Source: a virus (Duplodnaviria; Heunggongvirae; Uroviricota; Caudoviricetes). Taken from it: a stretch of DNA of 25,833 nt. The translations under genes and the position numbers were made by a program. Positions 1-25,833 of the stretch are shown here, one piece after another (positions within the stretch are counted from its first letter, which is position 1; the number at the start of each line of letters is the position of its first letter). The stretch lies in the IMG/VR virus record IMGVR_UViG_2563366846_000009; one strand, written 5' to 3'. Under the pieces are notes generated by a model. That model saw nothing but the letters and a program-made list of their open reading frames with translations. It made no database searches and was not told the origin of the DNA.

Positions 1-1167
1 ACCAACAGGCAATGCAGAGCCTTCCCCCAAACCAAGGTAATCAAGAACTCCCTGTGTGCTGGGCTTACTAAGAATGGCACGACCAACACTTGTCAGTGCA
101 GTTAACGCGGCACGATCTACCCCTGTAAAATATGGGAGTTTATCTGCTGATGTGGCAAGCTTCGCCAGCGCCGTCAGGGTGGCATCCTTCGGTTGCTTAC
201 CCGCAAGCGCGTTAGTCATGGTGGTCGCAAAATTCGGGTCGTTGCCCAACGCCACCGCCAGCTCGTTCAGCGTGTTCAGTGCATCAGGTGACGAATCTAC
301 AAGGGCGGCAATCGCAGCCATAACGAAAGCCGTGCTTGCGATTTGGGTATTATTCGTTCCCTGTCGCGCAGTTGGTGTTGTTGGCGTTCCGGTCAGTTCC
401 GGACTGTTTAATGGGGCTTTCTTATTTGTTTCATTCATTACCGCCTTAACCGCTTTTGGCGTCGCAGCCAGCGTTTCAGATGTGCTGTTAGTGGCGCTAC
501 TGAGCTGAACTATCCCTTTTCGCGCAGTGGTAGCGTCCTGTGCGGTGTATTTGCCATTAGCCATGTCATATGCCGCCTTAACAGCCTTAGGCGTCGCAGC
601 CAGCGTTTCAGACGTGCTGTTGGTGGCGCTGCTAAGTTGAACAAAGCCTTTTGCGGTCAGCGAGGCGCCCGGGTGACGTCGTGACTTCTCGTGCTCTGAG
701 ATTTTATCATCCACATATTTGCGGGTTGCCAGAACCACAGACGGGTCGATTTTCAGCGTGATGGCTTCGGTGTTCGTGACAACCAGAATCATGCGGATAG
801 TCTGGGTGCGTCCACTGCCTTCCTGCAACTGCGGTTTGTACGTTTCCGGGCAGTTTGCCACCGCAATGAGTACACCTTCATCATCATAAAGACCAATCTC
901 ACGGATCCAGAATCCTCCCTCGTTTTCAGGGATGATTTGCTCCGCAATAATCTGGCTCTGATTGTTAGGGTCAACACTCAGAAGATTCAGCGGTGCAATG
1001 CGTTTCTGGTTAATCAGTTTTGTTTGTGCAGGGTCTGGTGTTGGTAACACACCATTTGCATCACCAACGGCCATTTGCGTCAGATTCAGCTTACTGCCGA
1101 GCATCGTCGCGTTAGCCAGTCGTGCCGCGCCCTGATTAGTCAGAATGGCGTAGTATTTCACTGTCAT
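1..1167 (-). CDS. H: Tail fibre protein H, N-terminal 389 codons; gene runs off the window start
   Basis: Manual minus-strand translation from ATG at 1167..1165 gives MTVKYYAILTNQGAARLANA... and the twice-repeated SAT NSTSETLAATPKAVKA motif typical of P2 gpH. The start overlaps the I stop (ATGA). Absent from the ORF track only because no stop lies inside the window. Confidence 0.85.
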   Translation of the reverse strand, partial: MTVKYYAILTNQGAARLANATMLGSKLNLTQMAVGDANGVLPTPDPAQTKLINQKRIAPLNLLSVDPNNQSQIIAEQIIPENEGGFWIREIGLYDDEGVLIAVANCPETYKPQLQEGSGRTQTIRMILVVTNTEAITLKIDPSVVLATRKYVDDKISEHEKSRRHPGASLTAKGFVQLSSATNSTSETLAATPKAVKAAYDMANGKYTAQDATTARKGIVQLSSATNSTSETLAATPKAVKAVMNETNKKAPLNSPELTGTPTTPTARQGTNNTQIASTAFVMAAIAALVDSSPDALNTLNELAVALGNDPNFATTMTNALAGKQPKDATLTALAKLATSADKLPYFTGVDRAALTALTSVGRAILSKPSTQGVLDYLGLGEGSALPVG

Positions 1168-1772
1168 GCGTTTACTCTCAGATTATCAATTAAATGAATG
1201 GCCGGGGCAGGGAAATAATCCCCTTCGACAATAATGGACTCCTGGGTGTAGGGATAAACCGTCAGGGCATCGCCGTGATAGCATCCCGTACCAACGAAAA
1301 TCTTTCCGTTCACACTCAGGCTGATCGCCAGCCCCGTCAGATGGCGACTTACTGGTTTTGCATCCGCAATAAGGCGCTCAAGTTCCTGATACATTTCATC
1401 GGTGATGCCCTGATCAAGTACTCCGACAACAATGCGAAATGTTCCCGGCTCCTCGTTGAGTTGCCACCACTCCTTTACTTCAATCAGGTAGCCGAGAGGC
1501 TCCACGGCTCTTCGCAGTGCGCTGATGGTCCCTTTGTGTCGGTGTATCAGCCATGCATCACGAATCACCTGTCGCTTTGTCTCTTCCGGCCAGTTACGAT
1601 CCCAGCGGTCAACGGAAAACGCCCAGGCGAGATAAGGCAGCAGATGCACCGGGCATGTGTCCGGCGACCACAGCGTGTTGAGGTCTACCGGGATGTCTGT
1701 AATGCGCGTTCCGACAGCTTCGGCACAACGCATGAAATTGCTGGCTGATGGCGGTAACAGTGAATTACTCAT
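1164..1772 (-). CDS. I: Baseplate/tail protein I
   Basis: Translation ...LWSPDTCPVHLLPYLAWAFSVDRWDRNWPEETKRQVIRDAWLIHRHKGTISALRRAVEPLGYLIEVKEWW... resembles P2 gpI. Start chosen at the internal Met (MSNSLLPP) by comparison with P2; the ORF track starts it at 1805. Confidence 0.8.
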   Translation of the reverse strand: MSNSLLPPSASNFMRCAEAVGTRITDIPVDLNTLWSPDTCPVHLLPYLAWAFSVDRWDRNWPEETKRQVIRDAWLIHRHKGTISALRRAVEPLGYLIEVKEWWQLNEEPGTFRIVVGVLDQGITDEMYQELERLIADAKPVSRHLTGLAISLSVNGKIFVGTGCYHGDALTVYPYTQESIIVEGDYFPAPAIHLIDNLRVNA

Positions 1773-2661
1773 TACGCCCACCTTCGCTGATGGTGAATGA
1801 CTCACAGCGCGCCGCCTGTATGTCGCTGATGGCCATATTCTGTGTGGGTTCGATTATCTCCACGCGTTGCACGCCGTGTACATGAAGTGCGGCAGCGATG
1901 GCGGACAACGCCACGTCCTGACCGATAAGCCCCTGTTCAGCCAGCCACTTCCTGAACGACGATTCCGCTGCGGCCAGAATAGGTTCGGATTCCGGACCGG
2001 GGTAAAAGTACAGTTTTGCATTCAGCCGCCATGTCACGATTCTGGCGCTCTGTACGGTCAGGCGGTCGGCCACCGGGCGGGTGTCCTCTGCATTCAGAAC
2101 GGAGCGAACGGTATTAAGCAGCGCCTCCGTTGCTGTGCCGTCGCCTTCAGTGGACAGAATGGAAACCGTCACACAGGCCGGAGACGGGCTGATGGCCCGC
2201 GCATCACGCACCAGACCGCTGGCGCTGCGTGCAAAATACTCGTATGCGCCTGACGGGCCTGCAACACTCAGGCCGTCATACGCCCGCTGCGCCCGCAGTC
2301 TCAGCGAGGTGTCGCTCTCCATCACCGCGTCGGTGGTATCCGTTGCCGGAGTGATAACCAGGCGCTTTGTGTTCATATTGCCCGCGAGGTTGTCCAGGTT
2401 TGTCCCTGAACCGTGGCTTAACATGCAGGCGCGTGCACCCTCGTTAACCCGCTGGCGTAACAGCATTTCACGAAACGACATGGTTTGAGCGATAACGTTA
2501 AGGGGGTCCGATTCCAGCTCCAGCGCGGCGGAAACGGCTTCACGCTGTTCGGCGGGATAAGCCGCAATCATCATGGCCTTTGTGTCAGCCAGAATTGCTT
2601 CAAAGTCAGGCTCCGCGATGATGGCGGGTTCCGGTAACTGGGAAAGGTCAACGGCGGGCAT
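1765..2661 (-). CDS. J: Baseplate assembly protein J
   Basis: 298-aa ORF at the expected position and size for P2 gpJ, short overlap with I. Confidence 0.85.
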   Translation of the reverse strand: MPAVDLSQLPEPAIIAEPDFEAILADTKAMMIAAYPAEQREAVSAALELESDPLNVIAQTMSFREMLLRQRVNEGARACMLSHGSGTNLDNLAGNMNTKRLVITPATDTTDAVMESDTSLRLRAQRAYDGLSVAGPSGAYEYFARSASGLVRDARAISPSPACVTVSILSTEGDGTATEALLNTVRSVLNAEDTRPVADRLTVQSARIVTWRLNAKLYFYPGPESEPILAAAESSFRKWLAEQGLIGQDVALSAIAAALHVHGVQRVEIIEPTQNMAISDIQAARCESFTISEGGRNE

Positions 2662-2664
2662 GAT

Positions 2665-3015
2665 TTACTCCCTCAGCGTGATGGTTAATTCAACATTCTG
2701 CATGGTCTGCATGACAGTGCCCGACAGCGTCACCCCGGCGCGGCCTCCCGCTTTCCAGACAACGTCGATGGCGTCCAGGGCAATGCGGGGTTCCCATCGT
2801 GTCAGCGCAATCACGGCAGCACTCATGCATTGCAGACGCGTGGTGTTATTCATGGGTTCGTCAATCAAATCAGGCACAAGGCTGCCATATTCCCGTCGCA
2901 TAACCCGGCTTGCCAGCGGGGTGGTCAGGATGTCCCTGACTGACTGTTTCAGGTGCTCCATATCGTTCAGGTTTCCCGTCCCGTCCGGGTTCATTCCTGT
3001 GTAGCGGGTTGTCAC
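2665..3015 (-). CDS. W: Baseplate wedge protein W (gp25-like)
   Basis: 116-aa ORF between J and V, matching P2 gpW in size and position. Confidence 0.8.
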   Translation of the reverse strand: MTTRYTGMNPDGTGNLNDMEHLKQSVRDILTTPLASRVMRREYGSLVPDLIDEPMNNTTRLQCMSAAVIALTRWEPRIALDAIDVVWKAGGRAGVTLSGTVMQTMQNVELTITLRE

Positions 3016-3593
3016 TGCGGGCCTCCTGTCGAATCGCTGCCACCTTTAACGCCACCGTGTTTATGCGTATGCACTGTGATGCCGTTTGAGGTGAAGTCGC
3101 CGCCGCTGTGCGTGATATTGCCGCTCATCTTTCCCCCTTTTGTGACGTCAATCTCGGCTGTTTTCAGAAGGTTTGTGCATTCCACGACGGGCGTATCCAG
3201 TTTCACGCTGACGGATGCCTGCAAAGTGGCCGTTTTCATGCCGCTGGCACTCAGTGCGCCTGCGTCCGCGTCGTAGCGGAACACCGCGCCATCCGGCGCG
3301 CTGACCACGATTTCTTTCAGGCTTTTGCCGGGGGCCGGACTGGCATCACTCCACAGGCTGCCAATTATCATGGCGGTTTCCGGGTTGCCGCCAATGCAGG
3401 CAATTACCACCTGTTCGCCGGGTGATGGCGGCAGCCACACATTGAAGGCTCCCGCGCGCGTGGTGTTCCAGCGCAACCAGCCTGTTTCCAGTTCGCCGCT
3501 GCGAACGCGCACGCGCCAGGACTTCTCATCAACTTCAGAGATGATCCCGGTGCGGATGATGTTGCTCAGCAGTCGCATGAGTTCTGCGCTCAC
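3012..3593 (-). CDS. V: Baseplate spike/assembly protein V
   Basis: 193-aa ORF overlapping W by 4 nt (translational coupling), position as in P2. Confidence 0.8.
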   Translation of the reverse strand: MSAELMRLLSNIIRTGIISEVDEKSWRVRVRSGELETGWLRWNTTRAGAFNVWLPPSPGEQVVIACIGGNPETAMIIGSLWSDASPAPGKSLKEIVVSAPDGAVFRYDADAGALSASGMKTATLQASVSVKLDTPVVECTNLLKTAEIDVTKGGKMSGNITHSGGDFTSNGITVHTHKHGGVKGGSDSTGGPQ

Positions 3594-4234
3594 CGTACAG
3601 CCTCCGCAATCCGGCCCAGCACCGTGTTATAAATCAGGCGCTCATCTGCCTGGCTGATACCCAGCAGCTCACGTACCGGGTAATCGGTGAAAATGCCCGG
3701 CGCAACCTGATCGCGCTCACCGAACTGATGAACGCGTGCAATACGTGCGGCCACGCCGCTGTAACCCACCGTCACACCGGAAGCATCTGCACGGGCTTTC
3801 AGGTAGCGGGCGGTGCGCAGTTTTACGAACATGGGGACGCGCTTTGTGCTGTCCTGGTTGATGCGCCGGGTGCGTATTTCCAGAAAGCGGTCGATGTCAT
3901 CCCGGTAAAACGTGCGGATGTTGTTTTTATCCTCATCCCACCCGGTGATGGTTCGCCCGTATTTCCCCGTGTCGTGATGCCAGTTTTTCAGCGTGCGTGC
4001 TTCGTTATTCCAGATAAAGCGAATGCGTTCCTGTATCCGGGTTACGCGGCGTCTGCGTGGTGTCCATGCGGTCCCGTCCGGCGCTTTCTGTGACCGGATA
4101 CGTGCCTGCTGGGCGCGACGTAAATCCTGTGCCAGCTTTCTGGCGATGTTATTGATGGCCTGCTGATTCAGGCTGTCGCGGATGGCCTCAAAGGTTTCAT
4201 CCACGCGGGTGAATGCCTTATCCATCGCTTTCAC
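3590..4234 (-). CDS. S: Virion morphogenesis / tail completion protein (S-like)
   Basis: 214-aa ORF between R and V with a basic, Arg-rich N-terminal half; assigned by synteny with P2 S. True start may be internal. Confidence 0.65.
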   Translation of the reverse strand: MKAMDKAFTRVDETFEAIRDSLNQQAINNIARKLAQDLRRAQQARIRSQKAPDGTAWTPRRRRVTRIQERIRFIWNNEARTLKNWHHDTGKYGRTITGWDEDKNNIRTFYRDDIDRFLEIRTRRINQDSTKRVPMFVKLRTARYLKARADASGVTVGYSGVAARIARVHQFGERDQVAPGIFTDYPVRELLGISQADERLIYNTVLGRIAEAVR

Positions 4235-4685
4235 CCCACGTCACATCCTGGAATACATGCGACCAGTCGCCTTCGGAAGATGGCAGGCGGGGTTTTGGCT
4301 CCGGCAGGTGTTCTGCCTGCGGCGTGCCCTGACTGCTGCGCGTGATGCGAACGCGTTCCCGCAGAGGGAGCGTAAACAGGAGATCGGCGCTGTCATCGTC
4401 ATTGATAACGGCGGAGAACTTGATGTCCTGATTACGCTCCGGATTGAGCAACAACTGCGGCTGATTTTCGGATAACCACGCCAGCAGCGGCAGCGTGAGA
4501 TCGTCCAGCTCCCCGGCGTAATCCATGACAAACATCACCATCTGATAGCGGTAAACAAACGAGGGAGTTTCTCCGGTCGTTTCAATGTTGCCGCTCTCCA
4601 CGAAAATGGTGAATTTTTCCGGGTTGGCCTGACACCATCGGCATGAACGGGTCATGGCTTCACGCAGGGAATCAGTTTTCAGCAT
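4218..4685 (-). CDS. R: Tail completion protein R
   Basis: 155-aa ORF, same length as P2 gpR, directly downstream of the lysis genes. Confidence 0.7.
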   Translation of the reverse strand: MLKTDSLREAMTRSCRWCQANPEKFTIFVESGNIETTGETPSFVYRYQMVMFVMDYAGELDDLTLPLLAWLSENQPQLLLNPERNQDIKFSAVINDDDSADLLFTLPLRERVRITRSSQGTPQAEHLPEPKPRLPSSEGDWSHVFQDVTWGESDG

Positions 4686-4992
4686 GGTTGTTGTCCTCGT
4701 TGTTCAGTCGTTGCAGCCTGCGCTGTTCCAGTAATTCAATGGCCCGCTTATCGGCGTTACAGGTTTCCAGTGCGTCAAGGAGGCTGTCGCTCCATATTCC
4801 GATGTTTCCCCATGATGGCGTCGCCGGAAACGGAGGGGGAAGTACGGGGGCGGTCAGCCCTTCCGGAATGAAACGGAACGACGGCGGCAGCGCGGGCGCG
4901 TCCTGCGTGCTGCTGCAACCGCTCAGTAAAGCGAGCATCAGGAACAGCGCGGGCACATGCATCTGTCGTGATATCGTTGCGTAGCTGTTCAC
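4672..4992 (-). CDS. lysC: Outer-membrane spanin lipoprotein (Rz1/LysC-like); start probably at internal Met near 4962
   Basis: Signal peptide with lipobox (MHVPALFLMLALLSGCSS) and a proline-rich mature part. The gene starts inside the i-spanin gene in another frame and extends past its stop, as P2 lysC does relative to lysB. Confidence 0.7.
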   Translation of the reverse strand: MNSYATISRQMHVPALFLMLALLSGCSSTQDAPALPPSFRFIPEGLTAPVLPPPFPATPSWGNIGIWSDSLLDALETCNADKRAIELLEQRRLQRLNNEDNNHAEN

Positions 4993-5230
4993 GTCGGATT
5001 TCCCCTTCCTGTTGTCGGTTCTGGCGCTCTGTCATGACGTCACGCAGTACACCGGATGCGGTGCTGATGATGGTGCCGGCCTCTTTCAGGGTCCGGCTGT
5101 AATCGTCCAGTTGCGCCTGTGTATAACGGTTGTGTCCGTCTTCCTGCCCCAGTCTGAATGTCTGCCAGAGTGTTATGGTCAGCAGTGTGAGGACGGTCAG
5201 TGCCATCATCAGGATGTAACGCACTTTCAT
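4775..5230 (-). CDS. lysB: Inner-membrane spanin (Rz/LysB-like)
   Basis: N-terminal transmembrane helix (ILMMALTVLTLLTITLW) followed by a charged periplasmic region; overlaps the lipoprotein spanin and starts at the endolysin stop. Confidence 0.7.
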   Translation of the reverse strand: MKVRYILMMALTVLTLLTITLWQTFRLGQEDGHNRYTQAQLDDYSRTLKEAGTIISTASGVLRDVMTERQNRQQEGEIRREQLRNDITTDACARAVPDARFTERLQQHAGRARAAAVVPFHSGRADRPRTSPSVSGDAIMGKHRNMERQPP

Positions 5231-5775
5231 GACTGGCCTCCGGTGTCACGTAAGCACCATGCCCGAAAATCAGTACGACGGTTAACCAGTCCCTGTGAGC
5301 GTTCGCCGCCGCTGTTCACGAAGTCAGTCAGTCTGTTGCACATGTCAGGCCAGTTGTGCGCCTGTGCATGTTTCCAGATAGTGGTGCGGTGGTAGTTACG
5401 GTTCTTATCCCTGAACCACATAAGATTTCTGCATCCCAGATTAAAGGCAGCATCTGTCATTGCCTCAAACGCGGACTGTGGCATGGCGTTGCCGCTGAAG
5501 TTCTGATTTATGCAGTTTTCTGCATGTTGCATATCATTAACCCAGCGCCCGGCGACTTCCGTTTCGGTGTGCAGACGATTTTCCACATGCCCGGTCGAGC
5601 CGCACCCCACGGTCATTACCCCGGCAATATCCCGGTAAGGCGTTGCGCGACAGTCCTCCCATGTGGCAATGCGGATTTGCGCTTCCGGGCTGGTCCGGAG
5701 TTTGTGGGGAGCAATGGAGAACCCCAGCGCCACAATGGCAGCTACGGCGTAACGTTTAACGGGCAGCTTTATCAT
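5227..5775 (-). CDS. K: Endolysin (phage lysozyme) with hydrophobic N-terminal segment
   Basis: 182-aa ORF in the P2 K position. N-terminus (KRYAVAAIVALGFSIAP) looks like a signal-anchor, suggesting a SAR-type endolysin. Confidence 0.8.
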   Translation of the reverse strand: MIKLPVKRYAVAAIVALGFSIAPHKLRTSPEAQIRIATWEDCRATPYRDIAGVMTVGCGSTGHVENRLHTETEVAGRWVNDMQHAENCINQNFSGNAMPQSAFEAMTDAAFNLGCRNLMWFRDKNRNYHRTTIWKHAQAHNWPDMCNRLTDFVNSGGERSQGLVNRRTDFRAWCLRDTGGQS

Positions 5776-6058
5776 GTGTATCGTTATCCCGCAGAATGTT
5801 CAGAGCCTGACGCTCACTGTCGTGAAGTGGCCGGGCGTCTGACTGTGCCAGGATACTGGCGATGAGTTCATTGCGACGCTGCATGACGGTTTCCATCAGG
5901 CGGCGATGTCGCCAGGCATGTAATGCAGACAGAGAACCGAGTAACAACCCGGCAAGGGCGATTTTTTCACTGATGGTCATCACGCCTATTGTGGTGGCTG
6001 TGACTGATGCCCAGAAGGTGATCCAGTCACTCACCCGCTGAAAAAAACCTGTCACCAT
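5756..6058 (-). CDS. Y: Holin
   Basis: Internal ATG at 6058..6056 gives a 100-aa protein with hydrophobic helices (WITFWASVTATTIGVMTISEKIALAGLLLGSLSALHAW) and a charged C-terminus, in the P2 Y position. The upstream 108 codons of the tracked ORF are low-complexity and overlap gene X. Confidence 0.7.
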   Translation of the reverse strand: MVTGFFQRVSDWITFWASVTATTIGVMTISEKIALAGLLLGSLSALHAWRHRRLMETVMQRRNELIASILAQSDARPLHDSERQALNILRDNDTHDKAAR

Positions 6059-6255
6059 AGCTGTATCATCTCTCGTTGTTTTTTCTTCTCCGGTTCCGGC
6101 ATTTCCACCTCCTGTCCGGCTTCCAGAAATACCTGTCGGCAGAGTCCGGGGTTGGCCTCCAGCACCTTTTCGGTGACGCCCTGAGTTCTGCCGTAGTGCC
6201 GGAAACAGAGTAAATCCACGGTGTCTCCCTGAATGGCCCTGACTTTCATCAGCAC
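6052..6255 (-). CDS. X: Tail protein X
   Basis: 67-aa ORF, same length as P2 gpX, between holin and L. GTG start, or ATG two codons in. Confidence 0.8.
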   Translation of the reverse strand: MLMKVRAIQGDTVDLLCFRHYGRTQGVTEKVLEANPGLCRQVFLEAGQEVEMPEPEKKKQREMIQLW

Positions 6256-6752
6256 AACTCCGCAAACAGGCGGGGGCGGCCCAGAATGTCAGCAATGGCC
6301 CATCGCACATCACGCCACAAATCATCTGTCTGTGCGTCAAGGGCATCGGCCCGGCGCTCCCCCTTGTCGGTGGTGTCTGCATCCCTGTACCGTTCCAGAA
6401 TCAGGGCACGGGTGGCAGCATAAACCGCGTTACGCCAGTGCCAGAGATTGACGCTTTCTCCGTTAATTACGGGTGCCGGAACATCAGCCAGCGTCTGATG
6501 GCCAGCCGCCTGCTGTTCCTGCTGCCATGCCTCCAGCTCGCGGGTAACATGTGCCACGGCCCCGGTGGCGGTGTGCAGCAGGCGGGAGGTGGTCACGCGG
6601 CCCGGCAGTCGTACCGCCAGACGCAGCTCACGCAGCACAATATCCGGCCAGAATGCACCCGCTGAAATACGGGTATCACCATCATCGGTATCGGTGATGT
6701 CGTCCTCTGCGGGGCCGGGGTTGGTTCTGGCAACCATACTCATGGGATTCAC
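6249..6752 (-). CDS. L: Head completion/stabilisation protein L
   Basis: 167-aa ORF at the P2 L position and size. Confidence 0.8.
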   Translation of the reverse strand: MNPMSMVARTNPGPAEDDITDTDDGDTRISAGAFWPDIVLRELRLAVRLPGRVTTSRLLHTATGAVAHVTRELEAWQQEQQAAGHQTLADVPAPVINGESVNLWHWRNAVYAATRALILERYRDADTTDKGERRADALDAQTDDLWRDVRWAIADILGRPRLFAELC

Positions 6753-6776
6753 TCCTGAAAAAATCGGGCGGTGGGT

Positions 6777-6818
6777 GCGCGGTGTAAACGGTTACGGAGT
6801 CAAACCGTAACACCGCGC
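6777..6818 (-). terminator. Two-stem GC-rich hairpin between M and L followed by a T-run on the minus strand (possible attenuator)
   Basis: gcgcggt...gttacgg agtcaaa ccgtaac accgcgc forms nested stems; the minus strand continues with gattttttcagg before the L ribosome-binding site. Read by eye. Confidence 0.35.
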
Positions 6819-6844
6819 ACGCCGCCCGCTGACGGGGTCAGTCG

Positions 6845-7645
6845 TTAACCGCGCTTCGCCTTCTGCGTCGCGGTGGTTTTTCGTGTTGCAGGCTTCCGCG
6901 TTGTCTTTTTACTTTTGCTGCTTTCGTTCTGCGCCTGCGGTGTGCTGGCATCTTCTGGTGCGACTGCGGAATCGGCTTTTTTCAGGGCGCGGGAAAGGGT
7001 TGCAATCTCGCGTTTCACACCTGCGTTCGGGTTCAGGTGCATTGCTTCGCGCAGCAGCTTCAGTGACAGGGCCATGCTGTCCGCATCACTCAGGCCACGG
7101 CGGGCAAAGGCGCACGCCTTGCATAATTTGGCGCGCACTTCGTCCGGCATGTCCTGGTCGGTGACAATCTCCCGGAGGGTATCCAGTGGTTCGATAAAGG
7201 CGGACAAATCCGCGTCTGCATCCGTCCCGGCCTGCGTCAGTACCGGGTTGCAGATTTCTTCGGTCAGCACTGTGGCAGCAGTACGGCCAAAGTTATCCGG
7301 CATGATGAGGTTATGACGGACCACATACGCCCCGATACGCAGCGCCAGCGGAAGATCGCCGCAGTCAATCGCCCACACCATCAGCGTGGCAATCACTTCG
7401 TCCTGCTGCCCGCCGTCAGCCTCCAGCGTTCCCTCAATCCAGCCGGAAAAGTCCGGCAACAACTCTTTTTTGATGGCGGCTTTCGCGCTTCTGGCCTGTA
7501 CGCCCTTAAGCCGGGCCTGTGCCAGACGCAGACGATACAGCACCTCTTCATGCGCGGTACGCGCGGCGTGGTCCGCGCCTTCATTCGCCCGGCCTGCGCG
7601 CTGTGCCATCACGTTCTGCCAGTGTTGCTGTGCAGGAGTAATCAT
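6845..7645 (-). CDS. M: Terminase endonuclease (small) subunit M
   Basis: 266-aa ORF at the P2 M position with a basic Lys/Thr-rich C-terminal tail. Confidence 0.8.
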   Translation of the reverse strand: MITPAQQHWQNVMAQRAGRANEGADHAARTAHEEVLYRLRLAQARLKGVQARSAKAAIKKELLPDFSGWIEGTLEADGGQQDEVIATLMVWAIDCGDLPLALRIGAYVVRHNLIMPDNFGRTAATVLTEEICNPVLTQAGTDADADLSAFIEPLDTLREIVTDQDMPDEVRAKLCKACAFARRGLSDADSMALSLKLLREAMHLNPNAGVKREIATLSRALKKADSAVAPEDASTPQAQNESSKSKKTTRKPATRKTTATQKAKRG

Positions 7646-7690
7646 TTTTTCTCTCCGTTACAGGCGGGCATGATGCCCGCCGTGAGTTGA

Positions 7691-8743
7691 TTAGCTGTCG
7701 GCGAACTTCAGGCCAGTGACCATCGCGCACTTGCCATAGTCTTCAACGACATAAGCGTCATTGATGGACTGGTAGGTGGCGATGCGGTTGTATTCCGGTT
7801 CGTCTTTCATCAGGCGACGCATTGAACCTTTCTGCCAGTAAATCGACAGGTTGTTGAACGAGGTGATCAGCATCGTTGCATCCGGGAAGAACGGCGCAAG
7901 GAACACGCCCAGCCCGCCAATGGTGCGCGATGACAGGATGAGCTGCCCGGCGAGTAATTCCGCATTGGGACTCTGGCCGCTGATGCTGTTCAGCACGGGC
8001 AGACGCAGCGAGTTAAACAGGTTGCGCCCCATAATCACCACGAGGTCGTCTGCTTCCTTGTGCCATTCATCCAGCAGGGATGAGCGCGCGTCCTGTACCA
8101 GTGCATCAGGGTTCGCATACTTACCCGCGTGCGCCACGGTGTTGTCCATGTTGCGGGAGGTCAGTGTCACGTCATTCATTACGCGCTCGCTGGCGTTGGT
8201 TCTGATGTGCTCCAGCCATCCCACGTTAACGTCCTGAAGCAGCTTGTTGGCGCTGAAGTTGGACTCATCCGCGTGAGACGTGCCGTTGAAACCGATCATG
8301 ATGCGATCAAGTGCCACCTGTCGGGCAATCTGTGCGCTGATGCGGGACTGAAAATCAGGGTGTGCCGACCAGGCATCAAGCTGCGGATACGAAATAAACG
8401 TGTCGTAGTTCACCTGTTCGCACTGGTATTTGCGGTTTTTCAGATCAACCACGTTATTCGGGTTACGGCGTTTTGTTCCGTCATAACTGGTATTCGTGCG
8501 TGCAATCGGTCCTGTGGTGTCCAGGAGGATTTTTTCGCCTTTCTGGTCGGTCACGCCGATCACGTTAATTTTTTTTGTAAGTTCGGTGCTATCCTTTGAG
8601 GCGTTTTCAAAACGCTGCTGCACCGCAGGTTCCGCGGTAAATCGCGATACCAGTGCGGAAACCGGGATATTATTAAGCGACGCCTGCTGCGCCATATAGC
8701 GACCCAGCTTGTTGCGGGTAATATCTGACATCACCAGATTCAT
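7691..8743 (-). CDS. N: Major capsid protein N
   Basis: 350-aa ORF at the P2 N position and size. Confidence 0.85.
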   Translation of the reverse strand: MNLVMSDITRNKLGRYMAQQASLNNIPVSALVSRFTAEPAVQQRFENASKDSTELTKKINVIGVTDQKGEKILLDTTGPIARTNTSYDGTKRRNPNNVVDLKNRKYQCEQVNYDTFISYPQLDAWSAHPDFQSRISAQIARQVALDRIMIGFNGTSHADESNFSANKLLQDVNVGWLEHIRTNASERVMNDVTLTSRNMDNTVAHAGKYANPDALVQDARSSLLDEWHKEADDLVVIMGRNLFNSLRLPVLNSISGQSPNAELLAGQLILSSRTIGGLGVFLAPFFPDATMLITSFNNLSIYWQKGSMRRLMKDEPEYNRIATYQSINDAYVVEDYGKCAMVTGLKFADS

Positions 8744-8766
8744 AAAAAATTTGCTCCTTTGTCTTA

Positions 8767-9603
8767 TCAGAAGTCAGCCAGCTGGTCATTACCGGCACCC
8801 GTTGAGGTGAACCGGCTCTGCGGATCGCTGTCCTGCGTGCGCAGCTTTTCCTTCAGTGCTGCCAGCTCTGTGGTCAGTGACGTGATTTTCTGGCTGTCCT
8901 GCTGATGGCGGGTTTCCAGTGCATTAAAACGGTCGATAATGTCAGCCTGTGACGTTGCGACGCCTTCCACCGCTTCCTGAATACGGGAGAAACTGGCGTC
9001 ATCCGCTTTGCGGCCACGGCCAATAATCCCCATTACGCGGTTAAACCACTGGGTGCCTTCTTCCTGGCGTTGTTCGGTGAGTTCGATGAGTTCCGATTCC
9101 ATAGCGACGGTGAACATCGCCACGTCTCCCTGCTGACAGTTGAATGTCATCAGTTGCATGCGTTGTTGTGCCGCAAAAGCCAGACGTTCCGTGCCCAGAC
9201 TGGCGGGGGTGTCGGTCATGGCCAGCCCGCGCAGGTAAGGGCCACCCGTGATGGTTGACTGAGGTTCCAGCTCAATACTGGAGTAAATTTTTTTACCATC
9301 GTTAAGCAGGGACATCATGCGAGCGGTCGGCTCAATTTCGGCATACAGTGCCGTGCGTCCTGCCAGCGGGCCATCGGTTATGTCTTCGGTGCTCAACCCC
9401 ACAACATCGCCCATAGCGGAAAACTCGCTACCGGGGAGTGGTGACAGGATGTGCTCAATATTCACACGTGCACCATAAACGGACGGGTTATAACTGGTGG
9501 CGGCAGCTTTCAGCATGGCGCCGTTGATTTCGCGCCCGTCTGCCGTCACACCGGAGACAGCCACACGAAACTTTTTGCGGGATGTCTTTTTTTCATTAGC
9601 CAT
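8767..9603 (-). CDS. O: Capsid scaffolding protein O
   Basis: 278-aa ORF at the P2 O position and size, upstream of and co-oriented with N. Confidence 0.85.
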   Translation of the reverse strand: MANEKKTSRKKFRVAVSGVTADGREINGAMLKAAATSYNPSVYGARVNIEHILSPLPGSEFSAMGDVVGLSTEDITDGPLAGRTALYAEIEPTARMMSLLNDGKKIYSSIELEPQSTITGGPYLRGLAMTDTPASLGTERLAFAAQQRMQLMTFNCQQGDVAMFTVAMESELIELTEQRQEEGTQWFNRVMGIIGRGRKADDASFSRIQEAVEGVATSQADIIDRFNALETRHQQDSQKITSLTTELAALKEKLRTQDSDPQSRFTSTGAGNDQLADF

Positions 9604-9755
9604 AGTTTTGTCCTCTGACTGGTTCTACGGTCATGATGGCAAAGCGTAACAGGCTGATACAAAGGGCTTTTGTTGTAAGAAAACGGCCAGAACAGGGGGT
9701 TAAGGAGAACGGTTTCGCGCGCGGGTAATCTTCCTGTAATTACTCAGGGGGAGCA
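9604..9755. promoter_or_regulatory. Divergent late promoter region between O and P
   Basis: 152-bp gap between divergent O and P starts, where P2 has its Ogr-activated PO/PP promoters. Only partial TGT/ACA dyads seen by eye (tgatACAaagggcttttgtTGT). Confidence 0.45.
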
Positions 9756-11507
9756 ATGATTCAGGACGCTTTTGTGCGCCAGCGTGCGCGACAACTTTAC
9801 TGGCAGGGGTATCCGCCCGCAGAAATATCACGTCTGATGGGAATAAACCCGAACACGATTTATGCGTGGAAAAAACGGGACCAGTGGGATGAAACGCCAC
9901 CCGTGCAGCGTGTCACGCAGTCCATCGATGCGCGCCTCATCCAGCTTACTGAAAAACAGAATAAAACAGGCGGTGACTTCAAGGAAATAGACCTGCTGAC
10001 CCGGCAGCTTAAAAAGCTGCATGATGGCCAGCCGGATGCGACGGCCGCAGGAAAGAAAGGCCGGGCGAAAAAACTCAAAAATCATTTCACGCCGGAACAG
10101 ATTGCCGCACTGCGGGAAAAAATCATCAGCAGGCTGGAGTGGCATCAGCGGGGGTGGTTTGACTCCCTGACCCTTTGCAGGGAAGCCGGGATACGTAACA
10201 GGATGATCCTGAAATCCCGACAGATTGGGGCGACCTGGTATTTTGCACAGGAAGCACTGTTGATGGCGCTGCGTGACGATGTGGCGCAACCTTACCAGCG
10301 TAACCAGATTTTTTTGTCTGCGTCGCGTCGTCAGGCGTTCCAGTTTAAAAACATTATTCAGAAGGCCGCAGCTGAAGTCGATGTGGAGCTGAAAGGGGGC
10401 GATAAAATCATCCTCTCCAACGGCGCAGAGCTGCATTTTCTCGGCACTTCTGCGGCGACGGCACAGTCCTACACGGGCAATTTCTATTTTGATGAATTTT
10501 TCTGGGTCAGTCGCTTTGCTGAACTGCGCAAGGTGGCTGGCGCTATGGCAACCCTCAGCGGACTGCGGCGCACCTACTTCTCCACGCCATCCACCGAAAC
10601 GCATGAGGCATACGTTTACTGGAACGGCGACCGCTGGAACGAGAAAAAGGCCGCGCATAAACGCCAGCGTTTTTCTGTGGACTGGAAAACGCTGCATAAC
10701 GGGCTTATCTGCCCTGACCGGACGTGGCGGCAAATTGTCACGCTGGAAGATGTGGTTAATCACGGCTGGAAACACACCGATATCGACGAAATTCGTGATG
10801 AAAACACCGAAGACGAGTTCCTCAATCTCTATATGTGTGAGTTTGTCCGCGAAGGGGAATCGGCATTTAACCTGAATATCCTGATTGGCTGCGGTGTTGA
10901 CGGATACGACGACTGGAAAGACTGGAAACCTTTTGCTCCCCGCCCGATGGGGAATCGTCCGGTATGGATTGGATATGACGCAAACGGCAGCAGTGGCAAC
11001 GGCGACAGTGGCGCTGTATCCGTGGTGGTTCCTCCGGCTGTTCCTGGTGGCCGTTTTCGAACGGTGGAGACGCGACGCGTTCAGGGGCTGGAGTTTGAAG
11101 AACAGGCCAGAGTCATTGAAGAGTTCACGTATCGCTACAACGTGGAACACATCGGCATTGATGCGACGGGCGGGCACGGGGATGCCGTTTATCAGATAGT
11201 GAAAAGGTTTTTTCCCGCTGCCATCCCGTACACCTTCACGCTGTCATCAAAACGGTCGCTGGTACTGAAAATGCTGCAAATAATGCGCGCCGGGCGGTGG
11301 GAATACGATCGCGCCGAACGCGAGCTGGTCGCAGCCTTTAACGCTGTGCGTAAGGTGAAAACACCAGGCGGTTTTATCACTTACGAAACGGACCGCGCGA
11401 GGGGGATCAGCCACGGCGACCTTGCGTGGGCAACCATGCTTGCTGTCATTAACGAACCGATTGGCGGCGAAGGAGAAAACGAGCGTTTCACGGTTATGGA
11501 GTTCTGA
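9756..11507 (+). CDS. P: Terminase ATPase (large) subunit P
   Basis: 583-aa ORF with N-terminus MIQDAFVRQRARQLYWQGYPPAEISRLMGINPNTIYAWKKRD, size and position of P2 gpP. Confidence 0.9.
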   Translation: MIQDAFVRQRARQLYWQGYPPAEISRLMGINPNTIYAWKKRDQWDETPPVQRVTQSIDARLIQLTEKQNKTGGDFKEIDLLTRQLKKLHDGQPDATAAGKKGRAKKLKNHFTPEQIAALREKIISRLEWHQRGWFDSLTLCREAGIRNRMILKSRQIGATWYFAQEALLMALRDDVAQPYQRNQIFLSASRRQAFQFKNIIQKAAAEVDVELKGGDKIILSNGAELHFLGTSAATAQSYTGNFYFDEFFWVSRFAELRKVAGAMATLSGLRRTYFSTPSTETHEAYVYWNGDRWNEKKAAHKRQRFSVDWKTLHNGLICPDRTWRQIVTLEDVVNHGWKHTDIDEIRDENTEDEFLNLYMCEFVREGESAFNLNILIGCGVDGYDDWKDWKPFAPRPMGNRPVWIGYDANGSSGNGDSGAVSVVVPPAVPGGRFRTVETRRVQGLEFEEQARVIEEFTYRYNVEHIGIDATGGHGDAVYQIVKRFFPAAIPYTFTLSSKRSLVLKMLQIMRAGRWEYDRAERELVAAFNAVRKVKTPGGFITYETDRARGISHGDLAWATMLAVINEPIGGEGENERFTVMEF

Positions 11508-12553
11508 TGAGCAGAAAAAATAAAAAAGTGCGCATGAGTTCACGCATTGATCTCGCTGATGTGCTCAGGAAAGAATCGTCGCTCAGTGCATTCACATTTG
11601 ATGGTCCTTACCGCCTGACCGGGCATGATTTGCTGGACAATATGTACTGTGCTGATAACGGTCGGTGGTATGAAACCCCGGTGGACTGGTACGGTCTGGC
11701 AAGAGCAGCCCGGCAAACGTCCTGGCATCAGTCTGCGCTTTACTTTAAGCGTAATGTATTGCTCGGTTGCTATATTCCGCACCCGCTGCTTTCCCGGCAG
11801 GATTTCTCGGCGCTGGCGCTGGACTGGTTTGTGTTCGGTAACGCATTCCTTGAGCTTCGAAGCAATATGCTCGGCGAACCACTTAAATTACGGCACGCCC
11901 TGGCGAAATACATGCGACGCGGAAGCGATCTTGAATCATGGTGGTATGTGCAGGATGGCAAGGACGCGTTTCAGTTTCGCCCTGGCAAAGTGTGCCACCT
12001 GATGAATCCTGACATTAACCAGGAAATCTACGGCATGCCGGAATATCTCGGCGCATTACTCTCGGCCAGCCTGTCTCATTCGGCGGACATGTTCAGAAAA
12101 CTGTATTACGACAACGGCTCCCACGCCGGGTGCATCATCTACATCGGTGCAGCGCAGGTAAGCCGCGAAAGCATGGACTCCCTGAAGGAAACGCTACAGG
12201 GTGCGCGTGGTGGTGGTGCATTTAAAAACGTGCTCATTCATGCGCCCAACGGGGGCAAAGAGGGGGTGCAAATTTTGCCGTTCCAGCAGATCACCGCAAA
12301 GGATGAGTTCATGAATGTTAAGGCGGCATCCCGTGATGATGTGCTGGCTGCGCACCGCGTTCCGCCGCAACTGATGGGGGCGATGCCGGGTGAAAAAAGT
12401 GCGTTTGGTGATGTGGAGAAGGCCGCGCGGGTTTACGCAATTAACGAGCTGATGCCCGTCATGGAGGCCATGAAGCACATCAATGACTGGCTTGGCGAAG
12501 AGGTGATCCGTTTTAACTCTTATGCACTTCTTGATGAAAAAACAGCCCCGTGA
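11507..12553 (+). CDS. Q: Portal protein Q
   Basis: 348-aa ORF overlapping the P stop by one base, size and position of P2 gpQ. Confidence 0.9.
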   Translation: MSRKNKKVRMSSRIDLADVLRKESSLSAFTFDGPYRLTGHDLLDNMYCADNGRWYETPVDWYGLARAARQTSWHQSALYFKRNVLLGCYIPHPLLSRQDFSALALDWFVFGNAFLELRSNMLGEPLKLRHALAKYMRRGSDLESWWYVQDGKDAFQFRPGKVCHLMNPDINQEIYGMPEYLGALLSASLSHSADMFRKLYYDNGSHAGCIIYIGAAQVSRESMDSLKETLQGARGGGAFKNVLIHAPNGGKEGVQILPFQQITAKDEFMNVKAASRDDVLAAHRVPPQLMGAMPGEKSAFGDVEKAARVYAINELMPVMEAMKHINDWLGEEVIRFNSYALLDEKTAP

Positions 12554-12570
12554 TGGGGCTGTCCTTTTTA
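12540..12570. terminator. Bidirectional intrinsic terminator between convergent Q and the 174-aa gene
   Basis: Hairpin cagccccgtgatggggctg flanked by an A-run upstream and tccttttta downstream, so it reads as stem plus U-tract on both strands. The Q stop codon sits in the loop. Confidence 0.6.
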
Positions 12571-13092
12571 CCAGAGTTGAACCATTTTCTGGGTGCCGTC
12601 AGGCTTGAGATTATCAATTTCAGAGAGAACGTAATATTGAATGGCTTCACAAACGGTGGTGTATGGTGAATTACCTTCTTTAAGTGGCACGATATTATTA
12701 TTAACGCGAACCTGTATTTCATCGTTATACATTGCGATCGAAAGAGGAGTATGTACGAACGCGACTTCGCCAGGTGTGTCGTCAACCACTGTCTCAATGC
12801 TAAAAGTCAGTTTTCGCTCATCATTGCTGCCTCTTGCTTTGGGGGTTGCGGCAGGAATCTGGGATAAAGGCATTCTGCGAAATCCTTCGGCCGTTTCCAG
12901 TCCGCATGAAACGTAATGCTGGCGATTACCGTCGATATCTGTCCACGCTTGTGACGGCAGATCCAGCGAGATTTCATAAGCATCAACAATTCCCTGGGCA
13001 AGGCGTACAAGCGGGGTCAGGTCTTCATTGCGGCGAAAGCTCTCCTTTACCTGCTCTCGTTTTTCTCTTAACTGCTTGTAATTAATGACCAT
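12568..13092 (-). CDS. Hypothetical 174-aa protein, low-GC cargo gene next to the portal
   Basis: ORF with ATG at 13092 preceded by GGAGG at 8-nt spacing; the track extends it to a GTG at 13131. No recognisable motif. Markedly AT-richer than flanking phage genes. Confidence 0.55.
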   Translation of the reverse strand: MVINYKQLREKREQVKESFRRNEDLTPLVRLAQGIVDAYEISLDLPSQAWTDIDGNRQHYVSCGLETAEGFRRMPLSQIPAATPKARGSNDERKLTFSIETVVDDTPGEVAFVHTPLSIAMYNDEIQVRVNNNIVPLKEGNSPYTTVCEAIQYYVLSEIDNLKPDGTQKMVQLW

Positions 13093-13193
13093 AAGACAGC
13101 CTCCATTGATTTCTTTGCTCGTATTTTGCACTTATGAAGTGTGGTCGGCAAGGTGTCGCATCACTGACGCGCTTCGCTTGTCTGCTGCTTCGC

Positions 13194-13216
13194 CGGGGCA
13201 TAAAAAATTTATGCCC
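13194..13216. other. Perfect 10-bp-stem hairpin upstream of the 174-aa gene
   Basis: ggggcataaa aaa tttatgcccc, about 100 bp upstream of the start at 13092. No adjacent T-run on either strand. Confidence 0.4.
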
Positions 13217-13504
13217 CGACTCTCCAGCTCCTGTATCAATCAGATAATTTCACAACGCCTTCCAGCTTATCGCCATCATCGACGGCCAGGCTCTTACGCA
13301 ATCCCACCGCGCTGACTGCATGTTCTCGCCGCCTCAGTGCGATTTTGACGGCCTTATCTGTCACCCCATCAAATCAAAAGCCCTCACGTCTTTTTCACGC
13401 TCAGCGTGAGAAAGACAGCCATTCTGTTGTGTCGCTGCGACATCGTTCAGGGAATGCTATTTACCCCCTGAAACGCGGGCTGTTCCCCCGTCACCTGCGC
13501 GCAG

Positions 13505-13624
13505 AAAAAACGCGTTTTTTTGTGCATGCACGGATCCTTGACGGATCCAGCCGCCATGCGGGCCGGAAGGGTAAAAAGTCGTTCAAAAAAATTGTGCAAA
13601 TTTGTGCACTATTGTGCATTGAAA
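13505..13624. promoter_or_regulatory. Cluster of palindromes and 10-bp-phased TTGTGCA direct repeats in a 520-bp non-coding region
   Basis: Palindrome aaaaaacgcgtttttt (13505..13520), palindrome gtgcatgcac (13522..13531), ggatcc-N4-ggatcc (13532..13547), then TTGTGCA at 13593, 13603 and 13613. Confidence 0.45.
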
Positions 13625-13650
13625 TAAACGCCCTGGAGGAGGGCGTTTTA
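13624..13650 (-). terminator. Intrinsic terminator downstream of the 135-aa gene
   Basis: Stem aacgccct / agggcgtt with loop ggagg directly after the stop at 13652; minus strand continues tttatttc. Confidence 0.55.
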
Positions 13651-13651
13651 C

Positions 13652-14059
13652 TTATCTTTTATAGCCTTGCCCCTTCCTGGCCAGCGCCCTGATGGCCGGG
13701 CGTGCCAACACCATATTTTGGCAATGATGAATTGCCCGGCAAAATTCATCTCTACCCATTGGATGCTCAACTGGCAACGTTAAATACAGGTTCCATGCGT
13801 CGCCTAAAAGTTGGGCTATCTTTTGTTCTTCAGATGTCAGCAAGCAAGCGGTATCCGTAAAATAATCATACTTTTCATGTATGTTATTTAACGGTTTTGT
13901 CTGTAGTGCAGCCTGAGCTATACGGTATGCCTGAAGCATACTGGCGTCGTTGATATCCATTCCGAACGGAATTTCTGATGATTGTGACTCTGCATCTTCA
14001 AGCCTGGCAATTTCTTTACGTAAGAAGTATTTCAACTCTTGTTTCTGTTTTCTGTTCAT
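13652..14059 (-). CDS. Hypothetical 135-aa protein, translationally coupled to the ClpX-zinc-finger gene
   Basis: ATG overlaps the upstream stop (ATGA at 14056..14059). Low GC. No recognisable motif. Confidence 0.6.
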
Positions 14060-14388
14060 GCGTTTTTTTCCTTTTTGTCTGTCACTTCTTTCCTGATAAT
14101 TTCATTGCACAAATCCACGCACTCATTGCAGATGTAAACAGACGGTCCGGCAATCACCTTTGTGACTTCGTACTGGGATTTATTGCAGAAACTGCAATAA
14201 ACCGTCTTCTCGCCTGAAGTCCATGTTTTGCTGGTTTCGCCAGACATCAGTTGTTTGAGGTCTTTTTCACGACGAAGAACTATCTGGCCACATTCAGCTA
14301 TTTTTTGGATGTTGACATTTTCTTCTTTCGCCAGCGCTTCCATCCGCTCAATCAGTCGCTGCGCTTTTTCTCTGTCAATGTGTTGCAT
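14056..14388 (-). CDS. Small protein with C-terminal ClpX-type C4 zinc-binding domain
   Basis: Residues [38 protein letters not shown] are near-identical to the ClpX N-terminal zinc-binding domain, with all four Cys conserved. No AAA+ module follows; the first about 55 aa are unrelated. Confidence 0.85.
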
Positions 14389-14653
14389 TGTGTCCCCCTT
14401 GTTTATGTTCCCGGGTTAAAGTCATCAGGGCGGATGCGCCCTGATGTTGTGTTATTCGGGAAATAACGCCCGGATATTTCCGGCCATCTGACTGGTTATC
14501 TGTGCGGTTGGTACTGGCTGTGACACGGGGCGTTCTGTCCTACAATCAACCTCAGAGCATGGGCTATCCGGGATGGCCTCATACCACGCCAGCGTCGACT
14601 GATAGTTTTGTGCTGCCTCACGCAGTGCCTGGTAATTAATTTCGCTCACTGGT
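14389..14653. repeat. Copy B of a duplicated module (block P 14389..14541 plus block G 14542..14653)
   Basis: Block P is about 93 percent identical to 15601..15756 (3' end of parR, intergenic hairpin, RBS and ATG of the next gene). Block G is about 90 percent identical to 15493..15603 (5' end of the 213-aa gene). Block order is swapped relative to copy A. Confidence 0.75.
14452..14649 (-). CDS. Small chimeric ORF (65 aa from a GTG start): conserved SEINYQALREAAQNYQSTLAWYEAI motif fused to a ParR-like C-terminal tail
   Basis: GTG at 14649 is preceded by GGAGG at 6-nt spacing. The N-terminal 25 aa match the 213-aa protein exactly despite six synonymous DNA changes. The C-terminal 27 aa (ERPVSQPVPTAQITSQMAGNIRALFPE) match the ParR-like protein tail. 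The track calls a longer 98-aa version from 14748. Confidence 0.4.
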   Translation of the reverse strand: MSEINYQALREAAQNYQSTLAWYEAIPDSPCSEVDCRTERPVSQPVPTAQITSQMAGNIRALFPE

Positions 14654-14965
14654 TGCCTCCTGTTTGAATCTGCGCACGGAAAGAATTGGGCATTTTGTAA
14701 TCCCGCCCTCTTTCTCCCATCGGAGGAGCGGGAATCGATATGCTTCAAAATTAAGCCCCGCAGAGCGATCGCTTTGGAAGCATTTCTTACCTACCACCCA
14801 AACGTTTTCGAATCGACGCTCAATGCGAACTGCCGTCCTCCATCCGAATGGCGCGCCTGCATTTACGGCTGCATTTTTTGTCGGAAAAGTTGGCACGGAT
14901 GACACAATTTCATCAACACGCACGCTTAGGTGGCAATCGTCGACATAACTAATTGAAGCTCTCAT
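14636..14965 (-). CDS. Hypothetical 109-aa protein, coupled to the 213-aa gene
   Basis: ATG at 14965 overlaps the 213-aa stop (ATGA). No recognisable motif. Confidence 0.5.
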   Translation of the reverse strand: MRASISYVDDCHLSVRVDEIVSSVPTFPTKNAAVNAGAPFGWRTAVRIERRFENVWVVGKKCFQSDRSAGLNFEAYRFPLLRWEKEGGITKCPILSVRRFKQEATSERN

Positions 14966-15603
14966 GACTGAACTCCTTTGCGAAGCTGCTCCGCACAATG
15001 CAGCAGGGCGTCCGTCGCTTCTTTCACCGTAACGATGTCGCCATCGTCCAGCCCGGCAACCGTCGCGTCCTTAACGAACACCGAGCAAAGGTCATTAAAC
15101 GCCTGCGCTCGTACTTCAGCCAGAAAAGCATTGGTGGCTGGGGTTTCCGGCAATAATCCGCCAACCAGTTCTATTTCTGTTCTGAACCGGGAACTAGACA
15201 CAACGCGATAAGTCAGGTTCGGCATTCTGGCTGCCACTTGCATCTCAAACTCCTCTCCAGATTCCAGCCCGGCTTCATGGGCGTAATCAAGCGGGCTTCT
15301 GACAGGCTCTGAAGCTTCGCCGCCCCAGTAAATCAGGTTCGACTTCAGCCCTGCATTCTCCGCAGCCAGCACCGCAAGATTAGCCTCCAGCTCTGCAATA
15401 CGCTTGTTTTGGGCTTCCCGCTCATCCAGCAGCTCGGCGATAATGTCCATTTCCTGATGACGGATTTGACGCTTAAACGCCGCCACTGCTTCGCTACAAT
15501 CCTGCTCAGCATTTGGGTTATCCGTGATGGCCTCATACCACGCCAGCGTCGATTGATAGTTTTGTGCCGCCTCACGTAATGCCTGATAGTTGATTTCGCT
15601 CAT
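14962..15603 (-). CDS. Hypothetical 213-aa protein with conserved N-terminal motif and central coiled-coil-like region
   Basis: ATG preceded by AAGGAG. Heptad-like stretch REAQNKRIAELEANLAVLAAENAGLKSNL and an acidic C-terminal half. Possible resemblance to Ead/Ea22-like prophage proteins is unverified. Confidence 0.65.
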   Translation of the reverse strand: MSEINYQALREAAQNYQSTLAWYEAITDNPNAEQDCSEAVAAFKRQIRHQEMDIIAELLDEREAQNKRIAELEANLAVLAAENAGLKSNLIYWGGEASEPVRSPLDYAHEAGLESGEEFEMQVAARMPNLTYRVVSSSRFRTEIELVGGLLPETPATNAFLAEVRAQAFNDLCSVFVKDATVAGLDDGDIVTVKEATDALLHCAEQLRKGVQS

Positions 15604-15756
15604 TATGTCGTTCTCCTTGTTTATGCTCTGAGGTGGAGATCAGGACGAACTCGCCCTGACGTTGTGTTATTCAGGAAATAACGCCCGGATATTTTCAGCC
15701 ATCTGACTGGTTATCTGTGCGGTTGGTGCTGGCTGTGACACGGGGCGTTCCGTCCT
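15493..15756. repeat. Copy A of the duplicated module (block G 15493..15603, block P 15601..15756)
   Basis: Counterpart of 14389..14653; includes the imperfect hairpin caggacgaactcgccctg just after the parR stop. Confidence 0.75.
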
Positions 15757-15978
15757 GTTTTGTGTCACTGATAACGCCTCATCGTCAGCCCATGCAGCCA
15801 GTCGGTAAGCCTCTGCCGGATTCATTTTCAGAAGTGCCAGCCCGGCCATAAAAGCCACGCGTTGACCGCTTTTGTGGGCTTCTGGTGTAAGGCTGTCCAG
15901 CCAGGCGCATGCTTCGCCTTCGTTCTTGACGGCGGCGGGCTTCAGATAGAAACTTATCCTCCTGGTTGATGTCGCCAT
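15667..15978 (-). CDS. parR: ParR-like partition adaptor
   Basis: ATG at 15978 sits 4 nt after the parM stop with AAGGAG upstream. The 103-aa product aligns by eye with plasmid R1 ParR (ISFYLKP..., AGLAL..., C-terminal NIRALFPE versus ILRSLFPKE). The track shows a longer ORF from 16113. Confidence 0.7.
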   Translation of the reverse strand: MATSTRRISFYLKPAAVKNEGEACAWLDSLTPEAHKSGQRVAFMAGLALLKMNPAEAYRLAAWADDEALSVTQNRTERPVSQPAPTAQITSQMAENIRALFPE

Positions 15979-15982
15979 TGAT

Positions 15983-16942
15983 TTACTCCTTGTCCATTGC
16001 GTGCAGCCCATTAACCAGAGCAAACTGTGGCACCCCGTCCGCAATGAAAGTCGCATTAACTCCGCAGGCTTCGCGGATAGCGGGTGCCACAATCTCCGCT
16101 CCTCCACCGACAACCATCACCCGCCCGTAACCCGAAAAAACCGCCAGCGCGCGGATCACGCGTTGCTTCAGTGTTTCTTCCTTTTCACGAATAACCGCCA
16201 TCAGGCTGGCGTAATGCGCGTCATTGTGGATGTGCTGGCGCAGCCAGGCTTCATCATGGCGATGTTCGATAATGGTATTGGCGATGTGGTGACTGGTGCG
16301 CATACCGTTAGTGGCCATCACCGACAGTACGGCATCGGCCATCAGAGAAACGCCTACGTGTGGATCGCAAAACACCTGGCTGATACCTGCCAGTTGCCCC
16401 TGAACCTTTGCCACATCCAGCGTGGTTCCGCCCAAATCCACAATCAGCAGGGATTCAAACGGACTCATGTCAGCCAGTGCCTTAAAGCCAGCCGGAATGG
16501 ATTCAGGCATAACCCGCACGTTACGGATAGTGAATGCTTCGCCGTTCTGGTACTTCACCGGGCGCATAACGTTCGCTTTTTTGCGGTTGATGTTGGCCAT
16601 GTCCGGCTGTGCGTTTGTGTCGAAATACTCGCTCAGTGGCAGGGTGACAACCACATCCACCTCCTGTGGCGTGATGCCTGATTTGACCAGCGCGTGATGA
16701 ATGGCAATGACATTCACATCACTGTACTGGTATTGCGTGTCGGTTGTCTGGACAAAGCGATCGCTGACCGGATCAAAACCATAGCGCACGCCATCAAGCA
16801 TGTAGTTCGCGGGCTGCGTGCCACCGAACGGCGCAGACCATTCCGACTTGAAGCTGTTCGGGCTGATAGCGTTGCGGCGTTCGCCGTTCTCAGTCCATGC
16901 CAGCTTGATGTTGGTGGAGCCGTCGTCGATACAAATTTTCAT
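15983..16942 (-). CDS. parM: ParM/StbA actin-like partition ATPase
   Basis: 319-aa protein with extensive colinear similarity to R1 ParM: IDDGSTNIKL, ISPNSFK, YSDVNV, HHAL, MPESIPAG, SLLI(V/I)DLGGTTLD, LSGIS, GVSL, GGGAE, LVNG. Confidence 0.9.
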   Translation of the reverse strand: MKICIDDGSTNIKLAWTENGERRNAISPNSFKSEWSAPFGGTQPANYMLDGVRYGFDPVSDRFVQTTDTQYQYSDVNVIAIHHALVKSGITPQEVDVVVTLPLSEYFDTNAQPDMANINRKKANVMRPVKYQNGEAFTIRNVRVMPESIPAGFKALADMSPFESLLIVDLGGTTLDVAKVQGQLAGISQVFCDPHVGVSLMADAVLSVMATNGMRTSHHIANTIIEHRHDEAWLRQHIHNDAHYASLMAVIREKEETLKQRVIRALAVFSGYGRVMVVGGGAEIVAPAIREACGVNATFIADGVPQFALVNGLHAMDKE

Positions 16943-16971
16943 GTCGCTTTTCCTTATGTTGATTAATTAAT

Positions 16972-17086
16972 CGTTTACGGGATTCTGAAATCCCGCTTTT
17001 GCCTGTTTTGTGCGCGCTTCATATATCGCGGCACGTTTTTTGCTCATTTACGGGATTTGTGAATCCCGTTTTTGTCTGTTTTTTGT
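16972..17086. repeat. Two tandem about 40-bp repeats, each a 7-bp-stem hairpin plus T-tract, between the parM start and the A stop
   Basis: R1 at 16972..17012 (cgggatt ctga aatcccg, then cttttgcctgttttgtg) and R2 at 17044..17086 (cgggatt tgtg aatcccg, then tttttgtctgttttttg). R2 lies inside the last about 22 codons of the A ORF. Confidence 0.6.
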
Positions 17087-19841
17087 TTCCACTGGTCAGG
17101 CCACCCCGCAGCAGGTCTGCTTTGCGGCGGGCGCGTTCAGTGGTTTCACTGATTCTCTGTGTGTGCTCTGCGTCGCGGATGGCGCGCAGCATGTCAGAAA
17201 GCACGGTAACGGGGGTTTTCATGGTGTTCTGGCCCTGCTGAAGTGTGGATGCCAGGCGTGCGGCGGCTTCAGGGGCTGATGCCCCCAGCTGTTCCAGATA
17301 GCTGGCGACCGGGTTATGGCGGATCTCCGTGCTGCTTACGCCGTGATTGCGGCTCAGGCGCTGCCAGAGCTGCGTGATTCGGCTGTCCTGGCGGGTATCC
17401 GGTTTGCGTACAATTTCAAATCCCTGCGGTGCAATGATGCTGCCGTCAACGTACAGACTGCCGCCCCGTAACAGGTGCTGCATCTGCTGTTCACCGATAT
17501 GCAGGCCGAGAGATTCAGCAGACTCCCGCCATTCTTTAGCGAGTAATTCGTGGTTATCAGGCAAAGTCCGCTGCTGTTTGCGGCTCTGTGTCCAGCTCTG
17601 CATTTCATCACTGCTGTTTTTTGCCTGTTTGTCACGAAGCGAACGCATCAGCGTCCGGCGTTCGTGCCGTTTCAGTGAGCGCATCCATTCGTTCACTTCA
17701 ACGCCGTCAGGGAGCTGCGGCCACGGTGCTGACCGTTCTTCCGGCTGTTCTGTCCCGTTGTTGTCCGTTTCCTGTACACGAGGACAGTTATTGCCACGAG
17801 TCCAAGGGGCGGCAGGGCCGCCCTGAAGGTCAAAACCATTTTCGCGGGCGCTGTCTTCCGCTTCCGGTTTACGTCTTACCAGCTTCCAGTTATCCGGATG
17901 CGTGCACACACGGGAGGATTCCCCGATGAGTGGTGACCAGATCCCGTAAATCTGTACGCTCTGTTCGCCGTAATCGTTCAGCTCATCTGCGAGGTCGTAG
18001 GCGGTGCGAATCAGGTAGTCTTTACGTGGAACAAGTACGCCACCCTGTTTTTCAATGTAGGTGGCAAAACACCCGGCATCAGCGGCAGCAAGAACCGCAT
18101 CCATTGCGTCATCCTTCAGCCGTTGCGGGCCTTCCGGGTTGCGTGCCATCTGGCTGGCAAGGCGGCGCAGTTCACGCCACACCTGACGGGAGGGGATGCC
18201 AAAGAACTGGAACTGGCGGACCCGGTGAAGGCGCGCCCAGCCGATGGCGCGCTCCACGCTCTCGGCCATTGATTTTCCGGTTTCGTGGTCAACGCGTGGT
18301 TTGCCCGTTTTCGGGTCGATGCCATCCACGGCGCGGCTGTCCAGGTTCTTTCCGATGTAGGTGGCGATGTAGCTGGTTGGCGTGCCTTTTGAGCCGTCGA
18401 CATACTCCGCCTTAAAGCGCGGAGTTATGTCATTGCCCAGCTCGTGGCGGTCTTCGCGAATGGCAATATCACGGGTGATGTCCACGATGCTGTCGATTTC
18501 TTCAGGATGTGCAAAGACCATCATGTGCCAGTGCACCGTGCCTTCATGATGAGGCTCCGCCGTGCGGATGCCATACCAGCGCAGGCCGTCGCGGTTCAGT
18601 TTTTTGCGGACCGCCGCAAAAAACGTGTTAACCAGGTAATCGCTGGAGTCGCGCATGGTGGCCCCGTTCCATTTGGGGTTCGGATGACCGTTCTCCGTTG
18701 TTGCGTGGTATTTTGACGGGCAGGTGACAGTCAGAAACACCGCTTTGTCACCACGGGCTTCGGCCAGAAGTTCCAGCCCCTTCATGGTGGCCATCATTTC
18801 TGCCTTACGGTGAACCGGGTTACTTACTCCCGCGTAATACACTGTCTCGAGATCAATCGTGAACCCGTCTTCATTTTCCAGCATGAAACTTTTCAGGAAA
18901 TCGCGTGTTTTCTCGCGCTGTGCGCGAAACTCGCTTAACGCGTCCTGGCTCAGATAGGGTGATGTTTTTCTGGAAACCAGACAGGCGGCGCGGAGTTGTT
19001 CTTCCCGCCACTCACAACGTAACAGCCACAGTTTTCGTTTCCACCATTCCGCACAGGTCAGGCGAAGGATTGCGCCCGGCAGCAGCTCCGTGTCCGGTTC
19101 GTTCCTCTGGTCTTTGTCTGTTGTCAGTGCGTCATAATGTGGAGGCATGGCGTGCAGGTGTAACGCCATGCGGGCCAGCATCTGATACGCCTTCAGGGTT
19201 ACATCCATGGTCAGCTCGCCATCGGTCGCGCCAAAGCCATCGCAGAGTTTTTCGAAGGTGCTGCTGAACATCGCCGCCGTCATGGTGGCCAGCGTCTGTA
19301 TCTGGTGCTTGTTGAGCTGCGGCAGGTAAAGCAAATCGTCCAGGCGTTCGCGTCCGGCAAGGGAGCGATAACCCGGTGTCAGCCAGCGGCTGTCGGTGCG
19401 GTCCAGACGTTCGAATATTTTGCGCAGGGTTCCGCGTGCATAGCGTTCCGCCTGCCAGCTCTTTTTGCCTTTCCGGCGATCGGCTTCCTGTTTTTTGCGC
19501 AGGAAGGAGAGGTGGCGAATAAGCGGATCGCGCAGATAGGACGGCAGCAGGCGCAGCGAGGCCATGGCTTCATCCACCGCACCGCGTGCCTGTTTTCTGG
19601 CGTCTCCTGCCAGTGTGATGGTTTTGTCCTGTTTTTCCTGTGCGTCCAGGCTTTTATTAATCAGGTTGCCCAGCGGCGTGGCGGAGAACGCCGCATCAGC
19701 CATTTCCTGGCGGCGCTCGTTCTCTGCCCGGTAGGCATCCAGCCAGGAGGAAAGCGCGGATTCAGGAGCGGGGATCCCCGTTCCTTCACGCCCGACTGCG
19801 TGGCGCGGTTGTTGCCAGTCCCTGATGTACTCTGCCGTCAT
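17019..19841 (-). CDS. A: Replication initiator A (rolling-circle, HUH-type)
   Basis: 940-aa ORF containing EPHHEGTVHWHMMVF and YIATYIGKN, matching conserved P2 gpA motifs. True start may be internal; the ORF is longer than P2 gpA. Confidence 0.85.
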   Translation of the reverse strand: MTAEYIRDWQQPRHAVGREGTGIPAPESALSSWLDAYRAENERRQEMADAAFSATPLGNLINKSLDAQEKQDKTITLAGDARKQARGAVDEAMASLRLLPSYLRDPLIRHLSFLRKKQEADRRKGKKSWQAERYARGTLRKIFERLDRTDSRWLTPGYRSLAGRERLDDLLYLPQLNKHQIQTLATMTAAMFSSTFEKLCDGFGATDGELTMDVTLKAYQMLARMALHLHAMPPHYDALTTDKDQRNEPDTELLPGAILRLTCAEWWKRKLWLLRCEWREEQLRAACLVSRKTSPYLSQDALSEFRAQREKTRDFLKSFMLENEDGFTIDLETVYYAGVSNPVHRKAEMMATMKGLELLAEARGDKAVFLTVTCPSKYHATTENGHPNPKWNGATMRDSSDYLVNTFFAAVRKKLNRDGLRWYGIRTAEPHHEGTVHWHMMVFAHPEEIDSIVDITRDIAIREDRHELGNDITPRFKAEYVDGSKGTPTSYIATYIGKNLDSRAVDGIDPKTGKPRVDHETGKSMAESVERAIGWARLHRVRQFQFFGIPSRQVWRELRRLASQMARNPEGPQRLKDDAMDAVLAAADAGCFATYIEKQGGVLVPRKDYLIRTAYDLADELNDYGEQSVQIYGIWSPLIGESSRVCTHPDNWKLVRRKPEAEDSARENGFDLQGGPAAPWTRGNNCPRVQETDNNGTEQPEERSAPWPQLPDGVEVNEWMRSLKRHERRTLMRSLRDKQAKNSSDEMQSWTQSRKQQRTLPDNHELLAKEWRESAESLGLHIGEQQMQHLLRGGSLYVDGSIIAPQGFEIVRKPDTRQDSRITQLWQRLSRNHGVSSTEIRHNPVASYLEQLGASAPEAAARLASTLQQGQNTMKTPVTVLSDMLRAIRDAEHTQRISETTERARRKADLLRGGLTSGNKKQTKTGFTNPVNEQKTCRDI

Positions 19842-19847
19842 AGTGAT

Positions 19848-20213
19848 TTACTTCGTCATGCCATTCAGGGTGTCGCGGCAGACTGTAGCCAGCCGCTGAA
19901 TTTCCAGCACGATGTCTTCTGTGTCGGCATGGCGATGTGTGATGCGGATGCTGTCGGCAATCACATCGACGATTGCAGAGGATGGGCGCTGGTAAATGCC
20001 AATAACGGACGGGGTACCACCTTCAATGCGGTAAAGCCTGTAATTTCCCTCGTGGCTGTCAATCATGTAGCGACCATCAATAACAATCTTTCCGTCAGCG
20101 AGCTGCGGTACAGGCAGGGATTTCAGGTACATGTCATAACGATCACGCACGCGAGCGGCAAGATCACGTTCTGTGTTGAGCAGGTATTCAAGAAAGTCGT
20201 TGGCGAGAATCAT
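19848..20213 (-). CDS. Hypothetical 121-aa early-operon protein directly upstream of A
   Basis: ORF ending 4 nt before the A start. No recognisable motif. Confidence 0.5.
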   Translation of the reverse strand: MILANDFLEYLLNTERDLAARVRDRYDMYLKSLPVPQLADGKIVIDGRYMIDSHEGNYRLYRIEGGTPSVIGIYQRPSSAIVDVIADSIRITHRHADTEDIVLEIQRLATVCRDTLNGMTK

Positions 20214-20285
20214 TGCGGCAATCCTCTTGTTACAGATGTGCGAAGGCCTCCCGCCGCAAGGTGCAGGAAAGGCCCGGAACAGGAA

Positions 20286-20516
20286 TTAATGGAGTTTGTT
20301 TTGCTGCTGGATGAGATCCTGAAGAGACAGGAGGTCTTCCGCCAGATAGCTGAATACAGCGGCGCAGTAGTCGGCTGAAATAGTGCTGTTGAGTCTGTGC
20401 AATGTGTTGGATTGCATGATAAAGGCGATGTGTGCAGCGCGGGTGAGTCTGCGATCGATTTCAGTCTGGATGTGACGACGTGCAGCGTATGCGCGCTGTT
20501 GTTTGCGGTTTGCCAT
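20286..20516 (-). CDS. Hypothetical 76-aa basic protein
   Basis: ORF with GAGG upstream of the ATG at 20516. Arg/Lys-rich N-terminus. Confidence 0.45.
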   Translation of the reverse strand: MANRKQQRAYAARRHIQTEIDRRLTRAAHIAFIMQSNTLHRLNSTISADYCAAVFSYLAEDLLSLQDLIQQQNKLH

Positions 20517-20692
20517 GGTGTGGCCTCGTACGTAGTGAGTTGTGATAACCCACCGCCGCGAGTTGAGAATCTCGGGGTGGCAGGACGTATGGGGTTCTCA
20601 ACACCGGCTACGCACGAATCCGGCCCGACTGAAGTCGGCCCCATACGCCCCGCCATAATTCTGATGCGAAAAAGACGTGGCGATACGGTACG

Positions 20693-20722
20693 CACAAAAA
20701 AACCGCTGGCGCGGTTGTGCGC
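20693..20722 (-). terminator. Candidate minus-strand intrinsic terminator inside a non-coding region
   Basis: Minus strand reads aaccgc gcca gcggtt followed by tttttttg. Stem is only 6 bp. Confidence 0.35.
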
Positions 20723-20959
20723 GTGCATAGTCAGCAGGTTGAGAATCCCGGCACCCGTTTTATGAGGTGCAGCGGAAATGTAACCTGACTGATTGCGGCA
20801 TGGCAAGCGGTTTTTTTGTGTGTGCATATACAGTTTTACTCCGTTTGATCCGGTTTTTTTTGCCTTCAACCGGAAAAGAAGGGTGTGTTACGCTTGAAGC
20901 ACCCGCTGTTCCGTCAAAAACAAGGCGGGTGCTTTGTTCAACACACGTAAGGAAAATAA

Positions 20960-21046
20960 ATGTCTGATAGCGATAAATTTCATGTACCACGACAACCCGC
21001 ACCCGCTCCGGAAAAGGGGCAGGGTTGGGATGATGAGGAGGACTAG
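20960..21046 (+). CDS. Small 28-aa acidic ORF upstream of the plus-strand membrane-protein gene
   Basis: ATG preceded by taaggaaaataa; translation MSDSDKFHVPRQPAPAPEKGQGWDDEED; stop 6 nt before the next ATG. Too short to tell whether it is coding. Confidence 0.3.
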   Translation: MSDSDKFHVPRQPAPAPEKGQGWDDEED

Positions 21047-21052
21047 ATAGCA

Positions 21053-21538
21053 ATGGGTAATCAGCCATCTGAAAATAATGCTGTGTGGCGACACAAGGTG
21101 ATGTATCGCCTCTGGAATAGTTACTGGCTTGAACATATTGTGGAGGTGTTTAATCGCCGCATGGATACGGTTATCAACGCTGTTATTCTTACGTTGGGAG
21201 CCACGGTGTTTGCTGACAGTAATTTCAGTTGGCTGCTGGGCGGTATAGTGGCTGTACTTAGCGGCTGCAATATCGCCTGGAAATTTGGTCAGCGTGCGGA
21301 GGCGGCGAAAGCACAAGCCCATCGTTACAGTGTGCTGATTTCCGAAAGCGGCAATCTCAGCACGGAAGATGTGCTTAACAGGCTTCTGGAAACAGAGAAG
21401 CAGGACTCCCCAGTGATTGAAGGCATGGATACAGTCGCACGAAACAAGGCGAGTGCATCTATGGGGCTTAAACATCGCGACCAACTTTCCCTCCCTCAAA
21501 AAATCATTGCGTTACTGACTGTCGGTAATCCCGATTAA
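21053..21538 (+). CDS. 161-aa two-transmembrane protein encoded against the early operon (candidate exclusion or abortive-infection effector)
   Basis: RBS gaggagga upstream. Two predicted TM helices (VINAVILTLGATVF and WLLGGIVAVLSGCNIAW) between an aromatic-rich N-terminal helix and a charged C-terminal region. SLATT-like architecture is a guess. Confidence 0.65.
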   Translation: MGNQPSENNAVWRHKVMYRLWNSYWLEHIVEVFNRRMDTVINAVILTLGATVFADSNFSWLLGGIVAVLSGCNIAWKFGQRAEAAKAQAHRYSVLISESGNLSTEDVLNRLLETEKQDSPVIEGMDTVARNKASASMGLKHRDQLSLPQKIIALLTVGNPD

Positions 21539-21577
21539 GTGCAAACGCTTAACTTTTCATTTCTTAAAGCGCGGCTT

Positions 21578-21892
21578 TCAGTCGTGCTTTTCTGTTGCAC
21601 CAAGAAAAAAATCAAAAACGTTATCGATGCGTTGCAGCAGCTCTTGCTGCATTGCTTCCGGCGTTTCTGGTTCACCTGGCGACCCCAGCGTTGCGCAGAA
21701 ATCAGCGATTTCATGATGGAGCATCAGGCGAATGGCAGGAGCCGTGGTTCTGGCGTGCTCCAGCTCATCCAGCAGTGCCAGCACAGCAGACGGCGAGAGC
21801 ATTGCGCGAAATGCCAGTAATTTTTGAGGCGTTGCCATTCGTTGCAGGTCAAATGCCAGTTCGCGTAGCTTCTGGTGGTTGATGGTGCTCAT
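21578..21892 (-). CDS. Hypothetical 104-aa early protein
   Basis: ORF convergent with the plus-strand insert, overlapping the upstream gene by 4 nt. Confidence 0.5.
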   Translation of the reverse strand: MSTINHQKLRELAFDLQRMATPQKLLAFRAMLSPSAVLALLDELEHARTTAPAIRLMLHHEIADFCATLGSPGEPETPEAMQQELLQRIDNVFDFFLGATEKHD

Positions 21893-22155
21893 GTTCTGGC
21901 TTCCTTCAGTAGCTGGTTAAACATGTGAGTAAGTGGATTGCTACACCCGAACGGCATCGGGTTTACGTGGTAAGAAGCCTGGCCTCCAGTTTTGCGAGCG
22001 CGACCACCTGTGCTGCGGTTTGTTCTGATGACTAAGCCGCCGCGCCAAAGTCGGCGTAACTCAGCATTAATAGCTGTGGTTGGGGTGTTCAGTGCTGTGG
22101 CGATTTCTCCGCCGCTACAACCCGGATGTGTAGTGATGTAGTCCAGAATGGTCAT
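21889..22155 (-). CDS. Hypothetical 88-aa early protein, possibly DNA-binding
   Basis: Coupled ORF; Gly/Arg/Thr-rich basic stretch (RTNRSTGGRARKTGGQ). Any fold assignment is a guess. Confidence 0.45.
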   Translation of the reverse strand: MTILDYITTHPGCSGGEIATALNTPTTAINAELRRLWRGGLVIRTNRSTGGRARKTGGQASYHVNPMPFGCSNPLTHMFNQLLKEART

Positions 22156-22355
22156 CTGCGTGACTCCTGTACCTGTCGGATAAGGTTCACCCGCACCACA
22201 TTCGTGGCGCAGAAGTAAGTGCCGTCAGTGAGATAGATGTGATGTGCATCCTGTTCTGAACGGTGTTTGTCGATTGTGGTAATCAGGCGTTCGTCGACTT
22301 CGTATTCACGGCCTCTGGAGGTGAAACGAACGACGGTAAATTGCTTAATTGCCAT
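22152..22355 (-). CDS. Hypothetical 67-aa early protein
   Basis: Coupled ORF (4-nt overlap). Confidence 0.45.
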   Translation of the reverse strand: MAIKQFTVVRFTSRGREYEVDERLITTIDKHRSEQDAHHIYLTDGTYFCATNVVRVNLIRQVQESRR

Positions 22356-22378
22356 TACGCCCCCTTTGTCCAGTAACC

Positions 22379-22795
22379 CTATGCGTTAAATACGGCACGT
22401 TGCGCGTCATCAATGAATACAGCTTGAGAGCGTTCTATCAGGCGGAGATTTGTCAGAAGCTCTGACTCTTTTGTGTGGTAAGGCGTTATCAGGTATTTGC
22501 CGTGCAGTTCGGCAATAATGGTGTATTGCAGCATCATTGCTGAACCAAGAATATAAATGCAGCGTCCAATGCTGGACGGATTCATGGCTGCAACTGTTGA
22601 CTGTGTTTTAAGAGTGTCGATTTCTTTGCCCTGTTCCTCAATAATTTTGGCTGCGTCAGCGGTGATTTTTGCGATGGTCAGTGCGTGAAGTGCTGCCATA
22701 TGTTGGCTACACTTCACGGCATCTTTAGCCATTTCAGCTTCCGCTTCTGATATTTTTTTTAATGTGTCGATAATGCCTTCTTCTTTTGCGTTCAT
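22379..22795 (-). CDS. Hypothetical 138-aa protein, low-GC gene in the early operon
   Basis: Clearly AT-richer than neighbours and preceded by a very AT-rich spacer (22796..22887). No recognisable motif. Confidence 0.55.
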   Translation of the reverse strand: MNAKEEGIIDTLKKISEAEAEMAKDAVKCSQHMAALHALTIAKITADAAKIIEEQGKEIDTLKTQSTVAAMNPSSIGRCIYILGSAMMLQYTIIAELHGKYLITPYHTKESELLTNLRLIERSQAVFIDDAQRAVFNA

Positions 22796-22887
22796 TTTAT
22801 ATCTCCATTATTTACGTGTGCGAATACCTCCGTTAATACGGATGGTTTTCACGTTTTCTTATTTAATTTGATGTTTTATTTGTATCG

Positions 22888-23001
22888 TTATTCATCAGAG
22901 AAAAAACGCTCGATCTTTTTCACTGAATTAATAATTCGCATAATCCCAATGGCGCAGACCACCGAAATAATCAGAACAAGCCATGAGATAAATATACTCA
23001 T
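22888..23001 (-). CDS. 37-aa single-helix membrane peptide, not in the ORF track
   Basis: ATG overlaps the stop of the 80-aa gene (ATGA). Translation MSIFISWLVLIISVVCAIGIMRIINSVKKIERFFSDE. Confidence 0.35.
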   Translation of the reverse strand: MSIFISWLVLIISVVCAIGIMRIINSVKKIERFFSDE

Positions 23002-23240
23002 GCGATATTCCCCAGCTTATACGGTTCAATATGTTCCCCGCATTCTGCGGCACAGATCAGCTCGGAAAGTTCGTTAAGTGCATCCAGATCATCAGCGTAA
23101 AAAGCCACGTCATACAGACTCCGGATTGCCCTGGTCAATGAGTCACGGGCTGCACGTTCAGCATGAGCGCCTGATGCACTTAAGCGAAAATAAAAACGCT
23201 CAAGTGCTTTGTTAATGAGAGTTTTATATTCTTTGCCCAT
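22998..23240 (-). CDS. Hypothetical 80-aa early protein
   Basis: ORF in the early operon. No recognisable motif. Confidence 0.5.
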   Translation of the reverse strand: MGKEYKTLINKALERFYFRLSASGAHAERAARDSLTRAIRSLYDVAFYADDLDALNELSELICAAECGEHIEPYKLGNIA

Positions 23241-23251
23241 CGCAACGCCCT

Positions 23252-23539
23252 TTAATCTGCTTTCTGGATTTCAGCTTCTGAATCCATACAAATAATTTCG
23301 ATATAGGGTTCATCGCCATTAACCTGACGTGCCTTTTCAGCTTCACTGATGATTTCTCGTACGGTCTGGTACGGAAGTTCCACAAGCAGTCGCGTGCCGT
23401 TCAGATAAATGTAAGTGGCTTCTTCGGCTCCGTTTTTACCTGCCGGAGCCACTCCATCAATAGCGGATGCGCGTAACAACAACTCACCGCGAAAATCAAT
23501 AAAACGGATAAATACACCTTGTGCATGGTCTTTAGTCAT
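23252..23539 (-). CDS. Hypothetical 95-aa early protein
   Basis: Internal ATG at 23539 with AGGTG upstream chosen over the TTG start at 23599, which overlaps the upstream gene. Confidence 0.5.
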   Translation of the reverse strand: MTKDHAQGVFIRFIDFRGELLLRASAIDGVAPAGKNGAEEATYIYLNGTRLLVELPYQTVREIISEAEKARQVNGDEPYIEIICMDSEAEIQKAD

Positions 23540-23549
23540 AAAGCACCTG

Positions 23550-23900
23550 TTATAAGTCAGCCTGTTTAATAAAGCTTTGCCCGCGAAGCAGACGATCAAC
23601 CGTGCGTAATGCTTCGTACAATGTGAAATCCTGCCCGAACTGATTGTCGCCGCTGCTTAGTGCAAAAATGCGGTTTCCGGTAAACGGATTACGCGGGCAT
23701 TTGTGGACCACGATTCCAGCTTTTTCAATCAGCCAGGCGTGCTCGCCGATTTGTTTTACGGGGTAGCCATCCGGCGTTGCGTGTGTTTCGCTCAGGCTGT
23801 AGCGAGAGTTGCTACGTGATGCACTGGTAGCGAAACGGTTAGCATGGCGTTCCGCCCCGTTGCGGAAGCGCTGCTGTGAAGAATTGCGCCGTTCCTTCAT
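23550..23900 (-). CDS. Hypothetical 116-aa early protein
   Basis: ORF directly downstream of cox. Basic, Ser/Arg-rich N-terminus. Confidence 0.5.
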   Translation of the reverse strand: MKERRNSSQQRFRNGAERHANRFATSASRSNSRYSLSETHATPDGYPVKQIGEHAWLIEKAGIVVHKCPRNPFTGNRIFALSSGDNQFGQDFTLYEALRTVDRLLRGQSFIKQADL

Positions 23901-23937
23901 ATCAAAATACTCCGCCTAAAATGAATTATGGTTTGAG

Positions 23938-24192
23938 TTATGCTGCTTTACCGCTGATGTTTCTGTTTCGTCTGCCACTTGTTGGCTTAAACAAAAACAG
24001 ACGGTTTTCCCAGTCGTGCCATTCCTGAGGTGCGTTTTCGATGAGGCGATCGCATGCTTCATCCCACGCTTTTCTGTTGATGTAGAGTTCAGCGTTTCCG
24101 CCTGGCTTGAGAGGGTCCGCCATATACACCGCAGGTAGCTTTCCTGCTTTTGCCATGCTTACGATGGCATCAACGGTCTTTCCGATATACAT
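23938..24192 (-). CDS. cox: Cox-like excisionase/early regulator; N-terminal extent uncertain
   Basis: Core (E)GFAMYIGKTVDAIVSMAKAGKLPAVYMADP aligns with the P2 Cox HTH region. ATG at 24192 has GAAGGA upstream. The same frame stays open to 24402, and a 73-aa ORF in another frame (24159..24380) lies upstream. Confidence 0.6.
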   Translation of the reverse strand: MYIGKTVDAIVSMAKAGKLPAVYMADPLKPGGNAELYINRKAWDEACDRLIENAPQEWHDWENRLFLFKPTSGRRNRNISGKAA

Positions 24193-24402
24193 CGCAAATC
24201 CTTCTTTTGACAGAAGATGCGAGGGATTTTCTGAAAGTCGAATTTCTTCACGTTCACGTGCTTTGCGTCCTGTTTTTTGATGCTCCCCCTCTGGCATTTC
24301 TGACAGGTGATCGCATCGTGTTCCGCAAAGTGACTCAGGCGCGTTTTGAGTGCTTTCTTGCATCTGATATCCTCCGCCATTGGTGCTCTTTCTAATTGGC
24401 AC

Positions 24403-24477
24403 TAGTTGGAACCACTTAGAACATTTGTTTGCTGTTCATATGTGGTGTTAATCTACACATATGTAGGAGTTTGTCAA
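24403..24477. promoter_or_regulatory. Divergent early/repressor promoter-operator region between cox and C
   Basis: 75-bp gap between divergent genes containing catATGTGgtgttaatctacacATATGTAgg (ATATGT repeats about two helical turns apart, plus a 7-bp inverted repeat). Confidence 0.5.
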
Positions 24478-24771
24478 ATGGACATTCCTCAAAAAATTCG
24501 CGTCATGCGCAAATCTGAAGATCTCACTCAGCGGGAATTCGCTGATATGATTGGAATTTCTTATTCTGCTCTGACCAGTTATGAGTATGGTCGTAACCTT
24601 CCTGGCCTTGAGATCACTATCAAGCTTTTCAAGCATCCGAGATTTTCTAAATACCGCGACTGGTTTCTGTTTGATGAAGTTGAACCCAAGGCCGGGCAGG
24701 TTGTACCGGCTCTCGCACACATTGGGCAAGACGAAGCGGAATCATCCCGCTCCGGCAAGAAGACTGGTTAA
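24478..24771 (+). CDS. C: Immunity repressor C (P2 type)
   Basis: 97-aa protein (IRVMRKSEDLTQREFADMIGISYSALTSYEYGRNLP...ALAHIGQDEAESSRSGKKTG) collinear with P2 C including the identical C-terminal SGxKTG. AGGAG RBS. The track's longer ORF from 24406 would overlap the operator region. Confidence 0.85.
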   Translation: MDIPQKIRVMRKSEDLTQREFADMIGISYSALTSYEYGRNLPGLEITIKLFKHPRFSKYRDWFLFDEVEPKAGQVVPALAHIGQDEAESSRSGKKTG

Positions 24772-24837
24772 CGGTTCACCAGGCATTTATTTCCCAGAGC
24801 TGTGATCAAGATGATGTTTTCATTGGAGGGCTTCCTT

Positions 24838-25833
24838 ATGTCGATTAAGAAGCTCGCTAATGGCAAATTTTGTGTGGACGTGCGGCCTGCTGGATCAGAA
24901 GGAAAGAGATTCAGGCGGCGATTTGATACTCGTGGTGAGGCTGTTTTGTATGAGCGTCATGTATTGCAGCATTACCACGACAAAGACTGGGTTGATAAGC
25001 CAACAGAACGGCGGTCGCTAAGGGAGCTGCTGGATTGTTGGTGGTTGTATCATGGTAAAAATCATCCTTACGGTGCGATGGAGCGAGTGCGTATTGCTGC
25101 GGTCATTAGTGATCTTGAAAGTATTAATGTTACACGCAGTGATCAACTTACTCGTAAAAACATAATTAATTATCGGTTATTGTTGCTTAACCGCGGAATA
25201 AAACAATCCACGGTTAATCGTTATTGCGCAATGATGAGTGGTTTTTTCACAAAACTAATTGACGCAGAGGAATATTCAGGGGCTAATCCGTTTCATGATG
25301 TAAAAAAACTTAATATCAAACAGCCTGAAATGGCTTATTTGTATCATGAAGATATTCCACGATTACTGGAGTTGTTATCTGGTGATGAATTAAAAGCCGT
25401 CTTGTTGTGTCTGGCAACAGGTGGAAGATGGAGTGAAGTTGCAAATATCAAGGGGGAGCATGTTATTAGCGGCAAAGTCATTTTTATGGAAACAAAAAAT
25501 GGGAAGCGTCGCGTTATACCTATATCGTCAGAACTGGAGTGCATGATTAAGACTAAGGCTACTGGTCGTTTAATTTATCCGAGTTATGCTGCTGTCAGAA
25601 CGGCTATCAGAAAGGTGAGGCCCGATCTTCCTGAAGGGCAGTCGATACATGTTTTACGGCATACCTTTGCCACTCACTTCATGATTAATGGCGGGAATAT
25701 CATCACTTTGCAGAGAATACTTGGGCATAGCACTATTCAGCAGACGATGACTTATGCCCATTTTGCACCGGATTATCTGCAGGATGCTGTGCGCTTTAAT
25801 CCTGTGGCTGAGTTGTCCAGATATTGCCCATAA
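24838..25833 (+). CDS. int: Tyrosine integrase (P2 Int-like)
   Basis: Start at MSIKKLANGKF with GGAGG upstream. Near-identical to P2 Int over LRHTFATHFMINGGNIITLQRILGHSTIQQTMTYAHFAPDYLQDA. The stop codon is the last three bases of the window. Confidence 0.9.
   Translation: MSIKKLANGKFCVDVRPAGSEGKRFRRRFDTRGEAVLYERHVLQHYHDKDWVDKPTERRSLRELLDCWWLYHGKNHPYGAMERVRIAAVISDLESINVTRSDQLTRKNIINYRLLLLNRGIKQSTVNRYCAMMSGFFTKLIDAEEYSGANPFHDVKKLNIKQPEMAYLYHEDIPRLLELLSGDELKAVLLCLATGGRWSEVANIKGEHVISGKVIFMETKNGKRRVIPISSELECMIKTKATGRLIYPSYAAVRTAIRKVRPDLPEGQSIHVLRHTFATHFMINGGNIITLQRILGHSTIQQTMTYAHFAPDYLQDAVRFNPVAELSRYCP

Follow-up and report, generated by a model that had tools for sequence, protein, structure and literature searches.

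A diverged, unannotated cos site very probably lies beside the portal gene of a P88-type P2-like prophage

In the P88-type P2-like prophage analysed here (Xuanwuvirus, Peduoviridae; P2 family), the non-coding stretch to the right of the portal gene very probably holds cos, the site at which cohesive ends are made and DNA packaging starts, within ~165 bp at 13452–13618 (+ strand). This prophage occupies the whole window, by which we mean the entire 25,833-nucleotide stretch of DNA (IMG/VR record IMGVR_UViG_2563366846_000009). Homology to mapped cos sites, conserved spacing, sharing with a satellite-like element and cognate terminase genes were all observed, and the region was delimited by BLAST, a MAFFT alignment of 41 loci, profile matches and comparison with the satellite-like element. 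As an element it is of an ordinary kind, a P2-like prophage cos that is diverged and unannotated; the modestly interesting result is that a phased TGCA array is fixed in position in the cos of P2, 186, P4 and the P88-type family. The first-pass annotation had treated 13093–13651 as one candidate region for cos, which holds for its right-hand ~165 bp but not for the left part (13093–13451), which is a P88-lineage non-coding spacer.

The cos of P2 has gpQ on one side and the gpA-side accessory genes on the other (PMC9122126), and the site occupies the same place in the window, the gene map of which runs reverse to that of P2. The portal gene gpQ (11507–12553, + strand) flanks the non-coding stretch on the left, and replication-side accessory genes flank it on the right, beginning with a leftward accessory gene (135-aa ORF, 13652–14059), with gpA (17019–19841), a ParM-like gene and the integrase further right; by the gene order of the window, the capsid genes are on the minus strand. 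Both cognate terminase genes are encoded. The small subunit gpM (6845–7645, − strand; PF05944, E = 4.5e-37), which shares 36% identity with P2 gpM, is the presumed reader of cos, and the large subunit gpP (9756–11507, + strand, from the ORF list), whose counterparts in P88, P88_4B11 and PhiR44_2 are annotated as terminase large subunit, is the presumed cos nuclease.

A cos site near here had been anticipated from synteny, and a diverged one was indeed found: positions 13474–13618 align with the cos sites that have been mapped in P4, 186 and P2. For the comparison with P2 and 186 that the earlier annotation had suggested, and with P4, we rebuilt the circular cos junctions of these phages from records that either annotate the 19-nt ends or open with them, and matched the junctions with an nhmmer profile of the family core built from the 41 related loci. 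The profile matched all three cos junctions, that of P4 at E = 1.5e-9 (142 nt), that of 186 at E = 3.7e-7 and that of P2 at E = 0.007, with the P2 and 186 matches in the same orientation relative to the portal gene as in the window, and returned no other score below E = 1 in the remaining 25 kb of the window. A 55-bp conserved core of P2/P4-type cos was reportedly described by Ziermann and Calendar in 1990. This ~55-bp core, which runs from GCGCGC to TTTTAATGCA (PMC5694545, PMC9594776), comprises a GCGCGC flank, the 19-mer, a dyad and TTTTAATGCA; the profile alignment spans it in P4, 186 and P2, and the core of the window reads CGCGG, 19-mer, TGCGCGC, dyad and TTTTTGTGCA, with spacing identical to that of the P2-family core. 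The P88 and Citrobacter phiSM papers contain no discussion of cos.

The predicted cohesive-end 19-mer, GCTGTTCCCCCGTCACCTG, the equivalent of cosN, is at 13479–13497 (+ strand) and registers without gaps on the 19-mers of P2, 186 and P4 around an invariant CCCCG. Against the P2 19-mer it is identical at 10/19 positions in this gapless register and at 13/19 if shifted by 2 nt, and since the two registers score differently, its boundaries are given to ±2 nt. Such low identity agrees with the first-pass remark that the P2 cos sequence could not be found by eye, and a search of the whole window for the P2 19-mer (GGCGAGGCGGGGAAAGCAC, ≤3 mismatches) returned a chance match at 21296 alone, so that both attempts missed the site because the 19-mer is diverged. 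Homology of the two 19-mers is supported by the profile matches and by a bridging subgroup of relatives carrying the P2-type 19-mer CTTGCTCCCCCGCCTCGCC at the position of the window's 19-mer: this subgroup reads GCGCGCGCTTGCTCCCCCGCCTCGCCTGCGCGC where the window reads GCGGGCTGTTCCCCCGTCACCTGCGCGC, and GCGCGCGCTTGCTCCCCCGCCTCGCCTGCGCGC is clearly recognisable as the cohesive-end sequence of P2 (reverse complement GTGCTTTCCCCGCCTCGCC). Identity within and between 19-mer types was 84% and 71% for gpP, and 80% and 73% for gpQ; co-variation of gpP with 19-mer type was dropped as evidence, being confounded by phylogeny.

The limits of the functional unit were drawn from a satellite-like element (L065) integrated in Escherichia coli ETEC1747 (NZ_CP122722.1, about 4286.4–4296 kb), where it adjoins hpt. 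Among the products of this element are an integrase, a toprim primase-like protein of 891 aa, an Icd-like protein, a zinc finger resembling Ogr/Delta and a P2-family major capsid protein of its own (PF05125). Annotation of the 12 kb examined lists no genes for terminase, portal or tail. Its sole similarity to the window is a 154-bp core at 79.7% identity, with unrelated flanks. Within this core, the 19-mer is identical to that of the window and the three TTGTGCA repeats are identical and at the same offsets, and the T-run with TGCA, a CCAGTACTGG dyad and the A-tract are also present. The similarity begins near window position 13452 and ends directly past the third repeat, limits from which we place the functional cos unit at ~13452–13618. 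P4 shares only cos with P2 (PMC9122126, PMC9594776), and the relation of this putative satellite to the window, a cos core being the sole segment common to both, parallels that of P4 to P2. No further satellites were found among 80 IMG/VR loci; the present one came from the search of E. coli genomes.

On re-reading the sequence, every motif that the first-pass annotation had listed was in place, and several more were added. Downstream of the 19-mer, and overlapping its end, three palindromes abut one another (13495–13531): a 10-bp palindrome that had not been listed, CTGCGCGCAG (13495–13504), the 16-bp perfect palindrome AAAAAACGCGTTTTTT (13505–13520) and the 10-bp palindrome GTGCATGCAC (13522–13531). 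In the classical 55-bp core of P2/P4 their counterpart is the right half, and conservation within them is limited to TGCGCGC and TTTTTGTGCA, which holds the first TGCA (+25). The reported GGATCC duplication is a direct repeat of ACGGATCC (13530–13537 and 13541–13548; together 13530–13548, + strand) with two GATC sites and is P88-lineage-specific; the 16-bp palindrome and this duplication are confined to close P88 relatives, several of which have AAAAAGCGCGTTTTTTT instead. Tests against chance were mixed: a 16-bp palindrome somewhere in the window is seen in 43% of shuffles, 10-bp palindromes are depleted window-wide (13 versus 30 expected), and neither the cos-adjacent palindromes (z = −1.5) nor the repeat array (z = −1.0) is exceptional as a fold. 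Hairpins with stems of ≥10 bp, on the other hand, occur at 4 places in the window versus 0.19 expected.

The most conserved block of the element is an A7 tract followed by the three TTGTGCA repeats (13584–13618, + strand). The repeats start at 13592, 13602 and 13612, that is, at the 10-bp spacing of one helical turn that had been noted, with TGCA at 13595, 13605 and 13615, and a fourth copy of TTGTGCA lies at 13520. The genome-wide motif search proposed earlier gave a divided answer: the single word is not enriched in the window (8 observed versus 6.6 expected), whereas the phased triple is unique (TGCA-N6-TGCA-N6-TGCA, 1 in the window, 0/100 shuffles). Counted from the first base past the 19-mer, TGCA falls at +25, +97, +107 and +117 in the window and in nearly all relatives, at +25, +97, +107 and +119 in P2, at +25, +31, +97, +107, +116 and +120 in 186, and at +25, +31, +97, +107 and +120 in P4. 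The classical 55-bp core closes with the +25 TGCA; the array at +97 to +117 stands outside it. Among the 77 IMG/VR loci that carry the exact 19-mer with sufficient flanking sequence, all four TGCA positions are occupied in 56, and individually in 70 (+25), 68 (+97), 67 (+107) and 61 (+117). Because the same TGCA offsets recur in P2, 186, P4, dozens of prophages of enterobacteria and the satellite-like element, we consider the TTGTGCA array a conserved component of cos; absence of the repeats from related phages, which would have counted against the first-pass reading, is not what we see. Between the core and the array, the +48 to +70 zone holds a GC-rich dyad such as CCGCGCCAG..CTGGCGCGG in many members, including 186 and P4; P2 has none near +50, and in the P88 lineage the GGATCC duplication takes its place.

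Mechanistically, the array alternates A/T tracts (A7, AAATTT, TATT) with GTGCA at a period of 10 bp, which sets all TGCA motifs roughly on one helical face, and its DNA is probably bent. The repeats are near-invariant and keep the same position throughout the family, which suits the protein-binding array suggested in the first-pass annotation, and, judged from sequence, the protein that would bind them is most likely the small terminase gpM, with the array as its docking site. A somewhat unlikely variant accepts the region as cos but has the repeats bound by a host architectural protein, or acting as a cosQ-like termination signal, rather than by gpM. Lambda cos uses IHF and has a separate cosQ, A-tracts alternating with GTGCA at a 10-bp period are typical of bent or wrapped DNA, and a near-IHF-like TTCAA-N5-TTG, noted by eye, precedes the array; this IHF match is, however, one base off consensus. 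Moreover, the repeat word differs by clade (CATGCA in P2, 186 and P4, TTGTGCA in the P88 family) though the hosts overlap, and gpM is only 36% identical between these clades, so that a phage-encoded reader is favoured.

The repeats could also be read as something other than cos. In favour of a parC-like partition centromere for ParM/ParR-like genes, P88-type phages encode a ParM-like protein and a 'partition protein' 2–3 kb to the right, and ParMRC centromeres are arrays of ~11-bp iterons. Yet the array at +97, +107 and +117 is also found in P2, 186 and P4, which are not known to have ParMR genes, and in the satellite-like element, where annotation of the 12 kb examined includes nothing ParM-like. 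A parC would further consist of ~10 iterons directly upstream of parM and be confined to elements with parMR, whereas here there are 3 repeats only, 2.3 kb from parM and not directly upstream of it, and we regard this reading as scarcely credible.

A transcriptional role, in which array and palindromes would form a control region (promoter, operator, terminator) for the accessory genes, is in our judgement very improbable, although the third TGCA of P2 overlaps the −35 of the old-tin promoter, whose transcript starts are annotated, and GTGCA/TGCAC plus the T-run on the minus strand gets a weak terminator score. Next to the array lie a terminator and a convergent gene, which would leave a rightward promoter without a target; a consensus scan called no promoter-like site in 13400–13650, and the array folds no better than shuffles. 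The genes downstream are wholly different among relatives while the distance between array and 19-mer is fixed. The regulatory hub of the first-pass annotation finds no support. Readings of the repeats as late promoters (TGT-N12-ACA) or CRP sites were rejected on sequence and distribution. Since the promoter hexamers, as read from the sequence, put the −35 of old over the third P2 repeat, conservation of that repeat in P2 could come partly from another cause.

For the P2-family packaging signal, we found no literature description of an array outside the 55-bp core, and in the P2/P4 cosmid literature no minimal-cos map. Longer cos flanks raise P2/P4 cosmid transduction 10^4-fold or more (PMC9594776), which is consistent with function beyond the 55-bp core. 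We put forward, tentatively and as a proposition that we would not yet back over its negation, that a phased TGCA array is universal in P2-family cos and docks gpM, that repeat word and 19-mer type together set helper–satellite specificity, and that P88-type phages have cos-mimicking satellites. If so, the P88-type satellite cohort includes members that encode their own P2-type capsid protein.

Evolutionarily, conservation of the region narrows with distance in a manner that separates cos from its surroundings. The stretch 13093–13651 is 92–96% identical in 16 phage records and occurs in about 1140–1150 of 5426 complete E. coli genomes, nearly always unannotated, and the cos core is found in 1151 of these genomes; in the phage and RefSeq matches listed, what lies under the match is nothing, small hypothetical ORFs or the portal gene, and never a cos feature. 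In distant loci, conservation is limited to 13474–13618 (72–77% identity) with unrelated flanks, as in Enterobacter phage phiT5282H, where the match is confined to these positions. Some 40 portal-linked loci come from Citrobacter, Edwardsiella, Serratia, Symbiopectobacterium, Kosakonia, Pantoea, Erwinia, Brenneria, Klebsiella and other genera of Enterobacterales. The near-invariant blocks are CCCCCG (13485–13490), TGCGC, TTTTTGTGCA (13516–13526) and 13584–13618, the last made up of the A-tract plus TTGTGCAAATTTGTGCA..TTGTGCA. Directly past the third TTGTGCA repeat, the family alignment diverges. The exact 19-mer occurs in at least 120 IMG/VR stretches, and the 80 of these that were retrieved are all P2-like prophage contexts.

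To the right of the array, an intrinsic terminator hairpin (13626–13648; z = −4.6), absent from the first-pass list, ends the leftward accessory genes (135-aa ORF); it is outside the conserved cos core and variable among relatives. The left spacer (13093–13451) is missing from the satellite-like element and from distant relatives. Its first hairpin, which had been credited with a 10-bp stem, is present at 13194–13218 as CGGGGCATAAA/TTTATGCCCCG with a measured stem of 11 bp (11–13 bp) and a 3-nt loop. Folding energies for this hairpin were −18 and −24.5 kcal/mol (z = −4.2 and −5.5 versus shuffles), and it has no U-tract, is near-invariant across 7 P88-like relatives and is outside the core common to the window and the satellite-like element; in P88 its equivalent is ~40 nt past the portal stop, and it may terminate or insulate the portal operon. 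A second hairpin, also beyond the first-pass list (13388–13416; −19 kcal/mol, z = −5.3), holds the 15-bp palindrome TCACGCTCAGCGTGA; its core is kept in P88-like relatives with the outer pairs inconsistently maintained, and it is not found in the satellite-like element. As a guess, both spacer hairpins are possibly transcriptional insulators or terminators that set the portal operon apart from cos. Rfam 15 covariance models gave no match up to E = 1 across 12900–13800.

The absence of any credible ORF from 13093–13651 was upheld, and so was the left boundary, the ATG of the gene on that side being at 13092. Small ORFs are annotated here in some phage records (P88, PhiR44_2), but across 7 close relatives substitutions by codon position were 9:10:9 in a 42-aa ORF and 12:9:12 in a 76-aa ORF; with no codon-position bias and no third-position excess, the small ORFs at 13236–13364 (− strand) and 13085–13315 (+ strand) were rejected as genes.

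Between the portal gene and the cos spacer sits a cassette of ~610 bp (about 12554–13163), in line with reports that the cos–gpQ interval is an insertion hotspot (PMC5694545). It carries a 174-aa ORF (12568–13092, − strand, from the ORF list; hypothetical in the PhiR44_2 annotation) that had no match in Pfam and PADLOC searches. P88 itself lacks the cassette, its portal stop being followed directly by GACGCGCTTCGC, and the IMG/VR relatives form two classes in which the start of gpQ precedes the 19-mer by 1357 or by 1971 nt. The minus strand of 13093–13163, read as the 5′ untranslated region of the cassette ORF, bears TTGCCG-N17-CAAAAT (by eye) and a GGAGG ribosome-binding site, and from these sequence features probably holds the promoter of the 174-aa ORF; TTGCCG-N17-CAAAAT was not among the calls of the consensus promoter scan.

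With regard to the cut itself, no IMG/VR contig ends at the 19-mer among the retrieved stretches (80 of at least 120 matches). P88_4B11, alone among the records in deriving from a phage genome and not from a prophage, lacks 5 nt at 13475–13479, at the predicted top-strand nick, a deletion that is seen in 0/5426 E. coli genomes; this might be an assembly error at a physical end, which is only suggestive. The linear P88_4B11 record is broken at window position 13573/13574, 76 bp from the predicted nick, inside the conserved core and beside the GC-rich segment, and one could accordingly argue that the real P88-type cut site is near 13573 and that the 19-mer homolog is vestigial. We hold this to be most improbable, for CCCCCG and the flanking TGCGCGC are among the best-conserved columns, whereas the surroundings of 13573 are poorly conserved across the family; the satellite-like element retains an identical 19-mer; and the only anomaly of P88_4B11 relative to the 5426 genomes is at 13475–13479. 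Phage records often have arbitrary start points, and given the poor conservation of the position we regard this break as arbitrary too.

Taken as a cos site, the region suggests the following course of packaging, for which we infer the gpP nick positions and the binding of gpM. The terminase (gpP plus gpM) would recognise 13452–13618 on replicated phage DNA and place staggered nicks on either side of the 19-mer, a top-strand nick at 13478|13479 and a bottom-strand nick at 13497|13498 (±2 nt), leaving 19-nt 5′ overhangs as in P2, 186 and P4, with a portal-side end of 5′-CAGGTGACGGGGGAACAGC, and the nicked DNA would then be threaded into the prohead. Recognition would be asymmetric, requiring ~27 bp towards the portal gene and ~120 bp in the opposite direction; the longer side holds a T-run with the +25 TGCA, a GC-rich or dyad segment that varies, an A-tract and, sharing one helical face, the three TTGTGCA repeats. 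By analogy with the docking of gpNu1 at lambda cosB, a gpM oligomer would most likely dock on the repeats of this bent DNA. A search for solved structures of the gpM family found none.

Placing cos in this way gives predicted correct genome ends for P88-type phages (Xuanwuvirus and related) and removes spurious small-ORF calls, and the ~165-bp module could be used for P88-type cosmids or transducing particles beside the engineered P2/P4 systems. The spacing common to P2, 186 and P4 provides concrete bases, those of the TGCA array, as a candidate binding site for P2-family small terminases, and the existence of a satellite-like element that mimics cos suggests parasites peculiar to P88-type phages.

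Among known systems, lambda cos (cosQ–cosN–cosB) resembles the site in function only, combining a nicking site with an asymmetric small-terminase array ~50–150 bp to one side on bent DNA. It differs in having no sequence homology, in its overhang (12 nt, versus a predicted 19 nt here) and in that the small terminase here belongs to PF05944 and the array is on the side away from the terminase genes; accordingly, the R-site homology, gpNu1-family protein and consensus IHF site of a lambda-type cosB are not found. A further known system is the cos of Ralstonia phages phiRSA1 and phiRSY1, GGTGAGGCGGGGTCCAAC (PMC5694545), another diverged P2-family cos that keeps the 55-bp core and adjoins a cos–gpQ hotspot with inserted ORFs, although in phages from a different host clade. 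With P2, 186 and P4, the window shares the position beside the portal gene, a probably homologous 19-mer around CCCCG, GC-alternating flanks, the T-run with TGCA at +25 and the TGCA array at +97, +107 and about +117. Its 19-mer differs from that of P2 at 6–9 of 19 positions, its repeat word is TTGTGCA rather than CATGCA, and the dyad beside the 19-mer is A/T-rich instead of GC-rich (CCGCCC/GGGCGG); unlike P4 and 186, it has the GGATCC duplication in place of a GC dyad near +50. The ends of P2, 186 and P4 are experimentally defined 19-nt 5′ cohesive ends, whereas those of the window are predicted from sequence; and as in the P2/P4 pair, the cos of the window is also carried by a satellite-like element.

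The P88-type cos is, judged by its sequence, mimicked by a satellite-like integrated element, L065, of E. coli ETEC1747 (NZ_CP122722.1 4283914-4296067, mainly positions 3151-10628 of L065). This element carries genes for an integrase, a toprim primase-like protein of 891 aa, products resembling Icd and Ogr/Delta, and a MazEF pair. It also has a gene of its own for a P2-family major capsid protein (PF05125; 423 aa), extended at the N terminus, which is unusual among P4-like satellites because P4 is not known to have a capsid gene. Beyond the P88-type site, another P2-like prophage lineage (L066, from E. coli AMSCJX04, NZ_CP058308.1; L066 5990-6150) carries an additional cos variant, GGCTTTCCCCCCGTCACCTG, together with degenerate repeats (ATGTGCA, TTGTGCG and CTTGCA), and therefore several cos specificity types coexist in E. 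coli.

The P88_4B11 record (L001, NC_049391) is the sole one derived from a phage genome, the others being prophages, and it departs from the window at the predicted top-strand nick, where, within positions 3305-3325 (window 13470-13490), it lacks five nucleotides (GCGGG) and has a C in place of a T. This variant was found in none of 5426 E. coli genomes, and the record is linearised at window 13573/13574, within the conserved core and 76 bp off the predicted nick; the variant may be an assembly artefact at the physical ends.

An inserted cassette of ~610 bp (12554-13163) separates the portal gene's stop from the cos spacer. It contains a minus-strand ORF of 174 aa (12568-13092), which had no match in Pfam and PADLOC searches, and has its own terminator (12542-12562), which overlaps the portal stop. 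The cassette is variably present in P88-like relatives, with gpQ 1971 nt before the predicted 19-nt cohesive-end sequence (19-mer) where it is carried and 1357 nt where it is missing, a pattern that fits a cos-gpQ insertion hotspot. In P88-type phages the interval from gpA to cos holds genes for a ParM-like protein and a 'partition protein' (window 14452-16942; 4231-5506 in locus L002), which suggests a plasmid-like segregation function in an integrating phage.

Perfect 10-bp palindromes are rarer than expected across the whole window (13 observed versus ~30 in dinucleotide-preserving shuffles), which may reflect restriction-site avoidance by the phage genome, and three of the 13 are crowded into 13495-13531. 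A strong hairpin (z -5.3) at 13388-13416, ~75 bp from the 19-mer on the portal side, contains a perfect 15-bp palindrome, TCACGCTCAGCGTGA, and is missing from the satellite-like element. P2 and 186 carry GCGCT(C/G)AGACG ~45-50 bp from their own 19-mers, a motif that loosely resembles this palindrome. Past the 19-mer, the family alignment shows GATC, a Dam site, near +36, counted from the first base after the 19-mer. Most P88-type and phiT5282H-type relatives keep this site, and the window has it twice (13532-13548), whereas P2, 186, P4 and the subgroup of relatives with a P2-type 19-mer all lack GATC at this position.

Follow-up and report, generated by a model that had tools for sequence, protein, structure and literature searches.

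A stand-alone ClpX-type zinc-binding domain encoded by P2-like phages and its possible role as a decoy for ClpXP clients

Why would a phage encode ClpX's zinc-binding domain (ZBD), the domain on which adaptors and some substrates dock, apart from the AAA+ ring? The question is raised by a locus in a P88-like (Peduoviridae), P2-like E. coli prophage, of which a stretch of 25,833 nucleotides was analyzed and is referred to here in its entirety as the window. A sequence-only reading of the window had proposed that two translationally coupled genes on the minus strand, encoding proteins of 110 and 135 amino acids, form a pair with a terminator of its own, the first protein ending in a near-perfect copy of the ClpX ZBD and the second being unrecognizable. 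Both reading frames were confirmed by ORF calls, and the domain, its surroundings and the relationship between the two genes are considered in turn below.

The ClpX-type domain and its family-specific N-terminus

The 110-aa gene (positions 14,056 to 14,388, minus strand) matched phrog_6797 over its full length (E=2.1e-58), and its product carries the RefSeq name 'ClpX C4-type zinc finger protein' (WP_001163782, as annotated in locus L001). The protein is made up of three parts, a two-helix N-terminal domain, a flexible linker and a C-terminal ClpX ZBD, the last of which was delimited to residues 62-101 (14,086 to 14,205, minus strand) by sequence identity, Foldseek comparison and invariant columns. 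Alignment to the Pfam profile of the domain, which the sequence-only reading had proposed as a check, matched residues 64-99 to positions 2-38 of the 39 in PF06689 (zf-C4_ClpX), with an E-value of 6.8e-18 and a score of 64.7 bits against a cut-off of 27. A PDB sequence comparison (phmmer) matched the E. coli ClpX ZBD 1ovx (E=6.9e-20), and residues 11-51 of E. coli ClpX are 78% identical to the phage ZBD over 41 aligned residues. The identification as a ClpX ZBD with four cysteines thus stands, whereas the description 'near-perfect' is an overstatement at 78% identity; 9 of the 41 residues differ from E. coli ClpX.

The cysteines C65, C68, C87 and C90 occupy the zinc-ligand positions of ClpX, without variation in 13-14 family members. 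F67, the counterpart of ClpX F16, varies little or not at all among family members, and the position of I97, the counterpart of I46, is occupied by I or V throughout. In ClpX, F16 and I46 form a hydrophobic pocket that receives lambda O, SspB, RssB and TF (PMC7804408), and the presence of their equivalents F67 and I97 indicates that the client-binding surface is probably kept in the phage ZBD. In the AF2 model, the ZBD superposed on the crystal structures 2ds5-2ds8 with an rmsd of 0.6-1.2 Å over 38-43 columns and a TM(target) of 0.85-0.91 (Foldseek), and on the NMR structure 1ovx at 1.7 Å with a TM of 0.72. The modeled domain has the treble-clef ZBD fold, and zinc-binding geometry, the lack of which would have spoken against the sequence-only reading, is kept in the model. 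No AAA+ module is present, as had been claimed: the protein comprises just 110 aa and scored 51 bits against NCBIfam TIGR00382 (the clpX equivalog; cut-off 370.75) by a partial match of residues 60-108 to profile positions 6-54 of 414. The phage ZBD has in common with the ClpX ZBD its fold, its C4 zinc site and its F16/I46 client pocket, but, unlike in ClpX, it has no AAA+ ring and sits at the C-terminus of a protein encoded by phages and phage-plasmids, where it follows a helical domain peculiar to the family and a tether.

The codons of the ZBD are 67% identical to those of K-12 clpX at the DNA level, compared with 78% identity at the protein level (pS=0.95, which is saturated, and pN=0.17). 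Recent capture from E. coli clpX was ruled out because the synonymous sites are saturated. In diverged family members, the ZBD is 66-88% identical to E. coli ClpX, with N-domain identity down to 13-26%, and their ZBDs are 61-80% identical to that of the window, usually below their identity to ClpX. Synonymous sites are thus saturated, and the ZBDs of diverged members resemble host ClpX more than they resemble one another, a sequence pattern that points to selection for ClpX mimicry.

The N-terminal domain (residues 4-49; 14,242 to 14,379, minus strand) is predicted by AF2 to be a two-helix hairpin, with helices at residues 6-22 and 27-49 and block-mean pLDDT values of 71-94, and is confined to this family. 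When residues 1-60 were compared by phmmer with 1.84 billion representatives, 12 matches were obtained in all, comprising 11 family members or fragments and one spurious eukaryotic repeat protein. The N-domain is kept, though divergent, in every member of the ZBD-protein family. The linker that follows (residues 50-61; 14,206 to 14,241, minus strand) was delimited by AF2 pLDDT, which falls below 50 at residues 55-59, and by its length, which differs between family members by more than 10 residues. Minimal 65-aa phage genes that encode only a ZBD also exist, showing that the N-domain is an addition with a role of its own. A ribbon-helix-helix fold for this domain, which we took to resemble Arc and CopG, was rejected: helix 1 starts at residue 6 in the AF2 model and residues 1-5 are polar coil, and a Pfam scan of the 110-aa protein at E≤1 detected no ribbon-helix-helix or HTH family.

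The gpA-gpQ hotspot and the coupled 135-aa gene

Both genes belong to the gpA-gpQ hotspot and are situated downstream of parM and parR, a setting that the sequence-only reading passed over, as it did the family-specific N-domain. The hotspot is bordered by the gpA replication endonuclease (17,019 to 19,841, minus strand; Pfam Phage_GPA, 7.9e-130) and, on the opposite side, by the gpQ portal (11,507 to 12,553, plus strand; RefSeq 'phage portal protein', in the same relative position in locus L001 and in P88). We took the definition of the locus from Rousset et al. (2022; PMC9122126), who documented gpA-gpQ as an anti-phage hotspot of P2-like phages and whose Table S5 contains the arrangement 'StbA + Plasmid_stab_B + zf-C4_ClpX + hypothetical'. 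The region between gpA and the portal varies in gene content, both among six annotated relatives and among 31 close viral loci. An Rfam search of positions 12,500 to 17,100 gave no match to known RNAs, and searches for cos with P2's cohesive-end sequence and its cos junction gave no convincing match. Upstream of the ZBD gene and in the same orientation is a partition cassette (15,667 to 16,942, minus strand) composed of parM (15,983 to 16,942, minus strand; Pfam StbA_N, 2.5e-82, and ParM C-terminal domain, 2.1e-68) and a parR-like gene (15,667 to 15,978, minus strand; Pfam Plasmid_stab_B, 3e-22).

Beyond the window, the ZBD gene was found in 112 of 5426 complete E. coli genomes (about 2%), in phages D6 and PhiR41_1 and, as full-length homologues of the protein, on about 95 PLSDB plasmids (phage-plasmid-type records). 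The family keeps the same place across P2-like lineages in which gpA is only 32-57% identical, and in phage-plasmids it occurs within early accessory gene strings. It recurs without the 135-aa partner in further P2-like hotspots as well as in phage-plasmids of the P1-like and SSU5-like kinds; its neighbors are unrelated, or none is co-oriented, in Salmonella P2-like prophages, D6, SSU5-like phage-plasmids and other P2-like lineages, and the ZBD genes of E. coli strain 1190, Salmonella and other P2-like hotspots have no co-oriented gene downstream. The ZBD gene is carried by three unrelated phage types, which share no conserved phage-encoded partner for it, and it behaves as an autonomous unit. 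Phd/Doc modules adjoin family members in two unrelated arrangements. The family is already annotated and catalogued, and a literature search on phage stand-alone ZBDs, 'zf-C4_ClpX' and P88 gene function found no paper characterizing it.

In P88-like phages, parM-parR lies directly upstream in all 30 of the close viral loci compared, and locus L080 retains the order parM, parR, ZBD despite a ZBD allele that is 36% identical and a ParR that is 50% identical. Other proteins make use of ZBDs too, among them fusions to DNA-binding domains of HTH-like or ParB-like type, and the fold by itself is no proof of an interaction with ClpX clients. The domain could be a simple zinc-ribbon dimerizer in a small regulator that is unrelated to ClpX clients, for example a factor that acts on parMR, on the early operon or on DNA. 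We consider this improbable. Scanned in full against Pfam at E≤1, the protein matched no DNA-binding family, and the plain helical hairpin modeled from residue 6 onward would leave no room for a ribbon-helix-helix strand. An obligate link to parMR is excluded by the ZBD loci of Salmonella, other P2-like hotspots and phage-plasmids, which lack parMR. In addition, a mere dimerizer need not stay 66-88% identical to ClpX or keep the F16/I46 pocket in lineages with N-domains as far apart as 13-26% identity.

The 135-aa gene (13,652 to 14,059, minus strand) proved as unrecognizable as had been stated, its product giving no match in Pfam, NCBIfam, PADLOC or a PDB sequence search, and in PHROGs its two halves were matched separately, both by PHROGs that are unannotated or misannotated. 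Its AF2 model, which at a mean pLDDT of 65.9 is too weak for a fold search, comprises two helical hairpins with a disordered stretch (residues 55-72) between them. The N-module (residues 1-56; 13,892 to 14,059, minus strand; phrog_660 match to residues 1-64) is shared at 75-93% identity with proteins of 75 to 158 aa that differ in their C-termini. It is the constant part after the ZBD gene in most P88-like phages, occurring with the ATGA overlap in 17 of the 31 close viral loci, while another 2 retain a frameshifted remnant of it. The C-module (residues 67-134; 13,658 to 13,861, minus strand; phrog_13916 match to residues 70-134, E=8.7e-30) has stand-alone homologues of 75 to 86 aa, at 68-88% identity, in Hafnia, Enterobacter, Pectobacterium and Yersinia; the C-module protein P0133 is encoded in a Pectobacterium P2-like gpA-portal hotspot without a ZBD gene. 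The 135-aa gene is a mosaic, in which recombination has joined an Ea-type N-module to an independent C-module. Breakpoints that lie at the 3' end of the ZBD gene and just past the N-module account for the conservation of the N-module.

The signals around the two genes were in part as the sequence-only reading had described them. The ZBD gene is preceded by a Shine-Dalgarno sequence, AAGGGGG (14,394 to 14,400, minus strand), and the ATG of the 135-aa gene by AAGGA, both read from the sequence, and the stop codon of the former overlaps the start of the latter as GCATGAAC (an ATGA overlap). The overlap is real; translational coupling of this kind is the norm among the small-gene strings of such regions and has no specific meaning here. 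A terminator-like GC-rich hairpin (13,626 to 13,648), palindromic and usable on both strands, begins 3 nt past the stop codon of the 135-aa gene and, as minus-strand RNA, has a dG of -19.2 kcal/mol and a z of -4.5 and is followed by UUUAUUU. Because the consensus terminator scan reported it on the plus strand only, it is at best a bidirectional terminator. A search directly upstream of the two genes revealed no sigma-70-like promoter, so that they apparently lack a start of their own, though they have an end. Within the 63-nt spacer upstream of the ZBD gene is a further hairpin with a 10-bp stem (14,423 to 14,446; dG -23.6 kcal/mol, z -4.4) that is identical in 6 of 6 P88-like loci, within a 91-nt alignment that is 99% identical overall, and a variant copy of it follows parR at about 15,640 to 15,661.

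Taken alone, the ATGA overlap, the common terminator and the occurrence of the N-module after the ZBD gene in 19 of the 31 close viral loci (including the 2 frameshifted remnants) would suit a true two-gene system, in which the two proteins cooperate in a toxin-antitoxin-like manner or as adaptor plus cargo under ClpXP control. A precedent is the SocA/SocB module, a small two-gene operon conceptually tied to ClpXP, in which the antitoxin SocA is a ClpXP adaptor for the toxin (PMC4803016); the ZBD gene differs from it in having neither a conserved partner nor any sequence relation to it. The distribution of the genes largely refutes such a system, and with it the functional pair of the sequence-only reading, leaving it highly improbable. 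The full partner is present in only 3 of the 31 close loci and the exact partner in only 14 of the 112 E. coli genomes with a ZBD gene; no co-oriented gene follows the ZBD gene in strain 1190 and Salmonella, unrelated genes adjoin it in D6, SSU5-like and other P2-like elements, and the C-module stands alone in a hotspot lacking the ZBD gene. PADLOC returned 0 matches for both proteins and five neighbors, and the breakpoints described above suffice to explain the conserved N-module. The 135-aa gene is thus separate, swappable hotspot cargo that is coupled to the ZBD gene only incidentally.

Possible competition with ClpX for its clients

We tentatively favor, at slightly less than an even chance, the explanation that the 110-aa protein is a decoy or anti-adaptor that would most likely compete with ClpX for adaptors and some substrates. 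From the observed domain identity, fold, conservation pattern and genomic behavior, we infer that the phage ZBD would fold and dimerize as the host domain does, and would offer the same hydrophobic pocket to the XB motifs of adaptors (SspB and RssB) and to ZBD-dependent substrates of the lambda O and MuA types, so that it would compete with ClpX for those clients in vivo, whichever party benefits. Such competition would lower adaptor- or ZBD-dependent proteolysis or remodeling and leave untouched the substrates that are recognized by the pore, such as those with ssrA tags. The tethered two-helix N-domain would most likely add self-association, and hence avidity, or give the protein a second point of attachment, to a target in the host; because no phage neighbor is conserved across the three phage types, its target is probably host-encoded or the protein itself.

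A decoy role is mechanistically plausible because the isolated ClpX ZBD, supplied in trans, inhibits the RssB-dependent breakdown of sigma-S by ClpXP in vitro, and deletion of the ZBD from ClpX abolishes adaptor-dependent degradation while ssrA-dependent degradation is kept (PMC7226468). Several observations count against it: the inhibition in vitro took a 10- to 30-fold excess of ZBD (5-20 uM versus 0.6 uM ClpXP; PMC7226468), no promoter was detected directly upstream, the ZBD departs from that of ClpX at the nine positions noted above, and a pure decoy would have no need of a conserved N-domain. A broader version, in which the protein is a dedicated mimic of the adaptor-docking domain, carried by temperate enterobacterial phages and phage-plasmids, and acts as a general anti-adaptor that rewires ClpXP during lysogeny or early lytic growth, is conceivable but rather doubtful. 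If it were true, sigma-S might be raised, ZBD-dependent phage proteins might be shielded and ClpXP-labile antitoxins such as Phd might perhaps be stabilized.

The conserved N-domain, which a decoy leaves partly unexplained, is also the expected look of an adaptor-like body. The phage ZBD might instead enter mixed dimers with the ZBDs of ClpX and so tether the N-domain, together with anything bound to it, to the hexamer, either blocking it or bringing it new substrates. ZBDs are dimerization domains (PMC5415555; crosslinking in PMC7226468), and the phage domain, at 78% identity to that of the host, has invariant core positions. Such recruitment or reprogramming nevertheless seems unlikely: the ZBDs of neighboring ClpX subunits would pair at a very high local concentration, disfavoring exchange, and the family has no conserved cargo gene.

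The decoy explanation finds its nearest functional parallel in IraD, IraM and IraP of E. coli, which stabilize sigma-S by sequestering RssB, the same outcome of an adaptor withheld from ClpX that is proposed here. IraD and the ClpX ZBD have been proposed to dock at one site on RssB (PMC7226468). The Ira proteins are specific to RssB, whereas a copy of the ZBD would compete for every ZBD client, and no relation in sequence or fold was found between the Ira proteins and the phage protein. In its layout of body, tether and docking element the phage protein instead recalls SspB, which has a dimeric body, a flexible tether and, for docking on the ZBD, an XB peptide. It is the mirror image of SspB in that it bears the receptor (the ZBD) and SspB the ligand (XB), and, by analogy, where SspB promotes delivery the phage protein would be expected to inhibit it. 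Small phage proteins that modulate ATP-dependent proteases of the host, as is proposed here, include T4 PinA and T7 gp4.5, which act on Lon, and lambda CIII, which acts on FtsH. These inhibitors of AAA+ proteases bind the protease itself or serve as competing substrates, and none of them is known to copy a domain of its protease.

With the same biochemistry, a decoy expressed in the lysogen as hotspot cargo might instead exclude superinfecting phages that depend on ZBD-mediated ClpX function, such as transposable phages of the Mu type. The ClpX N-domain is important in MuA recognition (PMC5415555), and the gene shares with the known cargo of P2 gpA-gpQ (old, tin, retrons and toxin-antitoxin modules) its anti-phage hotspot (PMC9122126), its variable neighbors and its low GC content (41-46% versus 52-56% in the flanks). 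Competition between phages is nonetheless quite unlikely as the main function. Whereas P2 old and tin run in the opposite direction from their own promoter, the ZBD gene is co-oriented with gpA, like P2 orf91, and is not a conversion cassette with its own promoter. It is also retained in place across distant P2-like lineages, those with gpA only 32-57% identical, recurs in the early accessory strings of phage-plasmids and has no PADLOC match, and ClpX goes unmentioned in the main text and the tested-systems table of Rousset et al. (PMC9122126). Its retention and its placement in early strings look more like a function in the life cycle or in host takeover than like rapidly swapped defense cargo.

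Implications

ClpXP matters to phages and mobile elements through sigma-S levels, the clearance of ssrA-tagged proteins and the turnover of SOS proteins, and it also controls lambda O, the Mu transposase and several antitoxins; the phage-defense system CmdTAC, moreover, needs ClpX. Should ClpX clients prove unaffected by the phage protein, one would have to explain the strong constraint under which its ZBD has stayed ClpX-like. If, on the other hand, it titrates ZBD clients, it would be a widespread and simple tool by which temperate phages silence the adaptor-dependent branch of ClpXP and leave the basal branch intact. Were the mimic reading true, the protein would be the first viral inhibitor made from a domain of its target protease, representing a new principle of phage-host conflict, the decoy made of the target's own domain. 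It would also be a ready-made reagent with which to dissect ZBD-dependent proteolysis in vivo, and would bear on how prophages change the stress physiology of their hosts.

Domain structure of the 110-aa protein

Analysis of the 110-aa protein (14388-14056, minus strand) identified a true PF06689 member by sequence, cysteine pattern and fold. Residues 64-99 matched the Pfam zf-C4_ClpX profile (PF06689; E=6.8e-18; 64.7 bits, cut-off 27), so the alignment to the ClpX zinc-binding domain (ZBD) profile proposed in the sequence-only reading was successful, and the top PDB sequence match was the E. coli ClpX ZBD (1ovx, E=6.9e-20). The description of a near-perfect copy stands in that the ZBD is genuine and retains all four cysteines, but it overstates an identity of 78% over 41 aligned residues (E. 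coli ClpX residues 11-51). The protein is not a ClpX ATPase; comparison with the NCBIfam ClpX equivalog gave 51 bits (cut-off, 370.75) and covered only the first ~50 profile positions, with the AAA+ module absent, which bears out the claim of a stand-alone domain. In an AF2 model built from 14 family sequences (mean pLDDT 81), the ZBD superposed on solved E. coli ZBD crystal structures with an rmsd of 0.6-1.2 A and a TM(target) of 0.85-0.91 (Foldseek), including 2ds8, the ZBD complexed with the SspB XB peptide.

The same model placed helices at residues 6-22 and 27-49, followed by a disordered linker to the ZBD (pLDDT <50 at residues 55-59). The N-domain (residues 1-60) is confined to this family: a phmmer search with it against 1.84 billion representative proteins returned 12 matches, 11 of them same-family members or fragments and one a spurious eukaryotic repeat protein.

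Comparison of the ZBD codons with K-12 clpX showed 67% DNA identity and 78% protein identity, with pS of 0.95 and pN of 0.17, indicating that purifying selection has maintained the ZBD. Recent capture from E. coli clpX was ruled out because synonymous sites are saturated. Across the family, N-domain identity to the window falls to 13-26%, and each ZBD is 66-88% identical to E. coli ClpX and 61-80%, generally lower, to the window's ZBD; a single low value of 49% (locus L083) is an artefact of ungapped comparison over a 1-residue insertion. These comparisons support selection for keeping the ZBD similar to ClpX. F67 and I97 are the equivalents of ClpX F16 and I46, which form a hydrophobic pocket for lambda O, SspB, RssB and trigger factor (PMC7804408). 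Family members keep F67 without exception or almost so, and have I or V at the I97 position.

Genomic setting and family distribution

The ZBD gene lies in a P88-type, P2-like E. coli prophage (Peduoviridae, Xuanwuvirus), in which an 851-bp region is 97.8-99.9% identical to 14 E. coli chromosomes and is partly shared by phages P88 and PhiR44_2. The minus-strand order is gpA (17019-19841), parM (15983-16942), a parR-like gene (15667-15978), an Ead/Ea22-like gene (14962-15603; Pfam Ead_Ea22, E=1.1e-11), a remnant ORF, the ZBD gene, a 135-aa gene, a hairpin, ~500 bp of non-coding DNA and a 187-aa ORF, after which comes the plus-strand portal gene (11507-12553). The gpA-gpQ interval of P2-like phages is a documented hotspot whose cargo varies and is often anti-phage (PMC9122126), and Table S5 of that paper lists arrangements like StbA + Plasmid_stab_B + zf-C4_ClpX + hypothetical, including WP_001163782 itself. 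Superinfection exclusion, through the same biochemistry as the decoy considered below, is an improbable role for the ZBD gene; the main text and tested-systems table of that paper do not mention ClpX. P2 old and tin have their own promoter and run opposite to gene A, whereas the pair formed by the ZBD and 135-aa genes is co-oriented with gpA, as P2 orf91 is with gene A.

Several other features of this interval were observed. A complete StbA/Plasmid_stab_B (ParM/ParR-type) partition cassette (15667-16942) directly follows gpA in an integrated P2-like prophage; such cassettes occur in about a quarter of P2-like phages, where plasmid-state maintenance has been speculated (Rousset et al., PMC9122126). 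Between parR and the ZBD gene, a ~1.2-kb insertion (within 14424-15756), missing from locus L001, P88, UTI89 and others, brings the Ead/Ea22-like gene. Its junctions are duplicated (14424-14541 versus 15639-15756, 91.5%; 14560-14648 versus 15514-15602, 90%), and it left a chimeric 98-aa remnant ORF (14452-14748) that joins the N-terminus of Ea22 to the C-terminus of ParR. The 63-nt spacer ahead of the ZBD gene contains a strong hairpin (14423-14446; dG -23.6 kcal/mol, z -4.4), identical in all six P88-like loci compared, which scores as a terminator on the plus strand and may be an attenuator, an RNA end or a recombination site. A variant hairpin (~15640-15661) precedes the inserted Ea22-like gene, with a similar 'CATAAACAAGGRG' ribosome-binding stretch after it, as if hairpin and stretch formed a cassette junction that can be reused. 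On the other side, non-coding DNA (13132-13650) separates the pair's terminator from the 187-aa ORF and carries three closely spaced TTGTGCA copies (13589-13619) and, at ~13533-13552, a palindrome enclosing two BamHI sites. The conserved hypothetical gene adjoining the portal gene (12568-13131, minus strand; ~174-187 aa) is present in PhiR44_2, E. coli 1190 and loci L023, L035 and L037 and missing from L001; its product had no match in Pfam, NCBIfam or PADLOC. No convincing match to the P2 cos sequence was found anywhere in the window.

Among 5426 complete E. coli genomes, 112 carry the ZBD gene when it is considered by itself. Full-length homologues with both domains (~50% identity) occur in the P1-like phage-plasmid D6, in the ~108-kb SSU5-like elements PhiR41_1 and CMS-2020a and, at similar identity, in about 95 PLSDB plasmid records; the phage-plasmid genes are embedded among small Ead/Ea22, EaA and DUF4752 genes. 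The IMG/VR scan yielded 80 loci: 31 P88-like (at least 89% identity), 29 of phage-plasmid type, two P2-like without parMR (66-70%), seven deeply diverged in other P2-like hotspots (34-46% overall, six without parMR), 11 full-length ClpX genes and one ParB-like protein with a C-terminal ZBD. gpA, parM and parR precede the ZBD gene in all 30 P88-like loci that include upstream sequence.

Other ZBD architectures were also seen. The ParB-like case (L089, 2314-3225; 303 aa, N-terminal region ParB-like by eye) is another architecture in which a ClpX-type ZBD is added to a different body. A separate 136-aa family (P0049, P0098 and similar) joins an N-terminal ClpX-type ZBD to an HTH-looking C-terminal region (…GVSWARIGEALGMTRQSAWERF…) and recurs in metagenomes and one 2.86-Mb genome contig. 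Pseudomonas phage PP9W2 carries a minimal 65-aa ZBD-only gene in its nin region. In Klebsiella phage ST846-OXA48phi9.2 (L016, 2501-2710, plus strand), a ZBD-like frame between cII and the replication genes is unannotated, the record instead annotating an overlapping minus-strand ORF.

The downstream 135-aa gene

The sequence-only reading described a translationally coupled pair with its own terminator, and its structural elements were confirmed. The ZBD gene (AAGGGGG 5 nt ahead of its ATG) and the 135-aa gene (14059-13652, minus strand; AAGGA ahead of its ATG) overlap at ATGA, and a GC-rich 9-bp terminator-like hairpin (13626-13648) starts 3 nt past the second stop (coding-strand RNA, -19.2 kcal/mol, z -4.5; UUUAUUU comes next). 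A sequence scan detected no sigma-70-like promoter immediately 5' of the pair, whose GC content is 41-46% versus 52-56% in the flanks.

In contrast, the pair was not borne out as a functional unit. The 135-aa protein consists of an N-module (residues 1-56), 75-93% identical to 75- to 158-aa proteins with differing C-termini, and a C-module (residues 67-134). The C-module has free-standing counterparts of 75 to 86 aa (68-88% identity) in Hafnia, Enterobacter, Pectobacterium and Yersinia, among them P0133, whose gpA-portal hotspot in a Pectobacterium P2-like element has no ZBD gene. The weak AF2 model of the 135-aa protein (pLDDT 65.9), two helical hairpins with a disordered stretch between, fits this mosaic origin. 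Of 31 close viral loci, 19 have the N-module after the ZBD gene (17 with the ATGA overlap, two as frameshifted remnants), and only three have the N+C fusion of the window. Other close loci carry a 174-aa gene separated by 61 nt, a Phd/Doc module in convergent orientation, or an unrelated ORF of 118 aa and then the C-module, fused differently; in phage-plasmids the genes 3' of the ZBD gene are unrelated, and the Salmonella homologue P0019 (44% identical), the final gene of a gpA operon without parMR, has no co-oriented downstream gene. With neighbours so varied or absent, the pair is not a conserved two-gene system, and ATGA coupling is the ordinary build of such small-gene strings; a true two-gene system of ZBD gene and partner, which the overlap had suggested, is thus highly improbable.

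The junction itself varies. A frameshift of one base at the ATGA in L034 and L036 (3001-3372) fuses the ZBD protein to the N-module's alternative frame (…KTHEQKTKTRVEILFT). A single junction, read in different frames, seems to underlie both the 'THE(Q)K…' tails seen in 111-aa ZBD variants and the 'HEQKT…' starts of some partner variants (P0125, P0152). Phd/Doc modules adjoin ZBD-family genes in L009 (2579-3330), L030, L035, L040 and L041 (~3506-4254) and L079 (1825-2630), in two unrelated arrangements (between the two types, Doc is 57% and Phd 28% identical). In P88-like E. coli prophages the module lies downstream and is convergent; in a distant P2-like phage, with a ZBD protein of only 36% identity, it lies upstream and is divergent. 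The Phd of P1 is known to be a substrate of ClpXP (Lehnherr and Yarmolinsky 1995, cited in PMC4803016). Since HicAB also follows a ZBD-family gene (L088, L093, L094), the adjacency may be no more than a consequence of how common TA modules are in the hotspot.

Candidate functions of the ZBD protein

The ClpX ZBD dimerises by itself and is not needed for ssrA tags (PMC5415555, PMC7226468, PMC7804408). Heterodimerisation of the phage ZBD with ClpX would draw on this property but is unlikely, and a regulator unrelated to ClpX, with the ZBD serving as dimeriser, is doubtful; a Pfam scan of the 110-aa protein (E<=1) reported no DNA-binding family. Purified ZBD in trans inhibits RssB-dependent sigma-S degradation, at 5-20 uM versus 0.6 uM ClpXP (PMC7226468, Fig. 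1d). We tentatively propose, at somewhat less than even odds, that the phage protein would act as a soluble competitor for ZBD clients, as a decoy or broad anti-adaptor, with the tethered N-domain either associating with itself or making a second contact, to a host protein. Because the P2-like, P1-like and SSU5-like carriers have no conserved phage-encoded neighbour in common, the N-domain target would be host-encoded or the protein itself. Such a competitor may benefit the stress physiology of the lysogen, early proteins of the phage, or ClpXP-labile antitoxins encoded nearby. Closest in proposed function are the Ira anti-adaptors and phage inhibitors of Lon and FtsH, from both of which the ZBD protein differs in copying the protease's own docking domain.

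The existence of the gene was already known from RefSeq annotation, PHROG 6797 and the published supplementary table (PMC9122126), and the literature searched contained no characterisation of a stand-alone ZBD phage protein. In sum, the coupled pair fails, and what stays of note is the family of ZBD mimics, which is real, widespread and testable and which may act on its hosts through the clients of ClpX.

Follow-up and report, generated by a model that had tools for sequence, protein, structure and literature searches.

We analyzed a 25,833-nt stretch of viral DNA (IMG/VR record IMGVR_UViG_2563366846_000009; hereafter, the window) and found that in a 65-aa open reading frame (ORF) at 14452..14649, 36 codons from the N-terminal end of an Ead/Ea22 gene continue, exactly in frame, into the last 29 codons of parR. 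Comparison with related phages and prophages suggests that this ORF is very probably a recent, rare seam left by illegitimate recombination between two P88-like prophage variants.

The window carries a P2-like prophage operon with a repeated gene boundary

The window is a P88-like (P2-like) E. coli prophage. The backbone is 96-98% identical to coliphage P88 (Xuanwuvirus) and to many E. coli prophages, and positions 13600-17000 are identical to a Logan assembly contig. The minus strand holds one P2-like prophage operon, running from the replication endonuclease gene gpA through a 135-aa gene (Table 1). Neither the 135-aa gene nor the 109-aa gene matched a Pfam family. Within the operon, parM is followed by parR after 4 nt, the adjoining arrangement of a type II ParMRC locus, and the window ParM aligned over its full length with the R1 ParM structures 1MWK and 4A62 (E about 1e-92; 3.5e-92 to R1 ParM). 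We looked for parC iterons upstream of parM, where there are only 76 bp and where the repeat finder listed none. Separately, an array of three TTGTGCA copies was observed at 13592-13618, away from parM, and is a candidate parC centromere.

Table 1. Features of the window from gpA to the end of the right arm, listed in the direction of the genes
Feature	Positions	Strand	Remarks
gpA, replication endonuclease	19841-17019	minus	
parM, actin-like segregation ATPase, 319 aa	15983..16942	minus	Pfam StbA_N 2.5e-82, ParM_N 2.1e-68
parR/stbB-type adaptor, 103 aa	15667..15978	minus	PF10784 Plasmid_stab_B, 78.7 bits, residues 6-76 only
Tail copy B1 (parR residues 75-103)	15667-15756	minus	Includes the stop codon
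Spacer IG1, intergenic, 63 nt	15604..15666	minus	Type II allele; stem-loop 15639-15660
Ead/Ea22-like protein, 213 aa	14962..15603	minus	PF13935, E 1.1e-11
Head copy A1 (first 36 codons of the 213-aa Ea22-like gene)	15496-15603	minus	
109-aa gene	14636..14965	minus	No Pfam match; accompanies Ea22-like genes in lambdoid ea regions
Chimeric ORF, 65 aa	14452..14649	minus	Ea22 head and parR tail
A2 (36 Ea22 N-terminal codons of the 65-aa ORF)	14542-14649	minus	
B2 (29 parR tail codons and stop, in the 65-aa ORF)	14452-14541	minus	
Recombination joint	14541..14542	minus	Reads GATTGT, then AGGACAGAA
Spacer IG2, intergenic, 63 nt	14389..14451	minus	Type I allele; 10-bp stem-loop 14423-14446
ClpX C4 zinc-finger protein, 110 aa	14056..14388	minus	PF06689, E 6.8e-18
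135-aa gene, end of the type I right arm	13652..14059	minus	99.8% identity to L001

Two sequence blocks occur twice in the window with their order swapped, as originally predicted; in the direction of the genes, copy 1 reads tail-spacer-head and copy 2 reads head-tail-spacer. The repeat finder paired 14424-14541 with 15639-15756 (D1; 118 nt, 92% identical), extended within the spacer by 14392-14410 against 15610-15628 (D6; 84%), and paired 14540-14648 with 15494-15602 (D2; 109 nt, 85% identical). BLAST E-values between the copies ranged from 1e-30 to 3e-45, so the repeats are not due to chance. The predicted stem-loops of the two spacers had folding energies of -17.4 kcal/mol (z-score -2.8) for IG1 and -22.9 kcal/mol (z-score -5.3) for IG2.

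The 65-aa ORF joins an Ea22-like start to the parR tail

The GTG start codon of the 65-aa ORF lies 6 nt after a GGAGG motif, and the first 14 nt of the ORF are shared with the 3' end of the 109-aa gene upstream. Residues 2-26 are the same as those of the 213-aa protein, while six of their codons are synonymously different (7 nt); homology to the 213-aa protein then continues through codon 36, where codons 27-36 include five amino-acid replacements. Aligned with the ParR tail, the last 29 residues show two substitutions (A to V and E to G) and three synonymous changes. There is no linker between the two parts, as head codon 36 directly abuts parR codon 75 at 14542/14541. The original prediction had described an ORF with a GGAGG ribosome-binding site (RBS) and a GTG start, 25 leading residues equal to those of the 213-aa protein despite six synonymous sites, and a ParR-like tail with two substitutions. 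All of these were recovered, with the head homology reaching further, to codon 36, and with a tail of 29 residues in place of the 27 first proposed.

The Ead/Ea22 profile PF13935 matched the ORF weakly (29.4 bits, cut-off 27), with residues 2-33 covering profile positions 1-32 of 139. PF10784, the ParR N-terminal DNA-binding/dimerisation domain, was not detected in the 65-aa ORF but was detected in the 103-aa ParR. A single-sequence AlphaFold model of the product, of modest confidence, consisted of a helix at residues 6-25, a coil, and a second helix at residues 48-62 (mean pLDDT 64). The product is identical to a protein from E. coli KTE15, ELC24004.1.

Each copy of the repeat matches a different prophage allele

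Two arrangements downstream of parR are found in related prophages. In type I, which includes nearly all relatives (L001-L004), parR is followed directly by the ClpX-zinc-finger gene. In type II, the second common arrangement (L005 and L006), parR is followed by a single Ead/Ea22-like gene, with no clpX. Both joints are common: among 5426 complete E. coli genomes, 217 had the parR-Ea22 joint and 183 had the parR-clpX joint. Strain UMNF18 carries one prophage of each type, showing that the parents can meet.

Compared with type I prophages, the window is longer by exactly 1215 bases, the distance that separates the repeats. The block comprising tail B1 and IG1 (15604-15756) is 97-98% identical to the type II loci L005 and L006, versus 85-86% identical to type I parR-clpX prophages, and head A1 is 100% identical to L006. 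The block comprising tail B2 and IG2 (14389-14541) is instead 97-98% identical to the type I loci L001-L004, the clpX gene of the window is 100% identical to those of L001 and L004, and the segment spanning the clpX start, the second spacer, and the end of the second tail (14340-14480) is identical to UTI89 at 141/141 positions. The first copy is type II and the second copy is type I, and identity between the two window copies is just ~86%. Because each copy is closer to a different external allele (97-100%) than to the other copy, the repeats were not made in place by a local duplication; they are two alleles that already existed and were joined.

The middle of the insert resembles lambdoid ea regions

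In P22-like and HK phages, genes of the EaE/ORF9 type match the final third of the 213-aa gene at ~92%, and both this segment and the 109-aa gene are matched by HK106 and P22-like phages. At one locus, L007, an Ea22-like gene (216 aa), a hypothetical gene (109 aa), and a second Ea22-like gene (114 aa) occur in that order, and this stretch is 96.6% identical to positions 14577-14988 of the window. The middle of the insert comes from lambdoid ea regions.

The start of the 65-aa ORF has the same background. Lambdoid Ea22-like genes (L007 and HK106) natively have the GGAGGCAACCAGTG start context and overlap the 109-aa gene by the same 14 nt, and the variant codons of copy 2, together with the GGAGG motif and GTG start, occur in full-length lambdoid genes, namely HK106_032 and the 114-aa gene of L007. 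Since these signals are shared with full-length genes, the RBS and GTG of the ORF represent the native start of an Ea22-like gene that has lost its body. Ead/Ea22 proteins are mosaics, in which a shared N-terminus and coiled coil are combined with varied C-terminal domains (PMC10834534).

The 65-aa ORF is known in one other context, a JGI contig (L047) in which a 198-aa Ea22-like gene directly precedes it. The DNA of the window and of L047 is identical from codon 7 of the ORF through the clpX start. The first ~10 codons of Ea22-like genes form a mosaic boundary, as the window agrees with HK106 as far as codon 11 and with L047 starting at codon 7. The differences between the window and L047 in codons 1-6 and upstream reflect further exchange with lambdoid sequence.

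The joint is consistent with illegitimate recombination

At the joint, the parental sequences are GATTGTAGC (Ea22) and ACCAGGACAGAA (parR), which have only AG in common, and the hybrid reads GATTGT followed by AGGACAGAA. That the parents share no more than 2 nt at this point indicates illegitimate recombination. The original prediction had offered a recombination scar from cassette exchange as its alternative to a functional protein, and the comparative data support that alternative, given the different nearest allele of each copy and the ≤2 nt of microhomology.

In the sequence of events that we propose, the left arm would come from a type II variant, with parR followed by an Ead/Ea22-like gene, that had previously gained an Ea22-109aa-Ea22 cassette of the lambdoid ea-region kind. 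The right arm would come from a type I variant, with parR followed by the ClpX-zinc-finger gene. A crossover that left the second Ea22-like gene at codon 36 and entered the incoming parR at codon 75 would have restored the clpX arm together with its own spacer, and would explain why the parR tail and the spacer downstream of it are now present twice in the window. The prior chance that such a crossover would be in frame is 1 in 3. The shortened Ea22 gene, with its native RBS and GTG, would then read into the parR tail and its stop codon. Because these signals are native, the ORF is probably translated, and in the product a flexible linker would connect the Ea22 helix at the N-terminus to the C-terminal helix of ParR. 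We judge this product to be a neutral by-product that would, at most, compete weakly with ParR for ParM.

We also considered whether the unusual residues CSEV, with which the Ea22 part ends, had been copied from the spacer via a 12-nt exact inverted match (I1). This match is probably due to chance, and the idea was dropped because natural Ea22 alleles with PDSPDAEVDC exist (P0006) and other inverted repeats are of similar quality.

The hybrid is rare and young

A search for the whole ORF among 5.8 billion protein clusters recovered one 90% cluster, containing 5 sequences from ~30 contigs: the representative, two full-length variants, one sequence with a two-residue in-frame deletion, and one partial sequence. 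The MSKIDYQ variant accounts for about 27 contigs. The hybrid joint was found in none of the 5426 complete E. coli genomes and in none of 100,044 species-representative genomes (GTDB), where an exact-pattern scan gave only chance matches in unrelated taxa. Exact-pattern scans likewise detected the joint in 0 IMG/VR contigs and 0 JGI metagenome records. The remaining matches to the tail were ordinary ParRs or fragments cut at contig ends, and the remaining matches to the head were Ea22-like proteins, including many shortened or frameshifted fragments of 37-84 aa. Together, these searches show the hybrid to be one recent, rare event amid frequent Ea22 debris. No frameshift or stop codon was seen in the ORF among the recovered copies, which are a small sample obtained through protein look-ups that would miss broken copies.

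Synonymous differences predate the fusion

The synonymous differences in the head had been taken as evidence of selection on the 65-aa peptide, with dN/dS on the shared codons suggested as a check. By the Nei-Gojobori method, head codons 2-26 gave a dS of 0.68 with a dN of 0, and the tail gave a dS of 0.16 with a dN of 0.03. The argument for selection does not follow from these values, as they compare two parental lineages rather than the ORF with its own ancestor: in the head, the differences separate two old, paralogous, full-length Ead/Ea22-like genes. Full-length lambdoid genes carry every synonymous variant seen in the second head copy, and a conserved N-terminal segment is a trait of the whole Ead/Ea22 family (PF13935; PMC10834534). 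Differences inherited from full-length Ea22-like paralogues show no selection on the 65-aa ORF. After the fusion, the sequence has hardly changed; B2 differs from a genuine parR tail at 1/97 nt. With a single cluster, and identical DNA from codon 7 onward in two contexts, a test for selection on the ORF itself has no power.

The hybrid keeps the complete ParR tail

The premise that the C-terminal region of R1 ParR contacts ParM, on which the proposed modulation of ParM was based, is correct. As described in PMC3794156, which cites Gayathri et al. 2012 for the peptide structure, R1 ParR contacts ParM through its C-terminal 17 residues, which bind between subdomains IA and IIA (PDB 4A62). The bound R1 peptide clashes with the next subunit in the ParM filament, and a free C-terminal peptide is also required in a distant ParR relative.

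In the window ParR, the tail falls outside the annotated domain, as PF10784 covers only residues 6-76. Residues 5-75 of R1-type ParR and residues 6-76 of P88 ParR both map to profile positions 1-71. With the break at residue 75, the hybrid lacks the DNA-binding domain altogether and retains all of the tail that follows it. The final 17-18 tail residues hardly vary between P88-like ParRs with different linkers, and the C-termini share an N-hydrophobic-x-x-L/M-hydrophobic pattern (R1, KNAMKLIN; IncI, RNAENMF; P88, ENIRALFPE). A MAFFT alignment instead placed NIRALFPE against an internal R1 segment, NILRSLFPKE; we rejected this placement, as it conflicts with the colinear Pfam domain coordinates. 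On the basis of that colinearity, the window tail was treated as equivalent to the post-domain tail of R1. A search of the PDB with the ParR sequence gave no useful match. Considering these similarities, it is reasonable to infer that the 65-aa product, if made, could bind ParM.

Alternative explanations

Some features of the ORF could be seen as running counter to a recombination seam. The reading frame is preserved across the fusion, the break falls at residue 75, exactly where the ParR Pfam domain (6-76) ends, so that the whole tail is kept, and the ORF is intact behind two different upstream cassettes (213+109+65 for the window, 198+65 for L047). As a functional decoy, the 65-aa protein would cap the ParR pocket of ParM, on monomers or filament ends, without bringing a DNA-binding domain, a reading we consider unlikely. 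That such a decoy would tune or block ParMR segregation of the phage itself, or of competing or resident ParMRC plasmids, is equally doubtful. The window ParM is a close homologue of R1 ParM, for which the C-terminal 17 residues of ParR are reported to suffice for binding (PDB 4A62), and the hybrid combines a complete post-domain tail, nearly invariant in its last 17 residues among P88-like ParRs and with a motif like those of the R1 and IncI C-termini, with native, strong translation signals. However, the completeness of the tail and the intact ORF in two contexts would be expected of a neutral young seam as well. Moreover, none of the 5426 complete E. coli genomes contains the hybrid, even though either parent occurs in hundreds of them; the hybrid has a single origin and a single joint, and no other tail-only ParR derivative was present among the homologues found. 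Sequence divergence since the fusion is essentially zero, which makes a signal of selection impossible.

The duplicated block of parR tail, spacer, and stem-loop could alternatively be a dedicated, portable recombination module for cassette swaps, with the duplication being part of its design. Type I and type II spacers do share their ends, TAACACAAC with the stem-loop on one side and CATAAACAAGG just before the start codon on the other, while the downstream gene differs, and a mosaic boundary is visible in the first ~10 codons of Ea22-like genes. The actual joint, however, lies inside two coding sequences with ≤2 nt of homology rather than in the spacer or at a shared boundary, and so does not support a dedicated module. 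The block is single-copy in all other relatives examined, and no recombinase or site signature is associated with it, leaving this explanation very unlikely. Least probable of all, to the point of being negligible, is that the repeats arose by segmental duplication within one genome or by chimeric assembly. The copies are direct repeats ~1.2 kb apart, as an in-situ duplication would leave them, but they are not each other's nearest relatives, and we rejected local duplication since each matches a different external allele better, at 97-100%. An assembly artefact was dismissed because assemblies made independently (NCBI, Logan, ENA, and JGI) contain this joint, which also occurs in two contexts.

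Significance

As a recombination seam, the 65-aa ORF offers a clean, dated example of phage mosaicism generating an in-frame chimeric ORF for which both parental alleles and the joint can be identified. Such an ORF is real but ordinary in kind, making it a useful illustration rather than a surprise. The ORF would matter more if its product binds ParM. Nature would then have supplied a ParR derivative made of the tail alone, which could serve as a simple tool or precedent for blocking actin-like segregation machines, and the question of why integrating P2-like prophages have ParMR would gain interest. Were the decoy reading true, the ORF would be a natural dominant-negative partition inhibitor caught at birth.

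Comparison with known systems

The window shares gpA, parM, parR, the ClpX-zinc-finger gene, portal, and terminase with P88/Xuanwuvirus prophages (KP063541; PMC5285337), at 96-98% identity. Unlike the window, P88 and nearly all of its relatives have parR followed directly by clpX or by one Ea22-like gene, and neither the 1215-bp insert nor the hybrid ORF is present in any of the P88 relatives examined. With Ead/Ea22-like proteins (PF13935; lambda Ea22), the 65-aa ORF has in common the amino-terminal segment and the native start context, whereas members of this family also have a central coiled coil and a C-terminal domain (PMC10834534). Both are missing from the ORF, as its Ea22 homology stops at codon 36 and the rest is parR tail, which makes it a fragment rather than a functional member of the family.

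The ParR tail of the window resembles the R1 ParR peptide in being extreme C-terminal, following the PF10784 domain, being paired with an R1-like ParM, being predicted to be helical, and containing the shared motif. The two do not align beyond that motif, and 27 residues follow the domain in the window versus 41 in R1. The R1 tail is carried on a DNA-binding dimer, whereas the hybrid tail is carried on a 36-residue Ea22 fragment.

Temperate phages are known to be mosaic, with joints formed by illegitimate recombination, for example in the lambdoid ea/nin regions and in the variable, non-essential right end of P2-like phages. The seam in the window has the features of such joints: a sharp transition between segments that each have near-identical counterparts elsewhere, scant or absent homology where they meet, a position in an accessory-gene region between replication/partition genes and cos, and a chimeric or shortened ORF remaining at the seam. 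It differs from a typical mosaic joint in that it happens to keep the reading frame, duplicates the parR tail together with the spacer, and unites two pieces whose functional identity can be recognised: the Ea22 N-terminus, conserved throughout its family, and the tail of ParR.

A repeat array downstream of the parM operon

An R1-like pair, ParM and ParR, is carried by this family of integrating P2-like prophages, which occurs in about one third of complete E. coli genomes, with the region matched in 2005 of 5426. We found no paper on the role of ParM/ParR in this family. TTGTGCA heptamers are located immediately past the gene that ends the parM operon. Since no iterons were reported in the 76 bp upstream of parM, the triple array could serve this ParR as its missing centromere, or could instead be an operator. 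The array is kept in P88-like prophages of both type I (parR then clpX) and type II (parR then Ea22).

Features of the parM region and adjacent prophage DNA
Feature	Position	Strand	Description
parM	15983-16942
parR	15667-15978
TTGTGCA heptamers (three)	13592, 13602, 13612		exact 10-bp spacing
Fourth TTGTGCA heptamer	13520		all four within 13520-13618
Stem-loop, spacer 2	14423-14446		10 perfect pairs; z-score -5.3
Stem-loop, spacer 1	15639-15660		8-9 pairs including G-U; z-score -2.8
174-aa ORF	12568-13092	-	between portal gene and TTGTGCA array
C4 antisense RNA and isrK	20573-20770	-	adjacent; Rfam, above gathering score

Variable cassettes and the hybrid joint

The Ea22-like gene preceding the 65-aa Ea22-parR hybrid ORF has two forms, one of 198 aa in L047 (512-1108), the second known context of the hybrid, and one of 213 aa in the window (14962-15603). 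They have ~170 N-terminal residues in common and differ in their C-terminal domains, and the 109-aa gene is found in the window form only. These differences show that cassette exchange with lambdoid ea regions went on after the joint had formed. The 174-aa ORF, for which a Pfam search returned zero matches, lies in another variable slot, as its place in the type I locus L001 is taken by no more than ~480 bp without annotation.

Near the joint, ATGCTCTGAGGT forms a 12-nt exact inverted match between the end of the hybrid's Ea22 part (CSEV; 14549-14560), which is unusually divergent, and spacer 1 (15623-15634). It may be a trace of a templated patch at the joint, but the match is probably due to chance.

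Structured RNAs

Both spacer alleles carry a stable stem-loop 3' of the parR-type stop codon. Neither has a U-run in sense orientation; the spacer 2 copy scores as terminator-like when read on the plus strand. Elsewhere, Rfam matches to C4 antisense RNA, at 75.5 bits, and to isrK, at 58.4 bits, form a pair that resembles a c4-isrK antirepressor-control module of the P1/P7 type, here within a P2-like prophage.

Follow-up and report, generated by a model that had tools for sequence, protein, structure and literature searches.

An Ead/Ea22-like gene and its coupled neighbour in the gpA-gpQ hotspot of a P88-like prophage: a putative acquisition from lambdoid phages

Introduction

The Ea22 proteins of phage lambda and of Stx phages are pro-lysogenic and tetrameric, and have a decoupled C-terminal domain (CTD) (PMC7093339, PMC10834534). 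Lambda Ea22 is built of three parts, namely: a short N-terminal segment, a central coiled coil and a separate C-terminal domain (PMC10834534). Among the Ea22 homologues of Stx phages, the C-terminal domains are diverse (PMC10834534, PMC7093339).

In P2-like phages, the cos-proximal region between gpA and gpQ (old/tin) is a variable hotspot and a site of defence systems; arrangements within it that contain parMR were taken as partition systems and not as defence (Rousset et al. 2022). In the ParR protein of R1, the C-terminal 17 residues form the peptide that binds ParM (PDB 4A62; PMC3794156).

Here, we describe two coupled genes, encoding proteins of 213 and 109 aa, that lie downstream of parMR in such a hotspot. 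They were examined within a 25,833-nt stretch of DNA (IMG/VR record IMGVR_UViG_2563366846_000009), which is referred to in its entirety as the window. The hotspot and both of its basic arrangements are already published, and the family of the 109-aa protein (orf109) is catalogued. What is new is the precise reconstruction of a proposed transfer from a lambdoid to a P2-family prophage, and the recognition of a conserved chimera between an Ea22 N-terminus and a ParR C-terminus.

Results

Position and organization of the gene pair

Judged from its sequence, the host element is a P88-like prophage (Xuanwuvirus; Peduoviridae, P2 family). It encodes a gpA-like replication endonuclease (940-aa ORF, 17019-19841), an R1-type ParM (E = 3.5e-92 to PDB 1MWK) and, on the strand opposite to gpA, a portal protein (11507-12553). 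The gene pair follows parM-parR and is located between the gpA endonuclease gene and the gpQ portal gene. Its upstream border is parR (Plasmid_stab_B; 15667-15978, minus strand; PF10784, E = 7e-22), which encodes 103 aa from an ATG according to the gene calls. Its downstream border is a gene for a 110-aa protein with a ClpX-type C4 zinc finger (14056-14388, minus strand; PF06689, E = 6.8e-18). In phage P88, parR is followed directly by the ClpX zinc-finger gene, and in prophage FHI_NMBU_03 by a 144-aa Ea22-like gene.

The 213-aa gene (14962-15603) and orf109 (14636-14965) are both on the minus strand and are joined by an ATGA overlap, in which the TGA stop of the former (14962-14964) shares nucleotides with the ATG start of the latter (14963-14965). 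A strong Shine-Dalgarno sequence, AAGGAG, is present 7-8 nt 5′ of each start. The first-pass annotation had given the span of the pair, the lengths of both ORFs, their site between parR and the ClpX zinc-finger gene and their stop/start coupling correctly; it had given no strand. On a public contig of identical sequence, the genes called independently include the same 213-aa and 109-aa genes, together with a 65-aa gene described below. The exact 65-aa and 109-aa proteins are also deposited as ELC24004.1 and ELC24005.1 (WCU_04498 and WCU_04499) of Escherichia coli KTE15, and a 34.4-kb Logan contig (L004) has a gene arrangement identical to that of the window.

Several features of the surrounding genes are noted here. 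The mechanical parR ORF (15667-16113, minus strand) starts at a TTG, encodes 148 aa and overlaps parM; the ATG used by the gene callers and RefSeq (103 aa) is 4 nt past the parM stop. A 135-aa ORF (13652-14059, minus strand) overlaps the ClpX zinc-finger gene by 4 nt, and its C-terminal 65 residues match PHROG 13916, which carries the label ‘DNA ligase’ though its profile has 67 positions. In one sister locus, L012 (5855-6592), the zinc-finger and 135-aa ORFs are called as one 245-aa product. A 187-aa ORF (12568-13131, minus strand; 174 aa on public contigs) adjoins the portal gene and matches PHROG 5091, of unknown function; it is found in only some of the sister prophages and is a further variable gene of the hotspot. 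Finally, both the window and L012 have the gpA-like endonuclease as a single ORF of 940 aa. The calls in L010 and L014 (506-3585) give 871 + 155 aa, and those in L011 and L013 (551-3121) give 856 aa. These split or short calls suggest frameshift or stop variants, or assembly errors.

The 213-aa protein belongs, by its profile match, to the Ead/Ea22-like family

According to the first-pass annotation, neither protein of the pair matched anything recognizable. This holds for orf109, which has no characterized relative, but not for the 213-aa protein. The latter scores above the gathering threshold of PF13935 (Ead/Ea22-like; 45.9 bits vs. 27, E = 1.1e-11, residues 2-89), and the NCBI protein that is identical to it (P0022) is already named “ead/Ea22-like family protein”. 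It also matches PHROGs 368, 492 and 27745, all of unknown function. Far from being an orphan, the 213-aa protein is a new allele in the Ead/Ea22-like family, which is already known and has been characterized in part.

The conserved N-terminal motif that had been reported for the protein is present. An AlphaFold2 monomer model (pLDDT 73, from a 74-sequence alignment) places an N-terminal helix at residues 6-26 and a single 58-residue helix at residues 32-89, which bears out the coiled-coil-like middle noted earlier. A low-confidence linker (residues 90-103) is followed by a small α/β unit (104-148) and by helices at 155-182 and 193-211. As modelled, the protein has the three-part architecture of Ea22, with a short N-terminal segment, a long central helix and a separate C-terminal domain. 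The C-terminal half is acidic, as had been claimed, but this is not a property of that half alone, since the whole protein is acidic (pI 4.5); orf109 is basic (pI 9.7).

The protein is modular in that residues 1-73, 75-168 and 169-213 are each shared with a different set of proteins. Residues 1-73 are 92% identical to an Ea22-like protein of another Xuanwuvirus prophage, while residues 75-168 and 169-213 reappear behind wholly different N-termini. The C-terminal domain therefore appears to be exchangeable. The C-terminal part has no sequence or fold relative in the PDB, the lambda Ea22 CTD included: phmmer gave no Ea22 match, and Foldseek gave nothing at E ≤ 0.001. The missing match to lambda does not exclude family membership, because the CTDs of Stx-phage Ea22 proteins are also unlike that of lambda. 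One phmmer match of the 213-aa protein in the PDB (9y6s, DUF4200; E = 3e-4) was rejected as a coiled-coil artefact. NCBIfam has no match for either the 213-aa or the 109-aa protein and, consistent with the first-pass annotation, PDB and profile searches gave no confident homology of either one to a well-characterized structural or replication protein.

orf109 is a conserved member of a narrow phage family

orf109 matches PHROG 16670 end to end (109/109 positions, E = 6.2e-75). Clustering at 90% identity divides the family into 21 clusters, and at 50% identity it has 53 representatives; its members are all ~100 aa long and come from Enterobacteriaceae-type phages. The 90%-identity cluster that contains orf109 occurs on hundreds of contigs, and homologues are patchy, being found in 5 of 5426 complete E. 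coli genomes. In comparisons with Klebsiella and Enterobacter homologues, pS is ~0.8, at which synonymous sites are saturated, and pN is ~0.2; orf109 is under purifying selection across genera. The protein is thus small, basic and conserved, and its family, a narrow one among enterobacterial phages, is catalogued without a function. The orf109 clusters and these pS and pN values, together with 1738 homologues of the 213-aa protein at E ≤ 1e-5, indicate that both ORFs are genuine genes and not chance ORFs.

Searches with orf109 found nothing in Pfam, NCBIfam, PADLOC or the PDB sequences. The protein is predicted, in a confident model, to adopt an α/β fold, and this modelled fold has no relative in the PDB. 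A profile built from 47 family members gave a sub-threshold match to NDUFS4 of mitochondrial complex I (E ~0.1, about 30 residues). Given that none of the 47 members matches any Pfam family, we reject this kinship, the match probably being due to chance. The NDUFS4-like stretch coincides with a conserved motif of the family, F-x-T-K-x-x-A-x-x-x-x-x-x-x-G-W, at profile positions 18-48 (alignment A2).

Homologues of orf109 are located in lambdoid early regions. At five of six homologous loci (E. coli L002, L005 and L008, the Enterobacteriaceae prophage L006 and Klebsiella phage Kp4865-1), the gene 5′ of orf109 overlaps it by ATGA and its product ends in ...QLRKGVQS* or ...QLREGDGK*. The C-terminal domains encoded by these upstream genes are unrelated between loci, save for an ETPAT motif and the last ~10 residues; the coding sequence of those last residues also holds the Shine-Dalgarno sequence of orf109. 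In a Salmonella P22-like prophage (L007), the orf109 homologue directly follows gene N, in a region that also holds cIII, kil, arf, erf and abc; on the lambda map, this slot is occupied by ral. Given the unrelated upstream C-terminal domains and the L007 homologue that follows N directly, the tie of orf109 to its upstream gene appears to be organizational, i.e. a shared boundary sequence, and not an obligate protein-protein partnership. The recurrent pairing with a ‘...QLRKG’ protein could still be a true functional partnership.

Nested repeats and a chimeric ORF

The first-pass annotation had described a duplicated module around the pair. Such a module exists, in the form of two nested repeats. 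The first consists of D1 (15639-15756), an upstream copy comprising the 3′-terminal 30 codons of the intact parR and a downstream hairpin, and D1′ (14424-14541), a downstream copy comprising a P88-type parR 3′ end and hairpin; the two are 92% identical over 118 nt. The second consists of D2 (15494-15602), the upstream copy of the sequence coding for the Ea22 N-terminal motif within the 213-aa gene, and D2′ (14540-14648), the downstream copy of this motif, with which the 65-aa ORF begins; identity is 85% over 109 nt and 90% over 89 nt. In the coding direction, the nested order is parR[D1] - [D2]Ea22-213 - orf109 - [D2′][D1′] - ClpX zinc-finger gene. GC-rich hairpins are found just 3′ of both parR 3′ copies, at 14423-14446 (perfect 10-bp stem) and at ~15638-15661 (one mismatch). 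Neither is an obvious terminator of the parMR operon, as no T-run follows either hairpin on the coding (minus) strand.

The 65-aa ORF (14452-14649, minus strand), which was absent from the first-pass annotation, has a GTG start preceded by the Shine-Dalgarno sequence AGGAGG, and its start overlaps the 3′ end of orf109 by 14 nt. Its first ~36 residues are an Ea22 N-terminal motif, which continues in the same frame into the final 29 residues of a P88-type ParR. The ORF scores 29.4 bits against PF13935, and residues 28-65 match PHROG 2515 (partition protein). It is called as a gene on public contigs, the exact sequence being present on 2 contigs and the sister variant on 27. As read from the sequence, the Ea22::parR joint lies at 14541/14542, at Ea22 codon 36, with a 2-nt CT microhomology. 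The homology to P88 (97.2%) stops exactly at 14541, and in each of 170 E. coli genomes the match to parR ends at 14541-14542. The junction was not found in the 5426 complete E. coli genomes, the GTDB representatives or IMG/VR. The idea that it is unique to this lineage was nevertheless overturned by draft assemblies with a P0023-type sister prophage, which carry the same chimera. By virtue of its retained ParR tail, the 65-aa chimera might bind ParM.

Origin of the orf109-bearing arrangement

The origin of the arrangement was approached through its sister loci, namely the prophages L010-L014 of the P0023 type, which were compared with the window by blastn. For this type, at least 24 contigs were examined, and the protein is listed in 64 index blocks. 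The sister loci are 98.8-99.6% identical to the window over 16200-15099 and 99.2-99.3% identical over 14661-13500. They already hold both repeat pairs and the 65-aa chimeric ORF, but lack orf109. The sole difference is that the window has 437 bp (~14662-15098) in place of 75 bp in the sisters. These 437 bp encode the C-terminal 45 residues of the 213-aa protein and nearly all of orf109; the Ea22-like gene of the sisters has a different 30-residue end and encodes 198 aa in total. The orf109-bearing variant is rare, with 3 contigs vs. at least 24 for the sister type.

The first-pass annotation had proposed that the pair moves as a cassette bracketed by the duplicated module. The sister loci speak against this proposal: both repeat pairs are present without orf109, and one end of the segment that differs falls within the 213-aa gene, the other immediately upstream of D2′. 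Since L010-L014 carry both repeat pairs and differ by the 437 bp alone, the repeats do not bound the mobile unit, and D1/D2 were rejected as terminal repeats of a mobile cassette.

Instead, the 437-bp segment itself is the acquired unit, and its matches point to a lambdoid origin. Positions 14577-14988 are 96.6% identical to an array in the nin region of a lambdoid prophage, Ea22(216) - hyp(109) - Ea22(114), of E. coli 04-00955, and positions 14962-15144 are 91.8% identical to ST104-type phages. Among complete E. coli genomes, no exact donor was found that has both the C-terminal module of the 213-aa protein and orf109. Both ends of the segment fall in sequence that is conserved among genes of this kind. 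The left end lies within the ETPATNAFLAEVRA coding motif (ETPATxAFLxEVRA). The right end lies where the following gene has its Shine-Dalgarno sequence and Ea22 N-terminal motif, with the crossover in or just upstream of D2′; from this position, the Ea22 N-terminal motif does serve as a recombination site.

In the scenario that we propose, a double homologous exchange with a lambdoid prophage would have put the 437 bp into a pre-existing array of parR - Ea22 (198 aa) - Ea22N::ParRC (65 aa) - ClpX zinc-finger gene. The outer duplication of the parR 3′ end is older and would have arisen by an illegitimate joint of an Ea22-like gene with the parR of a second P88-type genome. That the two D1 copies are only 92% identical argues for such a joint between diverged genomes and not for a fresh duplication.

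Discussion

We infer that the pair probably represents lambdoid-type early accessory genes that reside in the gpA-gpQ hotspot of a P88-like prophage. A crude sigma-70 consensus scan between parR and the pair revealed no promoter-like site, its hits being no more numerous than in shuffled sequence (4 found vs. 4.2 expected), and the genes are tightly packed, so that read-through from gpA-parMR is to be expected. Transcription of the gpA-parM-parR early operon would then probably extend through the three genes, whose translation would be coupled, and this would mirror the delayed-early position of all their homologues in lambdoid phages. By analogy with the Ea22 of lambda and Stx phages, the 213-aa protein would be an oligomeric coiled-coil scaffold, whose C-terminal domain would bind a host or phage partner and thereby modulate an early developmental decision. 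orf109 would be an independent accessory early protein.

The site itself suggests a different role, namely that the pair, alone or together with the 65-aa ORF, is expressed from the prophage as an anti-phage defence or superinfection exclusion system like old/tin. The genes occupy exactly the hotspot of Rousset et al. (2022), gene content at this position differs between sister prophages, and many hotspot systems consist of proteins without a known domain. Yet PADLOC has no match for the 213-, 109- or 65-aa protein, and all homologues of both genes are found in lambdoid delayed-early operons (in the nin region or just after N), which are not typical moron positions. Moreover, the crude scan found no promoter-like site upstream and Rousset et al. 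treat parMR arrangements as partition, so we hold a defence role to be distinctly unlikely. The early location of the homologues would also suit an early counter-defence or host-takeover function of orf109, possibly together with the Ea22-like protein, after infection or induction. In favour of this are the Salmonella P22-like homologue immediately after N, and the small size, basic character, patchy distribution (5/5426 complete E. coli genomes), early-operon location and PDB-unrelated fold of orf109. However, neither its sequence nor its fold resembles a known anti-restriction or anti-defence protein. Position is the sole argument, and we regard this reading as unlikely.

An acidic protein (pI 4.5) encoded upstream of a basic one (pI 9.7) with a 4-nt overlap, next to a partition system, could also bring to mind a toxin-antitoxin-like addiction pair that complements parMR, the more so as the pairing with a ‘...QLRKG’ protein recurs. 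Such a pair is highly improbable, given that no toxin or antitoxin domain was found in Pfam, NCBIfam or PADLOC, that the orf109 homologue of L007 has no such partner, that the sister prophages have the Ea22-like gene without orf109, and that the C-terminal domains of the upstream partners differ except in the last ~10 residues. At the other extreme, the genes may be neutral passengers, i.e. recombination debris brought in through short motifs common to lambdoid and P2-like prophages. The region is indeed a patchwork of recombination scars that includes a chimeric ORF, and the orf109 variant is rare (3 vs. at least 24 contigs). Mere debris is nonetheless very unlikely, as all three ORFs are intact and have strong Shine-Dalgarno sequences, and orf109 is under purifying selection across genera, with its 90%-identity cluster on hundreds of contigs.

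Beyond the preferred reading of the pair as early accessory genes, a bolder proposal can be framed, to which we give little credence: the orf109 family would be a structurally new early protein that perhaps acts with Ea22-type scaffolds in counter-defence or host takeover and, separately, the 65-aa chimera, which retains the ParM-binding tail of an R1-type ParR, would attach to ParM filaments or compete there, with an effect on how the phage is partitioned while it replicates as a plasmid.

The locus provides a near base-pair record of apparent lambdoid gene flow into an accessory/defence hotspot of the P2 family, although it carries little weight alone. The proposed crossovers are at short conserved coding motifs, namely: the Ea22 N-terminal motif, ETPAT...EVRA and the ...QLRKG/Shine-Dalgarno boundary. 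Arrays of Ea22-like genes may accordingly be viewed as landing pads for single-gene cassettes. Both orf109, as a conserved and well-modelled representative of PHROG 16670, and the chimera with the ParR tail are cheap targets for experiments.

With respect to known systems, orf109 is simply a member of PHROG 16670, a family without an assigned function, Pfam model or structure. The 213-aa protein shares its N-terminal motif and three-part layout with the Ea22 of lambda and Stx phages and with P22 Ead (PF13935), relatives that are expressed early. It differs from lambda Ea22 in that the solved CTD of the latter is unrelated to its own, and in that its gene follows parMR in a P2-family prophage and is not located in a lambdoid exo-xis region. 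The lambdoid arrays of E. coli 04-00955 and FHI_NMBU_10/11 agree with the window in gene order and in the 4-nt and 14-nt overlaps, and their orf109 is 97.9% identical; in this case, the upstream Ea22-like body has 33% protein identity and the host is a lambdoid prophage. The three window proteins (213, 109 and 65 aa) have no match among the defence proteins of PADLOC. Their position is identical to that of the hotspot arrangements of Rousset et al. (2022), and the window combines both arrangement types and adds orf109.

Follow-up and report, generated by a model that had tools for sequence, protein, structure and literature searches.

A putative R1-type ParMRC segregation module resident in integrative P2-like phages of the Xuanwuvirus/P88 group

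The actin-type partition system of plasmid R1, ParMRC, is arranged as a set of cis-acting repeats followed by parM and parR, and its centromere (parC) is comprised of two sets of five 11-bp iterons that flank the promoter. Plasmid relatives likewise carry long iteron arrays on both sides of a clear promoter. In R1 ParR, a protein of 116-117 aa, the last 17 residues form the peptide that binds to ParM (PMC3794156).

Two further systems are found on integrative elements. SrpMRC, an actin-type system of the SXT/R391 ICEs, stabilizes the transient circular form of these elements, which replicates by the rolling-circle mode, and is expressed together with their excision and replication functions (PMC4489591). 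In the CGP3 prophage of Corynebacterium, AlpAC connects circular phage DNA with filaments, and efficient replication depends on it; the alpAC genes are induced early on excision, and the adaptor binds to sites upstream of its own operon (PMC4446434, PMC5539076). The first-pass annotation of the locus described here had held that type II partition systems belong to plasmids and plasmid-prophages, which is too strong a statement in view of SrpMRC (PMC4489591) and AlpAC (PMC4446434). These two precedents also blunt the surprise of meeting an actin-type system on an integrative element. A further point of comparison is D6, a P1-like plasmid-prophage maintained as a 91-kb extrachromosomal plasmid, for which a partition system is expected.

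The cassette considered in this study is located in a 25,833-nt stretch of viral DNA (IMG/VR record IMGVR_UViG_2563366846_000009), hereafter referred to as the window, whose relevant features are listed in Table 1. It lies 76 nt downstream of the gene for gpA, on the same strand. The window also encodes a derepression protein on the integrase side of the cassette and a portal protein on the other side, where the annotation of matching loci places the terminase as well; in related loci, capsid and terminase genes of the P2 family are annotated in the same synteny. The earlier description of the element as a P2-like phage bearing an integrase and a C repressor was borne out, with Cox and gpA found in addition. 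At the nucleotide level, the 1.5-kb cassette region shares 94-97% identity with Escherichia phage P88, Xuanwuvirus P884B11, Citrobacter phage phiSM, and other Peduoviridae. By its gene set, synteny, and sequence identity, the carrier is a P2-like temperate phage of the Peduoviridae, of the Xuanwuvirus/P88-like kind.

Table 1. Position and nature of the cassette genes, the associated repeats, and the neighbouring phage genes in the window
Feature	Position	Strand	Description
Displaced parR 3′ end, second copy	14452..14541	minus	last 29 codons of parR, fused to an Ead/Ea22 N-terminus
parR	15667..15978	minus	103-aa adaptor of the ribbon-helix-helix ParR family; ATG start; matches PF10784 and PHROG 2515
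parM	15983..16942	minus	actin-fold ATPase of 319 aa, R1 ParM/StbA family; Pfam, PDB, and PHROG 691 matches
parM leader	16943..16970	minus	Shine-Dalgarno sequence CATAAGGA and conserved TTAATCAA box
Proximal 42-nt repeat, candidate parC site 2	16971..17012	minus	palindrome CGGGATT-N4-AATCCCG at 16978-16995, -52 from the parM ATG
Gene A (gpA)	17019..19841	minus	P2-type rolling-circle replication endonuclease, 940 aa; PF05840, E 7.9e-130
Distal 42-nt repeat, candidate parC site 1	17044..17085	minus	palindrome at 17051-17068, -125 from the parM ATG
Cox	23938-24402		part of the P2-like context
HTH C-like repressor	24406-24771		part of the P2-like context
Tyrosine integrase	24802-25833		runs past the window end

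The names of the two genes are not new. Public records of P88, P884B11, phiSM, and other phages already designate them as ParM or partition protein, and PGAP names the corresponding genes in E. coli genomes 'plasmid segregation protein ParM' and 'plasmid partitioning/stability family protein'. On the other hand, our literature search turned up no work, functional or otherwise, on partition genes of P2-like phages, and the paper describing P88 does not mention them.

With regard to the ATPase, the 319-aa protein had been recognized from its sequence as a homologue of ParM/StbA, and the profile search agrees along the entire length of both Pfam models, PF06406 (StbA_N, E 2.5e-82) and PF21523 (E 2.1e-68). 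A PDB search matched it to structures of R1 ParM (1mwk and others, E 3.5e-92), and the matching PHROG family, 691, is itself named 'partition protein'. The phage protein and R1 ParM (a PDB-derived reference sequence) are 47% identical from end to end, and the phosphate-binding and catalytic motifs are unchanged, namely DDGSTNIK, MPES (containing R1 E148), DLGGTTLD (containing R1 D170), and GGGAE. By family and by its intact nucleotide-binding and hydrolysis residues, the protein corresponds to the ATPase of an R1-type ParMRC. The leader is related as well: the Shine-Dalgarno sequence is common to phage parM and R1 parM, and the TTAATCAA box is kept in the window and in the orthologous loci of Hafnia and Plesiomonas.

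The ParR-like gene that had been noted 4 nt after parM could also be confirmed. Directly 3′ of parM, where the adaptor of an R1-type ParMRC is encoded, lies a gene whose product matches PF10784 (Plasmid_stab_B, the ParR/StbB family; E 3e-22), the Pfam family to which R1 ParR belongs, as well as PHROG 2515, another family named 'partition protein'. Alignment with R1 ParR gave 35% identity over 57 aa for the N-terminal domain (BLASTP, E 3e-8). In terms of sequence, the cassette thus belongs to the R1-type ParMRC family. Among the ParR alleles, the N-terminal segment RRISFYLKP is invariant and the helical core is conserved, while the linker is hypervariable and falls into several allele types. 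In ribbon-helix-helix proteins of the ParR type, this N-terminal segment makes up the DNA-reading strand. At the other end of the protein, a C-terminal tail of the form K/R-x-N-I-Q/R-x-F/L-F-P (NIRALFPE in the window) is constant in all ParR alleles and in the orthologues from other genera, and aligns with the C-terminus of R1 ParR, KKNAMKLIN. A constant tail beside a freely varying linker is the pattern that would be expected if a contact between ParR and ParM had been maintained. Overall, parR is more variable than parM, with a dN/dS of 0.29. The displaced duplicate of the parR 3′ end shares 99.3% identity with the same part of parR in UTI89-type prophages; this fragment is a recombination scar and lies outside of the working cassette.

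Repeats upstream of parM, to which the first-pass annotation had also drawn attention, are present as two 42-nt direct repeats that share 81% identity and start 73 nt apart, the distal one lying within the last codons of gene A. Each contains one perfect 18-bp palindrome, CGGGATT-N4-AATCCCG, for which only 0.11 matches would be expected by chance in the window. In 83 related loci (950 kb, whole phage genomes included), the palindrome occurs 161 times when up to one mismatch is allowed, in every case at about -125 or -52 from the parM ATG and nowhere else. A third palindrome of the window, at 14688-14705, was regarded as a chance match, with two mismatches and no counterpart in the related loci at up to one mismatch. 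Among 60 sequence variants, most changes within the palindrome fall into the 4-nt spacer. Orthologues in Hafnia and Plesiomonas have a related pair of motifs, spaced 72-73 bp apart as in the window and equally far from parM. Furthermore, in Hafnia and Enterobacter, the repeats still adjoin parM even though ORFs intervene between gene A and parM, which indicates that the element belongs to the par module and not to gene A or to its origin.

These observations make the two palindromic repeats a likely candidate for the centromere, parC. WWCCC cores are present both in the phage repeats and in the R1 iterons, and the order of the locus, cis repeats-parM-parR, is that of R1. However, R1 and the plasmid relatives possess arrays of 11-bp iterons around a promoter, whereas the phage locus is reduced to two palindromic sites 73 bp apart, without such an array and without a detectable consensus promoter. 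The adaptor is also shorter than that of R1. A candidate centromere of only two sites may be too small for a ParR ring.

The phage module further differs from that of plasmid R1 in its setting, since it is carried by an integrating P2-like phage, stands behind a rolling-circle replication gene, and has no recognizable promoter of its own. A consensus scan detected no sigma-70 promoter in 14300-17600, and the stretch between the two repeats, where the promoter is found in R1, is not conserved among the variants. Promoter candidates picked by eye were dropped, as they were weak and not conserved among the variants. The minus strand showed no terminator-like site in the interval from gene A to parM. 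Judged solely by gene order, parM and parR are probably transcribed together with gene A from the early promoter and are silent in the repressed lysogen.

The history of the cassette was examined in 81 related loci, drawn from IMG/VR contigs together with a small number of annotated records of genomes, phages, and plasmids. All 81 extracted copies of parM are intact and encode 319 aa. Across the 69 distinct nucleotide sequences, pS is 0.07 and pN 0.004, giving a dN/dS of about 0.06-0.08; by these estimates, parM is under strong purifying selection. Outside E. coli, the nearest ParMs are those of Plesiomonas (63% identity), Hafnia (62%), Serratia (58%), and Enterobacter (54%). Each is encoded in a P2-like prophage, with gpA on one side and portal on the other, and has a PF10784 ParR gene behind it. 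The gene order gpA...parM-parR...portal recurs across these genera, and the genes downstream of the module vary. In a neighbour-joining tree of 102 homologues, the phage ParMs form a single clade of 11 tips; three homologues with no more than 53% identity that were examined lie beside Rep3 and ParA or Tra genes, which are plasmid or ICE contexts. The GC3 of parM (0.647) equals that of gpA. Intact copies, low dN/dS, a clade of its own, and a GC3 like that of gpA together mark the module as an old, selected resident of these phages rather than a recent capture from a plasmid, and they speak against its being in decay.

With respect to its distribution, the cassette was found in 1307 of 5426 complete E. 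coli genomes, and 1453 of its 1455 occurrences in these genomes are chromosomal. At one of the loci (L001), host genes flank the prophage just past the integrase. Matches in PLSDB are mostly prophages within very large replicons, or a linear contig. The chromosomal distribution, together with the presence of integrase, Cox, and a C-like repressor, is not that of an element whose normal state is extrachromosomal; with a single circular assembly set against it (described below), integration is the norm. Among 50,697 phage records, close ParMs are confined to the P88-like phages and D6, whose ParM is 48% identical. P2, 186, and other P2-like phages are not known to carry the module. Since those phages do without it and no other phage records matched, the module would not be essential to the P2 life cycle.

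Taken together, we consider it about as probable as not (roughly 0.5) that the cassette is a functional R1-type ParMRC segregation module, resident in an integrative P2-like lineage (P88-like Xuanwuvirus and its relatives) and acting on circular phage DNA. P2-type replication produces monomeric double-stranded circles, which are plasmid-like substrates. In the proposed mechanism, parM and parR would be expressed along with gene A after infection or induction, and dimers of ParR would assemble on the two palindrome-bearing repeats just 5′ of parM. The C-terminal tail of ParR would then capture the ends of ParM-ATP filaments, and the growing filaments would separate, or spread, the circular genomes made by gpA. 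This would take place while the phage is extrachromosomal, either before integration or after excision, and the outcome would be the delivery of copies to both daughter cells or a spatial order of replication and packaging. Among these steps, we infer the binding of ParR to the repeats, the co-transcription with gene A, the formation of filaments, and the benefit to the phage.

By analogy, the cassette would work most like SrpMRC and AlpAC. Delivery to both daughter cells would correspond to the action of SrpMRC on excised ICEs, and a spatial order that makes replication more efficient to that of AlpAC in CGP3. SrpMRC shares with the phage module its type II, actin-type character and its location on a normally integrated element. 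It differs in that its carrier is an ICE rather than a phage, that SrpM and SrpR are distant from R1 ParM and ParR whereas the phage proteins are close to them, and that srp shares an operon with int. The likeness to AlpAC-alpS is limited to function and architecture; AlpAC represents another branch of actin-like proteins with an unrelated adaptor, resides in a large cryptic prophage of a Gram-positive host, and has not been claimed to have a role in segregation.

The architecture of CGP3 AlpAC, in which an actin-like protein and an adaptor are combined with adaptor sites upstream of the operon, also points to another way of reading the cassette, namely as an aid to lytic growth only. Its filaments would move or anchor replicating phage DNA for replication or packaging, with no role in the inheritance by daughter cells. 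The position right behind gene A would fit, and a reduced, two-site centromere may suffice for tethering even if it does not for the capping of a spindle. However, the phage proteins are near to the R1 segregation machine and not to AlpC, and the ALP_N Pfam model scores ParM at 26.0 bits, just below its cut-off of 26.3 bits. A purely lytic role seems rather unlikely. Its outcome overlaps with that of the segregation module, and sequence cannot distinguish between segregation and an aid to replication.

Plasmid life comes next. It is conceivable that P88-like phages are facultative phage-plasmids that persist for many generations as low-copy episomes, for example, in hosts without an attachment site, with replication by gpA, partition by ParMRC, and a Hok-type toxin in some variants. 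Evidence for this comes from pZ1323PEC0009-2, a circular 34,461-bp record deposited as a plasmid, which is a complete P88-like genome with integrase and the sole such record found; the study that supplied it includes another strain whose chromosome contains the identical phage. Hok/Gef or MokW-like genes in related genomes, and the membership of the D6 ParM in the same family, point in the same direction. Yet a lone circular assembly can stem from spontaneous induction. The other 'plasmid' matches are the prophages in large replicons and the linear contig mentioned above, and the chromosomal location of nearly all E. coli copies speaks against this way of life. Moreover, gpA (PF05840), a rolling-circle initiator of the P2 type, was the sole replication protein recognized in the early region, with no plasmid-type, copy-controlled replicon identified there. 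The record 'Escherichia phage 520873' was rejected as an episome; it is a linear piece taken from a chromosome and contains the host gene yecA as well as an inserted IS100. Phage records named for E. coli strains 520873 and 503458 are left out of the evidence on episomes. A stable plasmid life for the phage is poorly supported, and we regard facultative phage-plasmids as improbable. The first-pass annotation had proposed that the phage either persists as an episome or has repurposed the cassette. A habitual plasmid life does not agree with the chromosomal counts and the one circular record. A third reading fits best, in which the cassette is a working machine that partitions or positions the phage DNA while it is transiently circular and replicating.

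The cassette might also be cargo, a moron that serves the host or harms competitors, for example, by disturbing how related plasmids or co-resident phages are partitioned, or a 'fitness factor', as which the 2019 phiSM paper lists a copy of it without a test. It opens the variable region between gene A and portal, a site of accessory genes in P2-like phages, and the hypervariable ParR linkers with their several allele types would suit such a role. Against this, the module keeps a fixed place beside gpA from one genus to the next, in contrast to the changing set of genes that follows it, its cis sites are kept together with parMR, and PADLOC returned no defence-family match for ParM, ParR, or the neighbouring ORFs. 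The DNA-reading strand RRISFYLKP also differs from its R1 counterpart, RRTIAFKLNP, so that cross-binding to IncF parC is not expected. On balance, a cargo function is quite improbable.

Finally, the repeats might be no centromere at all but RNA hairpins, or antisense terminators that keep plus-strand transcription from running into gene A, in which case parMR would have no cis site. On the plus strand of the window, both repeats score as stem-loops followed by T-runs, as in intrinsic terminators, they fold better than shuffled sequence (z-scores of -1.1 to -4.1), and a common C to T variant in an arm retains a G-U pair in the sense RNA. This is nevertheless a very improbable explanation, given that a T-to-C change often seen in the site 1 arm is uncompensated, that Rfam has no match in 12500-17600, that the motif occurs nowhere else in the related phage DNA, and that the Hafnia and Plesiomonas pair has either no T-run after the stem on either strand or stems of 4 bp only, so that the conserved feature is a DNA motif, which argues for a DNA-binding site.

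P88-like prophages rank with the most common ones in E. coli, STEC and ExPEC lineages included, and about a quarter of the complete genomes contain the cassette. More tentatively, and as a claim that we would sooner doubt than defend, a common integrative phage may use an actin-like spindle in its own life cycle, distributing its circular genomes to both daughter cells, or organizing them, in the interval that opens with infection or excision and closes with integration or packaging. Taken furthest, this reading would have the phage switch to a plasmid-like carrier state. The module would then be a ParMRC adapted to phage life, reduced to a minimal centromere of two sites and lacking its own promoter. 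If ParMRC does act on phage DNA, integrating phages, too, would invest in the active segregation or positioning of their DNA, and the boundary between integrative phages, phage-plasmids, and ICEs would be blurred. The efficiency with which lysogeny is established, or the loss of the phage, could be affected. In addition, the 103-aa ParR and the two-site candidate centromere would represent a naturally minimized ParMRC, close to the best-understood bacterial spindle and available in tractable phages such as P88 and phiSM.

The parR gene was found to exist in several allele types when the window was compared with related IMG/VR loci (L003-L082). The linkers are unrelated between types, and the first ~18 codons and the C-terminal tail are common to them. 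Across these alleles, ParM and the repeats upstream of it are ~98% constant, and in many of the loci the nucleotide homology to the window ends within parR. The features discussed here are listed in the table.

Features of the cassette and its accessory region
Feature	Coordinates	Strand	Remarks
Zinc-finger protein, 110 aa	14056-14388	-	ClpX-type C4 domain, PF06689, E 6.8e-18
Ead/Ea22-parR fusion ORF, 63 aa	14452-14643	-	within region 14400-15000
Third palindrome copy	14688-14705		imperfect, 2 mismatches; ~1 kb downstream of parR
Ead gene, 213 aa	14962-15603		
parR	15667-15978	-	
Candidate parC palindrome	16978-16995		T-run on plus strand
Candidate parC palindrome	17050-17069		T-run on plus strand

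A short ORF downstream of parR looks like a recombination scar. It is comprised of an Ead/Ea22 N-terminus of 33 aa, nearly identical to the start of the 213-aa Ead gene, fused to a duplicate of the final 29 parR codons, which brings along the parR downstream hairpin. In UTI89-type prophages, the 3′ end of parR is 99.3% identical to the segment 14400-14541. Among 5426 complete E. coli genomes, no genome covered ≥80% of the arrangement of region 14400-15000. This fusion shows that the parR 3′ end serves as a junction for exchange of downstream accessory genes. The accessory region that follows parR also contains the gene for the zinc-finger protein, whose P88 counterpart carries a confused annotation; this protein may be a mimic of, or competitor to, the ClpX N-terminal domain.

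With regard to the candidate parC, each palindrome is followed by a T-run on the plus strand and both score as intrinsic terminators, which could block antisense transcription into gene A. The Hafnia and Plesiomonas orthologues lack this terminator-like feature. In one of the IMG/VR loci (upstream variant u53), the inter-repeat segment is deleted, leaving a single 42-nt repeat upstream of an intact parM; its upstream region is a natural one-site form of the candidate centromere. The third palindrome copy, which falls within a PHROG 16670 ORF of unknown function, is probably a chance match.

In L092 and L094, which carry plasmid-borne relatives of this ParM/ParR pair, the 200 nt upstream of parM contain two clusters of ~10-bp TATCTC/TTCTC iterons around a clear promoter. 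These clusters are textbook centromeres, whereas the phage clade has a reduced, two-palindrome layout.

Related P88-like genomes also have, near ogr, a type I toxin gene of the Hok/Gef or MokW-like kind (outside the window; L089, 1291-1431; L095, 37476-37583), which represents a second module usually tied to plasmid maintenance within the P88-like phage lineage.

Follow-up and report, generated by a model that had tools for sequence, protein, structure and literature searches.

Paired palindromic repeats upstream of parM in P88-like prophages: a probable parC-type centromere

Between the replication gene gpA and the actin-like segregation gene parM of a P2-like virus lie two repeats, each built around a palindrome that can fold into a hairpin, and one of them runs into the end of the gpA reading frame. 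The locus raises the question of whether these repeats are recognized as DNA, for instance as the centromere of the partition genes that follow them, or act as RNA hairpins, for instance as transcription terminators. Our analysis of the window, by which we mean the whole stretch of 25,833 nucleotides, points to the former. Judging from the sequence and its relatives, we put the probability that the repeats are the parC-type centromere and operator of the type II ParM/ParR cassette of P88-like prophages at roughly three in four.

The repeat pair and its setting

The region of the window under study is 94-97% identical to Escherichia phage P88 and to other Xuanwuvirus genomes (P2-like, Peduoviridae). 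A 501-bp query across the repeats found a match in 1371 of 5426 complete E. coli genomes, nearly always in the chromosome. What we describe is most likely an element of an ordinary type in an uncommon setting, namely a P2-like prophage carried by about one quarter of complete E. coli genomes. On the minus strand the genes follow one another in the order gpA, a 76-bp gap, parM and parR, with parR starting 5 nt past the end of parM (Table 1). P2-like prophages of Hafnia, Plesiomonas, Serratia, Enterobacter and Escherichia commonly have a parM-parR pair 3' of gpA, and the ParM/ParR system is also found in those of Salmonella. The locus thus carries the parts of a type II partition system: a repeated cis-site immediately upstream of parM, an actin-like ParM, and a small gene of the StbB/ParR family directly downstream.

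Table 1. Features of the gpA-parM-parR region, in order along the minus strand (positions in the window)
Feature	Coordinates	Strand	Description
gpA replication endonuclease, 940 aa	19841..17019	-	Pfam Phage_GPA, E=7.9e-130
R2, distal block	17044..17085	-	on the parM-coding strand, A-tract sub-repeats CAAAAAACAG and ACAAAAACGGG, then palindromic box
Distal box, CGGGATT-TGTG-AATCCCG	17051..17068	.	perfect 7-bp inverted repeat, 4-nt loop; proposed ParR recognition core
Spacer between blocks, 31 bp	17013..17043	-	fifth phased A-tract CAAAAAAC; gpA stop codon 17021-17019
R1, proximal block	16971..17012	-	CACAAAACAGG, CAAAAGCGGG, palindromic box, then GTAAACGA; within the gpA-parM intergenic gap
Proximal box, CGGGATT-CTGA-AATCCCG	16978..16995	.	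perfect 7-bp inverted repeat, 4-nt loop
parM, actin-like segregation ATPase, 319 aa	16942..15983	-	Pfam StbA_N and ParM C-terminal domain
parR/stbB, centromere-binding adaptor, 103 aa	15978..15667	-	Pfam PF10784, E=7e-22

Judged by its matches, the ParM of the window is a genuine R1-class ParM. It matches the Pfam StbA_N domain (E=2.5e-82), the ParM C-terminal domain (E=2.1e-68) and, over residues 2-315, the crystal structures of R1 ParM (1mwk etc., E=3.5e-92). Thousands of enterobacterial plasmid ParMs share 46-52% of its residues, and StbA of the phage-plasmid D6 shares 47.8%. ParR, which by the same kind of evidence belongs to the PF10784 family, consists of an N-terminal head, TRRISFYLKP, a hypervariable linker and a C-terminal tail, NIRALFPE. 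Searched against the PDB with its sequence alone it gave no match; a family profile built from the window ParR together with plasmid ParRs matched the ParR of pB171 (2jd3) at E=7.9e-14. An AF2 model of the monomer, of low confidence (pLDDT 57), placed helices at residues 20-29, 32-52 and 54-61 after an extended N-terminus, and the best Foldseek match of this low-confidence model was the pB171 ParR at a non-significant level (E=2, TM about 0.4), the strand of a ribbon-helix-helix fold being one that forms only in the dimer.

An earlier note on this DNA had described two direct repeats of about 40 bp, each with a perfect 7-bp inverted repeat and a T-rich tract, the second of them overlapping the end of gpA. 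Both parts of that description held up. The repeats are a single family with two members of 42 nt, which share 81% identity and start 73 bp from one another; together they span -36 to -143 relative to the parM ATG, and their boxes begin at -53 and -126; R2 lies inside the last 22 codons of gpA (17022-17087). When extended, the inverted repeat of R2 is 8 bp long (17050-17069). Its perfect form is specific to an allele, as P88 itself and about one third of close relatives, through a T to C change in one arm, have CGGGACT...AATCCCG. The 22-nt motif TTTACGGGATTNNNNAATCCCG has exactly two sites in the 25.8 kb, a third listed match being the R2 palindrome on the opposite strand, and its expected number by chance is about 0.02 even with 3 mismatches permitted. 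Both palindromes fold into hairpins on either strand, with z-scores against shuffles of -2.2 to -5.1, and the long-range pairing of R1 with R2 in folds of the whole region follows trivially from there being two identical palindromes.

The T-rich tracts beside the palindromes are part of a wider pattern. On the plus strand, T-runs begin at 16997, 17006, 17036, 17069 and 17079, all on one helical face, with a phasing of R=0.84 at a 10.5-bp period (p about 0.02), which is a modest statistic that follows partly from the duplication itself. The phasing is the strongest in the 25.8-kb window, with a vector sum of 4.21 compared to 3.07 for the next best site. From their sequence, what could be taken for the T-tails of terminators look like the phased A/T-tract iterons of plasmid parC sites.

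A promoter is less apparent than the repeats themselves. A consensus scan of 15500-17600, which includes the regions between and around the blocks, found no sigma-70 consensus promoter, and neither did scans of the loci of four relatives. By eye, the spacer holds at best a weak promoter-like pair, ATGAGC-16 nt-TATATG, with the counterpart ATGAAC-17 nt-TATAAG in a Hafnia prophage (L094). As a consensus promoter was not found, an operator role for the repeats is conjecture, and parMR may be expressed by read-through from the early operon.

Conservation and movement of the boxes

To see where such a site occurs, the pattern GGGATT-N4-AATCCC-N50-62-GGGATT-N4-AATCCC was scanned across 2.9 million viral contigs. 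Matching stretches numbered 93, and their span was always 88-90 nt. Among the 80 matches listed of these 93, parM adjoins the boxes in 79, and a full-length parM match begins 37 nt downstream of them in 77; the one remaining case keeps a 5' remnant of parM, its first ~45 nt, followed by an inserted gene.

Within 80 near-identical relatives of the window, the loops and the spacer between the blocks vary most, the spacer being the most polymorphic stretch of the region in the variation map, and the arms of the palindromes keep at least 6 of 7 positions. Arm polymorphisms are nonetheless common, since beside the R2 change already mentioned a C to T change is present in an R1 arm in about one quarter of the relatives. 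In one relative (L018), a deletion of exactly 73 bp has joined R2 and R1 in a single block; when the loci of the pattern scan are tabulated as well, the single-box combinations number three in all. Because of these common arm polymorphisms and natural single-block variants, we regard the constraint on the repeats as moderate and not strict. The polymorphisms keep a wobble pair on the plus strand in the case of R2 and on the minus strand in the case of R1, and the alignment of relatives contains no compensatory double changes in the arms. With the wobble pairs on opposite strands for the two repeats, there is no consistent selection at the level of RNA, and a hairpin is favoured on neither strand.

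More diverged relatives were gathered by protein searches with ParR and ParM followed by a look-up of the encoding contigs; a scan of genome contigs with ParM yielded only 3 near-identical loci. In one of the diverged lineages, from Hafnia (L094/L093), ParR is 70% identical to that of the window and the boxes are GGGATTCATGAATCCC and GGGATTTGAAAATCCC, 73 bp apart as in the window. An E. coli lineage (L097) whose ParR is 53% identical has the boxes of the window at 74 bp, inside the end of an extra 153-aa ORF between gpA and parM. In Plesiomonas (L098, ParM 63% identical) the box GCGGGACAACAAAAACCCGAAATAGC occurs twice at 72 bp, and in a second Hafnia lineage (L101, ParM 62% identical) the boxes GGGATTGAGGAAACCC and GGGTTCATTAAATCCC stand 73 bp apart, within the last part of a 167-aa ORF that is unrelated. 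Serratia (L099) and Enterobacter (L100), with ParMs that are 54-58% identical, have a different box, GGGAAC...ATAGAAAAAT, present as two inverted copies around a centre of 26-28 bp.

Leaving aside this last arrangement, five P2-like lineages, the window included, share GGG-N10-CCC, of which CGGGATT-N4-AATCCCG is the version in the window, twice at a distance of 72-74 bp (seven helical turns) and adjoining parM, with box starts at -52 to -60 and -125 to -132 from the parM ATG. The potential to form a hairpin lies outside this common denominator, as the equivalents in L098 and L101 fold no better than shuffles (z -0.5 and -0.7), and a consensus scan of the boxes in these two lineages found no terminator-like site. 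Where gpA and parM have one or two unrelated ORFs between them, as in L097, L101 and L100, it is still parM that has the boxes just upstream of it. Going by these arrangements, the boxes travel with parM rather than with gpA.

These comparisons bear on the simplest explanation of the pair, that it is a recent neutral duplication without function. Such an event would account for there being two copies only and for the natural variants in which one copy has been deleted. It would not readily account for the pair, its spacing and its position being kept where ParM is only 62-63% identical and the flanks can no longer be aligned, nor for the pattern being exclusive to regions upstream of parM among the 80 matches listed of 93. 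We therefore give a functionless duplication the lowest likelihood of all the explanations considered.

The ParR families can also be compared by their N-terminal head, the part proposed to read the boxes. In P88-like phages, ParR alleles that are only 48-55% identical stand behind identical boxes, which is explained by their conserved N-terminal 65 residues and NIRALFPE tail, the linker alone being different; the TRRISFYLKP head is common to all ParR alleles that go with GGGATT boxes. As the DNA-binding heads of close relatives are identical, no co-variation of ParR and box is seen among them, and the comparison of alleles is uninformative on specificity. Across wider distances, the head TRR(I/V)SFYL pairs with direct pairs of GGG-N10-CCC, the NRKISFYL ParRs of Serratia and Enterobacter pair with their own boxes in inverted orientation, and the heads RRTIAFKL of R1 and NRKCSFYI of IncL/M go with the iterons of their own plasmids.

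Hairpins, the replication origin and the end of gpA

The hairpins had previously been read as plus-strand terminators that might stop antisense transcription into parM, and we considered whether the repeats are Rho-independent terminators of this kind that shield parM and gpA from convergent transcription. The form is right on the plus strand, and only there does a G+C-rich stem-loop precede a U-tract: the stems of 7-8 bp contain 4 G-C pairs, close with loops of 4 nt, fold at -9.1 and -10.2 kcal/mol and run into T-rich tails, both sites being terminator-like in the consensus scan, and P88 and the Hafnia L094 lineage share this look. The setting is not. From the end of the portal gene Q (12553) to the repeats, every ORF of any standing is on the minus strand, so that the hairpins do not mark the 3' end of any credible plus-strand transcription unit and no such unit lies within 4.4 kb upstream. 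Read-through from the late P-Q operon would moreover be stopped 2.5-4.4 kb earlier, as stronger plus-strand terminator-like hairpins occur at 12542-12562, right after Q, at 13626-13648 and at 14423-14446.

The relatives argue in the same direction. Plesiomonas L098 and Hafnia L101 retain the boxes in position and at 72-73 bp spacing but lack the hairpin with its T-tail; the boxes of Serratia and Enterobacter are inverted with respect to one another, an arrangement that fits a site for a protein and does not fit two terminators pointing the same way; and the arm polymorphisms give no sign of consistent selection on RNA. Since hairpin and terminator potential are lost in two lineages that keep the boxes, the proposal of antisense terminators finds no support, and we think it improbable, although it is the best placed of the alternatives to a ParR site. 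The plus-strand terminator look would instead be a by-product of a palindromic protein site that stands beside A/T-tract iterons, and, if ParR does bind the boxes, the two hairpins should not carry a terminator annotation.

The same hairpins could also serve as RNA structures in the sense, minus-strand gpA-parM transcript, either as a processing or stability element or as a translational insulator. On this strand they are stable (-10.7 and -11.0 kcal/mol, with z-scores of -5.1 and -4.5), and the proximal one lies ~20 nt upstream of the parM Shine-Dalgarno sequence. However, L098 and L101 have the boxes but not the potential for a hairpin; the loops vary freely and the arms are without compensatory double changes; through the T to C change in R2, the sense RNA of about one third of relatives carries a C·A mismatch; and no U-tract follows the hairpins on the sense strand. 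A search of 16700-17400 on both strands with the Rfam 15 covariance models gave no match at E<=1. A role in the sense RNA is in our judgement very unlikely.

A DNA site need not be a site for ParR, and the boxes might be bound by another factor, such as gpA at a replication origin or a regulator of the phage or host. In P2, the annotation places ori inside gene A, whose product is an HUH nickase, and here R2 lies in the end of gpA; palindromic half-sites about one helical turn apart would also fit many dimeric DNA-binding proteins. The nick site of P2, at 29892 and 427 nt short of the stop of gene A, aligns, however, to residues ~676-686 of the window gpA. This homologue of the nick site falls at ~17790-17815 of the window, where the DNA is also alike (GCCGCCCCTTGGACTCGTGGCAATAACTGT compared to GCCGCGCCTCGGAGTCCTGTCAATAACTGT), about 720 bp from the repeats, and we rejected the repeats as a P2-type replication origin. 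The boxes also remain with parM where other genes part it from gpA, and the box motif is absent from the rest of the 25.8-kb window except for one 1-mismatch site at chance level. Binding by a factor other than ParR has, in our view, as slim a chance as a role in the sense RNA.

The position of R2 also raises the question of what the end of gpA is. The earlier note had suggested that the C-terminus may be a read-through into repeat DNA, and the alignment of gpA with its homologues supports this, in that the last ~22 residues are not conserved. Among relatives, these residues show many nonsynonymous changes (K/E, F/L/S, V/A, C/R, R/S/H, D/K and others) compared to one synonymous change; in addition to the 73-bp deletion variant, several endings are shifted in frame or extended within homopolymer runs. 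The alignment with distant gpA homologues of other P2-like phages goes no further than about residue 800-850, and a Hafnia gpA that is 48% identical over the last 200 residues has its TGA stop inside the R2 loop. The gpA of L097, which is 79% identical, terminates at a point that corresponds to residue ~873, and the unrelated 153-aa ORF that comes next ends in the R2-encoded peptide EKQTETGFTNPVNEQK (16 residues). It is thus the DNA element that dictates this peptide, which is attached to whichever ORF runs into R2, and on this comparison the part of gpA over R2 appears to be an incidental read-through. The last ~22 codons would exist only because the ORF enters the DNA element before it meets a stop. 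If ParR does bind the boxes, the last ~22 residues of this 940-aa 'replication endonuclease' should not be taken as functional protein in annotation, and R2 would provide a case in which a DNA element can write the C-terminal tail of any ORF upstream of it.

A proposed ParR-centromere complex and its plasmid counterparts

The repeats had been noted to sit where a parC-like centromere would be expected, and this placement gains weight from the ParM/ParR context, from the paired boxes in five lineages and from a block spacing of 72-73 bp that is also seen on plasmids; a centromere is the function that these comparisons suggest. We infer ParR binding, its stoichiometry and the bending of the DNA along the following lines. 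ParR dimers would bind each block through the conserved TRRISFYLKP reading head, the bound block being a GGG-N10-CCC box preceded by helically phased A-tract sub-repeats. As the two blocks are 73 bp or seven helical turns apart, they would lie on the same face of intrinsically bent DNA and could jointly form one nucleoprotein complex. The NIRALFPE tail of ParR would then capture the ends of ParM filaments, which would push copies of the circular phage genome apart. ParR binding would probably also control transcription of parMR, an autoregulation that we propose by analogy. In the literature searched we found no binding, stabilisation or incompatibility experiment for this ParMR/two-box system, and no description of a centromere of P88-like or Xuanwuvirus phages.

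Why an integrating phage should keep such a system is a separate matter. One possibility is that P88-like phages, though classed as integrating, have an actively segregated episomal stage in which ParMR and the two-box centromere partition or position circular genomes. The time for partition could be ahead of integration, a carrier state or rolling-circle replication; with the centromere abutting the 3' end of gpA, a gene that acts in cis, replication and partition would be tied together on a single DNA segment; and the boxes may additionally be bidirectional barriers to antisense transcription. We offer this as speculation, and consider it unlikely as it stands, if clearly less so than the terminator, RNA, other-factor and duplication explanations of the repeats. 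If ParR does bind the boxes, a centromere would be defined for a type II system that is very common in E. coli chromosomes, as a compact site of ~130 bp with two GGG-N10-CCC boxes 73 bp apart, and there would be a handle on why an integrating phage retains segregation machinery of the plasmid style.

Among the closest known systems is parC of plasmid R1, in which two sets of five 11-bp iterons flank a 39-bp promoter core, the whole is strongly curved, and roughly one ParR dimer is bound per iteron (PMC2241845). The locus of the window resembles R1/NR1 parC in lying directly upstream of parM-parR, in its two repeat blocks around a short core and in its homologous partner proteins, and the spacer between R2 and R1 is the analogue of the promoter core. 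For comparison, the regions upstream of parM were read in loci of plasmids and of phage D6. In the R1/NR1-like plasmid locus among them (L089), iterons of 10-11 bp with A-tracts (AACCCAAAA) form two blocks around a TTGACT...TAAACT promoter, and corresponding iterons of the two blocks are 72 bp apart compared to 73 bp in the window. As in the window, the repeat units of this type are rich in A-tracts, have a period of 10-11 bp and carry the A-tracts on the coding strand. The differences are as plain: in place of two arrays of five direct 11-bp iterons, the window has two palindrome-centred blocks of 42 nt, each consisting of an 18-bp inverted repeat and about two clear A-tract sub-repeats; its core is 31 bp long and without a consensus promoter, whereas that of R1 has a clear one; and its distal block is in coding sequence, in a replicon that is an integrating P2-like prophage and not a plasmid. 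The departure in iteron layout is from the plan peculiar to R1 and not from the class as a whole, in which centromeres vary greatly.

The closest plasmid homologues of the window ParM, at 52% identity, are those of an IncL/M (L085) and an IncFIA (L086) locus. In the IncL/M locus the iterons are CTGTATTTTTC, at spacings of 10 and 73 bp, and closely resemble GTTTTTGTCTGTTTTTTG on the plus strand of the window. In the IncFIA locus, the iteron run GTTTTTGTCTGTGTTTTTC nearly equals GTTTTTGTCTGTTTTTTG on the plus strand of the window, and GGTTTTTGTCTGTGTTTTTC is almost the same string as CGTTTTTGTCTGTTTTTTG on that strand. In both plasmids the strand with the T-tracts is the coding strand of parM, which is opposite to the window; the GGGATT palindrome is missing; the two blocks have a good promoter, TTTACA-17-TAATAAT, between them; and the ParRs, of 140-147 aa, are only 23-29% identical to that of the window.

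In the type II complexes of pB171 and pSK41, whose structures have been characterised, ribbon-helix-helix dimers of ParR bind arrays of ~10-bp units to build a scaffold that is curved or helical, and the centromeres are arrays of direct repeats. The ParR of the window belongs to the same family as that of pB171, as the profile match to 2jd3 indicates, yet the core of its presumed site is an inverted repeat present twice and not a direct-repeat array.

Actin-like segregation is also known from integrating elements. Both AlpA/AlpC/alpS of the Corynebacterium prophage CGP3 and srpMRC of the SXT/R391 ICEs are systems of this kind that are thought to act on the excised or replicating form of the element (PMC5539076, PMC4489591). 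They differ from the window in host lineage and in protein subfamily. With its palindromic boxes and coding overlap, the two-box site is somewhat unusual in layout, and it most likely belongs to the known ParMRC class.

Natural variation in the repeats and in ParR

The two 42-nt direct repeats R1 and R2, each carrying one GGG-N10-CCC box, lie upstream of parM in the window. An exact deletion of 73 bp occurs as a natural variant in the related locus L018 and in two further IMG/VR loci; it leaves a single block that is a hybrid of R2 and R1, and it makes the tail of gpA shorter. Another arrangement is seen in L173:5085-6400, where a 420-aa ORF is inserted in parM after about 45 nt and both boxes are kept. 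The window also holds a copy of the box core with one mismatch, GGCATTTTGTAATCCC, which is at chance level, as 0.98 matches are expected with two or fewer mismatches.

The window ParR, encoded at 15667-15978, and its relatives P0001-P0060 fall into at least three allele classes with 48-55% mutual identity, and the ParM partners of these divergent classes are 97-99% identical. The ParR alleles are conserved over their first 65 residues and in the NIRALFPE motif at the C-terminus, while the linker (approximately residues 66-95) is hypervariable.

Surroundings of the cassette and host records

The genes 3' of parR vary between P2-like prophages (L099:5950-6584; L100:5911-7257; L096:1715-2833) and include a HicA/HicB toxin-antitoxin pair, a KAP NTPase and a pair of HTH and Peptidase_M78 genes. 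Such differing cargo marks this position as an accessory or defence island of variable content. Elsewhere in the window, the three hairpins that follow portal gene Q are strong, with stems of 9-10 bp, and are likely to be the actual terminators at which read-through from the late operon in the direction of cos is stopped.

P88-like sequences also occur in records labelled as plasmids and in one labelled Vagococcus. A circular 34,461-bp E. coli deposit labelled as a plasmid (NZ_CP148288.1) is a complete P88-like phage genome; the record hints that the phage has an episomal form, or it could just be the assembly of an induced phage. An IncC KPC plasmid (NZ_MK439959.1) has an integrated P88-like prophage. 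A 226-kb contig named 'Vagococcus sp. WN89Y' (NZ_JBQPOM010000071.1) contains a 97%-identical P88-like prophage region of E. coli type; Vagococcus is Gram-positive, and assembly contamination or mislabelling is probably the cause.

Additional features of the window
Feature	Position	Strand	Location or basis
Terminator-like hairpin	12542-12562	+	at end of portal gene Q
Terminator-like hairpin	13626-13648	+	downstream of portal gene Q
Terminator-like hairpin	14423-14446	+	downstream of portal gene Q
Copy of box core, one mismatch	14689-14704	+	about 1 kb downstream of parR
Probable replication-origin nick site	17790-17815	-	inside gpA; likeness to P2 ori at DNA and protein level

A candidate replication origin within gpA

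Judged from sequence likeness, a site inside gpA is the probable nick site of the replication origin. At the DNA level it reads GCCGCCCCTTGGACTCGTGGCAATAACTGT, similar to the P2 ori GCCGCGCC^TCGGAGTCCTGTCAATAACTGT, where the nick is annotated at 29892 in P2, and the protein-level alignment over the same site sets GGPAAPWTRGNNC against SGIAAPRSPVNNC.

What the first reader, a model, noticed from the sequence alone, without database searches (positions are those of the whole stretch)
20517..20959. 440-bp non-coding stretch in the early operon with repeated GTTGAGAATC motif and an internal terminator-like hairpin
GTTGAGAATC(T/C)CGG occurs at 20552 and 20738 with an inverted copy (gttctcaac) at 20584. 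A GC hairpin with tgaa loop lies near 20620. A minus-strand hairpin plus U-tract at 20693..20722 sits in the middle of what should be a continuous early transcript toward gene A. This could be a regulator binding site, an anti-terminated terminator or a small RNA locus.
Basis: seen in the sequence. Interest (0 to 1): 0.4.

Follow-up and report, generated by a model that had tools for sequence, protein, structure and literature searches.

The report
Phage antisense-RNA immunity switch (IsrK–C4)
The repeated motif and hairpins are the parts of a known kind of phage RNA switch, in which a small antisense RNA (C4/CI type) with its partner IsrK pairs with two matching sites on its own transcript to keep an anti-repressor gene, and probably the replication gene behind it, silent; here it sits in a P2-like prophage.

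Summary
GTTGAGAAYC occurs three times in the 25.8-kb window, all within 190 bp (0.09 expected).

On the minus strand the left 260 bp holds two Rfam families above their curated thresholds: IsrK (20770-20696, 58.4 bits) and C4 antisense RNA (20660-20573, 75.5 bits). The "tgaa hairpin" is C4 hairpin 1.

The repeats are RNA-RNA recognition sites, not protein operators. C4 carries b' (20602-20591) and a' (20617-20608). These are complementary to b1/a1 inside IsrK and to b2/a2 just upstream of the next gene, with a2 overlapping its Shine-Dalgarno.

In 58 distinct relatives the three copies co-vary: 6 b classes, 16 a classes and 28 combinations.

P4's CI/seqA region and the matching N15 region hit the same two families and are collinear with the window. 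The regulated 76-aa gene is a homologue of P4 epsilon, the helper derepression protein, and is followed by gpA.

This is a new member of a known kind. The right part (20849-20959) belongs to an unrelated plus-strand moron cassette.

The parts
20777..20817 (-). Promoter of the module: A-tract 20817-20811, -35 TTGCCA 20806-20801, 18-nt spacer, -10 TACATT 20782-20777. Predicted start near G20770, which is position 1 of IsrK.
   Evidence: Promoter scan. The -35 hexamer is invariant and -10 TACATT is 5 of 6 invariant, the sixth at 90% or more, in 58 relatives. The hexamers align with those upstream of the P4, N15 and Stx2 F004 IsrK copies. The start site is inferred, not measured.
20696..20770 (-). 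IsrK-family small RNA (the P4 'seqA' region): hairpin 1 at 20770-20751, hairpin 2 with the b1 loop, a linker carrying a1, and an intrinsic terminator.
   Evidence: Rfam RF01394, 58.4 bits against a gathering score of 50, full-length match. Helices are kept in relatives.
20738..20749 (-). b1: GGGAUUCUCAAC, the upstream copy of the b target in the loop of IsrK hairpin 2.
   Evidence: Pairs with b' with covariation in 4 of 12 pairs, up to 4 standard pair types per pair.
20721..20730 (-). a1: CUAUGCACGC, the upstream copy of the a target, 5 nt before the terminator stem.
   Evidence: Pairs with a'; 7 of 10 pairs show changes on both sides across relatives.
20696..20716 (-). Intrinsic terminator of IsrK: AACCGC-GCCA-GCGGUU plus U7.
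   Evidence: Terminator scan. The stem is 99.7% paired in 58 relatives.
20573..20660 (-).
   Evidence: Rfam RF01695, 75.5 bits against a gathering score of 45, full length. The minimum-energy fold equals the Rfam consensus at -47.4 kcal/mol, z = -4.2. The three C4 helices are 100% paired, with 4 pairs changed on both sides.
20608..20617 (-). a': UCGUGCGUAG in the loop of C4 hairpin 2; recognition element 1.
   Evidence: Complementary to a2 (96% of cells paired, 6 of 10 pairs changed on both sides) and to a1.
20591..20602 (-). b': GUUGAGAACCCC in the junction and 3' strand of the closing helix; recognition element 2.
   Evidence: An 8-bp core pairs with b1 and b2, and the central positions co-vary with 3-4 pair types.
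20562..20573 (-). b2: GAGAUUCUCAAC, the downstream copy of the b target.
20535..20553 (-). Spacer hairpin between b2 and a2 (GUGGGUU-AUCAC-AACUCAC). It would bring the two target halves together.
   Evidence: Read from the sequence. Relatives keep it with a G-C to A-U change (GAGUUUUC..AAAACUUAC). Its function is inferred.
20524..20535 (-). a2: CUACGUACGA (20535-20526), overlapping the Shine-Dalgarno GAGG (20527-20524) of the 76-aa gene.
   Evidence: The two C4 loop bases U and C pair with the G and A of the SD: C-G in all 58 sequences, U-A or U-G in 55 of 58 (pairs 221:314 and 222:313).
20286..20516 (-). Regulated gene: a 76-aa homologue of P4 epsilon, the helper derepression (anti-repressor) protein.
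   Evidence: BLASTP against P4 epsilon gives 33% identity over 51 aa, pairwise E = 7e-9. hhalign probability is 94%. All 24 family members hit Pfam PF25738 Derepression, best E = 4.6e-8; the window's own copy scores 22.3 bits, below the cut-off of 27. The mRNA is C-rich and G-poor, C/G = 1.95.
17019..20213 (-). Downstream genes likely to be co-regulated by polarity: a 121-aa ORF (20213-19848, unknown function) and replication gene A (19841-17019, 940 aa).
   Evidence: Pfam Phage_GPA, E = 8e-130. Same gene order in P88 and phiSM. Co-regulation is inferred.
20849..20959 (+). Not part of the RNA module: the leader of a plus-strand moron cassette, with hairpins at 20850-20873 and 20897-20934, then a 28-aa ORF (20960-21046) and a 161-aa gene (21053-21538).
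   Evidence: Homology with P88-type phages ends near 20828. The cassette recurs at about 80% identity in other E. coli P2-like prophages with different neighbours.

Best explanation
The left 260 bp of the interval (20817-20524, minus strand) is an IsrK-C4 antisense-RNA immunity cassette. It is of the kind known from satellite phage P4 (seqA / CI RNA / seqC), from P1/P7 (c4) and from N15, and here it sits in a P2-like (P88-type, Xuanwuvirus) prophage.

Shown by sequence and comparison:
- A conserved sigma-70-type promoter lies directly in front of IsrK.
- IsrK ends in an intrinsic terminator.
- Behind it lies a C4-family RNA whose two exposed elements, a' (hairpin loop) and b' (junction), are complementary to a1/b1 inside IsrK and to a2/b2 in front of the next gene.
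- a2 overlaps that gene's Shine-Dalgarno.
- All three copies co-vary across relatives.

Inferred by analogy with P1, P4 and N15:
- Read-through transcripts are processed to a stable C4 RNA.
- In a lysogen this RNA pairs in trans or in cis with b2 and a2 and blocks translation of the 76-aa epsilon-like anti-repressor gene.
- The untranslated, C-rich mRNA is then terminated by Rho, so orf121 and replication gene A stay off.
- Pairing with b1/a1 in nascent IsrK either strengthens termination at the IsrK terminator (autoregulation, as at P4 t1) or lets free IsrK titrate C4 (as proposed for Gifsy-1).
- The many a and b classes are immunity specificities that stop one phage's C4 from silencing another's cassette.
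For: Family assignment:
- Rfam C4 scores 75.5 bits (gathering 45) and isrK 58.4 bits (gathering 50), both full length and on the minus strand.
- P4's genetically defined CI/seqA region (C4 74.9, isrK 60.8 bits) and the matching N15 region score about the same in the same two families.
- The window is collinear with P4, N15 and Stx2 phage F004, from promoter to start codon.

Fold: the C4 minimum-energy fold equals the family consensus, z = -4.2. The Rfam helices of C4 and IsrK together are 96.2% paired, with 5 pairs changed on both sides, in 58 distinct relatives.

Pairing with targets:
- a':a2 plus b':b2: 85.6% of cells paired against 65.1% when shuffled, 231 cells changed on both sides against 67.6, covariation score 0.494 against 0.106, and at most 0.156 when the partners are slid.
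- a':a1 plus b':b1: 86.8% paired, 234 cells, score 0.531.

Specificity classes:
- There are 6 b classes, 16 a classes and 28 combinations.
- Cognate duplexes are -28 and -35 kcal/mol; pairs that share neither class are -17.5 and -20.6.
- Recognition elements hold 49% of the column entropy in 17% of the columns.

Other support:
- Motif counts: 3 against 0.09 expected.
- Promoter and terminator.
- Epsilon homology.
- C/G = 1.95 in the epsilon-like mRNA, against 0.89-1.24 in neighbouring genes.
- Literature: Barquist et al. [quoted passage not shown] Hershko-Shalev et al. 2016 (PMC4825925) show IsrK read-through, a processed ~80-nt RNA downstream and control of an anti-repressor in Gifsy-1.
Against: - There are no expression data. 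The transcription start, the processing, the stability of the C4 RNA, the repression of the epsilon-like gene and the Rho step are all inferred.
- The b2 core lies 46 nt upstream of the start codon and does not touch the SD; only a2 does.
- An energy scan of the whole window with the a'-b' probe does not single out the b2-a2 site. Several unrelated GC-rich windows score as well as IsrK, so the specificity argument rests on covariation and not on energy.
- A few natural relatives carry mismatched parts: L077 has an IsrK of another class, and L019 has an a' that matches neither a1 nor a2. Full three-way matching is therefore not obligatory for persistence as a prophage.
- The window's own epsilon-like protein is below Pfam's cut-off (22.3 against 27 bits).
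- The role of the b1/a1 copy is unresolved even in the model systems.
Confidence: 0.85

Rival explanations
1. Gifsy-1-type positive control. The read-through transcript folds into an inactive structure in which IsrK's b1/a1 pair in cis with the C4 segment. Short IsrK acting in trans opens it and activates translation of the downstream anti-repressor. On this view the C4 segment is mainly a cis structure, or a small ORF (orf45), and not a trans repressor.
For: The full-length fold of 20775-20500 pairs b1 with b' in cis. The IsrK:C4 duplex is the strongest predicted one, at -34.8 kcal/mol. The mechanism was shown experimentally for the homologous Gifsy-1 locus (PMC4825925).
Against: Cis pairing between b1/a1 and C4 does not explain why b2 and a2 co-vary with C4 as tightly as b1 and a1 do. 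The orf45 arrangement is absent: no stop overlaps the start codon (CCAUGGCA), the frame runs on for about 148 codons, and 6 of 58 relatives truncate it at different places. No Shine-Dalgarno precedes the AUG at 20656. This rival is not exclusive of the main explanation and could describe the induction step.
Confidence: 0.3
2. The repeats are operators for a DNA-binding protein such as C, Cox or the MarR-like early protein, and the hairpins are incidental.
For: Repeated 10-14-bp motifs in direct and inverted orientation near a promoter are typical of operators.
Against: None of the three copies overlaps the promoter; they lie 21, 168 and 197 bp downstream of the predicted start. Across relatives the copies change together so as to keep Watson-Crick or G-U complementarity with an element inside a structured RNA, and G-U pairs are tolerated, which has meaning only in RNA. 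Six b classes occur next to 63-100% identical neighbouring proteins. Two Rfam families account for every feature.
Confidence: 0.03
3. The stretch is protein-coding: the mechanical 219-aa ORF 20210-20869 (minus strand), or the 62-aa plus-strand ORF annotated as gp13 in P88.
For: The minus-strand frame is open in 57 of 58 relatives over the 317-nt block, and for about 148 codons from the AUG at 20656 in most of them. P88's record annotates a plus-strand hypothetical protein here.
Against: No Pfam, NCBIfam or PHROG family covers it. The variation is paired RNA covariation, not a codon pattern. Relatives carry 1- and 2-nt indels in the block. Over the overlapped 76-aa gene, 18% of synonymous-codon permutations also leave this frame open. 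The predicted product is low-complexity.
Confidence: 0.02
4. A plain operon boundary: an ordinary terminator ends an upstream transcript and an ordinary promoter restarts transcription toward gene A, with no RNA regulator.
For: A promoter-like site and a terminator-like site are both present.
Against: Their order is wrong for this reading, because the promoter lies upstream of the terminator on the same strand. It leaves unexplained the C4 match, the 17-bp helix and the three-way covariation.
Confidence: 0.03

Closest known systems
Satellite phage P4 immunity region (PLE - seqA - cI/CI RNA - seqC - ... - epsilon - ... - alpha)
   Same: The same two Rfam families occur in the same order with near-identical scores (P4: C4 74.9, isrK 60.8 bits). 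The layout is collinear from promoter to first start codon, including the a-type and b-type triplets. An epsilon-family gene lies downstream, followed by the replication gene.
   Different: The host element is a complete P2-like phage with portal, Cox, C, integrase and gpA, not a satellite. The replication gene is P2-type gpA, not the alpha primase-helicase. P4 has about 100 extra nt between IsrK and CI, and other ORFs (kil/eta region) between seqC and epsilon. The b element has the opposite polarity: P4 CI carries UUCUCAC, whereas the window's C4 carries GUUGAGAA.
P1/P7 immI: c4 antisense RNA - icd - ant
   Same: C4 family RNA (the founding member of RF01695). It has two recognition elements, a' and b', with target sets both upstream (a1, b1) and downstream (a2, b2) on the same transcript. 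The downstream set is at the ribosome-binding site of the first ORF, and the regulated product is an anti-repressor (from my own knowledge of Citron & Schuster 1990/1992, whose papers are not held in the library; summarised in PMC8546580).
   Different: The regulated genes are not homologous: icd/ant in P1, epsilon-like here.
Gifsy-1 isrK - orf45 (STnc1160) - anrP (Salmonella)
   Same: IsrK has its own promoter and a leaky terminator. A processed ~80-nt RNA lies downstream and shares complementarity with IsrK, followed by an anti-repressor gene (PMC4825925).
   Different: There is no orf45 with a stop overlapping the anti-repressor start. The anti-repressor belongs to a different family. The published Gifsy-1 mechanism is activation by IsrK, not repression by C4.
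N15 anti-immunity region and the IsrK-C4 pairs of Stx-converting lambdoid phages
   Same: Both Rfam families occur in tandem. The Stx2 F004 record already annotates them. N15 even shares the window's b class, UUGAGAAC / UUCUCAAC.
   Different: The phage types and the downstream genes differ, and so does the a class.

Membership tests
Rfam RF01695 C4 antisense RNA (P1/P7 c4, P4 CI RNA) | Covariance-model score at or above the curated gathering score (45 bits), full-length match | tested here: met
   75.5 bits, model positions 1-87 of 87, at 20573-20660 on the minus strand. P4's CI region gives 74.9 bits with the same tool.
Rfam RF01695 C4 antisense RNA (P1/P7 c4, P4 CI RNA) | Long closing helix enclosing two hairpins, supported by comparison of relatives | tested here: met
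   The minimum-energy fold equals the consensus, z = -4.2. The 17-bp helix and both hairpins are 100% paired in 58 relatives, with 4 pairs changed on both sides.
Rfam RF01695 C4 antisense RNA (P1/P7 c4, P4 CI RNA) | Exposed recognition sequences complementary to target copies upstream and downstream on the same transcript | tested here: met
   a' and b' pair with a2/b2 and with a1/b1. There are 231 and 234 cells changed on both sides, and 0 of 500 shuffles reach the observed covariation score.
Rfam RF01695 C4 antisense RNA (P1/P7 c4, P4 CI RNA) | Downstream target overlaps the ribosome-binding site of the first regulated ORF | tested here: met
   a2 (20535-20526) overlaps the SD GAGG (20527-20524). 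C4's C pairs with the SD G in 58 of 58 sequences and its U with the SD A in 55 of 58.
Rfam RF01695 C4 antisense RNA (P1/P7 c4, P4 CI RNA) | Processed from a longer precursor (RNase P) into a stable RNA of about 77 nt that confers immunity | not testable with these tools
   Needs Northern blots, 5'/3' end mapping and genetics.
Rfam RF01394 IsrK (P4 seqA region) | Covariance-model score at or above the gathering score (50 bits) | tested here: met
   58.4 bits, model positions 1-77 of 77, at 20696-20770 on the minus strand. P4 scores 60.8 and N15 62.4 bits.
Rfam RF01394 IsrK (P4 seqA region) | Own promoter directly upstream and an intrinsic terminator at the 3' end | tested here: met
   TTGCCA-18-TACATT ends 7 nt before position 1, and the terminator is at 20716-20701 plus U7. 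Both are conserved in relatives. This is a sequence-level test only.
Rfam RF01394 IsrK (P4 seqA region) | Lies immediately upstream of a C4-family RNA and carries sequence complementary to it | tested here: met
   A 35-nt gap separates it from C4. b1 and a1 pair with b' and a' with covariation.
Rfam RF01394 IsrK (P4 seqA region) | Hfq binding; accumulation as a short RNA alongside a read-through form | not testable with these tools
   Experimental property.
P4-type immunity/derepression operon | Order: promoter - seqA - cI - seqC - epsilon - replication gene | tested here: met
   Collinear alignment with P4. Epsilon homologue. A replication gene lies downstream.
P4-type immunity/derepression operon | Element is a P4-like satellite with an alpha primase-helicase and no structural genes | tested here: not met
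   The replication gene is P2-type gpA (Pfam Phage_GPA, E = 8e-130). The closest phages are complete Peduoviridae, P88 and phiSM. The cassette works like P4's, but the element is not a P4-like satellite.
P4-type immunity/derepression operon | CI-dependent premature termination (t1, timm; Rho) | not testable with these tools
   Only indirect support: the first ORF's mRNA has C/G = 1.95.
Gifsy-1 isrK-orf45-anrP | Small ORF over the C4 segment whose stop overlaps the anti-repressor start (AUGA), allowing translational coupling | tested here: not met
   The frame from AUG 20656 runs past the start codon (CCAUGGCA) for about 148 codons, and is truncated at various places in 6 of 58 relatives.
Pfam PF25738 Derepression (P4 epsilon) family, for the regulated gene | Profile match at or above the gathering score (27 bits) | tested here: inconclusive
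   The window's copy scores 22.3 bits, E = 1.1e-4. All 24 relatives match, best E = 4.6e-8. hhalign against P4 epsilon gives 94% probability.

The most novel reading that the evidence does not exclude
P2-like helper-type phages of the P88 group carry the same RNA-gated epsilon anti-repressor cassette as their satellite P4, placed directly in front of replication gene A. Its two-site recognition code (at least 6 b x 16 a classes, 28 combinations seen) would then act as a combinatorial immunity barcode. The barcode would decide which co-resident P2-like prophages, P4-like satellites and even unrelated phages (N15 shares the b class) can silence or derepress one another. This would add an RNA layer of helper-satellite and prophage-prophage cross-talk on top of the C/Cox switch, and it could explain why P88 is mitomycin-inducible.
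Probability: 0.3. Interest if true: 0.6.

Novelty: new member of a known kind. Interest (0 to 1): 0.3.

Why it matters
For annotation, a "hypothetical" intergenic stretch in P88-type prophages is in fact a two-RNA regulatory cassette. This stretch, or parts of it, matches in over a thousand complete E. coli genomes. The RefSeq record with the same arrangement and the P88 and phiSM records annotate no RNA here, and P88 even carries a probably spurious ORF on top of it.

For biology, an RNA-based second immunity and an epsilon-type anti-repressor sit immediately upstream of replication gene A in a P2-like phage. The lysis-lysogeny decision in this group is therefore probably not governed by C/Cox alone.

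The natural collection of 28 a/b combinations on a near-identical scaffold is a ready-made set of orthogonal antisense/target pairs. It is also a clean case of diversifying selection on RNA-RNA specificity.

None of this is a new principle. The mechanism was worked out in P1, P4 and N15, and Barquist et al. 2013 named the IsrK/C4 pairing.

Tried and rejected
- Energy scan of the whole window with the a'-b' segment of C4. It is not discriminating: several unrelated GC-rich windows score like IsrK, and the b2-a2 site is penalised by its internal hairpin. It was dropped as evidence.
- An 11-nt copy of a1 inside gpA (19433-19443) was considered as a third target, like the distant target proposed for APSE phages. 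It was rejected: cognate 8-mers downstream occur in 7 of 58 relatives, against 10.7% for non-cognate classes.
- Coding readings (the 219-aa ORF and an orf45-like ORF) were rejected. 18% of synonymous permutations keep the frame open, relatives truncate it, and there is no SD.
- A LexA box upstream of the promoter: CTGTATATGCACACAC at 20818-20833 has one mismatch, 12% of shuffles give such a match, and it is absent from most relatives. It is not claimed.
- orf121 against P4 ORF151 and ORF106: no similarity.
- PADLOC and NCBIfam gave nothing for the neighbouring small proteins.
- The primary P1 and P4 papers (PMC312442, PMC176756) are not held in the library. Details of a'/b', RNase P processing, and t1 and timm rest on my own knowledge.
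- Literature searches for the cassette in P2-like or Xuanwuvirus phages found no description. That is absence within this library only.
Full report
**Context**

The window is a P2-like prophage of the P88 / Xuanwuvirus type.
- It carries integrase, an HTH repressor, Cox, DUF4761/DUF4754 early genes, gpA (940 aa) and ParM/ParR-like genes. The early genes are on the minus strand.
- The nearest phages are Citrobacter phage phiSM (92%) and Escherichia phage P88 (87%).
- The interval 20517-20959 lies between the ATG of a minus-strand 76-aa gene (20516) and the ATG of a plus-strand 28-aa ORF (20960).

**Check of the observation**

The motif is real but two coordinates are off.
- GTTGAGAAYC matches three times in the whole window, all within 190 bp, against 0.09 expected. 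None of 100 shuffles reached three.
- The tgaa-loop hairpin (about 20621-20643) and the minus-strand hairpin with a U-tract (20716-20701, U7 to 20696) are both present.

**What it is**

A scan of the window against Rfam gives exactly two matches above the curated thresholds, adjacent and both on the minus strand:
- isrK (RF01394) at 20770-20696, 58.4 bits against a gathering score of 50.
- C4 antisense RNA (RF01695) at 20660-20573, 75.5 bits against a gathering score of 45.

- The "internal terminator" is the intrinsic terminator of IsrK.
- The "tgaa hairpin" is C4 hairpin 1.
- The inverted motif copy is the single-stranded junction of C4.
- The two direct copies lie one in the loop of IsrK hairpin 2 and one just downstream of C4.

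A promoter-like site (TTGCCA, 18 nt, TACATT; 20806-20777) ends seven bases before position 1 of IsrK. It is preceded by an A-tract. The -35 hexamer is invariant and the -10 nearly so in all relatives.

The C4 segment folds on its own into the family consensus at -47.4 kcal/mol, z = -4.2.

**Recognition elements**

The six elements are:

| Element | Sequence | Coordinates | Location |
|---|---|---|---|
| a' | UCGUGCGUAG | 20617-20608 | loop of C4 hairpin 2 |
| b' | GUUGAGAACCCC | 20602-20591 | C4 junction |
| b1 | GGGAUUCUCAAC | 20749-20738 | IsrK hairpin 2 loop |
| a1 | CUAUGCACGC | 20730-20721 | IsrK linker |
| b2 | GAGAUUCUCAAC | 20573-20562 | downstream of C4 |
| a2 | CUACGUACGA | 20535-20526 | before the 76-aa gene |

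- IsrK carries b1 and a1. The transcript downstream of C4 carries b2, then a small hairpin (20553-20535), then a2.
- a2 runs into the Shine-Dalgarno GAGG (20527-20524) of the 76-aa gene.
- The orientation is consistent with antiparallel pairing of a'-b' with b-a.

**Comparative test**

I collected 84 related loci.
- All keep the ~320-nt block at 81-89% identity. The neighbouring protein ranges from 63 to 100% identity to the window's.
- The loci give 58 distinct versions, which were aligned.

The recognition elements are the variable part:
- They hold 49% of the column entropy in 17% of the columns.
- They change together: six b classes and sixteen a classes, each written three times per locus, twice as target and once as complement.

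Formal pair counts:

| Pairing | Cells paired | Cells changed on both sides | Covariation score |
|---|---|---|---|
| a':a2 + b':b2 | 85.6% (65.1% shuffled) | 231 (67.6 shuffled) | 0.494 (0.106 shuffled; ≤0.156 slid) |
| a':a1 + b':b1 | 86.8% | 234 | 0.531 |

- Individual pairs show up to five standard pair types.
- The internal helices of C4 and IsrK are 96.2% paired, with five pairs changed on both sides.
- Cognate duplex energies are about -28 (target) and -35 (IsrK) kcal/mol. Pairs that share neither class score -17.5 and -20.6.
- The a and b classes assort freely, with 28 combinations seen.

This is the signature of an antisense RNA with heteroimmune specificity classes. It rules out protein operators, for which G-U tolerance and complementarity to a structured RNA would be meaningless.

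**Relation to known systems**

With the same tool, three other phages give the same two families in the same order:

| Phage | C4 (bits) | isrK (bits) |
|---|---|---|
| P4 (genetically defined CI RNA and seqA region) | 74.9 | 60.8 |
| N15 | 78.8 | 62.4 |
| Stx2 phage F004 (record already annotates both) | 78.9 | 61.7 |

- A four-way alignment is collinear from the promoter hexamers to the start codon, with a- and b-type triplets in each.
- Barquist et al. [quoted passage not shown]
- Hershko-Shalev et al. 2016 showed the following for Gifsy-1: IsrK transcripts partly read through their terminator, a processed ~80-nt RNA (STnc1160) lies downstream and is complementary to IsrK, and the locus controls an anti-repressor (PMC4825925).

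**The regulated gene**

The 76-aa product is a homologue of P4 epsilon, annotated in the P4 record as the helper derepression protein.
- BLASTP gives 33% identity over 51 residues, pairwise E = 7e-9.
- hhalign probability is 94%.
- All 24 family members tested hit Pfam PF25738, best E = 4.6e-8. The window's own copy is below the cut-off, at 22.3 against 27 bits.

Behind it come a 121-aa ORF of unknown function and replication gene A.

The order promoter - IsrK - C4 - target - epsilon - replication gene parallels the P4 left operon. The element itself is a complete P2-like phage with P2-type gpA, not a satellite.

**Likely mechanism**

Shown here:
- The family assignments and the promoter and terminator at sequence level.
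- The fold and the two-site complementarity to two target sets, with covariation.
- The overlap of a2 with the SD.
- The epsilon homology.

Inferred by analogy with P1 (c4-icd-ant), P4 (CI, seqA/seqC, t1, timm) and N15; these details rest on my own knowledge, because the primary papers are not held:
- The promoter is constitutive in the lysogen.
- Most transcripts stop at the IsrK terminator. Read-through ones are processed to a stable C4 RNA.
- C4 pairs with b2 and a2 and blocks initiation at the 76-aa gene.
- The naked mRNA is unusually C-rich and G-poor, with C/G = 1.95 against 0.89-1.24 in neighbouring genes. It is terminated by Rho, so the epsilon-like protein, orf121 and gpA stay off.

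The b1/a1 copy either makes the IsrK terminator C4-dependent (autoregulation, as reported for P4 t1) or lets free IsrK titrate C4 and switch the system on (the Gifsy-1 view). The predicted cis pairing of b1 with b' in the full-length fold is compatible with both.

**Rejected readings**

- Coding: the frame is open in most relatives, but it is also open in 18% of synonymous permutations. It is truncated at different places in six relatives and has no SD.
- A third target in gpA: there is no cognate enrichment.
- A LexA box: it has one mismatch, 12% of shuffles match, and it is not conserved.
- Plain terminator plus promoter: the order is wrong.

**The rest of the interval**

Homology with P88-type phages stops near 20828.
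- From about 20849 the sequence belongs to a plus-strand cassette: two hairpins, a 28-aa ORF and a 161-aa protein with a hydrophobic, likely membrane-spanning stretch (PHROG 6315).
- The cassette recurs at about 80% identity in other E. coli P2-like prophages with other neighbours.
- It is a moron and not part of the RNA switch.

**Verdict**

- The element is a bona fide member of the C4 and IsrK families, and it works like the P4/P1/N15 RNA immunity systems.
- I found no description of it in P2-like phages in the searchable literature, and the closest records do not annotate it.
- I therefore rate it a new member of a known kind, of modest interest.
- The most interesting by-product is the natural set of 28 a/b specificity combinations.

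Noticed in passing
window 20849-21538 (+): A moron cassette in the opposite orientation, between the early genes and the IsrK promoter. It has two hairpins (20850-20873; a perfect 10-bp stem at 20897-20934 with one compensatory change in a relative), a conserved 28-aa ORF (20960-21046) with a strong SD, and a 161-aa protein with a hydrophobic, likely membrane-spanning stretch (PHROG 6315, unknown function). The same cassette occurs at about 80% identity in other E. coli P2-like prophages with different neighbours.
   Followed up: partly
window 20818-20833 (-): CTGTATATGCACACAC, one mismatch from a LexA-box core (CTGT-N8-ACAG), just upstream of the A-tract of the IsrK promoter. 12% of shuffles give such a match, and most relatives lack it.
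   Followed up: partly
window 20210-20869 (-): A 219-aa mechanical ORF in an alternative frame runs through IsrK, C4 and the whole 76-aa gene, and stays open for about 148 codons in most relatives. Synonymous-codon permutation leaves it open 18% of the time, so this is not significant.
   Followed up: yes
window 19433-19443 (-), inside gpA: An 11-nt exact copy of the a1 element (CUAUGCACGCG). Relatives show no enrichment of cognate copies downstream (7 of 58, against 10.7% for non-cognate classes), so it is probably chance.
   Followed up: yes
L077, L019, L003, L035 (upstream blocks, about 2687-3003): Natural chimeras. L077 has an IsrK (b1, a1) of a different class from its C4 and downstream targets. 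L019 has an a' that matches neither its a1 nor its a2. L003 and L035 have altered b1. Recombination breakpoints therefore fall between the parts, and these prophages may be deregulated or defective.
   Followed up: no
window 15667-16942 (-): ParM (StbA_N/ParM_N) and a plasmid-stability ParR-like gene lie directly downstream of gpA, as in P88 and phiSM. This is a plasmid-partition module in an integrating P2-like phage.
   Followed up: no
L001 6478-6666 (+) (phage P88 gp13): The P88 record annotates a 62-aa hypothetical protein on the strand opposite to, and on top of, the C4/IsrK region. It is probably a spurious call. The RefSeq E. coli record with the window's arrangement annotates no RNA here.
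   Followed up: partly
L088 (N15) 2440-2760 (-): N15 shares the window's b class (b' GUGUUGAGAACCC, b2 GAUUCUCAAC) but has a different a class. P4's b element has the opposite polarity: its CI RNA carries UUCUCAC. Cross-talk between unrelated phages through one half-site is conceivable.
   Followed up: no

What the first reader, a model, noticed from the sequence alone, without database searches (positions are those of the whole stretch)
20870..21538. Plus-strand insert in the early region: 28-aa acidic peptide plus a two-transmembrane protein
These are the only plus-strand genes between Q and C, inserted against the direction of the early operon, each with its own RBS. The 161-aa protein has two closely spaced TM helices flanked by amphipathic regions, an architecture shared by many phage exclusion and abortive-infection effectors. 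The upstream 28-aa acidic ORF could be a leader peptide or small partner. An inverted repeat (agcacccgc...gcgggtgct) lies just upstream.
Basis: partly seen in the sequence, partly recalled or inferred. Interest (0 to 1): 0.65.

Follow-up and report, generated by a model that had tools for sequence, protein, structure and literature searches.

The report
Prophage micropeptide plus SLATT-like membrane protein
A 775-bp insert in a P2-like (P88-type) prophage carries two real genes: a conserved proline-rich micropeptide and a two-transmembrane protein distantly related to SLATT membrane effectors. The same pair recurs in many prophages, always pointing against the local phage operon. That makes it an untested candidate for a prophage-borne exclusion or suicide system.

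Summary
Both plus-strand ORFs exist (28 aa, 20960-21046; 161 aa, 21053-21538). Each has a Shine-Dalgarno sequence, and the inverted repeat lies at 20898-20906/20925-20933.

They belong to a 775-bp insert (20828-21602) in the early operon of a P88-like prophage. Most related E. coli prophages have this site empty.

Both genes are under purifying selection on the plus strand. The long minus-strand ORF over them is a shadow.

The 161-aa protein belongs to an uncharacterised family of about 164 clusters. Pfam, PADLOC and sequence and fold searches of solved structures (PDB) give no specific match. Repeated sub-threshold SLATT_4 matches (45 of 97 members) and SLATT-annotated top fold matches make it a divergent SLATT-like protein.

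The small ORF is a real partner. Its core motif, [DE]x[FY]H[VI]..[RK]P[AP]P, survives in 13 of 15 loci. The acidic tail mostly encodes the next gene's ribosome-binding site.

The cassette was found only in prophages (P2/186-like including Fels-2, one lambdoid, one Mu-like), at 10 or more different sites. It always opposes the flanking operon.

The best reading is a self-contained moron expressed in lysogens, with a membrane effector for exclusion or abortive infection that the micropeptide regulates. The function is inferred, not shown.

The parts
20828..21602 (+). The inserted cassette as a whole, 775 bp. It replaces 21 bp of the empty site in related P88-like phages.
   Evidence: blastn against L002 (empty site), L001 and L003: homology stops at 20827 and resumes at 21602/21603. 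Homology to the cassette in another P2-like lineage (L005) spans 20849-21510.
20884..20894 (+). TGTGTTACGCT, matching TGTGnTAnnnT. It looks like an extended -10 promoter (TG 20886-20887, hexamer TACGCT 20889-20894). The predicted transcription start is near 20901.
   Evidence: T, G, T, G, T, A and the last T are invariant or nearly invariant across 11 of 12 aligned loci whose neighbouring sequence is otherwise diverged. That it is a promoter is inferred; the consensus scan did not call it.
20898..20933 (+). It would sit at or very near the 5' end of the cassette mRNA.
   Evidence: RNA fold of 20885-20959: z = -3.7. RNAalifold finds a 7-bp consensus stem with 5 pairs showing compensatory changes. 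It is absent or short in Fels-2, L018 and L021.
20960..21046 (+). Micropeptide gene, 28 aa: MSDSDKFHVPRQPAPAPEKGQGWDDEED. The conserved core is DKFHVPRxPAPxP.
   Evidence: A homologous small ORF lies directly upstream of the 2TM gene in 13 of 15 loci examined. Window versus L005: 8 synonymous and 2 non-synonymous codon differences, read directly. Other pairs are dominated by third-position changes.
21035..21041 (+). Shine-Dalgarno GAGGAGG of the 2TM gene, embedded in the last codons (Glu-Glu-Asp) of the micropeptide gene.
   Evidence: Sequence. The equivalent GAGGA or AAGGA is at the same place in homologues.
21053..21538 (+). Gene for a 161-aa SLATT-like protein with two transmembrane helices. 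TM1 is about residues 39-54 and TM2 about 58-76. Both termini are predicted cytoplasmic, and there is a conserved C-terminal helical region (residues 104-160).
   Evidence: pLDDT 94.5; 164 family clusters; SLATT_4 in 45 of 97 members; SLATT fold matches; third-position substitution pattern.
21566..21596 (+). Terminator-like hairpin (11-bp stem, 3-nt loop, 21566-21590) followed by UCUGUU. It overlaps the 3' end of the opposing ead/Ea22-like gene.
   Evidence: RNA fold -18.8 kcal/mol, z = -3.1. A clearer terminator follows the Photobacterium homologue. The simple consensus scan did not call it.
20888..21499 (-). Shadow ORF of 203 aa, in phase with both real genes. It is not a gene.
   Evidence: The antisense in-phase frame has 3-11 stops in 7 of the 8 more distant family members, while the sense frame is always open. 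Substitutions concentrate at sense third positions.

Best explanation
The finding is a self-contained accessory cassette (a 'moron') that has landed in the early operon of a P88-like, P2-family prophage.

It is probably transcribed from its own extended -10-type promoter. The mRNA would begin with a stabilising or regulatory stem-loop. The cassette encodes two closely spaced, possibly translationally coupled products and ends in its own terminator.

- Product 1 is a proline-rich micropeptide of about 27-56 aa with the core motif [DE]x[FY]H[VI]..[RK]P[AP]P.
- Product 2 is an inner-membrane protein of about 160 aa. It has an N-in/C-in hairpin of two transmembrane helices and is a divergent relative of SLATT pore-type effectors.

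The cassette always opposes the surrounding phage operon. I infer that it is expressed in the lysogen, when that operon is repressed, and is silenced by convergent transcription once the prophage turns lytic.

The most likely role is phage-against-phage conflict. The membrane protein would permeabilise or depolarise the inner membrane, or block it, when another phage infects. The micropeptide would act as its regulator, either as an inhibitor or sensor partner or through the act of its translation.

Shown here: the cassette structure, the conservation of both genes, the coding strand, the SLATT-like fold, the restriction to prophages and the orientation rule. Inferred: promoter use, expression in lysogeny, membrane damage, defence and the peptide's role.
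For: The cassette comes and goes.
- The site is empty in vB_EcoM-569R5, and other cargo occupies it in P88 and Shae_phiSM.
- About 47 of 60 sampled E. coli genomes with these flanks have them contiguous.
- The cassette is present in 11 of 5426 complete E. coli genomes.

Both genes are selected on the plus strand.

The family.
- It comprises 164 clusters at 50% identity, nearly all 150-170 aa.
- The AF2 model has pLDDT 94.5.
- SLATT_4 matches 45 of 97 members (best E = 1.2e-5), and SLATT_1 matches 13.
- Foldseek top hits are SLATT-annotated proteins, probability 1.0, TM-score 0.55-0.67.
- UniRef labels two members DUF4231 and SLATT.

The micropeptide is conserved even where the 2TM proteins are only about 21% identical: Photobacterium has SDKFHVPQREIPPPP.

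Context. Every context examined is a prophage, and the cassette opposes both neighbours in each.
- P2/186-like early regions in Escherichia, Yersinia, Kosakonia, Arsenophonus, Photobacterium, Hafnia and Salmonella, including Fels-2 of strain LT2.
- One lambdoid prophage, next to the repressor.
- One Mu-like prophage, in the late region.

Expression signals are conserved: the promoter-like motif, the 5' stem with covariation and the terminator.

SLATT proteins are described as predicted pore-forming toxins, and the SLATT component is needed for the toxicity of the DRT10 defence system (bioRxiv 10.64898/2026.04.29.721553).
Against: - No phenotype data of any kind.
- No match in PADLOC. No curated SLATT model is reached at its cut-off, and Pfam finds nothing.
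- No sensor or nucleotide-synthase partner of the kind that accompanies known SLATT effectors.
- One Salmonella lineage (L027) keeps an intact 2TM gene with only ATG-TAG in place of the micropeptide. The peptide is therefore not an indispensable antitoxin.
- The periplasmic loop is only about 3-5 residues, which argues against a classical block of DNA injection.
- The promoter call rests on a motif only. The consensus scan found no sigma-70 promoter there.
- The 5' stem is missing in some members.
Confidence: 0.45

Rival explanations
1. The small ORF is only a cis-acting leader. Its translation, perhaps slowed by the proline-rich stretch, delivers ribosomes to the 2TM start 6-8 nt downstream and so sets how much membrane protein is made. 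The peptide itself would have no function in trans.
For: - The gap is 6-8 nt and the ribosome-binding site of the 2TM gene lies inside the end of the small ORF.
- L027 replaces the ORF with a start-stop (ATG-TAG) at the same place yet keeps the 2TM gene.
- Some versions carry PPPP or PPVPPKPP runs, which by general knowledge depend on EF-P.
Against: - The amino-acid core [FY]H[VI]..[RK]P[AP]P is conserved far beyond what coupling needs, with mostly synonymous change.
- The window's version has no consecutive prolines.
- In the lambdoid locus L014, two further mini-ORFs with the same motif lie downstream of the 2TM gene, where they cannot act as its leader.
- No consistent RNA structure hides the 2TM ribosome-binding site.
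Confidence: 0.2
2. It is an addiction (toxin-antitoxin-like) module that stabilises the prophage. The 2TM protein would be a membrane toxin and the labile micropeptide its antitoxin. Any anti-phage effect would be secondary.
For: - The order is small gene first, then the putative toxin, tightly spaced.
- The SLATT-type membrane effector is predicted to be toxic.
- The host phage also carries a ParM/StbB-type partition pair, which suggests pressure for stable maintenance.
Against: - L027 keeps the 2TM gene without the peptide.
- Most related prophages do without the cassette.
- There is no similarity to known toxin-antitoxin families.
Confidence: 0.12
3. It is a lysogeny-stabilising or lysogenic-conversion element with no role in defence. 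Either convergent transcription from the cassette dampens the early promoter Pe, or the membrane protein changes host physiology.
For: - The orientation is strictly antisense at 10 or more different insertion sites.
- In Kosakonia (L007) the cassette lies between cox and C, where the early transcript probably has to cross it.
Against: - Interference alone would not need two conserved proteins under purifying selection.
- Antisense orientation is equally explained by the need to keep a constitutive promoter from reading into lytic genes.
Confidence: 0.15
4. The real gene is the long minus-strand ORF (20888-21499, 203 aa), a normal member of the early operon. This is how the homologous stretch is annotated in Fels-2 (STM2733.1) and in Yersinia phage vB_YenM_42.18 (gene 008).
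For: The ORF is open in the window and in close relatives. Two public records annotate that strand.
Against: - It is in phase with the plus-strand genes, so it can be interrupted only by the sense codons TTA, CTA and TCA.
- It has 3-11 stops in 7 of the 8 more distant family members.
- Substitutions fall on sense third positions.
- The plus-strand protein gives a pLDDT of 94.5 and a family of 164 clusters.
Confidence: 0.02
5. It is a holin or antiholin-like regulator of the phage's own lysis.
For: It is a small protein with two transmembrane helices and both termini predicted cytoplasmic, like class II holins by general knowledge.
Against: - It is not in the lysis cassette.
- It opposes the lytic transcripts.
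- It is twice the size of class II holins.
- It is absent from most sister phages.
- The only lysis-related PHROG match is insignificant (E = 0.052).
Confidence: 0.04

Closest known systems
[quoted passage not shown]
   Same: - A helical hairpin with two closely spaced transmembrane helices, a long preceding helix and a long following helix.
- Consistent weak profile matches over residues about 24-103.
- The best fold matches are SLATT-annotated proteins.
- It is found in conflict-prone mobile DNA.
   Different: - It scores far below the curated cut-offs (14.7 bits against 55).
- It is stand-alone, with no CD-NTase/SMODS, SLOG, TIR or reverse-transcriptase partner.
- It has its own conserved C-terminal helical region (residues 104-160).
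- It is paired with a micropeptide.
Phage morons and lysogenic-conversion cassettes, such as P2 tin, old and fun(Z), and the P2/P4 defence hotspots of Rousset et al. 2022 (PMC9122126)
   Same: It is an autonomous promoter-gene-terminator unit present in some but not other sister prophages. It is carried by P2-family phages, which are known to hold anti-phage cargo.
   Different: - It is not at the described P2 hotspot between gene A and the portal gene. It sits inside the early operon, and the site differs from phage to phage.
- It matches none of the PADLOC models, which include those systems.
Prophage membrane exclusion and abortive-infection proteins (lambda RexB, P22 SieB, T4 Imm, HK97 gp15); comparison from general knowledge
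   Same: They are small inner-membrane proteins made by a resident phage and act against incoming phages.
   Different: There is no sequence or profile similarity. Almost nothing is exposed to the periplasm, and there is a micropeptide partner.
Proline-rich ribosome-targeting peptides and arrest peptides (oncocin and apidaecin type YLPRPRPP/YIPQPRPP; SecM and ApdA type); a lead from memory only
   Same: An aromatic residue, a hydrophobic residue, then Pro/Arg/Lys-rich runs (FHVPRKPAP, FHIPPRPRPP) in a short unstructured peptide.
   Different: The peptides are cytoplasmic products of a prophage, not secreted host-defence peptides. The motif is short and of low complexity.

Membership tests
SLATT domain superfamily | Match to a curated SLATT profile at or above its cut-off | tested here: not met
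   NCBIfam SLATT_4 gives E = 0.021 and 14.7 bits against a cut-off of 55 for the window protein. The best family member reaches E = 1.2e-5, still below the cut-off. Pfam SLATT models give no hit for the window protein and one weak SLATT_fungal hit among 97 members.
SLATT domain superfamily | Consistent remote sequence similarity across the family | tested here: met
   Of 97 members, 45 match SLATT_4, 13 match SLATT_1 and 2 match SLATT_fungal at E <= 0.1. No unrelated model recurs in more than 5 members. UniRef names for P0173 (DUF4231) and P0202 (SLATT) agree.
SLATT domain superfamily | Fold: two adjacent transmembrane helices in a helical hairpin with flanking helices | tested here: met
SLATT domain superfamily | Genomic association with a nucleotide-generating or nucleotide-sensing partner (SMODS/CD-NTase, SLOG, TIR, RT) | tested here: not met
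   None is found in the cassette or next to it in any of about 15 contexts.
Phage moron (autonomous accessory cassette) | Present or absent between otherwise collinear phage genomes | tested here: met
   Exact boundaries are 20828 and 21602 against the empty site. Most E. coli relatives have the site empty.
Phage moron (autonomous accessory cassette) | Own promoter and terminator | tested here: inconclusive
   The TGTGnTAnnnT motif is conserved and a terminator-like hairpin follows the gene. Neither is called by the simple scan, and there are no transcript data.
Phage moron (autonomous accessory cassette) | Expressed from the repressed prophage | not testable with these tools
   Inferred only from the orientation against the repressed operon.
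Toxin-antitoxin module | Antitoxin gene always accompanies the toxin gene | tested here: not met
   L027 has an intact 168-aa 2TM gene (its cluster, P0114, holds 24 sequences) with only ATG-TAG upstream.
Known anti-phage defence systems (PADLOC-DB 2.0) | Match to any model of a known or candidate defence protein | tested here: not met
   No hit for either product at E <= 1.

The most novel reading that the evidence does not exclude
The cassette is a previously unrecognised two-component prophage immunity system. A stand-alone SLATT-like pore would be gated by a genetically coupled, proline-rich micropeptide that reads the state of the translation machinery, for example as a short-lived inhibitor lost when an invading phage shuts off host translation, or as a peptide that engages the ribosome. 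Membrane collapse would then be triggered without any nucleotide second messenger.
Probability: 0.15. Interest if true: 0.8.

Novelty: new variant of a known kind. Interest (0 to 1): 0.55.

Why it matters
SLATT proteins are among the commonest predicted effectors in bacterial immune systems, yet how they are switched on and what they do to the membrane is largely unknown.

- This version is the smallest found so far: one SLATT-like protein and one micropeptide, with no enzyme partner. That would make it a simple system for studying how such effectors are gated.
- It occurs in a genetically tractable model, prophage Fels-2 of Salmonella Typhimurium LT2.
- It adds a conserved micropeptide gene that no record examined here annotates.
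- It shows that at least two public phage records (Fels-2 and Yersinia phage vB_YenM_42.18) annotate the wrong strand at this locus.
- It shows that P2-family phages carry accessory cargo inside the early operon, not only at the known hotspots.

Tried and rejected
- Pfam, PADLOC and PHROGs give no functional assignment. The weak ATP-synt_I hit (E = 0.001, below cut-off) is a generic match to a transmembrane hairpin.
- The AlphaFold database Foldseek library was not available.
- The first AF2 run with 13 close homologues was poor (pLDDT 56). It was replaced by the 97-sequence run.
- Fetching loci with the 97-sequence alignment failed because no block was conserved enough. The genome-contig scan found only one locus.
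- Looking for an RNA structure that hides the 2TM ribosome-binding site gave no consistent occlusion.
- The upstream CCGGTT...AACCGG hairpin in the window (20849-20874) is not significant (z = -1.1).
- The idea that the inverted repeat is an intrinsic terminator was rejected, because no T-run follows it on either strand.
- A literature search for STM2734 found nothing. Searches for SLATT with 'prophage' or 'small peptide' found no description of this cassette.
- The hypothesis of a highly variable hotspot at this slot was rejected, because the site is empty in most relatives.
- A true profile-profile test against SLATT alignments could not be run, because no SLATT alignment was obtainable here.

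Full report
**What the window is.** The window is a P2-family prophage of the P88 type (genus Xuanwuvirus).
- Replication gene A is at 17019-19841 (-), with Pfam Phage_GPA at E = 7.9e-130.
- cox is at 23938-24402 (-) and the C repressor at 24478-24771 (+). The integrase follows from 24802.
- Portal and terminase genes lie at 9756-12553 (+).
- Megablast of 20500-21900 against phage genomes finds P88-like phages that match only the two flanks (45% coverage).
- The early operon therefore runs on the minus strand, and the finding lies inside it.

**The observation.**
- Each has a Shine-Dalgarno sequence.
- The second one, GAGGAGG at 21035-21041, lies inside the last codons of the first ORF. Only 6 nt separate the stop from the next start.
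- The inverted repeat is at 20898-20906/20925-20933.
- The 161-aa protein has two hydrophobic segments (about 39-54 and 58-76) joined by a very short loop.

**It is an insertion.**
- Against the empty site of phage vB_EcoM-569R5 (L002), homology ends at 20827 and resumes at 21603. The insert is therefore 775 bp and replaces 21 bp.
- P88 has a different cargo there (a membrane protein plus an SPFH/'lipoprotein' gene). Citrobacter phage Shae_phiSM has a DNA-binding protein.
- The slot is not a busy hotspot. The joined flanks occur in 1169 of 5426 complete E. coli genomes, and about 47 of the 60 sampled rows have them contiguous.
- The cassette itself occurs in 11 of 5426 genomes. One copy is at this site (98.5% identical). 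Ten are an 80%-identical variant; the one examined (L005) lies in another P2-like prophage.
- The last eight codons of the neighbouring ead/Ea22-like ORF (21578-21602) come from the inserted DNA.

**Which strand codes.** A 203-aa minus-strand ORF (20888-21499) overlaps both genes. The equivalent ORF is what the public records of Fels-2 (STM2733.1) and Yersinia phage vB_YenM_42.18 annotate. It is a shadow ORF.
- It is in phase with the plus-strand codons.
- It has 3-11 stops in 7 of the 8 more distant homologues, whereas the plus-strand frame is always open.
- Substitutions between homologues pile up on plus-strand third positions, for example 27/20/71 by codon position for window versus L005.

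**The 2TM protein.**
- Word-indexed search finds 15 close relatives, all 'hypothetical'.
- An exhaustive HMM search finds 164 clusters at 50% identity, nearly all 150-170 aa.
- The family shares conserved positions: Y/S at 22-23, E27, R36, G49, G63, Q88, Y92, D118, A129 and a C-terminal GG(I/L)P.
- Pfam and PADLOC give nothing, and PHROGs gives phrog_6315, 'unknown function'.
- NCBIfam gives sub-threshold but consistent matches: SLATT_4 in 45 of 97 members (best 1.2e-5; window protein 0.021) and SLATT_1 in 13.
- With the 97-sequence alignment, AlphaFold2 gives pLDDT 94.5 and pTM 0.87: a long helical hairpin followed by three short helices.
- Foldseek against predicted viral structures puts SLATT-annotated proteins first (E = 2.6e-3 and up, probability 1.0, TM-score 0.55-0.67).
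- PDB holds no specific match.
- UniRef already labels two members DUF4231 and SLATT.
- I conclude that it is a divergent, stand-alone SLATT-like protein. It does not meet any curated family threshold, and it lacks the enzyme partner typical of SLATT systems.

**The small ORF is a real gene.** A small ORF sits 6-8 nt upstream of the 2TM gene in 13 of 15 loci examined.

| Locus | Source | Small-ORF product |
|---|---|---|
| window | P88-like prophage | MSDSDKFHVPRQPAPAPEKGQGWDDEED |
| L007 | Kosakonia | MSDTDKFHVPRKPAPSPEKGQSGDEED |
| L030 | Fels-2 | MSDSDNFHVLPRPAPAPKPEPGQDKK |
| L018 | Arsenophonus | ...DYHRIHRPAPAEQ... |
| L006 | Yersinia phage | ...NDFHILHKPAPPEE... |
| L025 | Salmonella | ...EPFHITRRPAPDSG... 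|
| L021 | Photobacterium | ...SDKFHVPQREIPPPPTKNKD |

- In the Photobacterium locus the 2TM proteins are only about 21% identical to the window's, yet the motif persists.
- Window versus L005 shows 8 synonymous and 2 non-synonymous codon changes. Other pairs are likewise dominated by third-position changes.
In distant members the tail is basic or Gln-rich.
- In the close group, the tail's codons GAG-GAG/GAG-GA double as the ribosome-binding site of the next gene.
- Two variants matter for interpretation. A lambdoid locus (L014) has three mini-ORFs with the motif, two of them downstream of the 2TM gene. One Salmonella lineage (L027) has only ATG-TAG upstream.

**Expression signals.**
- An alignment of 12 upstream regions shows a nearly invariant TGTGnTAnnnT (window 20884-20894) amid diverged sequence. 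The conserved bases are those that matter in an extended -10 promoter.
- The stem-loop begins 3-5 nt after this motif.
- Its sequence differs between lineages (AGCACCCGC, TATGCC, TACGCCC, CTGCGCCCG and others) but the pairing is kept. RNAalifold finds 7 pairs, 5 of them with compensatory changes.
- Eight of the 11 leader regions folded have z <= -2.
- I read the stem-loop as a hairpin at the 5' end of the mRNA. That is inference: an operator is less likely because the arms vary freely and the cassette has no regulator.
- A terminator-like hairpin follows the gene (21566-21596, z = -3.1). The Photobacterium homologue has a textbook terminator.

**Context rule.** Every context examined is a prophage, and the cassette opposes both neighbours in each.
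- P2/186-like early regions in Escherichia, Yersinia, Kosakonia, Enterobacter-type viral contigs, Arsenophonus, Photobacterium, Hafnia and Salmonella, including Fels-2.
- One lambdoid prophage, beside the repressor gene.
- One Mu-like prophage, between late genes.
- Sources.
- The insertion point differs in at least ten of these contexts.
- In Kosakonia the cassette lies between cox and C. Operator-like repeats sit next to C, so the early transcript probably has to cross the cassette.
- The simplest reason for the rule is that a promoter active in lysogens must not read into lytic genes. A side effect would be mutual interference with the early promoter.

**Mechanism proposed.** In the lysogen the cassette would make a micropeptide and a SLATT-like inner-membrane protein.
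- By analogy with SLATT effectors, the membrane protein most likely damages or gates the inner membrane during infection by a competing phage. SLATT proteins are predicted pore formers, and the SLATT component is required for DRT10 toxicity.
- The micropeptide would control the membrane protein.
- None of this was tested. My confidence is about 0.45 for the whole chain, about 0.9 for 'real mobile two-gene cassette' and about 0.7 for 'SLATT-like'.
- The rivals are a leader-only role for the small ORF, an addiction module, a lysogeny-stabilising or conversion element, a minus-strand gene, and a lysis regulator. Each is weighed in the rival section.

**Novelty.** No paper found describes this cassette. 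It matches no PADLOC model, and it lies outside the published P2 hotspot. It is a new variant of a known kind: a stand-alone SLATT-like effector with a conserved micropeptide partner, carried as a prophage moron.

Noticed in passing
window 20573-20660 (-) and 20696-20770 (-): Rfam finds a C4 antisense RNA (75.5 bits) and an IsrK Hfq-binding RNA (58.4 bits) side by side. They lie just upstream, in the early-operon direction, of the 'derepression protein' gene (20286-20516). A promoter-like site for IsrK is at 20806-20777. This probably forms an antirepressor-type control module as in P1/P7. Public records annotate spurious ORFs over it (P88 gp13; URC09556.1).
   Followed up: partly
window 15983-16942 (-), 15667-16113 (-), 14056-14388 (-): Downstream of replication gene A there is a ParM-type actin-like segregation protein and a Plasmid_stab_B partner, then a small protein with a ClpX-type zinc finger. 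P88 has the same genes. This is unusual equipment for an integrating prophage.
   Followed up: no
L030 (Fels-2) 3504-3908 (-); L006 (Yersinia phage vB_YenM_42.18) 3812-4477 (-): Both public records annotate the shadow ORF on the early-operon strand (STM2733.1; gene 008) instead of the two real plus-strand genes. No record examined here annotates the micropeptide gene.
   Followed up: yes
L007 5800-5835; the same element in L006, L010, L012, L013, L018, L023 and L030: Upstream of the promoter-like motif, the other cassette lineages carry two mutually exclusive hairpins: GCCGGG...CCCGGC, and CCATG...CATGG followed by TTTTGTGG. Both show compensatory changes (CCCTG/CAGGG in L010, CCGT/ACGG in L013, GCCGAG/CTCGGC in L023). 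The arrangement looks like a terminator/antiterminator pair, but it lies upstream of the presumed start. Unexplained. The window has a different, weak hairpin there (20849-20874).
   Followed up: partly
L014 5480-5570 and 5904-6640: The lambdoid E. coli version has three proline-rich mini-ORFs around the 2TM gene (…HVPLRQKPPVPPKPPKEN, …HVPPKPKPPKPKK, …FHIPPRPRPPDPGPK). About 400 bp upstream it also has a long perfect inverted repeat (acaaaacagagaagaaca…tgctcttctctgttttgt). From memory, the mini-ORFs resemble proline-rich ribosome-targeting peptides.
   Followed up: no
window 20940-20959; equivalents in L007, L010, L012, L013 and L014: A C/A-rich unstructured tract ending in ACAAGGA(G/U) precedes the micropeptide start codon. 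In several loci it can pair with the conserved UUGUGG upstream. From memory, it resembles a CsrA-binding site.
   Followed up: no
L007 5497-7062: In a Kosakonia prophage the cassette sits inside the lysis-lysogeny switch, between cox and the C repressor gene and co-directional with C and int. Operator-like repeats lie next to C.
   Followed up: partly
window 13085-13315 (+) and 13345-13692 (+): Two plus-strand ORFs (76 and 115 aa) lie between the portal gene and the minus-strand block. They have no Pfam match and are of unresolved status. If real, the cassette genes would not be the only plus-strand genes between Q and C.
   Followed up: no

Follow-up and report, generated by a model that had tools for sequence, protein, structure and literature searches.

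The lytic early operon of a P88-like prophage encodes a 37-aa membrane peptide that has stayed nearly unchanged among its relatives, and downstream of it lies a fixed cargo slot for small accessory genes, occupied here by a cassette encoding a 138-aa protein. The sequence analysed, referred to as the window, is the whole stretch of 25,833 nucleotides (IMGVR_UViG_2563366846_000009). Both open reading frames are real genes, and databases already list the two products as hypothetical proteins. Both belong to general kinds that are known, the one being a small membrane protein of a phage and the other the product of an accessory cassette that occupies a variable slot. Of most note are the slot marked by a hairpin and the peptide, which is conserved to an unusual degree. 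The explanation that covers both genes, an early micro-protein targeting the host membrane followed by a strain-variable accessory binder in a cargo slot, is given slightly better than an even chance of being right. The anatomy, that is the reality of the genes, their coupling, conservation and topology signals, the borders of the cassette, the polymorphism of the slot, the covariation in the hairpin and the predicted folds, is held with high confidence. The functions proposed for the peptide and for the 138-aa protein are tentative, and all molecular targets and phenotypes mentioned below are putative.

Organization of the Early Operon

The source is a P88-like E. coli prophage (Xuanwuvirus, P2-family, Peduoviridae). 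A megablast search with positions 21500-24800 gave matches restricted to P88-like phages, with 85-92% identity. The layout of the operon, drawn from annotations of P88-like phages and from family scans (Pfam, PHROG), is as follows:

24802 onward, plus strand: int
Plus strand: gene for the C repressor
24477-24450, minus strand: Pe-like promoter upstream of cox, matching at 10/12 positions
23938-24402, minus strand: cox, the first gene of the early operon
23550-23900, minus strand: DUF4761 gene, following cox in the early operon
Between the DUF4761 and DUF4754 genes, minus strand: 95-aa gene
22998-23240, minus strand: DUF4754 gene (80 aa), the coupled upstream partner of the 37-aa gene
22888-23001, minus strand: 37-aa micro-protein gene, with an ATGA start/stop overlap at 22998-23001
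22815-22887, minus strand: conserved A-rich spacer of the backbone (about 30% GC), 3' of the peptide gene
22829-22842, minus strand: stem-loop UCCGU-AUUA-ACGGA with a 5-bp stem in the operon-sense RNA
22369-22814, minus strand: 446-bp cargo cassette, made up of the Shine-Dalgarno sequence GGAG (22803-22806), the 138-aa coding sequence and a 10-nt tail
22379-22795, minus strand: 138-aa gene (phrog_9338, orphan family; the exact sequence is WP_001519226.1)
22152-22355, minus strand: 67-aa gene (phrog_3459; pN/pS 0.18), the conserved right flank of the slot
After the 67-aa gene, in this order: MarR-type wHTH gene, Ead/Ea22-like gene, second variable stretch, 121-aa gene
17019-19841, minus strand: replication gene A, the end of the early operon as listed here

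From the match to Pe together with this layout, the 37-aa and 138-aa genes belong to the early, lytic operon of a prophage of the P2 family. The 67-aa gene is found in every locus reaching that far, and its ribosome binding site begins directly after the cassette. A search of the literature on P88 early genes, on the DUF families and on the accessions found no published functional work on either the 37-aa or the 138-aa gene.

The 37-aa Membrane Peptide

To describe the variation at this locus, 132 mined loci containing DUF4754, nearly all of them IMG/VR viral contigs, were combined with the window into a set of 133; the samples are mostly E. coli isolates, and duplicates were kept in. The ATGA overlap and the 37-aa frame are intact in all 133 loci, even where the identity of DUF4754 is only 76-87%. 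The sequence-only reading had described the peptide as a single helix coupled to the 80-aa gene, with disruption of its frame in close relatives as what would speak against it. Both parts of that description hold, as does the frame: the ATG of the peptide gene overlaps the TGA of DUF4754 as ATGA, and the encoded peptide contains a single, strongly hydrophobic helix, whose 19-residue Kyte-Doolittle mean reaches 2.81, with a basic tail behind it. It had also been called untracked, which is not correct. The gene is annotated in the P88 RefSeq record as gp07, a 'membrane protein', in other phage records, in PGAP-annotated E. coli chromosomes as a hypothetical protein, and in UniProt as a 'Prophage membrane protein'. 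P88 gp07 (YP_009113050.1) is the same gene, encoding 37 aa with 89% identity, having the same ATGA overlap with DUF4754 and followed by the same spacer. There is no material difference between the two, and the name 'membrane protein' is a prediction; copies of the peptide include WP_000021666.1.

The gene is under purifying, frame-specific selection. Its pN/pS is 0.27-0.28 in frame and 0.9-1.5 in the other frames, and its variable sites number 9, 4, and 15 at the three codon positions. Altogether 22 of the 37 residues are invariant, among them S6, W7, S13, C16, G19, and K28, and only the last five residues are loosely conserved. Residues 2-21 make up a strong transmembrane segment, which is followed by R22, K28, K29, R32, and an acidic end. 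The peptide thus has the features of a small single-pass membrane protein, namely one hydrophobic stretch (2-21) with a Kyte-Doolittle mean of 2.8 and a basic tail.

Some variation is found at the C-terminus. A T6 run at 22901-22906 on the minus strand covers codons 32-34, and changes in its length yield 45-aa variants with an altered C-tail. Such a tail is found in nine of the 133 loci, eight with ...ERFSL(V/M)NN... and one with the related ...ERFFLTNN..., and these variants may equally well be real or sequencing errors. In one further case the peptide is cut at residue 30. A tblastn search found 84-92% identity across all 37 residues in 10 P88-like phage records, and matches over 33/37 residues in two more. 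Phage 503458 (NC_049341.1) is the sole phage record with a truly disrupted peptide frame. Since DUF4754 is frameshifted as well, both within 300 nt (locus L136, 125-450), the broken frame is likely to reflect sequence errors or a decaying prophage.

The peptide can be followed into more distant prophages. In E. albertii it is identical at 33 of 37 residues (89%), while DUF4754 is only 43% identical. Citrobacter sp. TSA-1 (CP053573.1; locus L137, 2275-2418) encodes a diverged version of 47 aa that has kept the ATGA overlap; DUF4754 is there 43% identical, and the 47-aa frame has not been called as a gene. BLASTP gives no alignment between the 37-aa and the 47-aa peptides. Their transmembrane helices can, however, be aligned without gaps, matching on S-W...S...A-I...R, and the ungapped score is 67, compared with 29 ± 5.4 for 5000 segment-preserving shuffles. 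The ATGA overlap is also found in L138, L139, and L140. Two scans of genome contigs identified two loci, one of them on a 226-kb contig labelled Vagococcus sp. WN89Y (NZ_JBQPOM010000071.1, L139), which carries the peptide gene, the hairpin, and a 98% identical DUF4754 gene. The genome of this label is Gram-positive, and the contig is likely to be Escherichia contamination or part of a mislabelled assembly.

With regard to known families, the peptide has no match in NCBIfam, PHROGs, or PADLOC, and Pfam gives only a sub-threshold hit to DUF2975 (E 0.084). Promoter-like sites that could serve the peptide gene alone are not above chance (five found, 4.6 expected), and no Rfam RNA matches the locus as a possible antisense RNA.

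The Cargo Slot and Its Cassettes

The borders of the cassette are seen when the window is aligned with related phages. P88 and P88_4B11 lack exactly positions 22369-22814 (446 bp) as a clean indel, and in the same alignment vB_EcoM-705R2 carries a 136-aa allele at the slot. The cassette begins 19 nt upstream of the start codon of the 138-aa gene, so that its own GGAG is included, and ends 10 nt past the stop codon, directly ahead of the ribosome binding site of the 67-aa gene. The spacer at 22815-22887 (73 nt) is kept in both empty and filled sites with a mean column identity of 88%, and since it is present in phages without the insert it lies outside it. The 133 loci are distributed as follows:

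58/133 loci: slot empty
64/133 loci: a member of the 138/136/122-aa family, in two of these together with a second gene of 109-112 aa
6/133 loci: an unrelated 87-aa helical protein
5/133 loci: an unrelated 105-aa helical protein

Family members examined elsewhere, which include 124-aa and 76-aa variants, a 137-aa protein from Citrobacter and a 149-aa protein from E. albertii, have their starts without exception about 92 nt downstream of the peptide gene. Judged from these comparisons, the site is a fixed cargo slot for small accessory genes, holding 0-2 genes per locus and having four or more states. It coincides with neither gpA-gpQ nor Z/fun, the variable loci known from P2-like phages. The synonymous divergence of the cassette is 0.32, compared with 0.16-0.26 for the flanking genes, which fits a mosaic history where old alleles move by recombination.

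Promoter- and terminator-like sites are not above chance for the cassette, and no terminator-like site follows it on the minus strand. Where a moron would have its own promoter and terminator, the cassette has a ribosome binding site alone, and the next gene is 23 nt away. Without promoter or terminator, the cassette is therefore expected to be expressed from Pe. PADLOC gives only chance-level matches for the neighbouring genes and the alternative cargo. Profile comparisons found no homology between the 138-aa family and the 87-aa cargo, the 105-aa cargo or the Ead/Ea22-like neighbour, and the idea of one N-terminal module common to all cargo was dropped for this reason. An integron-like attC reading of the cassette was also rejected, as there are no repeats at its 3' end. 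In two loci (L141 and L143, 3390-3671 in both) the slot holds a 124-aa variant of the family, a ParE_like gene (PF24732, 41 bits) lies 14 nt beyond it, and after this comes a gene encoding 108-118 aa.

The sequence-only reading had arrived at an insert by another route, namely that the 138-aa gene and its AT-rich upstream spacer stand out in composition and so would constitute a second small insert. The stretch 22379-23001 does lie within the lowest 1.3% in GC of all stretches of the same size, and the 138-aa gene has 44.4% GC against a mean of 53.2% for the window (7th percentile). However, the gene is in this respect like those upstream. Its upstream neighbours have 44-47% (the 95-aa gene 44.4%, the DUF4754 gene 46.5%), the C repressor gene has 44.5% and int 42.7%, while the genes downstream are GC-richer with 50-53%. 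A windowed GC calculation thus puts the 138-aa gene inside the range of its neighbours on the upstream side, and because this was the reading's own yardstick the compositional argument fails. The GC trough consists of the 92-nt spacer at 22796-22887 (30.4%) and the 37-aa gene (35.1%). The spacer is thus AT-rich as had been claimed, but 73 of its 92 bases (22815-22887) are backbone and not part of any insert. What remains of the proposed insert is the 138-aa gene itself, which is absent from P88 and P88_4B11, and this conclusion rests on presence and absence among relatives and not on GC.

The Stem-Loop in the Spacer

The 5-bp stem with its 4-nt loop at 22829-22842 is kept in every locus, is also present in the Citrobacter locus, and marks the left edge of the cargo slot. 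In the alignment 98.6% of the cells are paired, compared with 35-59% when the partner strand is slid, and two of the five stem pairs display compensatory double changes between C:G and U:A. Two single-sided stem variants give G.U wobbles in the minus-strand RNA only, and a plus-strand RNA would have A.C mismatches in their place. The operon-sense sequence after the hairpin is GGUAUUCGCACACG, a T-run being found on the opposite strand alone, and Rfam has no match for the stem-loop. Since a U-tract is lacking in the operon sense and Rfam gives no match, the stem-loop does not qualify as a canonical terminator, and the data can only suggest an element for mRNA processing, stability or pausing. 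A mini-ORF through the hairpin (GTG AAA ACC ...) was rejected, as about 40% of the loci read ATG-TAA and are without a start, and as the pairing covaries.

Read in the plus-strand direction, the hairpin precedes TGGTTTTCACGTTTTCTTATTT and scores as terminator-like, which would make it the intrinsic terminator of an antisense transcript and not an element of the early mRNA. This is considered very unlikely. The single-sided variants pair, as G.U, in the minus-strand RNA only, no convincing plus-strand promoter or gene lies upstream, and the terminator-like sites in the region are not above chance (six found, 4.6 expected).

The 138-aa Protein

The 138-aa protein matches phrog_9338 over its full length (E 4.4e-80), its residues 1-138 aligning with positions 1-138 of the profile. 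This family is unannotated, and its domain architecture and its restriction to the slot have been worked out here. No matches were found among Pfam, NCBIfam, PADLOC or PDB sequence profiles. The family is tiny, with 86 clusters when grouped at 90% identity, and its named members come from Escherichia, Shigella, Salmonella, and Citrobacter. A profile search of 1.8 billion representative proteins returned only 25 relatives, none of them annotated, and a homology search with a wider profile found relatives confined to Escherichia and Citrobacter. From these searches, the protein represents an orphan family limited to Escherichia and close relatives such as Citrobacter. The gene is clearly coding, and the dN/dS of the family is 0.44 overall and has its maximum of 0.8 near residues 26-40; as it never exceeds 1, an arms-race signature is not demonstrated.

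The AF2 model (pLDDT 80) displays helices at residues 3-28 and 32-68, a low-confidence linker, and a β-barrel at 79-127. Foldseek returned weak, generic matches to small barrels and coiled coils (best PDB E 0.011, best BFVD E 1e-3), the nearest barrel types being, weakly, SH3, Tudor, KOW, and chromo-barrel. The fold assignment is therefore only approximate. The protein is predicted to be soluble and to consist of a helical hairpin and an SH3-like small barrel. Two E. albertii alleles (P0048 and P0053) have 2-4 tandem units of seven residues (DTGLNLS / DTRLNLP) in the linker, which confirms it as a flexible joint. Shorter variants of the family contain the hairpin with a trimmed barrel, or the hairpin alone. 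We infer that the 138-aa protein is a soluble, strain-variable accessory binder.

Proposed Roles of the Two Genes

Transcription from Pe after derepression would lead to synthesis of DUF4754 and, through the ATGA coupling, of the 37-aa peptide. The peptide would insert in the inner membrane as a single-pass protein with the N-terminus out and the basic C-tail in, and soon after derepression a helix face formed by S6, W7, S13, C16, A17, G19, and R22 would bind a conserved component of the host inner membrane. We infer such a helix-helix binding because this face is far better conserved than the neighbouring proteins. The most likely effect would be a block of division, of envelope synthesis or of entry by other phages, while non-specific membrane damage by the peptide is less likely. 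The small genes behind it may be swapped at a fixed point by recombination between the conserved flanks, with the stem-loop acting in the mRNA directly upstream of the exchange point. The cassette, read from Pe, would then provide the 138-aa protein as an accessory binder for host takeover or counter-defence. The extreme conservation of the peptide and its position in the early operon fit a host-directed role, and the suggestion of the sequence-only reading, an inhibitor or toxin aimed at the host, stays plausible. A more far-reaching version, rather unlikely as a whole, is that the peptide represents a new inhibitor that acts with high specificity on a conserved inner-membrane machine of E. 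coli, for instance on a component of the divisome or of the lipid II pathway, and that the slot serves the early operon as a store, not described before, of proteins for counter-defence or host takeover that share a scaffold of helical hairpin and small barrel.

The peptide might instead act on the membrane itself, as a depolarising toxin comparable to type I toxins or holins and without any specific protein target. Its build, one short and very hydrophobic helix carrying a charged tail, is the general shape of toxins of the Fst, TisB, and Hok type, and its gene belongs to a lytic operon under repression in the lysogen. However, the gene is coupled within the operon and has neither its own promoter nor an antisense RNA, and the peptide matches no toxin family in Pfam, NCBIfam, or PADLOC. 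Further, the conservation is residue-specific, with S, W, S, C, A, G, and R being invariant or aligned even in Citrobacter, and depolarisation early, before replication, would hurt the phage. A membrane-damaging toxin is thus judged unlikely. Somewhat less so is the reading of the peptide as a membrane anchor or obligate partner of DUF4754, made in a fixed proportion and having no target of its own. The DUF4754 protein matches Pfam PF15946 over its full length (181.7 bits), its gene has a pN/pS of 0.11, and its AF2 model is all-helical (pLDDT 88.8) with no PDB fold match (best E 1.7). In favour of this reading, it is predicted to be a small soluble protein without a membrane segment, and the two genes are coupled and co-occur in 133/133 loci as well as in the diverged prophages of Citrobacter and E. 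albertii; taken alone, so tight a coupling fits an anchor or partner just as well as a host-directed peptide. In the latter, however, DUF4754 has fallen to 43% identity and the peptide has remained at 89%, which is unusual for tightly co-evolving partners. A host membrane component as the binding partner is the favoured reading for the peptide.

As to the 138-aa cassette, its accessory presence/absence pattern in a prophage could point to a moron or lysogenic-conversion gene with a defence function, expressed from the resident prophage, and P2-like phages are known for their defence hotspots (PMC9122126). The gene is, however, part of the Pe operon and shares its orientation, with 23 nt to the next gene. 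A ribosome binding site of its own is present, but promoter- and terminator-like sites are not above chance; the protein has no PADLOC match, and the P2 hotspots described are gpA-gpQ and Z/fun, not this slot. Expression as a moron is accordingly regarded as very unlikely. The ParE_like gene situated 14 nt from the 124-aa member in L141 and L143 (PF24732, 41 bits) might indicate that the family is an antitoxin-like or regulatory partner of a toxin, and that it is an orphan here after loss of this toxin. But most loci hold a family member alone or with unrelated genes of 109-112 aa, there is no similarity to known antitoxin families, and a cargo slot by construction brings unrelated genes together, making this alternative highly improbable. 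An accessory binder expressed from Pe remains the preferred interpretation of the cassette.

Relation to Known Systems

Small membrane proteins that interfere with cell division have been described from several hosts. SidA of Caulobacter is a small bitopic division inhibitor which is stress-encoded, made early or transiently, and binds membrane proteins of the divisome or of peptidoglycan synthesis. PhiNM1 Gp11 (PMC11237401) and SP01 gp56 (bioRxiv 10.1101/2020.02.06.938217) are small bitopic phage membrane proteins, made early or transiently, that block division, and both act by binding membrane proteins of the divisome or of peptidoglycan synthesis. The 37-aa peptide is like these three proteins in size and topology, and its position in the early operon also fits. 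There is no sequence similarity and the hosts are different, making this an analogy of mechanism and not a question of membership.

The related Peduoviridae phage 186 encodes the division inhibitor fil and the host replication inhibitor dhr at the same relative place in its early operon. They are found directly after the switch genes and are followed by the terminator tR1, ahead of the non-essential genes and gene A, a layout like the one seen here. Fil (75 aa) and Dhr (66 aa) are, however, not homologous to the peptide and have no N-terminal transmembrane helix, and tR1 of phage 186 has a U-tract where the stem-loop described above has none. The type I toxins (Hok, TisB, Fst, Ldr, and Ibs) are short, hydrophobic single-helix peptides, as is the 37-aa peptide, but they have their own promoter and a cis- or trans-encoded antisense RNA, while the peptide gene is internal to an operon, coupled, and without antisense RNA.

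P2-like phages carry variable loci for defence genes at two fixed sites, gpA-gpQ and Z/fun (PMC9122126; Rousset et al. 2022). The slot resembles these in that cargo is exchanged at a fixed site between conserved flanks. It differs by being located inside the early operon, by having much smaller cargo (proteins of 76-149 aa) with no PADLOC matches, and by the expression of this cargo presumably being lytic and not lysogenic.

Prevalence and Significance

The locus is found in 1,366 of 5,426 complete E. coli genomes, about a quarter, including O157:H7 strains, so that an activity of the peptide against the host, if it has one, would be widespread. A query including the cassette is matched over at least 80% of its length by 824 of these genomes, among them that of O157:H7 strain 86-24. 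With its sequence nearly unchanged where neighbouring proteins are down to 43% identity, the peptide is a good candidate for a specific binder of an essential membrane protein, and binders of this type are useful as probes or antibacterial leads. The slot, which lies apart from the variable loci so far described in P2-like phages, constitutes a compact and readily testable natural library of small early proteins. Diverged peptide genes are still being missed by gene callers, as illustrated by Citrobacter sp. TSA-1.

Other Features of the Window

The second variable stretch of the early operon holds an RNA-controlled antirepressor module of the P1/P4 type. Rfam identifies a C4 antisense RNA (75.5 bits) and an isrK Hfq-binding RNA (58.4 bits) at 20573-20770 on the minus strand, and these are followed by a 76-aa ORF (20286-20516, minus strand) with a weak match, below the cut-off, to the Derepression family (22.3 bits). 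Because of the two RNAs, the 219-aa 'ORF' at 20210-20869 is not regarded as a protein. A divergent 161-aa gene (phrog_6315) at 21053-21538 on the plus strand has a weak match to SLATT_4 (E 0.021) and is membrane-protein-like. The full stretch 20214-21560 is found in only 10 of the 5,426 complete E. coli genomes.

The region 12450-16950, between the portal/terminase genes and gene A, corresponds to the known gpA-gpQ hotspot. None of its proteins has a PADLOC match, and it contains a low-GC stretch of 39-45% at 12450-14400. The hotspot encodes two Ead/Ea22-like proteins, a ClpX-type zinc-finger protein (14056-14388), and a ParM-type actin-like protein (15983-16942) with StbA_N and ParM_N domains.
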